Below, piece after piece: positions 1 through 33,612 of a stretch of DNA of 33,612 nucleotides. Source of the DNA: Candidatus Micrarchaeia archaeon (GTDB taxonomy: Archaea > Micrarchaeota > Micrarchaeia > Anstonellales > J096). The notes beneath the pieces are model-generated. The model was given only the letters and a program-made list of their open reading frames with translations. It was not told the origin of the DNA and did no database searches. Made by a program: the position numbers and the translations under genes. The stretch is taken from positions 1 to 33,612 of the forward strand of contig JBGQMB010000005.1 of NCBI GenBank assembly GCA_041500405.1. The letters run 5' to 3'. Numbering within the stretch: position 1 is the stretch's first letter; every line of letters starts with the position of its first letter.

Positions 1-2
1 AG

Positions 3-266
3 TTCTATGTGAGTTATGACCCCATTAGCAAACAGAGCGTGACGAAAGTGTATAAGGGCAACGTCACTGTGGCAGGCGCATCTGGCTCAATTGAACTTGC
101 TGCCAGTGAACAGGTCACAACCACGCAATCCGGCAACGGCGCAGTTATGGAGTTCGACCCTTCGGAGGATGACACCCCGTTCGGCGGAGGGGCGGCGTGC
201 TGCGCGCCGGCGGCCATTGTGATGGCAATTACATTGATTGGGGCGGCAACGCGCAGGAACAGGTAA
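3..266 (+). CDS. C-terminal part of a surface protein (FecR-like beta region followed by a CGP-CTERM-like membrane anchor); 5' truncated by the window
   Basis: Frame is open from the window edge. VTKVYKGNVTV...IELAASEQVT resembles the end of FecR domains. Ends GGGAACCAPAAIVMAITLIGAATRRNR (Gly linker, Cys-Cys-x-Pro, TM helix, basic tail). Confidence 0.65.
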   Translation, partial: FYVSYDPISKQSVTKVYKGNVTVAGASGSIELAASEQVTTTQSGNGAVMEFDPSEDDTPFGGGAACCAPAAIVMAITLIGAATRRNR

Positions 267-300
267 TGTTTTAATACCGTTTTCGCAACGTTTCGGTTAT

Positions 301-1719
301 ATGAAACAGGGCAAGGCAAGCGAAAGGCAGAAGCAGAACCTCAAAAACGCCATTTATCAGGGAATGGGCTATTTCGCAACGTACGGGTTTGGCGAGCTCT
401 ACGTGCCGGCATATGCGGTGTTGAGGGGCGCGACCGAGCAGTTCATAGGCCTTTTGGCGTCTGTCCCGCTTGCGCTGGGGATGATGCTACAGGTCTTTTC
501 GCCGTCCATAATGAGGAAACTCAGGGAAAGGAAGGCCCTTGTCACGGCGTTTTCCCTTATCGGGGCGCTGTCCTGGGTCTTCATGCTTGGAACGGCCTTC
601 ATTGTCCCAGAGGCTGCGCTTCCGCTCCTTTTGATTTTCTTCAGCGTCTATTATATAGTGGGCATGGCCGAAGGCACGCTGTGGAACAGCTGGGCGGCGG
701 ACCTTGTGCCAAAATCCATCCGCGGGACGTATTTCGGGCAAAGGAACGCGTGGATGCAGATAGCCATGGTCGTCTCCACGCTGATTGCCGGCATCATCCT
801 GGACTGGTTCAGGGACGGGACGGTTATTCTTGGGTTCTGCGCGCTTTTCGCATTGGCGTTCATGTGCAAGATGGCTTCCTGGCATTTCCTTTCAAAGATA
901 GACGACCCGCATTACGAGCACAGCAAGACCCTGTCGCAGCATCCCTTTGATTTCTTGAAAAGTGGAAACCCGGAGCTCAAGCACCTTATAGTGCTTTACG
1001 GCGCGTTCATATTCACTGTGCAGCTGATGTCGCCGTTCTTTGTCGTATACATGCTTAGGGACCTTGGGTTCAGCTACCTGGAGTTCATGGCAGTGACGCT
1101 GGCATCGCAGGTCGCGACGGTGTTCGCGTCGCCGTACTGGGGCCGCGTGAGCACGGCGCACAGCAACAAGACCGTGCTGTCAATCTGCCTGCTCATGACA
1201 TCCGTTGTGCCGGTTTACTGGTTTTTCCTGACGTCATTCTGGCAGCTTGCGCTTTTCGAGATAATGAGCGGCGTGGCATGGGCCGGAATAAACCTCTGCC
1301 TGTTCAACCACATACTTGCCAAGAGCAAGTCCGAGGATGTGTCAAGCAATTGGTCGAACAGGATTTTCTTTGCAGGCATAGGCCTGCTCCTCGGCCCAAA
1401 CGTTGGCGCGATTGTGCTTGCCTTGCTGAGCGGGATAATCCTGTTTTCAATGGACTCGATGCACGTGCTGATGCTGCTTTCGGCTGCAGGCAGGCTTGCA
1501 ATGGCATTGGCCATAATATTGGCAATAAAGGAGGCGTCGCTTCTGCTGGACAGCAAAAGAAGGGCGCTGCTTGTTGACCTTGCGCTGGCAAACCCTGCAA
1601 AGGAGTTCATGGTGGGCACGCTCGGCGTTGCGGCAATGGCAGCATCTTTGGCAAAGGGCGGAGTGCGCAGTGTTATCCATTCGTCGAAGAAGACGCTTGG
1701 CGCAATAAGGAAGAGATAG
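301..1719 (+). CDS. MFS transporter
   Basis: About 12 hydrophobic helices; WNSWAADLVPKSIRGTYFG and YWGRVSTAHSNK loop motifs. Start moved from 238 to ATG 301, which has TTTTAATA ~25 nt upstream and avoids overlap with the previous gene. Confidence 0.9.
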   Translation: MKQGKASERQKQNLKNAIYQGMGYFATYGFGELYVPAYAVLRGATEQFIGLLASVPLALGMMLQVFSPSIMRKLRERKALVTAFSLIGALSWVFMLGTAFIVPEAALPLLLIFFSVYYIVGMAEGTLWNSWAADLVPKSIRGTYFGQRNAWMQIAMVVSTLIAGIILDWFRDGTVILGFCALFALAFMCKMASWHFLSKIDDPHYEHSKTLSQHPFDFLKSGNPELKHLIVLYGAFIFTVQLMSPFFVVYMLRDLGFSYLEFMAVTLASQVATVFASPYWGRVSTAHSNKTVLSICLLMTSVVPVYWFFLTSFWQLALFEIMSGVAWAGINLCLFNHILAKSKSEDVSSNWSNRIFFAGIGLLLGPNVGAIVLALLSGIILFSMDSMHVLMLLSAAGRLAMALAIILAIKEASLLLDSKRRALLVDLALANPAKEFMVGTLGVAAMAASLAKGGVRSVIHSSKKTLGAIRKR

Positions 1720-1757
1720 CCCGGGCATATCGATTAAAAACCCTTTTGTGTAATATT

Positions 1758-2312
1758 ATGAATGTGAATGGAAATATTGACAGGAAGATGCAGACAAACG
1801 GCGCAGCGGCAGGGGCTTTCGGCAATGCCGTGAGCGGACAAGGGCCTTTGGAAAATGCAAAAGGCAACAGGGCCGCGCTTGCGCGCTATATACGGCTATA
1901 TTATGAAGAAAGGCCCAACATACTGAATGTTTTGGCCATCGAGCAATTGCTCGCCAATGTTTCTGGGATTGAAGGCATGGCAAGCCGCGCGTTCGTGATG
2001 GTTCCGTTGGACAACCTGAACCCTTGGGCCGTTGAGCTCGCCTGCGGCATTGGCAAGGCGCCAAAAGAGCCCCTTTTCTCGAACACTAAGGTCATCTTAT
2101 TTCTCCAGGGGGAGGAGGCCCGCGCGATAGTCGGCATAGTCTCCAGCCCGGAATCCATAGGGGAGTTCGACTATATCAAGCTATGCGCATTCGCGGCCCC
2201 GATAAGCCCTGCAAGGGGCAGGATATTTGTTAATATCGCCCACAGCCACGGGATAAAGCTGAAAATGCACGAGATGATAGGGAGCGGCTGGACCGCATTC
2301 TCACCAGGATGA
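1758..2312 (+). CDS. hypothetical protein
   Basis: ORF fills the gap between the MFS gene and the convergent rdgB. Start uncertain (1746/1758/1788). No recognised family. Confidence 0.6.
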   Translation: MNVNGNIDRKMQTNGAAAGAFGNAVSGQGPLENAKGNRAALARYIRLYYEERPNILNVLAIEQLLANVSGIEGMASRAFVMVPLDNLNPWAVELACGIGKAPKEPLFSNTKVILFLQGEEARAIVGIVSSPESIGEFDYIKLCAFAAPISPARGRIFVNIAHSHGIKLKMHEMIGSGWTAFSPG

Positions 2313-2313
2313 A

Positions 2314-2883
2314 TCAGGCCTTTCTTGATATCCATTTTGCAAATGCGGCCAACGCCTTTCCCCTGTCGGAAATGGCATTCTTTTTCCTGTTTTCTTTGTC
2401 ATCCATCTCTGCAACTGTCTTGGAAAATCCGTCAGGGACGAAAATGGGGCCATAGCCGTAGCCTTCATTTCCCCTTCCCCTTGCGGATTCAGCAATCTTC
2501 CCGTTCACAATGCCGTCAAAAACCTTTACGCCGTTTTCGTCAGCATAGGCGATCGAACACTTGAAAAAAGCCTTCCTGCTGCTTTTTCCCTTCAATAGAT
2601 TGAGTATGCCGGCGCATCCTATCCTTTTGTAAACAAACGCGGAATAGGACCCAGGAAATCCGTTCAGCGCATCAACGAAAAGCCCGCTGTCGTCAAGGAA
2701 AAGCGGTTTTTTGACAGCGAGGTAAAGCCGCTCAGCGCTCTTGCGCGCTATTTCGGACGTGTCCTCCCCGCGCGGCTCATCATACTCAACCTCAAGATGT
2801 TCTATCTCAACCCCTTTCTGGCCAAGGATTTGCCTCGCATCCGCCAGCTTTTTCCTGTTGTGCGTGGCGAAAAGGAGTTTCAT
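2314..2883 (-). CDS. rdgB: non-canonical purine NTP pyrophosphatase (HAM1/ITPase family)
   Basis: FATHNRKK, DDSGLFVDALNGFPG, GYGYGPIF and SDRGKAL (SHR-like) motifs; ATGA overlap with glyS. Confidence 0.95.
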   Translation of the reverse strand: MKLLFATHNRKKLADARQILGQKGVEIEHLEVEYDEPRGEDTSEIARKSAERLYLAVKKPLFLDDSGLFVDALNGFPGSYSAFVYKRIGCAGILNLLKGKSSRKAFFKCSIAYADENGVKVFDGIVNGKIAESARGRGNEGYGYGPIFVPDGFSKTVAEMDDKENRKKNAISDRGKALAAFAKWISRKA

Positions 2884-4319
2884 ATTATCCTCTTTGAAAC
2901 TTCGGAGGAATTTATCCTTTCCTGCTTCATGCTTTCCCTGTCGCGGAGCGTGACAGTGCCTGAGCCAAGGACCTCATAGTCGACCGTTATTGAAACGGGT
3001 ATGCCCATCTCGTCAGCGCGGGCGTACCTCCTGCCTATGCTCCCTGTATCGCTGTAGAACACGGAACATCCTTTTGACGTCAATGCGTCCATGATTTCCT
3101 TTGCCTTTGCGTCCAATCCGTCCCTTCTTTCAAGCGGGAAAACGGCGACGTTGTACGGCGATATTTCCCTGCTTATGCTGAGCCACTCGTTCTCCCTTTG
3201 TTTTGAAGGTTCCCTGTATCCGTGGTCTATTATGCAGTAGAACAGCCTATCCAAGCCTATGGACGATTCAACGCAGTTCGGTATGACGTTTCCCTTCTCT
3301 GTTTGGAGCGTAAGGTTCTTTCCGGAAAACTTCTGGTGCCTTCCAAGGTCGTAGTCTGCCCTGTGCGCGTTGCTCATCACTTCAAGTATTCCGGCCTCTG
3401 TCTCAATCTCAACGTCGATGCTTACCTTTGAGTAGTGCGCCTTCTCGTCGTCCCTCAGATGCCTGAACCTCACCTTTGACATGTCAACGCCGGTCCTTTC
3501 CAAAATTTCCATGTCCATGCCAAGCAGCGAACCCAACGGCTTGTTTATCTTTCCGTCCTCAAAAAGCTTGCCTATCTTTATTTTTTTCAGCGTCTTCCCG
3601 TCCTGCGACATGAACGGTATTGCCTTGTCCTTGTATCTTTCGTAAATGTTGCAGTTGAAGTTGTTCGGGTCCACGAAATACTCAAGCTCAAGCTGGGAAA
3701 ACTCCCTTAGCCTCAAAAGGCCCTGCCTTGGGCTTATTTCGTTCCTGAAGACCTTGCCAAGCTGGCCTATGCCGAACGGAAGCTTCAGGCCAAGCGTCTT
3801 TGCGTTCCTTATCGTTGACGTGTAGATGCCCTGCGCGGTCTCTGGCCTCAAATATCCGGCCATTCCGCCGTAGCCTATCGTTGTGCTGAACATGAGATTG
3901 ACTTTCCTGAACTTTCCAAGGTCGCCTCCGCAAACCGGGCACTTGAGCTTGTGCTGGTTGTGGATGCTTTCGATGGTCTCCATCCTTCCGTCCCAGGGGA
4001 TGCCGAGTTTCTCTTCAATGAGCTTGTCCACCCTTATCACGGAATGGCATTTCAGGCATTCTCCCGCAGGGTCCGTGAACTCGTCAACGTGGCCAGAGGC
4101 TTTGTACATTATTTCCGGCCCCACTATCGTGGACTCGACCTCGTGGAATCCGGGCCTGTCTATGAAGACATTCCTCCACATCTCCACTATCCTTCTCTTT
4201 ATCCTTGCGCCTATCGGCCCGTAGTCGTAGAAGCCGGCGATGTTCTCGTAAATCTCGTTGCTCGGGTAAAAGTATCCCTTCTTGAAGCAGAAGTTGAGTA
4301 TTGCCTCGTATTTGCCCAT
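2880..4319 (-). CDS. glyS: glycine--tRNA ligase (alpha2, archaeal/eukaryotic type)
   Basis: GFYDYGPIG, ASGHVDEFTDP, YLRPETAQG, FRNEISPRQGLLRLREFSQLELE, SIGLDR, and anticodon domain SIGRRYARADEMG. Start 4319 has a GGTG RBS and TTTAAA ~25 nt upstream. Confidence 0.97.
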   Translation of the reverse strand: MGKYEAILNFCFKKGYFYPSNEIYENIAGFYDYGPIGARIKRRIVEMWRNVFIDRPGFHEVESTIVGPEIMYKASGHVDEFTDPAGECLKCHSVIRVDKLIEEKLGIPWDGRMETIESIHNQHKLKCPVCGGDLGKFRKVNLMFSTTIGYGGMAGYLRPETAQGIYTSTIRNAKTLGLKLPFGIGQLGKVFRNEISPRQGLLRLREFSQLELEYFVDPNNFNCNIYERYKDKAIPFMSQDGKTLKKIKIGKLFEDGKINKPLGSLLGMDMEILERTGVDMSKVRFRHLRDDEKAHYSKVSIDVEIETEAGILEVMSNAHRADYDLGRHQKFSGKNLTLQTEKGNVIPNCVESSIGLDRLFYCIIDHGYREPSKQRENEWLSISREISPYNVAVFPLERRDGLDAKAKEIMDALTSKGCSVFYSDTGSIGRRYARADEMGIPVSITVDYEVLGSGTVTLRDRESMKQERINSSEVSKRII

Positions 4320-4434
4320 GAAAACACCTTTGGCATCATGGCTTTTAAACAATTGTGCATCCGGTTTTCATTTTATACATCTTGCCACAAGGATACACTA
4401 TTTAAAAACCTTATTATAGATATATTATATCAGT

Positions 4435-7400
4435 ATGGCGCACATTGACTTTAAAAAAGCTTTTATATACAGTGCTATTGTTGCAGGACTGGCATCCAGC
4501 CCTGCCTACGCGAAGTACAAGGCAGTCGGTGAAAATATGGGAGATCAAACTGTTGTGGCGGGAACAACCCAGGTCATTGATTATAAGAAGGGAGCGAATT
4601 TCCTTTTCGGCAAATACGGCACTTTTGGAAAACTTACACTGAAGGACTATCTCGATTTCATAAAGGCGTTCAAGATAGACAGGGATGAGACATTCAGGGA
4701 AAATTTAGGCATAAAAACCGACAAGGACAGAAAGAATGTGCTTGCCATGCCGGCCCTGACGAAACAGGAGTTCGCGAGGCAGGAAATGACGACGACCGGA
4801 AAGGTCGTCCCGAAAAAGACGCTTGCTGGAATATCTGAAGGCGAAAAGGACTGGACTGTGGAATATTACCCTGCCGCCGGGCTGGCATCAGCGTCAGTCA
4901 CGCTCAGGTCTGTGTATGACAAAGCAGCGACCCTTTCGGCAGATGCATATAGCGCGCTGAGGGATTATGCCAACACGGCCAACGAATCCGGCGTTGCAAG
5001 CGATGCCGAGAAAAAGACCGTAGCCGTGACTGCAGTCATGCTTTACGGCGTAGACCAGTCATTGGTGCCGCAATATTTCGCTGCGGCAGAAAACCTAGCA
5101 GGGCTTTGCAGGAACCAGCCAAACGAATACAGAAAAGTAATGGACCGGCTGGCAGCCATGATAGACGCCAAGACTTCCGCAATCTATTCCAAAAACGTAG
5201 AGGCACAATTGCCCATACAAAAAACCTCGAGAAACATTTCCAATGCGCTTGGCGAAATATTCAGGCTTGGCGCAGAGGACATGTACAGGCTCAACAGGCT
5301 TAGCCTCATGGATAGGAATGTATATATAAACAACTATCCTCCTTACGAGATACGCCAGAAGGTATCCGGCTGGCAGCAAAACCTGCTTGAAGGCAGGATG
5401 GAATCCTGGCAAAGGTTCCAGCCGATATATCCGTTTCCGACTAGGATTTATCTGCCTATAGCCGGTTCTATGCCAAAAAGCGCAATAGGTGTCGATATAA
5501 GAGGCGGGGGAGGCATGCAATATGCCAACATTTGGAATTATTGGTCCCAATCCTGGGCAGGAAATGTGGGGACGTCAATCATAAACTACGTTTCCCCATC
5601 GCACCGCGTCAGCGGGGCTCATGGCAACCTGCCTGTAACGCTGATTTCCCCAATGGGAATATCCGGCCTTGTTGACAAAATACGCGCAGCATTCGTGGAA
5701 ACCGAGGCGCCATCGTATGGCTTGAAAGCCGTGGGCGCGGGCTTGTACAGCACAGGCAGCAAAGAAACCGGGGCTGGGGGCGTTGCTTCATACGCCACCA
5801 AAAGCGGAGGCCTGGCCGGAGGATTCAATGTGTCACCGGAAAATGAGCTTGATTTTGCGGGCCTGAACATGGTTGCGATACCGCTGGTTCCTGGCAAGGC
5901 CGCGGAGACAGTTGACCTGAAAACAGCCATTTCCTCGTATGATTCCGGTTCCAGCGCCCTGAAAGGGAGCATCAAGGCGGCATGGAAATCGGCATACAAG
6001 CAAAGCAATGAGCCGACTGACAAGATGGTAGAAGATGCCATGGAACGCACTTACTACAACCAGAAAAACAGTCCTGCAGACATGGCTTTCTGGAAAGGCA
6101 TAAATAAGGTCGTGAAAGGCCCTGTGCTTGCTGAGAATCCGGTACGCGCGGCAATAGAAGATTTCACAGTGGGCTGGGAAAAGACGGCGTATGAAACAAA
6201 AGAGGCGCTGCTTCAGTCCATCAGCGCAATCTACGGCAAGAACCCTAAGAATATCATACTCTTGGCAAGCAGCTCAGCCAACGAAACCAACCAATGGGCG
6301 GCTGGCAGGGCATACTTGATAACAAAGGATGCGCAGGTGTTTGAGCTGGCGGCTGGCTCAAGCTCGTTCAACAAAATGCTCAATTACATAGCAGGATACG
6401 GCAGCGACGAGGCTTTGCTTCCCAAAACATATGCCTGGAATGTGGAAAACCAGCTAAAGAAAGGCGGGGCCGTCATTGCCTTGGACCTTGGCACCGTTCC
6501 GATCCTGTTCCAATTCCAAGACTATCCTGGAGTTGGCAGCAACAGCAAGCTTGTGACATGGACAGCTGCGGGCGGGACAACGCGCGCTAAAAAGGGCGGC
6601 GAAACGGAGATTCACGAAATTTCGCTTCCAGGAACGCTGTATAATATAGGAAGCAGGGGCGAGGTCACGAGCCAGCACGCCAACTATGCATTAAGGCACT
6701 TTGAAGACAAGAAAAGGTGGGAATTTGACGCCGGAATCACTGCCGGCAAAAGCACGCTTGGGCTGGAAAGGAAGGCATTCCAAGGCACAGGGTTCCTCAT
6801 GAAGTGGGAACAGGGCGACATGGACAAGAGGGCGAGCATTTTGCAGCGCGGCTTCGGGCTCAGCATGCAAAGGCTTGGGGGACAAGCGCTGCAGCTTGCG
6901 GACAATTTTGCTGAAGACGTGAACAGCCTTTACCGCATATCAGGAACGCTGTATGGCTCAAAGTCGCCTGCCGGAAGCGACATGATAGTCGGCGGGCTTC
7001 TTCACGTTGTGGAACAGCTTAGGGGAGAGGTGGGCAACGACCGCTATGACGCGACACTTTTCAGGTTTGTTGGATTCTTAAGGGGTCTTAAGAACTGCGG
7101 AATGCTTGACGTCACGCGCTCATCCTGGATAGACAGGATGCTCGGCGACTTTGACGATATGCGCAGAAGTTCCGGGCAAAATCCGTATGCCACAGAAGCC
7201 CTTATGGACGAGTTCCAGAGAAAATACCTTGGAAATGTAAGGGCACTTATAGACAACTATTATCTGGGAGTCCAGCTGGACAGCGACTTTTCGGTCGAGT
7301 TCAGCATGCAGGCAAAAGAGAGCAGGGGTGACGACTGGACCGGCCAGATGGTTGAACGCGGGGCAGGGCGCATGCTGTACACATGGGACGGCGGTTTCGT

Positions 7401-8322
7401 TCGCGGCTACTGCCAGATGCCGATGCTTGATTATTTGTCTCCTATAGAAGGCCTAGTTGGAGCTGGAGCCGGATTCGACCTGTTCAAATCCGTCTGGCTT
7501 CCGCGTCTTGCGGCCGATGCAGGGGTCGTAACTGTCTCGGAAAAGCAGAGAGTGAGTGGTTTCGTCCAGGCCGGAGCGGAGGTTTACTCAGACATACTGG
7601 AGGATGCGGCCGCGTATAGGCGCCTTGTTTCGGATGAAACGCTGGCTTTGGAGGGCAAGTTCTCTGAGATACCAAAGAAAGCGCGCGAGGAGATTCTTGG
7701 CAATTTGAAGAATATCACAAAGGGAAAGAAGGCCGACCAGGAAATGAAGGACGCCATTTTCATTATTGAAATGGGTAAGGACGCAAAGGACGTTTCTTCA
7801 GTCCCGAAAGAGGTGAACAGGGCAGTAAAGGCCTGGTTTGCTGACGAAAAAGCAGAACTCCAGAAAAAATTCAACGGCCACACCCGCGTTTATGCAGGGG
7901 CAAGCCTTTATGGGCTTGGCCACGGCCAGTTCTACGGGGACATTGGGGCATTCGTTGAATATGCAGACCGCCTTAAGGCATATGTAATTGTCGCTCCTAG
8001 AAAGGAGGTTTCGGTGTATTTGGGCGCGGACTACGACTTTGACAGATCCCTTTCATTGGGCGTGATTGCCGGAGCCAGCCCAAAGGGGCTTAGCGGGGGC
8101 TTATCGTTCTCGGTGCCAGTGACAATAGCAGGCCACGAGGGCATTTTGAGGGCATACGGAGTCAGGACGACGCTTGGGGTCTTGCCGTATTCGCCGCCGT
8201 TCTCGTTTGCATACGAGTATTCAACCAGAAACGACTGGGTCTATGGGCTAGTGTGGACATGGGGGTTGAACCCGTTGAAGCCTACGCAAACACGTGAAAA
8301 ACAGCAAAGGTTCGGCAGGTGA
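4435..8322 (+). CDS. large secreted hypothetical protein (1295 aa), C-terminal two-thirds rich in amphipathic beta-strands
   Basis: Signal peptide MAHIDFKKAFIYSAIVAGLASSPAYA|K; uninterrupted ORF; many Gly/aromatic alternating segments such as TRVYAGASLYG, VSVYLGADYDF, LSGGLSFSV, WVYGLVWTWG. Confidence 0.85.
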   Translation: MAHIDFKKAFIYSAIVAGLASSPAYAKYKAVGENMGDQTVVAGTTQVIDYKKGANFLFGKYGTFGKLTLKDYLDFIKAFKIDRDETFRENLGIKTDKDRKNVLAMPALTKQEFARQEMTTTGKVVPKKTLAGISEGEKDWTVEYYPAAGLASASVTLRSVYDKAATLSADAYSALRDYANTANESGVASDAEKKTVAVTAVMLYGVDQSLVPQYFAAAENLAGLCRNQPNEYRKVMDRLAAMIDAKTSAIYSKNVEAQLPIQKTSRNISNALGEIFRLGAEDMYRLNRLSLMDRNVYINNYPPYEIRQKVSGWQQNLLEGRMESWQRFQPIYPFPTRIYLPIAGSMPKSAIGVDIRGGGGMQYANIWNYWSQSWAGNVGTSIINYVSPSHRVSGAHGNLPVTLISPMGISGLVDKIRAAFVETEAPSYGLKAVGAGLYSTGSKETGAGGVASYATKSGGLAGGFNVSPENELDFAGLNMVAIPLVPGKAAETVDLKTAISSYDSGSSALKGSIKAAWKSAYKQSNEPTDKMVEDAMERTYYNQKNSPADMAFWKGINKVVKGPVLAENPVRAAIEDFTVGWEKTAYETKEALLQSISAIYGKNPKNIILLASSSANETNQWAAGRAYLITKDAQVFELAAGSSSFNKMLNYIAGYGSDEALLPKTYAWNVENQLKKGGAVIALDLGTVPILFQFQDYPGVGSNSKLVTWTAAGGTTRAKKGGETEIHEISLPGTLYNIGSRGEVTSQHANYALRHFEDKKRWEFDAGITAGKSTLGLERKAFQGTGFLMKWEQGDMDKRASILQRGFGLSMQRLGGQALQLADNFAEDVNSLYRISGTLYGSKSPAGSDMIVGGLLHVVEQLRGEVGNDRYDATLFRFVGFLRGLKNCGMLDVTRSSWIDRMLGDFDDMRRSSGQNPYATEALMDEFQRKYLGNVRALIDNYYLGVQLDSDFSVEFSMQAKESRGDDWTGQMVERGAGRMLYTWDGGFVRGYCQMPMLDYLSPIEGLVGAGAGFDLFKSVWLPRLAADAGVVTVSEKQRVSGFVQAGAEVYSDILEDAAAYRRLVSDETLALEGKFSEIPKKAREEILGNLKNITKGKKADQEMKDAIFIIEMGKDAKDVSSVPKEVNRAVKAWFADEKAELQKKFNGHTRVYAGASLYGLGHGQFYGDIGAFVEYADRLKAYVIVAPRKEVSVYLGADYDFDRSLSLGVIAGASPKGLSGGLSFSVPVTIAGHEGILRAYGVRTTLGVLPYSPPFSFAYEYSTRNDWVYGLVWTWGLNPLKPTQTREKQQRFGR

Positions 8323-8370
8323 ACGCGCACAACGCAAGATTATTAAACAGTGCCCGATAGAGGGTATACC

Positions 8371-8748
8371 ATGAAATTCGAACTGATGGATGTGCTGTTT
8401 GTTGAAGCGAAAAAGGCGTCTGAACGCCCTCCTCAAAACATAGACTCCAAGATAGATATCAGGAATGTCGAAATAAGTGCGGGCAACCTTGTGATTGATT
8501 TTGTGTACTCGGCGGATTATATCACTGATGGCGGTTATATCAGGATAGGCGGCAGGGCGCTGTTCAGCGGCTCCGACACAAAGGCCGCGCTCGATAGCTG
8601 GAAAAAGACAAAAAGGATAGACGGCAAAGCTGGGAGCGACATAGTCAACGCAATCAACTACGGCTCTTCCCTCAATTCCGTATTTGTTGCGCGCGTGCTC
8701 AACATGGTGCCGCCGCTTGCGCCCCCGACAATAGAGCTCAAGAAGTGA
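8371..8748 (+). CDS. conserved archaeal hypothetical protein, possible SecB-like fold
   Basis: Four beta-strands then helices, ending ARVLNMVPPLAPPTIEL, reminiscent of SecB-type C-termini. ATG 8371 preferred to GTG 8350. Confidence 0.7.
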   Translation: MKFELMDVLFVEAKKASERPPQNIDSKIDIRNVEISAGNLVIDFVYSADYITDGGYIRIGGRALFSGSDTKAALDSWKKTKRIDGKAGSDIVNAINYGSSLNSVFVARVLNMVPPLAPPTIELKK

Positions 8749-8766
8749 GATTTGGATTTTGTAACC

Positions 8767-9264
8767 ATGGCCATGCATTTCCGTTCCGCGTTTCTGTGTG
8801 CCGCAACGGCGCTGTGCGTAGCCGGTGCGCCGAATGCGGCCAGGCTTGAGCAATTCAAGGGCGCATCTGAAACGGGCAAGACAGCATGGGCCGCAGAGAT
8901 TCTATCGTTGAAAGAAACCAAGAAGAGCATAAGGCCGGAAATGGGCCTGTGGCTTGTTCCAAAGGGATATTCCTACTCCACAGCAACAGGGGGAATCCAA
9001 AGGTCTAGATTTGATGAAGTGGAAACCATCCTCATAACCATAAACAGGATAAAGGAATTCGTTGAGGACCTAAAATTTGGCGGCTCCATAAAATCCAGGG
9101 AAACGGGAAAATGGTCCATATCCCTGAATGTCGGGATAGAAAAACGGAACGCAATCCTTTTCAGGTCTGTCATAATGGGCGAGCAGTATGTGCCGTTCAC
9201 CAAGCTTATTTCAGGCGTCCTTTTCTCGCCAAGGTTTGACGCTAACATTAAAGTGTATTTCTGA
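8767..9264 (+). CDS. secreted hypothetical protein with C-terminal beta-signal-like motif
   Basis: Signal-peptide-like MAMHFRSAFLCAATALCVAGAPNA; ends FDANIKVYF-stop. Confidence 0.7.
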   Translation: MAMHFRSAFLCAATALCVAGAPNAARLEQFKGASETGKTAWAAEILSLKETKKSIRPEMGLWLVPKGYSYSTATGGIQRSRFDEVETILITINRIKEFVEDLKFGGSIKSRETGKWSISLNVGIEKRNAILFRSVIMGEQYVPFTKLISGVLFSPRFDANIKVYF

Positions 9265-9265
9265 G

Positions 9266-12058
9266 CTATCCCTTGACTACGCCGAGCGGCCTTAGCTTCG
9301 CCACAATCCTGCTTATGCCGGCCAATTCAACGGACTTGACTATTTCGTCAATGTCCTTGTACGCGCCCGGCGCCTCCTCGGATGCCGCGGTCCTGGAATC
9401 TGACTTGAAGTAGATGTCATTTTTCGCAAGCTGCTTGACAACATTGTCGCTATTGAATTCCCTTATTGCGGCATGCCTGCTCAGCGCCCTTCCTGCGCCA
9501 TGGCACGTTGAGCCAAAGCTCACGTCAAGGCCCTTCTGCTCCCCGACCAAAACATAGCTTGCCGTTCCCATGGAGCCAGGTATTATGACAGGCTGGCCTG
9601 TTTTCCTGTACGCTGCCGGCAATTCCTCCCTTCCTGCAGGGAACGCCCTTGTCGCGCCTTTCCTATGGACAAGAACATTTGACTTTTTTCCATTGACATT
9701 GTGCTCCTCGTATTTCGCGATGTTGTGCGCAACGTCGTAAAGAAGCTCAAGCTCCGCATCCTTGAAAACCTTGCTGAATGCGGCCCTTACATTGTGGGTT
9801 ATCATCTGCCTGTTGACAAAAGCGAAGTTGACTGCGCATTTCATTGCTGAAATGTAATTGTCCGCAATATCGGTTCCCAGTTTCGCGTATGCCAGCTCCG
9901 GGTCCGGAATTCCCTCTGGCAGCCCTTCCTTCATTATCGCATTTATGTAATCGGAAGCTATCTGATGGCCGTATCCCCTTGAGCCTGTATGCACCATCAT
10001 CACTACCTGGTTCTCGAAAAGCCCGAAGCTTTTCGCTATCTCCGGGTATATTATTTTTTCCACATACTGGATTTCAAGGAAGTGATTTCCTGCGCCAAGC
10101 GTTCCGACCTGCCTTCTTCCCCTTGCCTTCGCAGTTGCGCTTATTTTTGAAACGTCCGCTCCGTCCATCCTTCCGTACTCCTCTATGCAGCCCTTCTCCT
10201 TTTTGTCGGCGTATCCCTTCTCTATTGCCCAGTCCACGCCAAGCTCCGCAAGAGAATCCAGCTCGTTAACAGACATCCTGTCCCTGCTCTCGCTTCCAAC
10301 TCCGCTTGGCACTTCCCTGAAAATTGACTCAACGATGTCGCGCTTCTTTGCCTCAATATCTTCCTTCTGCATCTCCGTCTTGAGAAGGCGGACCCCGCAG
10401 TTTGATACCAATATTCCGTTTCCTATAAACCGATGTATCCTCTCTATGCCAAAATCATATACCCGTCCGGAATATTTCTTTATGCCAATATCAAGAATTA
10501 TATCCTCAAATGCGCCATATCTTTTGTATATCTCTTTTTGATATTTTTCGAATTCATTAAAGCTTTGAACATTTAATGGCGCTCTTGGAGAAACGTTTTC
10601 ATAATATGCCCTTTCTACGAATCTGGGATTTGCCCATTTTGAAGCAAGCTTCTTTTGGGCATTTTTCAGGCTAATTCCGGCTTTTTTATATTCTTGTGCT
10701 TTTTTTCTTATTTCTTCCCTTTTTTGCCGATGCAGCCTCTTCATTCTTATGTAAAGAACAGCCGCAAGCGCTTTGAGCATCCTTTCCTTATTATACTCAA
10801 AACCTATTCTTGAATAAACTTTTTCTATATTTTTTTCGCTGCTGTCGAGCATAATCCTTAGTCTGATTTTTGATCTTATCTGTTCAACAAAGCTTACTTT
10901 TTTCGTTTTGATCCCAAACTCATCAAGCATTTTCGAGATGCTATTAAAAAATTGCCTAAGGTTTCCTTCTCTGGATTTTATCTTGTTTTGGCTGATTTGC
11001 GGCATATAAAACCCAGTTTTACTTGAAGTTTTTGGGGACGACATTTCTGCGCCAAAAAATGCGGCAAGATACAGCCTTTTTATCCACAGCGGCGCTTTCA
11101 TTATCCATTGGGGCACTTTAATATCCTTGTTTGTTTTTACTCCTTCCACACAGCCCAATTCCAGCATTTTTTCAGCAAACTCTTTGGAATATACCACAAG
11201 TTCGGATGCTGTTGATACAAATTTTTTTCCGCGTATGCTGTGTTTTCTGGTTCTTTCAAATATAGTTCCATGATATCCTAGCTTTTTTATATCCTTTAAT
11301 ATATCCTCAAGGTCATTCCTGTATTTGCTATAAAACGAGACTCTTCTTTTGCCATTGTTTGAGGATATGCTGCCGTCACCTGTGTTATATCCTATAAGTT
11401 TAGCGTAAATTGCCAAGTCATTCTCATTTTTGCAGTATTTCCTGTAAGGCGCCCCTTCAAAAGGATAGGACAATACTAGATCATTCCTTTTCAAATTTTT
11501 AGGCAGCTTCTTTCCATTTTTTGTGATAATCGGGTGATCCGGAGTGACTTCTATCTCTCCAGCCATCGTCATTATTTTGTATATCTTTCCAGAATATCTT
11601 TTATGCATGAAATGCGTCGCTTTTCCGCATTCCTTTCCGCTATTTATTCTTATATTTCCACCAAACAACAAAACCCCATTTTTTTCATGTTTTTTTGAAA
11701 AGCAGGGTTCATAATCTTCAATCTTCCTATAATATCCGTATTCGCTTATTATTCTTGTTTTTGAGACTAAGCAGTTAATGTCGTAGCCTACGCCGCCAGG
11801 CGAAACAATGCCTTCCTCCTTGTCAAAGGCGGCGACTCCGCCGATGGGGAAGCCGTAGCCCTCGTGGCCGTCGGGCATCAAAACGGCGTTCTTCACAATG
11901 CCCGGAAGCGATGCCATGTTCCTTAGCTGGCCGATTGTCCTGTCCTTGCTCATAGCGTCAACTAGCGGCTTTGTCCCTATTATTAATGCAGGCACCCTCA
12001 TTATGCCTTCCTTTTCCATGAGCCATGTCGCGTTGCCAATGTCCTTGAACTTGGGCAT
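9266..12058 (-). CDS. rtcB: tRNA-splicing ligase RtcB, intein-containing precursor
   Basis: MPDGHEGYGFPIGG, GVGYDIN|CGVR, GTLGAGNHFLE, HTGSRGYGH, HRKGAT, STCHGAGR, EEAPGAYK, LRPLGVVKG; ~472-aa exteins plus a 458-aa insertion. Confidence 0.97.
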   Translation of the reverse strand: MPKFKDIGNATWLMEKEGIMRVPALIIGTKPLVDAMSKDRTIGQLRNMASLPGIVKNAVLMPDGHEGYGFPIGGVAAFDKEEGIVSPGGVGYDINCLVSKTRIISEYGYYRKIEDYEPCFSKKHEKNGVLLFGGNIRINSGKECGKATHFMHKRYSGKIYKIMTMAGEIEVTPDHPIITKNGKKLPKNLKRNDLVLSYPFEGAPYRKYCKNENDLAIYAKLIGYNTGDGSISSNNGKRRVSFYSKYRNDLEDILKDIKKLGYHGTIFERTRKHSIRGKKFVSTASELVVYSKEFAEKMLELGCVEGVKTNKDIKVPQWIMKAPLWIKRLYLAAFFGAEMSSPKTSSKTGFYMPQISQNKIKSREGNLRQFFNSISKMLDEFGIKTKKVSFVEQIRSKIRLRIMLDSSEKNIEKVYSRIGFEYNKERMLKALAAVLYIRMKRLHRQKREEIRKKAQEYKKAGISLKNAQKKLASKWANPRFVERAYYENVSPRAPLNVQSFNEFEKYQKEIYKRYGAFEDIILDIGIKKYSGRVYDFGIERIHRFIGNGILVSNCGVRLLKTEMQKEDIEAKKRDIVESIFREVPSGVGSESRDRMSVNELDSLAELGVDWAIEKGYADKKEKGCIEEYGRMDGADVSKISATAKARGRRQVGTLGAGNHFLEIQYVEKIIYPEIAKSFGLFENQVVMMVHTGSRGYGHQIASDYINAIMKEGLPEGIPDPELAYAKLGTDIADNYISAMKCAVNFAFVNRQMITHNVRAAFSKVFKDAELELLYDVAHNIAKYEEHNVNGKKSNVLVHRKGATRAFPAGREELPAAYRKTGQPVIIPGSMGTASYVLVGEQKGLDVSFGSTCHGAGRALSRHAAIREFNSDNVVKQLAKNDIYFKSDSRTAASEEAPGAYKDIDEIVKSVELAGISRIVAKLRPLGVVKG
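10400..11773 (-). mobile_element. intein with LAGLIDADG homing endonuclease in rtcB
   Basis: Begins CLVSKTRI after GYDIN; block B IEVTPDHPI; LAGLIDADG-like LIGYNTGDGS and LAAFFGAEMS; block F/G VYDFGIERIHRFIGNGILVSN followed by extein Cys; visibly AT-rich against the flanks. Confidence 0.95.
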
Positions 12059-12096
12059 GAAAACGTTTGGGTCATTGGCTTTTAAAAATAAGCCAC

Positions 12097-13572
12097 TCAG
12101 TCGTAGCTATAATCCATCGGCACTTCCAGGATGAAATTCTTGAAATAGGGAAGCTCCTTTCCGATATCTAGGACCGCTTCGCCGGCTACTTCCATGCCCT
12201 TGAGTTTGCTCTTGATTTTTATGAACTTGTCAATGCTTCTCCTTTGTTTATATTCATAGCATAAGAAATACAGCCGCCTTGCCATTGCCCTGGCGATTTT
12301 TTCCTTTACAGTGGGTTTCTTGTGCTCTTCCCTGTCGGCCTTGTCATCAGTGTCGCGCTCCTCTTTCCATATCTTTTCAAGCAAGGACTGCTGCAGGCTT
12401 TTGGTATAGCTGTTCAATGGGATTGATGCAATGAAACCCGCAAGGGTATAGATTGCGTTGTCCCTTTCCTGCACGCTATCTCCAGACCCGATAAACCCCC
12501 ACATACTACCGTACTTTTTGATTTCCGGAAGAATGCTTTTCCCTTCCAAAAAGTCTTTGATGGGATCACTAAGCGAACTGGAGTGGTATCCACTGAACCC
12601 AATCCCAAATGGCCTTGCGAAGTCGCTGAACGACTCTTTTCCAGGCCCGTCGTCCATCATCAGTTCATGGCTCATTATAAACCCGCCCGCAACGTACATG
12701 TCAACCTCAATCTGGTGCGATTCCGCATAAAGAATTGGGAACTTTCCTGTTTTTTCATGGAATTTCTGGCTTGCCGTCTCGCATGTCTCAAGGAAATGCC
12801 GCGAATATTTCGTCACCGGGTATGTCATAACCTGCGAAAGCTTTTCCTTGATTTTCCAGAGCTCCCATTCCGCATAGCTGTCAAGGAATCCCCTTGTCGT
12901 GCCCATTCTCTTTTTGTTTTGTATATGCGATACTGGGCCAAACAGCGTGAAATCAGGCATTGCGATGCATACGGACTTGAACGTGTCCCTTTCCCCGTCC
13001 ATGGTTGGTATGACATGCAGCATCGCGTCATATCCGGATTGCTTTGCGGCCTCCAATATACTCTTTGCGCTTGTCGCGCTTTTCACAAACTCCTCCAGGC
13101 CGGCGCCGTCGCCATTAATTATATAAATTTCGCCTCCTGGCACAAGCACCCTTTCCAATTCTTTCAGCAACGCAATTGGATTTTCAAGGTACTGCCAAAC
13201 GCTTATCATGGTTGCTGAGTCAAAAGAACAGTCCTTGAACGGAAGATGAAAGCCTTTGGCCACAAAATCCAGGTTGTACTGCGCCTTTTTCCGCGCCTCG
13301 TTGTATTTCAGGCACACTGTTGAGATGTCTATGGCTGTTGAGTTTGGGTATGACTGGTACCAGCCCCCGCCGATTTCCAGGTTCCTTGGCCCCGCCCTTT
13401 TTGAAAGGAAGAAATTGACGAGCCTTTTCTGCTCCTCAACAAAATAGGTCCACTGGTATTCGCCATGGCGGTCCCATTCTGTCTCTATCCTTTCTGTTTC
13501 AAACTTAAACTTGGAAAGGTCTGTTTTACTCGCTGGCACACCCTCTTTCTTGGTTATTGTTTGCACAACCAT
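12097..13572 (-). CDS. class I SAM-dependent methyltransferase domain fused to an unknown ~280-aa C-terminal region
   Basis: NLEIGGG, AIDIS, LPFKDCSFDSATMISVWQYL, ELERVLVPGG. ATG 13572 preferred (TTTAAA upstream). Confidence 0.8.
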   Translation of the reverse strand: MVVQTITKKEGVPASKTDLSKFKFETERIETEWDRHGEYQWTYFVEEQKRLVNFFLSKRAGPRNLEIGGGWYQSYPNSTAIDISTVCLKYNEARKKAQYNLDFVAKGFHLPFKDCSFDSATMISVWQYLENPIALLKELERVLVPGGEIYIINGDGAGLEEFVKSATSAKSILEAAKQSGYDAMLHVIPTMDGERDTFKSVCIAMPDFTLFGPVSHIQNKKRMGTTRGFLDSYAEWELWKIKEKLSQVMTYPVTKYSRHFLETCETASQKFHEKTGKFPILYAESHQIEVDMYVAGGFIMSHELMMDDGPGKESFSDFARPFGIGFSGYHSSSLSDPIKDFLEGKSILPEIKKYGSMWGFIGSGDSVQERDNAIYTLAGFIASIPLNSYTKSLQQSLLEKIWKEERDTDDKADREEHKKPTVKEKIARAMARRLYFLCYEYKQRRSIDKFIKIKSKLKGMEVAGEAVLDIGKELPYFKNFILEVPMDYSYD

Positions 13573-13614
13573 TATGTCAAAGGAACTACTTAAAAACACA
13601 TCTTTAAACACTAA

Positions 13615-14208
13615 TTATCCTTTAAAATGTGCCAAGTGTTCCTGTATAGCCTTGCCTGCGCCGTTCCTTGAAAGCTTGAGCGCAGTCATAAAATTCTTAT
13701 CTTTCAGGCGCGGGTTCGCCTTATGCTCCAGCAAGACCGTGCAAACCTCCGGATAACCGAACTGCGCGGCATACATGAGGGCAGTTGTTTTGTACCTGTC
13801 TGTTGCGTTCGGGTTAGCGCCTTTTTCCAACAGAAGGGCGCAAACGTCCTTTTTGCCGTGCTTTGCCGCGGTTATAAGCGCGGTCTCCAATGTCCCAAGC
13901 CCGACATCGATGTTTATCCATTTTGCCTCTATATCTGCGCCTTTTTTGATTAACAGCCTACATAGATCGATGTTTCCCTCTTCAGCCGCTATCATAAGTG
14001 CCGTGCTGCCGTCTATGTCCCTTGCGTTTGCGCTAGCGCCCTTGGACATTGCCTTGACTATGTCATTTATGTCATTGCCGCGCACTGCGGCGATAAGCCT
14101 GCTGTTCTGCTCGCGCTTCTCCGGGCTTTCAAGAAGAGGTTCGCTGCTGGAAAGAGACGCGCCTTTTCCGCGCCCTTCCGCTTTTTTTATATATGCTTTG
14201 CTAAACAT
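13615..14208 (-). CDS. ankyrin repeat protein
   Basis: Repeats DGSTALMIAAEEGNIDLCRLLIKKGAD, ETALITAAKHGKKDVCALLLEKGANPN, TTALMYAAQFGYPEVCTVLLEHKANP. Confidence 0.93.
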   Translation of the reverse strand: MFSKAYIKKAEGRGKGASLSSSEPLLESPEKREQNSRLIAAVRGNDINDIVKAMSKGASANARDIDGSTALMIAAEEGNIDLCRLLIKKGADIEAKWINIDVGLGTLETALITAAKHGKKDVCALLLEKGANPNATDRYKTTALMYAAQFGYPEVCTVLLEHKANPRLKDKNFMTALKLSRNGAGKAIQEHLAHFKG

Positions 14209-14316
14209 TAAAAATTAGTTATGACTGGAAGGCTTTTTAAGCTTCTCGCCCATTCTATTTTATGCCTCTAAAACCTTCGAAATTCATCTGGCTGGATTAT
14301 ATTAATAGGTGAAACC

Positions 14317-14520
14317 ATGGAAAGGCCTGATATTGGGAAGCCGGCGTTCGGGCCGGAAATTGGGATGCGGCTTGTGGCAAGGACGCAGGGCATAGAAGAG
14401 GCAAACAGGATAGCCGAGCAGTACGAATTGGAAGGCTATGAAACCCGGGTAATAAAGAAGAAACAGGGCGCTCTCGCGCTCTACGAGGTATGGGCGGGCA
14501 AGAGCGAGATAAAGGCATAA
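14317..14520 (+). CDS. small hypothetical protein
   Basis: Strong GGTGA RBS before the ATG; compact beta-alpha-beta-beta pattern; same strand as the downstream genes. Confidence 0.7.
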   Translation: MERPDIGKPAFGPEIGMRLVARTQGIEEANRIAEQYELEGYETRVIKKKQGALALYEVWAGKSEIKA

Positions 14521-14551
14521 TAATATAATTTCTCCTGTTTCAGAACCAACC

Positions 14552-14911
14552 ATGAAAGCCATCATCGCGTTGCTTGTTCTTGGAATCCTTATGGCCGGAT
14601 GCGCACAGCAGTTTGCCAACAGCATCGTTACGTCGCCGAATGCGCCAAACCAAACCTCAGCTGGCGCGGCAAACGCAACGGTTCATATAAAGAACTTCGC
14701 GTTCAACCCTGCAAACCTGACAATAAACAAAGGGGAGACCGTTGTCTGGATTAATGACGACAGCGCTCCGCACCTTGTCAAATTCCCGGATTTCCAGTCC
14801 GGAACGCTTGGCACCGGCGATTCCTATGAGCACACATTCGGCACGCAAGGCGAATTTGAATATGCATGCGGAATCCACCCGTCCATGCGCGGCAAGGTGA
14901 TTGTCAAATGA
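14552..14911 (+). CDS. blue-copper (cupredoxin; plastocyanin/amicyanin-like) lipoprotein
   Basis: Lipobox LMAG|C; FAFNPANLTINKGETVVWIN; ligands PH...YACGIHPSMRG (H, C, H, M). Confidence 0.92.
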   Translation: MKAIIALLVLGILMAGCAQQFANSIVTSPNAPNQTSAGAANATVHIKNFAFNPANLTINKGETVVWINDDSAPHLVKFPDFQSGTLGTGDSYEHTFGTQGEFEYACGIHPSMRGKVIVK

Positions 14912-15141
14912 TAAGGGACCTTGCATACGGCACGATGATACTGGGCAAGCCGCTGGTGCTGTGGCTCGGTCTTCTTGCGCTGCTGCTGTTCCTCAGCGCC
15001 GCAGCCGTAATGCTCTTGACGTTGTATGCAAAGAAGAAAATCCCGTTCGGATGGCACAAGAGGCTCGCGCTTGCGGGCCTATGCGTTGCGCTTATACACA
15101 TGATCCTTGCGCTTTCCGCATACGTTGACCTTGGCATATAA
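14908..15141 (+). CDS. small two-TM membrane protein with two His (possible heme b ligands)
   Basis: ATGA overlap with the cupredoxin stop; WH...IH His pair 14 residues apart in the second helix. Confidence 0.75.
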   Translation: MIRDLAYGTMILGKPLVLWLGLLALLLFLSAAAVMLLTLYAKKKIPFGWHKRLALAGLCVALIHMILALSAYVDLGI

Positions 15142-15179
15142 AAGCAGGTTTTTAAAGCATATATCATAATCAATTGATT

Positions 15180-15689
15180 ATGGACGAGAAGGCCATATTG
15201 AAGAGGATTGACGAGATAGTCGAGAAAGGCGGCATTGTTGCCGACATCTTCAACCATTTTCACGAGAACGACACTGAAAAGCTCAAGAACGCGGCAGTCG
15301 CCTTCGCAACTGAAGTGAAAAAGGAGGATGGCGTCATTTTCTCGCTCAGCGAGATAGCCGCTCCGGAAAAGCAGGGCGACGAATACACTACCTATGTCCA
15401 GACAAGGGTGGTCACCAGGAACATCAAGGCAATCGCCAACATCATGATGAAATATACGCCGGTCGGAATGGAGATTGTCAGGCCCGACAGGATAGTGGTT
15501 CCGGCAATGGAGCTCAGGGACTCCATGATGGCTGTCGCAAACAACCTCTTTGACCTGAGGAATTACATGTTCAGGAAGGTCATGACGCCGGAGGAAAAGG
15601 CGAAGATTGCGGCATACGTTAGCAAGAAAATGGATGAGGCGGAAAAGCTGAGAAAGGAGGGCGAAAACAATGGCGATTCAAAGGGTTAA
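15180..15689 (+). CDS. conserved hypothetical protein
   Basis: Globular alpha/beta ORF (MMKYTPVGMEIVRP); overlaps the KaiC-like gene, whose GGAGG RBS lies in its 3' end; TTTTTAAA upstream. Confidence 0.75.
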   Translation: MDEKAILKRIDEIVEKGGIVADIFNHFHENDTEKLKNAAVAFATEVKKEDGVIFSLSEIAAPEKQGDEYTTYVQTRVVTRNIKAIANIMMKYTPVGMEIVRPDRIVVPAMELRDSMMAVANNLFDLRNYMFRKVMTPEEKAKIAAYVSKKMDEAEKLRKEGENNGDSKG

Positions 15690-16353
15690 GACTGGATTGG
15701 GCAAGCTGGACACCATGCTTGGAGGGGGGCTTCTGAAGGGCTCCATAACCACGGTCAGCGGGCCTACCGGAAGCGGCAAGAGCATACTTGGATTGCAGTT
15801 CCTGATAAGCGGCATAAAGACAGCCGGGGAGCCGGGCCTTTACATAGCCATAGAGGAAAGCAAGAGCACGCTTTACAGGAACATGGCCAGCCTGGGCTGG
15901 GACATAAAGCAGTACGAAAGCTCGAACCAGCTGGTTGTGATAGACTTCCCGTTCCACGAGGTGGACCAATTGCTTGACAACAGGAATCCCCTGAAAGAGC
16001 TCATAGACAGGTTCGGGATTGAAAGGGTTGTCATTGACTCCGTGATGCCGGTCGCGGCCAAGTTCCAAAACGATGGCGAAAGGAACAAGGGATTCATGAA
16101 GATGATTGAGAACGCCAGGGAATGGGACACCACAACGCTGATAATGACGAACGACATCAAGGCGACAACGGACCAGATAATGCCGCAGACCGAGTTCGGC
16201 GTGGAGAGGTTCACGGACGGATGGATACACTTATACTACCTGTTCAAGGCCAACCAAAGGAAAAGGATGCTTGAGATAGTGAAGATGAAGGGCGCAGAGC
16301 ACGAAACAGGCATGCTGCCGTTCACCATAGGCAAGAACGGGATTTTGCTCTAG
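15670..16353 (+). CDS. KaiC-like / RAD55-family single-domain ATPase
   Basis: RVKTGLGKLDTMLGGG, Walker A GPTGSGKS, YIAIEES, RVVIDS, RMLEIVKMKG. Confidence 0.93.
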   Translation: MAIQRVKTGLGKLDTMLGGGLLKGSITTVSGPTGSGKSILGLQFLISGIKTAGEPGLYIAIEESKSTLYRNMASLGWDIKQYESSNQLVVIDFPFHEVDQLLDNRNPLKELIDRFGIERVVIDSVMPVAAKFQNDGERNKGFMKMIENAREWDTTTLIMTNDIKATTDQIMPQTEFGVERFTDGWIHLYYLFKANQRKRMLEIVKMKGAEHETGMLPFTIGKNGILL

Positions 16354-17888
16354 GCAGAGAACAGTTCCCTCTTTATTGCTTCCTCGTTTATCGGAAGGTC
16401 TATGCCCAGGACATCCCTTATCAGCTTGAATATCTCTATTATCTTCGCCGGGTCCTTTTCCGATATCAGTTCCGCTATCTTCTTCAGCGGTATCTCCTTG
16501 TCAATGACCTCGTAGAATATGACGCCCTTCTTTCCGTACCTCTTGTACATGATGTAGGCGTCGTAGCCGAACTCCTTCCTTATCTCGTCCCTTTGCATGA
16601 AGCTAAGGTCCAAATAGTTTTCCGCTTTCAGGTATGCGAGAATCGCCTCAACATTGTTTATGGGCGCATTTAGCCTTATCACAAGGTGCACGGCGTTTGC
16701 CTCCTTCCTTGACTCAAGGTATTCCAGCACTTCCCTTCCGGACTTGCCGAATTTGAAAACGACCGACATCTTTATCTTCATTTTTGATATGAACGCGGCG
16801 CCCGGCTTGAGCTTCGCCATCCTTACGCCCTCTTTCTGCTCGTCTATTGTGATGGGCGACGCTTCCGTGTCCTCCGAAAGCGGGGCGAATTTCTCCTCCT
16901 GGGTCTCGGCCGCGGCAGTTGTTCCTTTTTCCGTCCCGCCCGCCGCTCCGCCAAGGCTTATGAGCCCGACCTCGTCAAGGTATTTCAATACTTCCATGAC
17001 CTTGTCCTGCGAAGTGCCGGATTCCTTTGCCACTTCTGCCACGCTTCTCTTGCCGTCTATTAGCCTGAATATCAATACGCCCTGCTCGCCATACTTGTCA
17101 TGCACTATCATTTCGGCCGGCGTGAGGCTCGGGCCCTTCTCTTCTTCAGTTGTTTCCTCCTGCTCGGATGTTATCTCCTCTGAAGGCGCCTCTTCCGGCG
17201 CTGCTTCCTCTTCCGGCTTTTCCTGTTCCGGCGCCTCTTCAGCAGGTGCTTCCTCCTCTGCAGGCTTTTCCTCCTCTTCCTCTTTTTTCTGCGGAAGGTA
17301 GCGCCTCTTGGGCTGCTCTTCCTCTGGCGCCTCTTCAGCAGGTGCTTCCTCCTCTGCAGGCTTTTCCTCTTCAACCTCGGGGGCGATTTCTTCCTCTTCT
17401 TTTTTCTGCGGAAGGTAGCGCCTCTTGGGCTGCTCTTCTTCCGGTGCCTCTTCAGCAGGTGCTTCCTCCTCTGCCGGCTTTTCTTCTTCTTCGTAAGCAG
17501 GAACTATTTCAACATTCTCCTCCTCTTCCTCCTTCTTTTCAGGAAGCCTGCGCTTTCCAGCTTTCGGCGCGCTGGGCGCGATTTCCTCTTCCGGCTTTTC
17601 CTCTTCAGCTTCAGGGGCGATTTCCTCCTTTGGCGCCGCCCTTGGCTTTCCGGCAGGGACCCCTTCTGCAAGCTCAATGAGCCCGTTGTCAATCATGAAC
17701 TCCATTATTGAATTGCGCGACTGCTCATCGTCTATGAGCTTTTTTATCTGCTCCTCGTCAACCGGGGCTCCCGTGCGCGGAAACGCAGTGTAAAGCATGA
17801 GCGCCTTCTTTCCAAAAGTCTTGATTATTTTTGTGTGCCACTTGAATTCCTCTATCGACTTCATGGGGATACGCTTATACTGCGCCAT
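16350..17888 (-). CDS. multi-winged-helix protein with an acidic Glu/Pro/Ala repeat linker
   Basis: Four related K[FY]G..G/A units, clearest in KYGEQGVLIFRLIDGKRSVAEVAKESGTSQDKVMEVLKYLDEVGLISL; ~170-aa low-complexity linker. Confidence 0.8.
   Translation of the reverse strand: MAQYKRIPMKSIEEFKWHTKIIKTFGKKALMLYTAFPRTGAPVDEEQIKKLIDDEQSRNSIMEFMIDNGLIELAEGVPAGKPRAAPKEEIAPEAEEEKPEEEIAPSAPKAGKRRLPEKKEEEEENVEIVPAYEEEEKPAEEEAPAEEAPEEEQPKRRYLPQKKEEEEIAPEVEEEKPAEEEAPAEEAPEEEQPKRRYLPQKKEEEEEKPAEEEAPAEEAPEQEKPEEEAAPEEAPSEEITSEQEETTEEEKGPSLTPAEMIVHDKYGEQGVLIFRLIDGKRSVAEVAKESGTSQDKVMEVLKYLDEVGLISLGGAAGGTEKGTTAAAETQEEKFAPLSEDTEASPITIDEQKEGVRMAKLKPGAAFISKMKIKMSVVFKFGKSGREVLEYLESRKEANAVHLVIRLNAPINNVEAILAYLKAENYLDLSFMQRDEIRKEFGYDAYIMYKRYGKKGVIFYEVIDKEIPLKKIAELISEKDPAKIIEIFKLIRDVLGIDLPINEEAIKRELFSA
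17229..17492 (-). repeat. intragenic tandem duplication (about 2.5 copies of ~96-117 nt)
   Basis: Near-identical GCCTCTTCAGCAGGTGCTTCCTCCTCTGC occurs three times and TCTTTTTTCTGCGGAAGGTAGCGCCTCTTGGGCTGCTCTTC twice; encodes EEEKPAEEEAPAEEAPEEEQPKRRYLPQKKEEEE. Confidence 0.9.
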
Positions 17889-17941
17889 AGTTTTAGATAA
17901 CAGCGAAAGCCTTTTAAAAGTGCTATTTAAACAAACATTCT
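17889..17941. promoter_or_regulatory. divergent promoter region with TATA-like boxes
   Basis: 53-bp gap between divergent ATGs containing the palindrome CTTTTAAAAG (17911-17920) and TATTTAAA. Confidence 0.6.
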
Positions 17942-19666
17942 ATGGCGGAAGACAGCTCCAGAAAGCTCTTCGATGATGTTCTTATCTCAACCCCCATAGA
18001 CAAAATGATAGAGATAGTCAAGGAAAACCGCGAGGTCAACCTGGACTATGTCGCGACAAAGCTGAATGAGAACCTGCAGAAGGTCGAGGAGTGGGCATCC
18101 ATCCTGGAGGACCAGGGGCTTATCAAGATAGACTACGCGCTGTCAAAGGTCATCCTGAAATGGAACGCGCCGACAAAGGGCGAGGCGGAGAAAAGGACCG
18201 TTGAGTACAAGGCAGGAAAGGAGCAGTTCGAGGCCTCGCTTTCGAAAATGAGGGCCGATATGGAGAAGGAGGGCCGCGAGATAGAGTCTTACAGCAGGCA
18301 GATGGCCGATGCCATGGGAAAGTACGAGCCGTCCATAGAGGAGCTGAGGAAGGACTTCACGGCATACAAGGAGATAGGGAGCGGCAAGAACAAGCAGTAC
18401 ATGGACCTTAGCGAAAGGATAGTCACGCTCAACGCAAAGGTGGACCAGATAAGCGACCATCTCTCCGTGATAGAGATGAACATGAAGCAGATAAGGGAGG
18501 AGATGACAAAGGAGGCGCTTGGCAAGAACATAGAGGAGATAAGGGCGACAAAGGACAATGTTGATAAGATGATAGCCAGGATGTCTGAGATACTGGCAAA
18601 GATAACAAAAATAAAGGAAGGCATAAAGGGAAGCGAGATAGACGAAAAGAAGCTTGCGGCTTTCCTGAAGCAGGCGCCGGAGCTTGAGGAAAGGGTAGAC
18701 AAGATAGACGATGCCTTCAAGAAGATATTCAAGAACCAGGACCTGATAAAGGACGCCACGGAAACAGTGGCATTCTTCATGGATCATATGGCCGAGATTG
18801 AGAAAAAGGCCAAGACACTAGAGGCGAGCATAGACAAGTCAGGGAGCCTTGACGAGATGGAAGAAAGGATAGCAAAGGCGAAGAACGAGAAGGAGGCGCT
18901 CAGAGCGGATATTGAGGAGGCGAAGAACGCGGTCAGCACCGTGAGCGCGTCCCTTAAGTCGTCAGCGCCGGAACTCACGCAGATAGCGCCGCTCAAGGAC
19001 ATGAAGAAAGAGATAGAATCCATAAAGTCCATCCTTTCCGAAGTCGCAACGATAAAGGAGAGCGTTGAGAGGCTGAGGGAAGTTGACAAGATAATAGACG
19101 ACATTTCGCAATTGAACGAGCAGGTGGAGTCGGAAAAGGAGAAGCTGGCCAGGGAGGTCGGCGACCTGATAAAGCTCGCGGACGAGGAAGTGGAAACGTA
19201 CAAGACGTTTGAAAGGATACGGGACAGGGTCGTCTCTGCCGTTGACAACTACAGCGCGGAAGTGACGAAGCTCAAGGACGACTATTCGCTTGCAAAGAAG
19301 GACATGGACAAGCTCCAAAAGGAGGTTGACAGGCTTTCTTCGGCAATATCCTCAGGGACTGAGGGCGGCAAGGAGGGCAAGGGCCTGATTGAAAGGGCGG
19401 AGAAGGTGCTTGCGTCCGTCGACAAGATAAAGGACGCCTCTGAAAGGATAAATGTCATGAAGGAGGACGTAGACAGGCTCAACAAGAACCTTGTCCTGCT
19501 TGAAAAGGAGTACAAGATACTGGAGCTTAGGAGCCCGGAGGAAGTCGGGGCCAAGGTCCAGCTTGCCGAAAACCAGCTTGACGATTACAGGAAGAAAAAG
19601 AAGGAGCTTGCAGAAACGATAAAGAAGATGTGGGAGAAGGAAGAGGCGCCGAAGAAAAAGAAGTGA
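17942..19666 (+). CDS. N-terminal winged-helix domain plus ~480-aa coiled-coil protein
   Basis: TPIDKMIEIVKENREVNLDYVATKLNENLQKVEEWASILEDQGLIKIDY (wHTH), then continuous heptad-rich E/K/L/I sequence; no Walker A, so not a true SMC. Confidence 0.85.
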   Translation: MAEDSSRKLFDDVLISTPIDKMIEIVKENREVNLDYVATKLNENLQKVEEWASILEDQGLIKIDYALSKVILKWNAPTKGEAEKRTVEYKAGKEQFEASLSKMRADMEKEGREIESYSRQMADAMGKYEPSIEELRKDFTAYKEIGSGKNKQYMDLSERIVTLNAKVDQISDHLSVIEMNMKQIREEMTKEALGKNIEEIRATKDNVDKMIARMSEILAKITKIKEGIKGSEIDEKKLAAFLKQAPELEERVDKIDDAFKKIFKNQDLIKDATETVAFFMDHMAEIEKKAKTLEASIDKSGSLDEMEERIAKAKNEKEALRADIEEAKNAVSTVSASLKSSAPELTQIAPLKDMKKEIESIKSILSEVATIKESVERLREVDKIIDDISQLNEQVESEKEKLAREVGDLIKLADEEVETYKTFERIRDRVVSAVDNYSAEVTKLKDDYSLAKKDMDKLQKEVDRLSSAISSGTEGGKEGKGLIERAEKVLASVDKIKDASERINVMKEDVDRLNKNLVLLEKEYKILELRSPEEVGAKVQLAENQLDDYRKKKKELAETIKKMWEKEEAPKKKK

Positions 19667-19670
19667 TTTA

Positions 19671-19955
19671 ATGCTTTTCCTGAAAAAGAAGACCGCAAGC
19701 CTCATCATAGTGCTGAAGAACAGGCCAGAAGGCATTTACCTCTCAAAGCTTGCGCTTGAGGCAGGGGCGACTTACGTTTATTCAACCAAGCAGATTGACG
19801 TGATGAAGGCGATAGGCCTTGTGACGGTGGAAAAGAAGGGCAAGTTCAGGATTGCGAAATTGACGGATTTGGGAAGGGACGTTGCCGGCGCTGTTGACAG
19901 CGTGATGAAGTACGAGAAGCCAAAGGCGCCTGTGCAGGAGCAACAGCAGGTTTAA
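19671..19955 (+). CDS. winged-helix DNA-binding protein (MarR/ArsR-like)
   Basis: YLSKLALEAGATYVYSTKQIDVMKAIGLVTVEKKGKFRIAKLTDLGRDVA. Confidence 0.85.
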   Translation: MLFLKKKTASLIIVLKNRPEGIYLSKLALEAGATYVYSTKQIDVMKAIGLVTVEKKGKFRIAKLTDLGRDVAGAVDSVMKYEKPKAPVQEQQQV

Positions 19956-19984
19956 AAAACATTTTAGAATGTAATTATGAATAG

Positions 19985-20066
19985 GCTGGGGTCGCCTAAC
20001 GGTATGGCGATAGCCTGCTAAGCTATTGTCCGCAAGGATTCGTGGGTTCAACTCCCATCCCCAGCG
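19985..20066 (+). tRNA. tRNA-Ser(GCT), intronless, CCA not encoded
   Basis: Acceptor GCTGGGG/CCCCAGC with G discriminator; D-arm GCC-TAACGGTAT-GGC; anticodon arm ATAGC-CTGCTAA-GCTAT; extra arm TCC-GCAA-GGA; T-arm GTGGG-TTCAACT-CCCAT. Confidence 0.95.
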
Positions 20067-20082
20067 CTCAAATCCTGTTTCG

Positions 20083-20331
20083 CTATGGGTACACGTTTTT
20101 CCTGTGCCCGACCTTTATGACAAGTATTATGAGCTTGCCCCTGTTGATGTCCATAAGCACCCTGTAGTCGCCGGCCCTCAGCTTGTAAGCGGGGTCTCCG
20201 ACCAGCTTTGTGACGTACTGTTCCGGCCTTACTCTTATCCTTTCAAGGGCAGCGGCTATTCTCCTTTGAATGCCCTTTTCCAGACCAAGGAACTGCCTCC
20301 TTGTCTTGTCGGTGAAGAAAATTTCGTACAT
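20083..20331 (-). CDS. relE: type II toxin, RelE/ParE family
   Basis: MYEIFFTDKTRRQF...KLVGDPAYKLRAGDYRVLMDI...VIKVGHRKNVY. Confidence 0.92.
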   Translation of the reverse strand: MYEIFFTDKTRRQFLGLEKGIQRRIAAALERIRVRPEQYVTKLVGDPAYKLRAGDYRVLMDINRGKLIILVIKVGHRKNVYP

Positions 20332-20550
20332 TCACAATCCCGCTTCCCTTTTCACGCTGGAAAAGGCGCGGACTTTCCCTTTCCTGGCCTCCGCGCGAGA
20401 CTCCTGCAGCTCTCTCTTGGTTTCCTCACTGATTTCGGTTGCGTCCTCTATCAGCGCCGCTATCACTTCTTCGTATGTCTCCCGCTCTGACAGTTTCCTT
20501 TCCGCCAGCCTTTTCTGCAGGGCGCCGCTTATCTGTATCGTTGTTGCCAT
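20332..20550 (-). CDS. cognate antitoxin (archaeal ribbon-helix-helix type)
   Basis: MATTIQIS...LAERK...ETYEEVIAALIE N-terminus; abuts and precedes the toxin gene; TATA (TTTAAATA) ~25 nt upstream. Confidence 0.85.
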   Translation of the reverse strand: MATTIQISGALQKRLAERKLSERETYEEVIAALIEDATEISEETKRELQESRAEARKGKVRAFSSVKREAGL

Positions 20551-20624
20551 AGCATATTATAGTTAGATATATTATTTAAATGTTGCGGTTTGGGGGATAT
20601 GCAGTTGGCAATCGCGGCTTTGCA

Positions 20625-21740
20625 TCAATTGAACAGCGACAGCTGGAAGCACTTCTGCCTTTTTCCCTTGATTTTCAATAGCGCAAACGAGGACTTTGAT
20701 GGCTGGATTTTCCTGTTTCTCTTGAACACGAGGTAGCCAAGCTCCCAAAGGCCCTCCGTCAGGCGCACCGGACTCTTGATGTTGCCCCCCCTTGAGGCGA
20801 CGAACTGCGCGGCCTTGTCCAAATCCTCCTTTGTGATGGACGGATTGAAAATCCTGTATTCCCTCTGCTCTATCCTGCCTGACTTGACTTCCAGCAGCCT
20901 AAGGCTGTCGTCACATGTTGCTATGTGCAGGCCGGCGATGCTCATGTGGTATTCCTCAATCTTTTTCTTCAGGATTGGGAGCTCCTCGTGGCACTTCACA
21001 ACACACTCGTGTATCATTCTTAAGTCATAATTTTTATGGCAGAAGGCGAGCAGGAAATACATGTAGTCATCTGGAACATTGAACAGAAAGGGGGAAACGT
21101 AGCCGGAATGCCTTTTGAGGAAGTTTATTATGTCTGTGTCTGTTAAGCTGAAATTTTCATCGCCGTACAGCACCAGCTCGTTCATTTTCTTCAGGTAGTT
21201 TTTCACCCTGTCATAGCGGTCCCACCGCTCCTTTTCATCAAACACTTTTTTGCTGTCCGCGCCCAATCCGTCAAAGTGGCTTATTATGCTGTCGTTATCC
21301 GTATACAAGTCCACGAACATGTGGCTCCACCAGGTGCCTTTCGGCATTATCCTGGTTATCTGCACCTTCTTGAATTCACCTTCGTAGGTCTTTGTAAACT
21401 CGGAATAGGGCGGGTCAATCAGGGCGAAATCCGCAAAGAACTTGCCCATGTGTATAATCATCCGGCTGTCAAGGGTGATGCCTTCGTCGTGAAGCCCTGC
21501 GGGCGGCTTGATAGGGGGCCTCAGCTGGGCCCTTTTTCCAAAAGGCCTCAGCACGCAAAAGAGCTCGGTCATCCTTCCCTGCCCGTCCTTTAGGGAGACA
21601 ACAAAATAATTGGTGTCTGTAAAAAGGCCTGAAGCGGAAATCTTCTTGAATTTGTCAAGGCTGAACCTGGAATAGTCGACGCCTTCAGGGGTTATTGTGG
21701 CGTATGTTCCATTCCCGAGTTTTTCCTCAAGCTCTGTCAT
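20625..21740 (-). CDS. hypothetical protein
   Basis: 371-aa ORF with a GTGGG RBS-like sequence and AT-rich promoter upstream; no family recognised; ends QLSLFN. Confidence 0.75.
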   Translation of the reverse strand: MTELEEKLGNGTYATITPEGVDYSRFSLDKFKKISASGLFTDTNYFVVSLKDGQGRMTELFCVLRPFGKRAQLRPPIKPPAGLHDEGITLDSRMIIHMGKFFADFALIDPPYSEFTKTYEGEFKKVQITRIMPKGTWWSHMFVDLYTDNDSIISHFDGLGADSKKVFDEKERWDRYDRVKNYLKKMNELVLYGDENFSLTDTDIINFLKRHSGYVSPFLFNVPDDYMYFLLAFCHKNYDLRMIHECVVKCHEELPILKKKIEEYHMSIAGLHIATCDDSLRLLEVKSGRIEQREYRIFNPSITKEDLDKAAQFVASRGGNIKSPVRLTEGLWELGYLVFKRNRKIQPSKSSFALLKIKGKRQKCFQLSLFN

Positions 21741-21872
21741 TGTAAACCCACATGCTGTTAGTTAATATAACAATTTAAAAACAGACTATTTGCCGCCCTG
21801 ATTAATGTGCAAAGCCCAGGCCCGCAAAAGGTTTAAAACATGGCAATCCCATATCCCAGCAGGTAGCCTACT

Positions 21873-22403
21873 ATGAGACGGATAGCGATGATAATAGCCC
21901 AGCACGGGTTCCAAGACACGGAATTCGATGTCTCGTACAACTGGTTCAGGCAAAAGGGCGCGGAAGTCAAGGTGTTCAGCGCCAAAAAGGGGACCGCAAG
22001 CGGGGCGTTCGGGCTTTCCGTAGAGGTTGACGGCGGGCTGGACGAGCTTGACGTTGCCGATTTTGACGCGATAGTCTTCATTGGCGGCGCCGGAACAAGG
22101 AACCTGAGGAATGACAGCAGGGCGATTGAGATAGCCAGGAAAGCAAGGGAGCTTGGCAAGGCCATCGGCGCAATCTGCTGGAGCCCCACCATACTTGCAA
22201 AGGCCGGCATACTGAAGGGAATAAAGGCGACTGTCTGGCTGGGAAACGACCCGGATTACGGCATGTCGACCAAGGCCGTGATTGAAAGCTTTGGGGCAAA
22301 ATACGCCGGAGCAGGCGTAATAACGGACGGAAAGATAGTGACCGCGGACGGACCGCCGAATGCCGAGAAATATGCGATGGCAATCTGGAAAATCCTGATG
22401 TGA
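21873..22403 (+). CDS. pfpI: DJ-1/PfpI family protein
   Basis: GFQDTEF, FDAIVFIGGAG, nucleophile elbow GAICWSP, VITDGKIVTADGP. Confidence 0.92.
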   Translation: MRRIAMIIAQHGFQDTEFDVSYNWFRQKGAEVKVFSAKKGTASGAFGLSVEVDGGLDELDVADFDAIVFIGGAGTRNLRNDSRAIEIARKARELGKAIGAICWSPTILAKAGILKGIKATVWLGNDPDYGMSTKAVIESFGAKYAGAGVITDGKIVTADGPPNAEKYAMAIWKILM

Positions 22404-22409
22404 TGAGCA

Positions 22410-22868
22410 ATGGACTGCGAGATATGCGGAAAAAGGGAGGCCGTTTTCTATATAGAGATAGAGGGCGCGAAGATGTCCGCGTGCCCCGGATGCTCGCACG
22501 ACGCAAAGATACTTGGAAAGATAGGCAAGGCAATAGACAAAAAATCAAAAGCCGAAACGACTGTCATAGAGTACACTGAAAAGGAAACGGAGATAGAGGA
22601 GAACTGCGGGCGCATCATAAGGGATGCAAGGGAATCCAGGAAAATGGAGCTCAAGGACCTTGCAATGGGCATAAACGAGAATGAAAACTATCTTAAGCAC
22701 ATTGAGCAGGGAAAACTGATGCCGACGCTGAAAACCGCGAGAAAATTGGAAAAGGCGCTGGCAATACATCTGATAAGCCAGGTCTCAAGGACTGTTTCCG
22801 AGCACGGGACATTGACAAAGCGGGAGGATTTCAGGATAGAAGACCTTGCTGAAAAGGGTGAAGGCTGA
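22410..22868 (+). CDS. archaeal multiprotein bridging factor aMBF1 (Zn ribbon + HTH)
   Basis: MDCEICG...IEGAKMSACPGC zinc ribbon; IRDARE...LAMGINENENYLKHIEQGKLMP...KLEKAL Cro-type HTH. Confidence 0.92.
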   Translation: MDCEICGKREAVFYIEIEGAKMSACPGCSHDAKILGKIGKAIDKKSKAETTVIEYTEKETEIEENCGRIIRDARESRKMELKDLAMGINENENYLKHIEQGKLMPTLKTARKLEKALAIHLISQVSRTVSEHGTLTKREDFRIEDLAEKGEG

Positions 22869-23906
22869 ATGGGAGTTGACCTAAGCTCCATAATAGAGAA
22901 AAAGGAGATAACGCTTGATTACATATCAAGGAAGACGATAGCGCTTGACGCTTACAACATATTATACCAGTTTTTGGCGTCCATAAGGCAGCCGGACGGG
23001 ACGGCATTGATGGACTTCAAGGGAAACGTTACGAGCCACCTTTCCGGCCTTTTCTACAGGACAGCGAAGCTCATGGAGGCAAGCATAAGGCCGATATACG
23101 TGTTTGACGGCCAGCCGCCGAAGTTCAAGCTAAGGGAGATAGAGCTAAGAAGGGCGAAAAAGGACGAGGCGATGCTCCTGTTCAAAAAGGCGCAGGACCA
23201 GGAGAACGAGGAGCTCATGAGGAGCTACGCGCAGGCAACAGTCAGGCTGACGCGGGAGATGGTTGATGAAAGCAAGGAACTGCTCAGGGCGATGGGCGTG
23301 CCTTGCGTTGACGCGCCTTCAGAAGGAGAGGGCGAGGCCGCGTTCCTTGCAAAGGCAGGCAGGGCATATGCGTCCGGAAGCCAGGACTACGACTCATTGC
23401 TTTTCGGCTCGCCAAGGCTGGTCCGCAACCTTTCAATAACAGGGAAAAGAAAGCTCCCAAGAAGGGATGAGTATGTCATAGTCAGGCCAGAGGCCATTGA
23501 GCTTGACGTTGCGCTAAACTCGCTCGGCATAACAAGGGAGCAATTGATAATGGTCGGGATTTTGACAGGGACGGATTTCAACGACGGGGTCAAGGGCGTG
23601 GGCGCAAAGACGGCATTGAAGCTGGTCAAGCAGCACGGAACCGACTTTGACACGCTGATAAGGGATGTTGAGCAAAAATACGGATACAAATTCGAGGATT
23701 ACATTTATGACGTTTACCAGTTCTTCCTGAACTATCCGGGAACCGACGCCGATGTCTCGGCCGGCGAGATTGACGAGGCAAAGGTAACCGACATACTGGT
23801 GGAAAAGCACGACTTCGCAAGGGAAAGGATAGAGAACACGCTCAAGGCATTGGCAGAGGCAAGGAAGAACGAGAAGCAGACGAGGATGAGCGACTGGTTC
23901 GGATAG
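22869..23906 (+). CDS. fen: flap endonuclease 1
   Basis: MGVDL, DAYNILYQFLASIRQPDG, YVFDG, APSEGEGEAA, SQDYDSLLFG, GTDFNDGVKGVGAKTA, C-terminal PIP box QTRMSDWF. Confidence 0.97.
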   Translation: MGVDLSSIIEKKEITLDYISRKTIALDAYNILYQFLASIRQPDGTALMDFKGNVTSHLSGLFYRTAKLMEASIRPIYVFDGQPPKFKLREIELRRAKKDEAMLLFKKAQDQENEELMRSYAQATVRLTREMVDESKELLRAMGVPCVDAPSEGEGEAAFLAKAGRAYASGSQDYDSLLFGSPRLVRNLSITGKRKLPRRDEYVIVRPEAIELDVALNSLGITREQLIMVGILTGTDFNDGVKGVGAKTALKLVKQHGTDFDTLIRDVEQKYGYKFEDYIYDVYQFFLNYPGTDADVSAGEIDEAKVTDILVEKHDFARERIENTLKALAEARKNEKQTRMSDWFG

Positions 23907-23924
23907 CTGGAAAAGGGGATAAAC

Positions 23925-24545
23925 ATGGAAACAAAAACAATCATGATGGCGATCCTGGCATTTGGGCTGCTCGGGATTTTTGCAATAGTCACGACCGTGA
24001 ACAACGCGGACTGGAATGGAAGCGCATACACGCTGACAGACAGGTATGAGCCGGAAACAGGGCTGCATATCCTCAACAATTCAACAGTAAACGTGGACAC
24101 GCCGAACTTCAACGGAACATACGGGTTCAAGGTGCATGAAAACAGGCTAGTCGGAATCAGGAAGGGCGGATTTGGCAATCCCGACGTTATCGTAACATCC
24201 AGCACCAAGGAGACAAAGGACAGCATACCAGAGGTGTTCTGGGGCCTGATAGGGCCTTCAAACAGGATAAACGTCTCCATTGCCATGAAAGACGGAACAG
24301 AGGCTGTTTACGGGGCAACAACATCCGAAACGGTAATAACGGACGTGAACATCGGCGGTTACAGGGACGCCGACTACACCATAAGGACGGACGAAAAGAC
24401 GGTTGTTGACATCGCGAACACCACAAAGCCCTCAAATGCAACAGAGCAGATGTACAGGCAGGGCAGGATAAAGATAGAGGCAAACGGCTTCGTGAAAGGG
24501 GTTCAGCTGTTCATAGCTGATGCGATTTTCAGGATTTTCGGATAA
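23925..24545 (+). CDS. membrane-anchored/secreted protein with SCP2-like (sterol carrier) region
   Basis: N-terminal TM helix; many N-x-S/T sequons; DADYTIRTDEKTV..I......A...YRQGRIKIEA resembles SCP2 folds. Confidence 0.65.
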   Translation: METKTIMMAILAFGLLGIFAIVTTVNNADWNGSAYTLTDRYEPETGLHILNNSTVNVDTPNFNGTYGFKVHENRLVGIRKGGFGNPDVIVTSSTKETKDSIPEVFWGLIGPSNRINVSIAMKDGTEAVYGATTSETVITDVNIGGYRDADYTIRTDEKTVVDIANTTKPSNATEQMYRQGRIKIEANGFVKGVQLFIADAIFRIFG

Positions 24546-24576
24546 GCATTTAAAATGTAGCCGTGTAAATTAGTTT

Positions 24577-25995
24577 ATGCGGATGATAGTGGTAGTCGCG
24601 GTCGCATTTGCCATTCTCCTGGGGTGCGTCATCCAGGGCGGGCAGAAAGACTGGACGTGCAGCGACGGCACAGCCCAAGGCGCGTGCTCATTCAGCAAGC
24701 CGCTTATGTGCGCCGCAAACGGCTCGCTTGTCGAGAATTCAACCCAATGCGGGTGCCCTGAAGGGTATAAGGCCAAGGGAGCCTCCTGCGAAAAGCTAAA
24801 GCAATGCAGCGACGGAACAGTGGAAAACTCGTGCTCAAAGTCAAAGCCCCTTTACTGCATGGACGGAATCCTTGTCTCAAACATCACAGCGTGCGGATGC
24901 CCAAATGATTATCATGAGGAAAGCGGAAAGTGCATTGAAAACCAAAAATGCTCCGACGGAACCTACGAAAACAGGTGCTCTCCGGCAAAGCCCCTTCTGT
25001 GCATGAACGGAACGTTCGCTGAAAAGGCATCCATATGCGGATGCCCTGACGATTATTTGATAAAGGGAGAAAAATGCGAGAAAATAATAAGATGCAGCGA
25101 CGGGACGATATCCGGAAGCTGCACAACAAACAAGCCGACATACTGCCTGAACGGCACGTTCGTCAGCAAGTCCAGCGCCTGCGGATGCCCCGAGGAGCAT
25201 GTGGAGCAGGGCGAGGGATGCGTTTCAATATATGAGCTGAACGCGAAAGAGGGCGATTTCGAGTATGTGCTAAGGGGAAATAAGAAGGCAATAACCCTGC
25301 CGGTCTATGAGAGCCTGAAAAGCTACCTTGCGAACATCTCGCGCTATTATTACTGCAACCCTGACTGCCCGACTGCGCTTGAGCTTGAGATGAAGTATAT
25401 AGACGAACCTAAAGAGAGAGACAGGCTGCTCGTCCTGGTTGACAGCGTAATGAAAAGGTCCGGCAACAGCGACGACCAGGCAAGGATAGCCATAAGCCTG
25501 GTCCAAAACATGCCGTTTGACGGAGAAAAGCTGAACAACACCGGGGCAATAGGCAGATATCCGTACGAGGTGCTTTACGACGACATGGGCGTATGCGGGG
25601 AAAAGTCGCATCTGCTTGCGTTTTTGCTGCGCGAGCTGGGCTATGGCGTTGCGCTGCTGAAGTACGATGCCCAGAACCACATGGCTGTAGGGATAAAGTG
25701 CAGCGGCGCGTACGATTACCTTGACACAGGATACTGCTTTGTGGAAACCACAATTCCGGCGATAATGACATACAGCGAAGGGGATTATGCCGGCGTTGTG
25801 GGCGAGCTTTCCGACCCTCAGGTCCTGAAGGTAAGCGACGGCGCGGAGTTCAACGCGGCCGAGGAATACGCCGACGCCCAGCAATGGAAAGCCATAAATG
25901 ACGCTGCAGATGCGTCTGGCGGGAAGGTGTCGGATGACCTGTACAATGAATGGCTTATGCTTGTGGACAAGTACGGCATACATGTTGAAAAATGA
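24577..25995 (+). CDS. lipoprotein with four Cys-rich repeats and a C-terminal transglutaminase-like domain
   Basis: LLG|C lipobox; RYPYEVLYDDMGVCGEKSHLLAFLLRELGY, NHMAVGI, YCFVETT (Cys-His-Glu type triad). Confidence 0.85.
   Translation: MRMIVVVAVAFAILLGCVIQGGQKDWTCSDGTAQGACSFSKPLMCAANGSLVENSTQCGCPEGYKAKGASCEKLKQCSDGTVENSCSKSKPLYCMDGILVSNITACGCPNDYHEESGKCIENQKCSDGTYENRCSPAKPLLCMNGTFAEKASICGCPDDYLIKGEKCEKIIRCSDGTISGSCTTNKPTYCLNGTFVSKSSACGCPEEHVEQGEGCVSIYELNAKEGDFEYVLRGNKKAITLPVYESLKSYLANISRYYYCNPDCPTALELEMKYIDEPKERDRLLVLVDSVMKRSGNSDDQARIAISLVQNMPFDGEKLNNTGAIGRYPYEVLYDDMGVCGEKSHLLAFLLRELGYGVALLKYDAQNHMAVGIKCSGAYDYLDTGYCFVETTIPAIMTYSEGDYAGVVGELSDPQVLKVSDGAEFNAAEEYADAQQWKAINDAADASGGKVSDDLYNEWLMLVDKYGIHVEK
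24658..25221 (+). repeat. four tandem ~48-aa six-Cys repeats
   Basis: CSDGT-x4-C-x3-KP-x2-C-x-[ND]G-x7-CGCP-x8-C starting at 24658, 24805, 24949 and 25093. Confidence 0.92.
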
Positions 25996-26109
25996 CGGAA
26001 ATGCGCAAAGGGGGCTTGGGCATTAATTTAAAAAGTGTTATGAACTTTATAATAATCACTTTTTCAGCAAAGTTGCTGGAAAAGAAAAAAAATAGAGAGA
26101 TGGTGTAGA

Positions 26110-26259
26110 ATGGATGGAAGAGGAAGGCCTTTTGGCGAAAGAAAGATGTACCCGGCAAAGTGCTCCGACTGCGGAGCAGACTGCGAGGTTCCTTTCGAGC
26201 CGAAACAGGACAGGCCGGTATACTGCAGGGAATGCTTCAAGAAGCACAGGAAATTCTGA
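26110..26259 (+). CDS. CxxC-x17-CxxC zinc-ribbon small protein (49 aa; absent from the ORF track)
   Basis: Translates to MDGRGRPFGERKMYPAKCSDCGADCEVPFEPKQDRPVYCRECFKKHRKF; GGTG RBS upstream. Confidence 0.93.
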   Translation: MDGRGRPFGERKMYPAKCSDCGADCEVPFEPKQDRPVYCRECFKKHRKF

Positions 26260-26429
26260 TTAGGAATAATCGGGGTTTTTGGGGTTTCGTAATCCGAGTC
26301 GTTTTTTAACAATTCCCTAGCTTTTTAAACTACAGTATAATAGTCGCAATTGTTCAATCTTTGTGGTCCTTAATGGTAAACATTGGTGTATGAAAATAGA
26401 TATGGATATAAGGCACGCGATTGAGTTTT

Positions 26430-26659
26430 GTGCAGGTAGGGCATATCGGGTGTTCCTGTAAGAAAGGGATGCTTCCATTGGGGCTTCCAAATAGGTGTTC
26501 GGCCATTAGTGCGGTGAACTGGACTTCAACTCGCCGCGTGAAATCTGCGCCTGTTCTTAGCTCCCTTTGGTGCGAGGCAGATAACCATTAAAGCAAGCGG
26601 GGAGGTTAAGACCGTTACCTGCATTTGCTTATGGCACTTCCTCACCGAGTCCAGTTACC
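26430..26659 (+). ncRNA. candidate structured ncRNA with several pseudoknots, family unknown
   Basis: Closing helix 26430-26438/26616-26624, several internal hairpins with G-U pairs on the + strand, loop ACTGGACT 26518-26525 complementary to AGTCCAGT 26648-26655, and TATAA at 26407-26411. Confidence 0.55.
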
Positions 26660-29450
26660 TAAGCTTGGTCTTCTCAGCTTCCCACTCGCGTTTTAATGAC
26701 TCGAAAAGATATCCTGTGCTTGTGCCAAAATAGCCCGGACCCTTTTCAAAGACGTGGTCAAGGAATTTTTCCGGAGCTTTCTTGAAACCTATGAACGTCC
26801 TTGCGTCGTCTGCGAACGCGGACATCAGCTTGTCCCCGCCCCTTCTCTCGAACGCCGCCGAATGGCCTATTTCGCCTGTATTGACGCTTCCCTTCAGGTT
26901 GACGTATACAACGGCATAGGAGATTTTGCCCAGCGGCATATTGTCAGCAAGCGAAATGACCTTCCTGTAAACCTCAAGCTGCTTCCGATGTTCCCTGTCG
27001 GCGTCATTGGATATCTTCTTGTCTGTCTTGTAGTCAATTATCAGATGGCCGGAGCCGTGCTTGAGTATCGCGTCTATCTTTCCCGTAAGCCTGAAATCCT
27101 CGTTTATGCCAAAGACTTCCCTGACCCCTTCCGAAAGGTCGCGCTCAACATCAAGGAACTCGAATTTCCCGTACTTGGATTTTATGTCGTCCATGCACTT
27201 CAGGAAATTTGAAAACACCGTTCTTTCGTTCTCGTTCAAAAGGCCCTTGTCAGAGTGCTTTCCCCTGCCGTACTGCTCGAACAGGTGGTGCATCCTTGTC
27301 CCGAAGCCCAGCGCTGATTTTGAGGTTTCTGAAAAAGAGGAAAGGCCGAACACCCTTCCCAGCAGATAGGAATACGGGTCGCTTGACGACTGGGACACGC
27401 CGGAAAATGACATATGGTCCATCTTCGCGAAAAAGGACGCGGCAAGGCCGTGGAGCCAGTTGTCCGCAATCTCTTCCCCAATTATTTTCCTTGCCTTTTC
27501 CATGTCCTTTGAGACAAAATACTTCCAGGCCTCTATATAGTTGCTGTGCTGCCCCGCTGTTTCGGAAACTGTTTCGCTTGACGTTTCCTGCGAGCAAACG
27601 CCGTCAATGGCATAGCGCTCCGCCATCTCGTCCCTGTTCTGGCCGTCAGAGTTCAGGATTACCGCAAGGGAGTCCTTTGCCCTTGTGAACGCGACAAAGT
27701 CAACCCTGTCGTTTTCTCCCTCTATCTCCTCTGTTGCGTCTATGCCCATGCTCTCAAGAATGGACTCTGATATCATCTTGAACACAGGGAGGCTGTCCTT
27801 TCCTGAAGACGAGGGAATGTACACCACGGCATCGAACTGCATGCCCTTTGCCTTGTGGACAGTCAAAAGCGAAACCCCGCTTTCCTCTATTTTTGGCTCA
27901 AGCCCCTCGTCCATGATGTCTATGAACGCTGAAAGGCCCTGCATCGTGAAGCCGTCCCTCATTTCATAGAAGTGCCCTATCACCCTGTTGTGAAGCGCGC
28001 TCACGGACTCAAAATACTCGCCGCCCATCGAGACCGCGCACGGGAGTATCCTTTTGTTGAAAAGCTCCTTGATGAACGAGAATCCGGGCTTGATCTCTTT
28101 TGAATAAAGCATGCCCCTTATCTGTTCCATCGTGTGGCTGTCCTTGTTTGAGGACACTTCAAACGCCTTCCTGAGGTCAATCTCGGCAAACGGCGTGAAA
28201 AGGCCCAGCACGGCGTCGTCCTTCTTTTCGGAAAACAGCGCCCTGAGATAGATGGAGACCTCCTCCTTCGCCTCGTTGGACATCTTTCCGCCGGCATAGC
28301 TCTTGAATTTGATGCCGCTTGACATCAAAAGCTCCGCCAGTTCGTCAAGCTGTCTGTTTTTCCTTGCTATGATGCCCACGCTTTTGTTGTTTTTGGCGAT
28401 TTCCTTTATTTCCTTCAATGCAGCTGCGCTGGGGTCCTGCGCGAATATTATTCTCGGCTTTTCCCCGCTCCTGTCCTTGCTTCTCAGGACCCTGAGCTCC
28501 TCCGCGAACTTCTTGTTGGCTTCCGATGCGCTGAGCATGAACTTCTTCGCATAGTCCAGTATCTGCTGGGTGCTTCTCCGATTTAACCCGAGATTGAACG
28601 ACTTTCCGCCTTCCTTGAACGTGTCGAAGTTGGAGTATGCGCCGCCCTGGAACCCGAATATCGCCTGCTTCTTGTCGCCTACTGCGAACCTCTCCTTTCC
28701 GGATATTTTTGCGATTTTCGCCTCCATCTTGTTGACGTCCTGCAGTTCGTCGACCAAGACGTAGTCGTACTGCGTTCCATTGAAATGCTTCAGGAAAAGG
28801 ATATGCAAGTCGTTGAAGTCAATGTATTTCCTGTCCTTCCATCTCTCGTAGTGCGCAAAGGCGTCCATGAAGCACTCCATCACTTTCGCGGTCTCCTTTT
28901 CAGAGAACGAAATCTGCCTGTTTTTCCTTTTTTCAATGAGTATCCTTGACGCCTTTGCCATGTCGATAGTTTCAGGAAGCGCGCTGTAGCTCTTGAGGAA
29001 CCTTATGTTTTCCGCTATTGCCGGGATTATTGCGCCGGAGATGTAGTCCGTGCCGTAGTTGAAGGCCTTTGTCTCCAACAGCCTGTTGAGAAGCACATAC
29101 CTCCTTTCTGTGTCGGATACGATTTCGGACGGCATTCCCGGAACGCGCTCAATGAGGTAGGAAAGCGCAAAGCCGTGGAACGTGAAAACGTCCAGCTTCC
29201 CGAGGTTGAGCCTTATGCCCGCCTTTTTTGACATCTCTATTATCCTTTCCTCCATCTCCGCCTTCGCCCTTTCCGTGAACGTCAGGCACAATATCTTTTC
29301 CTGCGGGATTCCGCTTTCAACAAGATGGAGGTATTTGTACGCGATGGTTGCTGTCTTCCCTGTCCCTGGGTTGGCTATGACAAGCGTGTCGCCCTTGTTA
29401 AGGATTGCGGCCTTTTTCTCCGGGTCGTCAATGAGGTCCAGGATTGGCAT
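26655..29450 (-). CDS. UvrD/AddA-like SF1 helicase fused to a C-terminal PD-(D/E)XK nuclease
   Basis: Walker A ANPGTGKT, CLTFTERA, TFHGFA, Walker B LVDELQD, VGDKKQAIFGFQG, NRRSTQQI, TVHKAKGMQF, VAFTRAK; nuclease FGTRMH...GKIDAI...IIDYKT...QLEVY. Confidence 0.93.
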   Translation of the reverse strand: MPILDLIDDPEKKAAILNKGDTLVIANPGTGKTATIAYKYLHLVESGIPQEKILCLTFTERAKAEMEERIIEMSKKAGIRLNLGKLDVFTFHGFALSYLIERVPGMPSEIVSDTERRYVLLNRLLETKAFNYGTDYISGAIIPAIAENIRFLKSYSALPETIDMAKASRILIEKRKNRQISFSEKETAKVMECFMDAFAHYERWKDRKYIDFNDLHILFLKHFNGTQYDYVLVDELQDVNKMEAKIAKISGKERFAVGDKKQAIFGFQGGAYSNFDTFKEGGKSFNLGLNRRSTQQILDYAKKFMLSASEANKKFAEELRVLRSKDRSGEKPRIIFAQDPSAAALKEIKEIAKNNKSVGIIARKNRQLDELAELLMSSGIKFKSYAGGKMSNEAKEEVSIYLRALFSEKKDDAVLGLFTPFAEIDLRKAFEVSSNKDSHTMEQIRGMLYSKEIKPGFSFIKELFNKRILPCAVSMGGEYFESVSALHNRVIGHFYEMRDGFTMQGLSAFIDIMDEGLEPKIEESGVSLLTVHKAKGMQFDAVVYIPSSSGKDSLPVFKMISESILESMGIDATEEIEGENDRVDFVAFTRAKDSLAVILNSDGQNRDEMAERYAIDGVCSQETSSETVSETAGQHSNYIEAWKYFVSKDMEKARKIIGEEIADNWLHGLAASFFAKMDHMSFSGVSQSSSDPYSYLLGRVFGLSSFSETSKSALGFGTRMHHLFEQYGRGKHSDKGLLNENERTVFSNFLKCMDDIKSKYGKFEFLDVERDLSEGVREVFGINEDFRLTGKIDAILKHGSGHLIIDYKTDKKISNDADREHRKQLEVYRKVISLADNMPLGKISYAVVYVNLKGSVNTGEIGHSAAFERRGGDKLMSAFADDARTFIGFKKAPEKFLDHVFEKGPGYFGTSTGYLFESLKREWEAEKTKLR

Positions 29451-29525
29451 GATTAAGCCTTGCCGGATAGGGATTAAAAGGCTTTTACTTCCTGCCCCCC
29501 GTCCATGCGCCTATTTAATCTTTGC

Positions 29526-30533
29526 TCACACCGGGAAGTCCGCGGCGATGTGCACGCCAAACTTTTCGGCGTAGCCGCATATCGTGTCGGCGTAGCCTGC
29601 GATTTTCCTGGCAGAGCGTTTTTTCATCAGTTCAATGAATTCGGCCTGCATTCCTACGGTGTCCATGACATAGCGCTTTACCTTCTCCATGTCACAGAGG
29701 TCTTCCCTGCCGCCCGGGTATCTGAGCATTCCAATCAGCCGGTCCGCATGTTCCGGCTCCACATCATATATGGCCGTCAGCAGGCAGCTCACCGTGAACG
29801 GGTCAAGCTCGGTGCCTGCCACCGCAATCGCATAGCCGATGGCATGCCCCAGCGTCTTCACCCATTGCGGCTGGTAGTGCGGCCTGTACTCCCTTGGCAG
29901 CACTGCGGACAGGAAATCCGCGGTCTTGGCTATGCGGGCCGGGAGCGACAGGTTCATGCCCTTGATGCCTGCAGGATAGCTGGGGTAGGCGGTATCCTGG
30001 CCGTCGTAATTATCATGGTGCAGTCCTATCATGTCCCGCGCTATGCTCAATTCGGCGCTGTGGGCCGGGTCGCAGAAAATCCTCTCAAAGGCGCTGCCCA
30101 GGCTTATGTGCTCGTAGCGGAGTGTGGTCCTTTCCATATCGGCCATCCTCACGCCTTCAAAAAATACCAGCGGGCCTATGCGGATGCCGCGTTCCTTTGC
30201 CAGCAGGGCCATGGGCAGCAGGGTCTTGCCCACATCATGCGTGTACCCGCCGGCCCAAAGGTCCTTAGCGTCTATGCCCGCCGCTTCATGGTCGCCCCGC
30301 TTTCCGGCCTCGCTGCCAATCACCGAAGCCAATGTGCCCACCTCGCGGGAATGTGTCCGCGTATAATTGCCCTTTCCGTTGTCCATGCTGCTGAGGCGCT
30401 CGTCCGTAGCCTGCACAAACGCGTTTATTCCCTTTCCCCTGCCAGCCGCCTCTTCCACAAGCAGGTCCCTGTCCGCATGGAATCTTATGAACCCCTTATA
30501 GGCTGGCCTGTATAGGCGCACAACAGACAACAT
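29526..30533 (-). CDS. HD-GYP-like metal-dependent phosphohydrolase
   Basis: YTRTHSREV, THDVGK, HISLG, LHHDNYDG...SYPAG, ARIAKTADFLSA, REYR. Start uncertain (ATG 30533 or GTG 30611). Confidence 0.85.
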   Translation of the reverse strand: MLSVVRLYRPAYKGFIRFHADRDLLVEEAAGRGKGINAFVQATDERLSSMDNGKGNYTRTHSREVGTLASVIGSEAGKRGDHEAAGIDAKDLWAGGYTHDVGKTLLPMALLAKERGIRIGPLVFFEGVRMADMERTTLRYEHISLGSAFERIFCDPAHSAELSIARDMIGLHHDNYDGQDTAYPSYPAGIKGMNLSLPARIAKTADFLSAVLPREYRPHYQPQWVKTLGHAIGYAIAVAGTELDPFTVSCLLTAIYDVEPEHADRLIGMLRYPGGREDLCDMEKVKRYVMDTVGMQAEFIELMKKRSARKIAGYADTICGYAEKFGVHIAADFPV

Positions 30534-30686
30534 CGCGGCCTGAAACACGGGGACGCCGGCCGCTCGGCCTTCATTGGCGCGCCGGTCTGGTTTTTTAGCG
30601 TAAATTTGCACGAATCGTATTATGCACGGAAATCCTTTAAAATGCCCTGCGTCCGGGCGAGGCGGAGCAGAGAGGCGCCCTTCTTT

Positions 30687-31151
30687 TTATGCCTTGTCAT
30701 CCGCGCCGTCTTTCCCAGCTATTTCCTTTCCGCAGAAATCCGCTATTACGGGAATGCTGATGCCCTGTTTAACATAGGCCTTATACCCGAGGAAAATGCA
30801 GAAAACCGCCGCCAATGCCTGGAAAGCCGCAAGCGGGGGCGCCATGGCCTCCATAAAAGGCAATATGCTGAAGAACGCCTCCGGGCCCGCTGCCCCGTCT
30901 TGGGCGGCTATGGGCGCTGGGGCAAACATCTGCAAAAAGATGAGCACGAATGCGGCGCTTACCACTAGATTAAGGACAATCAAAACCGCGCCAAGCAAAA
31001 GCGACTGTTTGGCATGGAACGCCGCATAGTGCCCGCCTTTCCTTGCCATGATGACATAGAACGGCACTATGATGTTTATTACGGGTATCGGCAGATAGCA
31101 AAGGCCTGCAAGCATTGGCGCATACCTGTCTTTTCCGAATATGTCAATCAA
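30687..31151 (-). CDS. DUF4870/Tic20-like membrane protein
   Basis: LAGLCYL...AFHAKQSLLL...GYKAYVKQGISIPVI pattern; three TM segments; TTGA overlap with the upstream gene. Confidence 0.8.
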   Translation of the reverse strand: MIDIFGKDRYAPMLAGLCYLPIPVINIIVPFYVIMARKGGHYAAFHAKQSLLLGAVLIVLNLVVSAAFVLIFLQMFAPAPIAAQDGAAGPEAFFSILPFMEAMAPPLAAFQALAAVFCIFLGYKAYVKQGISIPVIADFCGKEIAGKDGADDKA

Positions 31152-31933
31152 CCAAAAAGGACGTTCCTGAGCACGTCTTCATATGTGCAGTAATCGCTTA
31201 TTGTGAACGCCGAGGCCAGCATGTTGACATACGTGCAGTCCATGGATATGCCCTTGTTTGCGTACGTCTGCTCTATGCCAGCGATTGTCATATCAGTCTT
31301 GATCAAGTCTATTACTGCAAACAGCGACGTTACTTCTTCAGGAAGCATGCTTTCGTCAACCTTGAGCCACGTGCACATCCTAAGGGCGTCTTTGGCCCTT
31401 GTCCTGAGAGACTCGAACGGCAGGCTGCTCAGGTCTATTGCCGATATTTTCTGCTCCGTCATCTCGGTTATGATATAGTCCTCTTCTGACAAGGAACTTT
31501 CTTTCATATGGACTGAGCCATAGTATGCGTCAAGGTCCCAGCGGGTCTTTCCCTGCTTGAATATGACCGTTCCGTTCATCCTGTCAGGAGGAACTGCCAT
31601 GCCGAGCTTGGACGCGTTTTCAGCGCTAAAATAAAGCTTGCATTTCACCGTCTCCCCTGCGGCATATGCCTCTGCCACGGTCTTGTTGGGCTCTGTTTCC
31701 GCAGACCCAGGCTCTCCGGCAGACTGGTTTTCCCCAGATGACTGGTTTGAGGCAGGGGTCTGGTTTCCAATCCCCCCCGTCTGGTTCGTCGCTGTTCCGC
31801 CGCCGGCAGGCGTTTCATTGCCGCCGAGCGAAGGCAGATGCCCTGAAAGCAGCACCAGTCCAAGCACAATTGCCAGTGCCACCACCAAGAATCCCAACAC
31901 TATTGTGATTATCAAAAGAGTATCGCTTTGCAT
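31148..31933 (-). CDS. membrane-anchored hypothetical protein with a Gly/Asn/Thr linker
   Basis: N-terminal TM helix, linker with N-x-T/S sequons, extracellular domain with four Cys. Confidence 0.75.
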   Translation of the reverse strand: MQSDTLLIITIVLGFLVVALAIVLGLVLLSGHLPSLGGNETPAGGGTATNQTGGIGNQTPASNQSSGENQSAGEPGSAETEPNKTVAEAYAAGETVKCKLYFSAENASKLGMAVPPDRMNGTVIFKQGKTRWDLDAYYGSVHMKESSLSEEDYIITEMTEQKISAIDLSSLPFESLRTRAKDALRMCTWLKVDESMLPEEVTSLFAVIDLIKTDMTIAGIEQTYANKGISMDCTYVNMLASAFTISDYCTYEDVLRNVLFG

Positions 31934-32035
31934 AAATTGGTAATGGGGCGATGCTATTTAATTCTTTTGCCGGTTGCGCCTCAAGGATAGGGTTAAAAAC
32001 CGTTTTCAGCATACAATGACACACTGTGAATACCT

Positions 32036-33031
32036 ATGGCTGCAAGGAACAAGGAAAGCAAGGAAGGGGAAAGGATAAATGAGCACATTAACGCCATATT
32101 TGATGGCGAGGGCAAGTATTACGATGAAATTATAAAGATGCTGGGCGGCAAGGGCAATGTCGACCGTTTGGCAGAGGCGCTAAATAAGACAGAAGAAATA
32201 GATCCCCTTGAGGCGAAGAGGGACCTTTTCAAGTTCCTTTACATCTACGGCGGCAGCAAAAAGGCCTATTCTGAGCTAAAAGGCATACTCAATTCCGAGG
32301 AAGGCGCGGAGGCGCCCAAAGAAATCAAGAAAAGGCTTGAGAAGCTTAGCAAAGCTGATATTACAACCGAGGATATAATGTCGCAAAGAAAGGATAGGAA
32401 GGGCGAGGCTATACTTGCTGGACTAAATATTAGCGCTGAATCCAAGGTGGCCATTCACACGTATGAGTCCCCTGAATGGGGGCAGGCAAAAAAGGAGGCT
32501 GTGGCGGAAAAGCAGCCTGAACCCAAAGCCATTTCATTGGTGGAGGCAATAGTGCCGAAAACGCTTGAGCCTGAACTGGAAAGGCGCAGGGGCGAGCTTG
32601 ATGAAGTGGCTGGAAGGGGCGGCCAGGGAGTGACCGTTTCCAAGGACGGAAAATACGCCAGCATAAACGTGTTCGGAAAAACGATGACAATAGGGTTTGT
32701 GCCTGACGCAAAGATAACCGAGGCCAGGGTAAGCAAGGACAACGAGATATACCTTGTTTTCACCAAGAAAAATGAAGTGAGCGGAAAGGCCGAGAAAAGC
32801 GTGGCATACATCAAGATGGAAGAGACCGAAAAGCGGAGGCTGTTGGGCATATTCGGAACGGACAAGCAGCAAAACATAACCCTGAAGTTCGAGGCGTACG
32901 GAAAGATGTACGAGAGCAAGTATGACGTCACGTCCGGAAAGCCGCTTTACCTGGGAGGAGACAAGAATCCGCCGATTGCCGCACAGATAGAGAATAAGGA
33001 AGGAAAATCGTTCCCCATCAAAGTCGGCTAA
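32036..33031 (+). CDS. hypothetical protein (helical N-half, beta-rich C-half)
   Basis: 331-aa ORF with host-like codon usage; no family recognised. Confidence 0.75.
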   Translation: MAARNKESKEGERINEHINAIFDGEGKYYDEIIKMLGGKGNVDRLAEALNKTEEIDPLEAKRDLFKFLYIYGGSKKAYSELKGILNSEEGAEAPKEIKKRLEKLSKADITTEDIMSQRKDRKGEAILAGLNISAESKVAIHTYESPEWGQAKKEAVAEKQPEPKAISLVEAIVPKTLEPELERRRGELDEVAGRGGQGVTVSKDGKYASINVFGKTMTIGFVPDAKITEARVSKDNEIYLVFTKKNEVSGKAEKSVAYIKMEETEKRRLLGIFGTDKQQNITLKFEAYGKMYESKYDVTSGKPLYLGGDKNPPIAAQIENKEGKSFPIKVG

Positions 33032-33035
33032 AAGG

Positions 33036-33612
33036 TCAAATTATTTTATGCATGAACAGCGGCAGGTTTATTGTCGTGTCGCCATAGAGCGTGACATGGG
33101 TGCCATGCTCCTGGATTTTTCCCCAGCTGACAGCCTCTTTTGACCTTGCGCCGCTCAGAGAGCCGTCCCACTCAAGCGCGGTTGTCAGGTAAACGGCGTA
33201 GTCAAGGCCGTCCCTTGCGATATTTGCCCCTATTATATGATGCTTGCTTATGCCGCCGCCGAGTATTATTGCCGCGGTCTTTTCCGCGTTCAATGTTATG
33301 TCCGCCAAATCCTTCATGTCTTTTGTAACGTCAATCATGAAGTTTTTGTTCTTCTGCTTGTAGAAATACGTCTGCAGCCCTATTGCGCCGTCCGTTATGC
33401 CGGGGCAGAACACCTTCACGCCCTTTTCGTGGCACTGCCTAAGGAATGAATATTTGTCCTTTGAGTTTTCATGGGCGTATTTCGCGAAATATGCCGCAAG
33501 CTCGGAAGGCGAGACGATGTTGCCCTTGTCCTTTACGCACTTTTCAACCACGGTCTTGAAAATCTCCTCAAAAAGGACATATCTGTCGCTTGGTACGAAA
33601 ATGTTGCCTATC
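33036..33612 (-). CDS. dys: deoxyhypusine synthase, 5' truncated by the window
   Basis: Frame continues to the edge (IGNIFVP...); FCPGITDGAIG, IILGGGISKHH, DGSLSGARSKEAVSWGK. Confidence 0.95.
   Translation of the reverse strand, partial: IGNIFVPSDRYVLFEEIFKTVVEKCVKDKGNIVSPSELAAYFAKYAHENSKDKYSFLRQCHEKGVKVFCPGITDGAIGLQTYFYKQKNKNFMIDVTKDMKDLADITLNAEKTAAIILGGGISKHHIIGANIARDGLDYAVYLTTALEWDGSLSGARSKEAVSWGKIQEHGTHVTLYGDTTINLPLFMHKII

Follow-up and report, generated by a model that had tools for sequence, protein, structure and literature searches.

A pair of adjacent genes in a Candidatus Micrarchaeia genome appears to encode a giant exported protein with a barrel-like domain and, directly downstream, a cytoplasmic partner of predicted SecB fold, probably its chaperone. 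Micrarchaeota are tiny archaea of symbiotic type, and barrel-like domains of this kind are elsewhere a feature of the outer membranes of bacteria and organelles. Our model, which we hold with slightly less than even confidence, is that the giant protein forms a pore or conduit at the cell surface. We found no paper on archaea describing a giant barrel paired with a SecB-like protein. The window that we analysed is a stretch of 33,612 nucleotides, and the features that matter here are the following:

2880-4352, - strand: class II tRNA synthetase gene, flanking the trio of genes on one side
4393..4434, + strand: conserved block 5' of the giant gene, containing an A/T-rich TATA-like element, TTTAAAAA
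4435..8322, + strand: giant gene, whose exported product has 1295 aa, 141.8 kDa and a pI of 8.7
4435..4512, + strand: predicted signal peptide, residues 1-26; A-Y-A precedes the predicted cleavage site, before K27
4513..4551, + strand: conserved post-leader motif, KYKAVGENMGDQT
4555..4836, + strand: N-terminal repeat region, residues 41-134
6142..8265, + strand: family-conserved beta-rich region, residues 570-1277, with 33 predicted antiparallel strands and helical inserts; barrel-like in the model
8266..8319, + strand: C-terminal tail of polar residues beyond the last strand, with ...RFGR at its end
8371..8748, + strand: gene for a 125-aa cytoplasmic protein of predicted SecB fold, with GAGGG 7 nt before its ATG
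8773..9264, + strand: gene outside the conserved module; its product, a secreted orphan protein, has 163 aa and ends ...KVYF
9266-12058, - strand: RtcB gene with an intein, flanking the trio on the other side

A first-pass annotation of this DNA had described three co-oriented, closely spaced genes, and we recovered them as tightly packed ORFs on the + strand, first called at 4435-8322 (1295 aa), 8350-8748 and 8752-9264. The corrected gene coordinates are 4435-8322, 8371-8748 and 8773-9264. The middle gene was assigned the ATG at 8371 (125 aa) because the 16 aligned homologues of its product begin MKLEF; this ATG lies 48 nt past the stop of the giant gene. The third gene was taken to start at 8773 because its database record has 163 aa. 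None of the three genes matched a family in Pfam or NCBIfam. In Pfam, the neighbouring synthetase matched only the domains of the class II core and of anticodon binding; from its sequence we read it as GlyRS. The TATA-like element sits 26-33 nt 5' of the giant gene's ATG, and a near-identical upstream block occurs at the same locus of L004, there before an unrelated giant gene. This block is the probable archaeal promoter of the module.

We observed a homologue of the small protein (28-53% identity) directly downstream of the giant gene in all 15 complete relative loci; a 16th locus is cut at a contig end and retains the first 47 residues of the small protein. In a comparison of six loci of 12-16 kb, conservation was confined to the giant and the small gene. 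Of the 17 giant-family genomes, 16 carry the linked small subfamily (E < 1e-50), its members form one clade (96/99) in the small-protein tree, apart from the housekeeping copies, and both window genes have their nearest family-f6 relative in the same genome, G109. For the third gene (170 aa as called) there are just two close relatives, and none of the 16 relative loci carries it. Since the third gene is not conserved and the small gene is strictly linked, the core is a two-gene module, and the conserved unit is, as judged from these comparisons, an operon of the giant and the SecB-fold gene. Consequently, the three-gene linkage proposed earlier holds for the giant and small pair (15/15 loci) and fails for the third gene (0/16 loci). 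The third ORF had also been labelled a beta-signal protein; it does end ...NIKVYF, and nothing else supports the label.

Matches to the giant protein fall into 45 clusters formed at 50% identity, with E <= 1e-30 for 36, and the stretch in common covers residues of about 573-1285. All the named family members that were read belong to Candidatus Micrarchaeota or Micrarchaeia, and the family was found in 17 of 301 sampled genomes of the phylum. Its N-terminus, MAHIDFKK-AFIYSAIVAGLASSPAYA|KYK, has by eye the n-h-c layout and A-x-A of a Sec type I signal peptide, as the first-pass annotation had proposed. Residues 1-39 are 77% identical to those of the L004 protein, while the bodies of the two proteins are unrelated. 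The post-leader motif follows the family pattern [KR][FY]K-x(6-8)-M-[APG], which recurs near the start of family members and of secreted proteins encoded nearby, and the repeat region that comes next is common to the giant protein and two further proteins of the same genome. The first-pass annotation had seen no C-terminal transmembrane anchor, and indeed no 19-residue Kyte-Doolittle window reached 1.6, the maximum past residue 40 being 1.27. Beyond the last strand (WVYGLVWTWG) come 18 polar residues that close with RFGR, and a C-terminal beta-signal with an aromatic end is absent. In relatives, the tail is 20-30 residues long, Pro/Gly-rich and often ends in Arg.

The fold was predicted by AlphaFold2 on residues 96-1295, using a 48-sequence alignment in one model run (mean pLDDT 76.8, pTM 0.68; five models with means of 68-77). 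Most strands have a pLDDT of 80-95, and many 10-residue blocks in the beta region exceed 85. The model places helices at about residues 110-295, and then 37 antiparallel strands, each 8-16 residues long, with connecting turns of mostly 2-8 residues and with three helical inserts in all, including long ones at about 898-931 and 1055-1146. This agrees with the helical N-terminal part and more than 20 strands described earlier; eight of the nine segments quoted as strands fall on predicted strands, RGFGLSMQR only partly. We compared the model with 48,161 chains using VIA-align, and the best 50 matches of the list were all outer-membrane or organellar beta-barrels (Z 14.5 to 7.9). They were led by FecA (1kmo; Z 14.5, rmsd 9.6 Å over 372 residues), FemA (13.3), chitoporin (13.2) and OccD3 (13.0), and included MtrB (Z 11.7, rmsd 5.3 Å over 282), FimD (11.5), SlpA (9.9), Tom40 and VDAC; the rmsd to real barrels is high, at 5-10 Å. 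In Foldseek, the ApoB100 beta-belt, LptD, TonB-dependent transporters and BamA led the list, all at E > 1e-3. The OMP-like barrel proposed by the first-pass annotation is supported by prediction only: the C-terminal ~700 residues are modelled as an antiparallel barrel or sheet of OMP type and very large size.

The resemblance to bacterial and organellar OMPs comprises the Sec signal peptide read by eye, the long run of next-neighbour antiparallel strands with short turns and Gly/aromatic amphipathic character in the model, and a non-barrel N-terminal part that precedes the barrel-like domain, as in plugged or tethered barrels. OMP folds were also the only ones in the best 50 matches (TonB-dependent transporters, OccD/chitoporin/maltoporin, FimD, MtrB, LptD, Tom40/VDAC and Deinococcus SlpA). 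In contrast, the giant protein shows no sequence relation to OMPs and lacks their terminal aromatic beta-signal, its 33-37 predicted strands are many more than most barrels have, three helical inserts interrupt them, and its archaeal host carries an S-layer gene, has no known outer membrane and yielded no Omp85/BamA. None of 25 family members scanned matched an OMP family at E <= 0.01, the protein itself matched nothing in Pfam or NCBIfam at E <= 1, and the best PDB hit of the family profile (E 0.078) was to non-OMP chains. Neither the giant nor the small protein shows sequence similarity to OMP families, SecB or any solved structure.

Across the family, one strand face is hydrophobic, and the other carries charged residues that are 80-90% conserved (R571, R625, E637 and D684, for example). 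Judged across the family, 14 of 33 strands pass a test for one face with 60% or more hydrophobic and 10% or less charged residues; seven of the last eight strands are among them, but only 1 of 10 between residues 704 and 897. A stricter test (a charge-free face with at least 4/5 hydrophobic residues) was passed by 16 of 37 strands, 11 of the last 15 and 4 of the 18 between 606 and 900. The part that best matches porins (~606-951) has the weakest hydrophobic faces, which counts against the barrel reading. A window-density measure of a hydrophobic belt could not tell six E. coli OMPs apart from 64 further E. coli proteins.

The small protein has neither a signal peptide nor a hydrophobic segment. 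Its single-sequence model (pLDDT 64) contains four strands and two helices. The top 10 Foldseek matches were all SecB or SecB-like (best E 5.9e-3, TM 0.30-0.44), and VIA ranked 2o2a (DUF1149; Z 8.5), Rv1957 (7.1) and SecB (6.5) above a next row at 6.2. Four copies were predicted to form a tetramer that scored 0.83 in each of three runs (best control 0.00), with partner pLDDT of 85-86 and the runs agreeing in at least 90% of contacts. In the calibration of the tool, which used two copies and alignments of its own, 20 of the 30 proteins whose solved structures are pairs reached the mark, as did 1 of the 23 whose structures are single chains. The interfaces, beta1-beta1 pairing (residues 7-15) and the long helix, are those of SecB, so the pass may itself reflect likeness to solved SecB. 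The single-chain model and its structural matches give modest support to a SecB fold, a four-stranded sheet plus a long helix, in keeping with the SecB-like protein named earlier.

The likeness to SecB of E. coli and H. influenzae (PF02556), M. tuberculosis Rv1957 and DUF1149 (2o2a) covers the predicted order of sheet and long helix, the predicted dimer of dimers through beta1 and that helix, and size and location (about 125-155 residues, cytoplasmic). As with dedicated SecB-like chaperones, the small gene adjoins that of a putative client, which is large, exported and beta-rich. Unlike SecB, the small protein has no detectable sequence similarity to that family: none of 16 members matched the PF02556 profile at E <= 10, NCBIfam gave nothing, and the family profile found nothing in the PDB at E <= 10. 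Its C-terminal tail is basic (PPxxPPTIKF, then a Lys-rich end), whereas the SecA-binding tail of SecB is acidic, and no SecA was found. Another difference is that its family occurs in 280 of 301 sampled genomes of this archaeal phylum, mostly away from giant genes. A second copy in this genome adjoins DNA primase PriS (read from sequence), and one more paralogue lies just upstream of secF in two genomes from a single genus. The ancestral role of the family need not be export.

The comparisons show the genes, the family, and the linkage and co-occurrence of the pair, whereas all the structural evidence, for the folds as for the tetramer, is prediction. We propose that the small protein is probably the export chaperone of the giant protein. 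In this model, the SecB-fold tetramer would stop the precursor, which is long, beta-rich and prone to aggregate, from folding in the cytoplasm and would hand it post-translationally to SecYEG. The giant protein would then fold outside the cell, possibly inserting itself without a BAM-type insertase, and would serve the cell surface as a large pore or conduit, perhaps in a membrane. No outer membrane is known in these archaea, and for this reason we favour, as the most plausible site, a lipid membrane encountered at a cell-cell contact.

A search for BamA/TamA-like insertases had been suggested. The Omp85/BamA profile (PF01103) matched nothing at E <= 1, either in this genome, which is 86% complete, or in five barrel-bearing relatives; as a control it matched 8 of 14 known genomes, above the cut-off in 7. 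No SecA_DEAD match was found in this genome either, and both negatives count against the model, the one on insertion and the other on a docking partner for the chaperone. The second membrane suggested earlier is likewise unsupported: contig C2 encodes a canonical S-layer-type protein (876 aa, S_layer_C at 51 bits), and the sole cultured Micrarchaeon has an S-layer and not an outer membrane (bioRxiv 10.1101/2021.04.28.441871). The giant protein was considered as an S-layer protein itself (PF05123/PF05124) and rejected, having no Pfam match, a pI of 8.7 and 5 sequons in 1295 residues. Like the Micrarchaeota protein SLP_Mh, it is a large secreted envelope protein with an N-terminal signal sequence; unlike SLP_Mh, it lacks PF05123/PF05124, is basic instead of acidic and has few sequons, the S-layer proteins of the phylum being described there as having a pI of 4-6 and many glycosylation sites (10.1101/2021.04.28.441871). 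Its genome, moreover, has the separate 876-aa S_layer_C protein. An archaeosortase substrate (PGF/PEF-CTERM) was likewise rejected, as there is no hydrophobic 19-residue window, no NCBIfam sorting-signal match in the giant protein and no PF09721 archaeosortase match in this genome. Relatives of the giant protein carry PEFG before the last strand, which we regard as coincidental.

The giant protein could instead be a non-membrane envelope protein, a barrel or sheet exposed to water, lying within or beneath the S-layer, with a structural, adhesive or sieve-like role, its hydrophobic faces buried on its own helical inserts or on neighbouring subunits and not in lipid. We consider this doubtful but worth weighing: the middle strands are polar on both faces, the three inserts could mask hydrophobic faces, and giant, fast-evolving secreted proteins swapped behind a conserved leader at one locus behave as surface proteins do. 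The missing beta-signal, the BAM not found and the lack of a known outer membrane (10.1101/2021.04.28.441871) point the same way. However, soluble folds were absent among the VIA matches listed, the best 50 being membrane barrels; conserved charges on one face are more in keeping with a lumen than with a free surface; the genome has its canonical S-layer gene elsewhere; and the pI of 8.7 and five N-glycosylation sequons are unlike the Micrarchaeota S-layer proteins described (10.1101/2021.04.28.441871). An amphipathic sheet might also wrap or channel host lipids, like the beta-belts of ApoB/vitellogenin or LptD. ApoB100 was the first Foldseek match (E 1.9e-3), with LptD, vitellogenin and a second ApoB100 entry also present, the amphipathic strands have a hydrophobic face that is conserved, and many DPANN archaea reportedly cannot make their own membrane lipids. 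Lipid binding or transfer is nevertheless improbable: those matches have TM 0.06-0.15 and rmsd 30-60 Å and so reflect little beyond a long beta meander, and VIA-align favours closed porin-type and TonB-type barrels.

Regarding the second gene alone, and compatible with any reading of the first, the small protein may be a specialised paralogue of a phylum-wide housekeeping protein (assembly, regulatory or quality-control) and not an export chaperone. The 280 of 301 genomes with mostly unlinked copies, the copy beside PriS, the missing sequence match to SecB, the modest fold scores (Z 6.5-8.5; pLDDT 64) and the lack of a SecA found for docking would all fit, but strict adjacency with co-occurrence in 16 of 17 genomes, the shared nearest family-f6 relative, the SecB-like predicted tetramer geometry and the paralogue upstream of secF in two genomes of one genus make it rather unlikely. 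Finally, Gly/aromatic hairpin repeats could have led AlphaFold2 to build a barrel absent from the real protein, and the shallow alignment (48 sequences) and single run leave room for this. We consider such an artefact very improbable, as pLDDT is 80-95 on most strands, the five models average 68-77, and the alternating conservation across the family independently favours long amphipathic strands.

Our ORF reading confirmed the three co-oriented, closely spaced genes reported by the first-pass annotation. The locus is laid out as follows.

Genes at the locus in the window
4435-8322, + strand: giant gene, from the ORF reading of the window
8350-8748, + strand: middle ORF as called, with its start corrected to ATG 8371 (125 aa) by homologue alignment; the small gene
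8752-9264, + strand: third ORF as called, which the database record starts at 8773 (163 aa)
9266-12058, - strand: RtcB tRNA ligase with an intein carrying a LAGLIDADG homing-endonuclease domain, 930 aa, from the domain scan

ATG 8371 is the real start of the small gene, since all 16 aligned homologues of its product begin MKLEF; GAGGG lies 7 bases upstream, and 48 bases separate this start from the stop codon of the giant gene. The three ORFs are flanked on one side by a gene for a class II tRNA synthetase, which reads as GlyRS, and on the other by the intein-split RtcB gene. Pfam matched none of the giant, small and third proteins, and the sole NCBIfam row, a pilin model on the third protein at E 0.25, is meaningless. 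The five sequencing runs containing the stretch are sediment metagenomes, with no RNA run among those listed.

The giant and small genes form a conserved two-gene module. Searching with the small protein (tblastn), we found a match in all 16 relative loci of the giant gene. The homologue is complete in 15 of them (28-53% identity) and lies directly downstream of the giant gene on the same strand, while in the 16th the contig edge comes after 47 residues. These were the only two genes conserved when six loci of 12-16 kb were compared, and the linked small subfamily (E < 1e-50) occurs in 16 genomes, all within the 17 that carry the giant family. In a maximum-likelihood tree of the small family, the linked copies form one clade (96/99), apart from the housekeeping copies, and the sister group (97/98) of the window copy and three metagenomic sequences close to it consists of tree member P0056 and the copy from G109, a sampled genome of the phylum. 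The closest relative of the giant protein in the sister family f6 is also encoded in G109 (40% identity). Linkage, co-occurrence and tree agreement thus indicate that the pair travels and evolves together. The linkage proposed for all three genes therefore stands for this pair and fails for the third gene, the supposed beta-signal member of the cluster, which has no tblastn match in the 16 relative loci, where different genes come after the pair. The third protein has a signal peptide, a C-terminus reading KVYF and only two close relatives (78% and 69% identity). One metagenome-scan locus for it was a bacterial PP2C phosphatase region, which we took as a chance match.

A word-indexed search with the giant protein returned only two proteins, itself and one partial Micrarchaeota protein. 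This search was too narrow, and the family was delimited by an exhaustive HMMER search with residues 96-1295. It comprises 45 clusters, 36 of them at E <= 1e-30, mostly 1500-2200 aa long and sharing a region at about residues 573-1285; all named members examined are Candidatus Micrarchaeota or Micrarchaeia. Among 301 sampled phylum genomes the family is present in 17, namely 16 of the 65 in f6 and the genome of the window, G000. None of the 13 other genomes of the window's own family, f1, carries it. Together with the nearest f6 relatives in G109, this suggests that the pair was either transferred laterally or lost repeatedly; the G000 module looks as if it was acquired from, or is shared with, the f6 lineage, the alternative being loss in the other f1 genomes. 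Pfam gave just two sub-threshold rows for 25 family members and a 1385-aa protein from a related locus, L004. Profiles of the giant and small families found nothing significant among PDB sequences, and the ESM Atlas yielded no lead for giant-protein residues 573-1295, the highest score being 0.86.

The giant protein has 1295 aa (141.8 kDa, pI 8.7, three Cys, five N-x-S/T sequons). Its N-terminus reads by eye as a Sec type I signal peptide, with A-Y-A before K27, and no 19-residue hydrophobic window reaches 1.6. The C-terminal 700 residues are beta-rich, with amphipathic strands. We modelled residues 96-1295 with AlphaFold2 on a 48-row alignment (mean pLDDT 76.8, pTM 0.68). The model shows helices at about residues 110-295, then a stretch of little structure, a small four-stranded sheet rich in Gly at 432-486 and more helices. 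From residue 570 it has 33 more antiparallel strands of 8-16 residues each, joined by turns of mostly 2-8 residues, with helical inserts at about 898-931 and 1055-1146. Eight of the nine strand segments quoted in the first-pass annotation fall on predicted strands; the ninth, RGFGLSMQR, does so only in part.

Foldseek with this model found nothing at E <= 1e-3; the top of its list held the ApoB100 beta-belt, LptD, TonB-dependent transporters, BamA and MOMP, all at low TM scores. Compared with 48,161 representative chains by VIA-align, the model matched 46 at Z >= 8, and the best 50 rows were all membrane beta-barrels.

VIA-align matches of the giant-protein model
FecA: Z 14.5, rmsd 9.6 Å over 372 residues
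FemA: Z 13.3; chitoporin: 13.2; HasR: 13.1; OccD3: 13.0
MtrB: Z 11.7, rmsd 5.3 Å over 282 residues
FimD: Z 11.5; Tom40 and VDAC also matched; SlpA of Deinococcus: 9.9

In the VIA-align benchmark, models that lack a clear Foldseek match typically reach a best Z of 7-8, so a Z of 14.5 with a homogeneous barrel list is meaningful. The rmsd values to real barrels are high, and the matches span about residues 190-887 of the model, so that the last third of the giant protein is barely tested by them. At the level of fold, the model and the all-barrel list support the barrel-like giant protein of the earlier reading, and the C-terminal domain is predicted to be barrel-like.

We then considered whether the strands carry a lipid-facing belt. 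In the window protein, 16 of 37 strands contain a 9-residue stretch in which the alternate positions carry no charge and at least 4 of 5 of them are hydrophobic; 11 of the last 15 strands pass this face test, against only 4 of the 18 between residues 606 and 900. In the family alignment the strands alternate sharply, with one face hydrophobic and charged residues conserved at 80-90% on the opposite face, an arrangement that is compatible with a lumen. At family level (>= 60% hydrophobic, <= 10% charged) 14 of 33 strands pass; 7 of these are among the last 8 strands, whereas between 704 and 897 just 1 strand in 10 passes. Belt character is thus weakest where the superposition on porins is best. 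The density of such strand windows, 3.0 per 100 aa over residues 570-1295, was dropped as belt evidence, since six E. coli K-12 OMPs (1.7-3.2 per 100 aa) lie inside the 0-4.8 spread of 64 other proteins and the measure does not separate the two.

The small protein, which is without a signal peptide, is the cytoplasmic partner of the giant protein in the module. In searches with profiles, NCBIfam and PDB sequences it matched neither SecB nor any chain of solved structure. AlphaFold2, run on the single sequence (pLDDT 64), places four strands ahead of two helices, and the ten best Foldseek chains were all SecB or the SecB-like Rv1957 (best E 5.9e-3, TM 0.30-0.44). VIA-align placed 2o2a, which we take to be the structure of a DUF1149 protein, first at Z 8.5 (rmsd 4.0 Å over 109 of 125 residues), then Rv1957 (7.1) and E. 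coli SecB (6.5), with unrelated folds at 6.2 and below. A protein-language search also returned DUF1149 (0.90), alongside clusters of hypothetical archaeal proteins roughly 130 aa long.

Four copies of the small protein were predicted together on a 16-row alignment, in three runs and with three controls. The tetramer scored 0.83 in all three runs versus 0.00 for the best control, with partner pLDDT of 85-86 and at least 90% of contacts common to the runs. In calibration, which used two copies and other alignments, 20 of the 30 true pairs reached the mark, as did 1 of the 23 single-chain proteins. One pair of copies meets through antiparallel beta1-beta1 pairing (residues 7-15) and the long helix, another through helix-helix packing (93-121); this is presumably the SecB dimer-of-dimers of crystal structures, and the pass may partly reflect likeness to those structures. 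Thus, a SecB-like fold and tetramer are predicted for the small protein, in keeping with the SecB-like neighbour first proposed. The tail is basic (PPxxPPTIKF, then lysines), unlike the acidic SecA-binding tail of SecB, and we found no SecA in G000.

We hypothesize that the small-protein tetramer would keep the long giant precursor unfolded for post-translational Sec export, after which the giant protein would fold unaided into a large barrel and serve as a pore or conduit; the most plausible site for it would be a membrane that the cell surface touches. Taken as a whole chain, this model falls a little short of an even chance. That the barrel is a modelling artefact is very improbable. A lipid-handling sheet would agree with the ApoB100 belt heading the Foldseek list, but the VIA-align rows are closed membrane barrels, and we regard this reading as improbable. 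More weight goes to a barrel or sheet of the envelope that is not in a membrane: the weak belt between residues 704 and 897 speaks for it and the all-barrel VIA-align list against it, and we hold it to be rather unlikely. Whether the small protein serves the giant protein as a chaperone is a separate question; the wide spread of its family in the phylum would suit some other role, its strict linkage to the giant gene would not, and such a role seems unlikely.

The envelope context bears on where a barrel could sit. No Omp85/BamA was detected in G000, which is 86% complete, or in five barrel-bearing relatives, so the search for BamA/TamA-like insertases came back empty. The second membrane suggested earlier as a site for the pore is weakened, because a study of Ca. 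Micrarchaeum harzensis reports the two layers of early ARMAN tomograms as membrane plus S-layer in that organism (10.1101/2021.04.28.441871).

G000 encodes a canonical-type archaeal S-layer protein of its own.

S-layer gene in G000
G000:C2:4666-7296 (L048 667-3297): 876 aa, acidic-looking, S_layer_C at 51 bits

Given this separate gene, the main S-layer protein is not the giant one. The PF05123 profile gave no match. The N-terminus of the 876-aa protein resembles that of a partial 804-aa frame about 3.6 kb from the module in another genome (G244, locus L044). Archaeosortase sorting of the giant protein's C-terminal tail was also rejected: it has no sorting-signal match and no hydrophobic window, and no exosortase/archaeosortase was found in G000.

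The boldest version of our model is a lipid-embedded archaeal beta-barrel channel made without BAM: a SecB-type tetramer of the archaeon would keep a giant porin-like conduit unfolded, and the conduit would leave through SecYEG with no help from SecA and insert itself into a host or partner membrane or an unrecognised outer layer. We consider this version doubtful. If true, a self-inserting channel in a host or partner membrane would be the long-sought DPANN-host conduit, and a channel without BAM would mean that archaea had independently evolved a counterpart of the SecB-to-OMP route of bacteria.

In textbooks, membrane beta-barrels and SecB mark out diderm bacteria and the organelles descended from them. 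To our knowledge neither is established in archaea, and we know of no chaperone for archaeal post-translational Sec export. Our searches found no literature on Micrarchaeota together with beta-barrels and none on archaeal SecB-like export chaperones, the listed work on SecB-like proteins and archaea being nearly all on toxin-antitoxin or phage-defence systems; among work that names both DPANN and SecB, one paper speaks of bacterial SecB only. The module pairs a predicted OMP-type barrel with a putative SecB-type chaperone, two kinds of protein not established in this domain of life, and we found no publication on it. It provides two clonable proteins for asking whether archaea have a SecB-type export chaperone and whether a giant barrel folds and inserts without BAM, and it bears on what DPANN cells use for connecting to other cells.

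The SecB-fold family is present in 280 of the 301 phylum genomes, with 1-3 copies each; were its role that of a chaperone, this would matter for protein export in archaea at large. The second G000 copy (G000:C4:18168-18521; L038 1480-1884, - strand; 134 aa) adjoins a gene that reads as a DNA primase small subunit. Protein-language search pointed to comparable clusters, about 130 aa long, from Thermoplasmatota, Microcaldota and Methanobacteriota, and the fold may mark a widespread uncharacterised archaeal family. A third, divergent paralogue occurs in two genomes of one genus (L041 14648-15109 in G066; G233:C20:4866-5231), where a same-strand gene with a SecD/SecF domain (PF02355) lies downstream of it. 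The gap in G066 is 20 nt (hhalign probability 97.9); in G233 the two matches are about 630 bases apart, by match coordinates only. We did not take this adjacency as a general rule, as the other copies with listed coordinates do not show it.

Giant-protein residues 41-134 (window 4555-4836) contain a repeat of about 45 residues (Y-K/R-x-G-A-x-x-L-F ... D-D-Y-Y-x-Y-L ... F ... L-G) without a Pfam match. It recurs in two other large G000 proteins (open frames of 589 and 1079 aa; L003 898-2658, and L002), at least one of which is without a signal peptide.

Upstream of the giant gene in f6 loci L039-L044, several different secreted proteins carry the same type of leader and a [KR]FK-x(6-8)-M-[AP] motif. 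Other proteins of these gene clusters and several database homologues start exactly at the motif Met (MAxP...), without an upstream in-frame start or signal peptide; alternative starts, gene-calling errors and two protein forms would all give this picture. The window (4393-4551) and L004 (7880-8117), a locus of a related Micrarchaeia genome, agree in their flanking genes (identity 87% for GlyRS and 81% for RtcB, the latter with the same intein arrangement), in the TATA-like block upstream and in the 39-residue leader (identity 77%). Right after ...GENMGD, the L004 gene continues as an unrelated 1385-aa protein with an OMP-like end (...VYFKLTF), and no SecB-like gene adjoins it. From sequence, this looks like a cassette replacement behind a fixed promoter and export leader.
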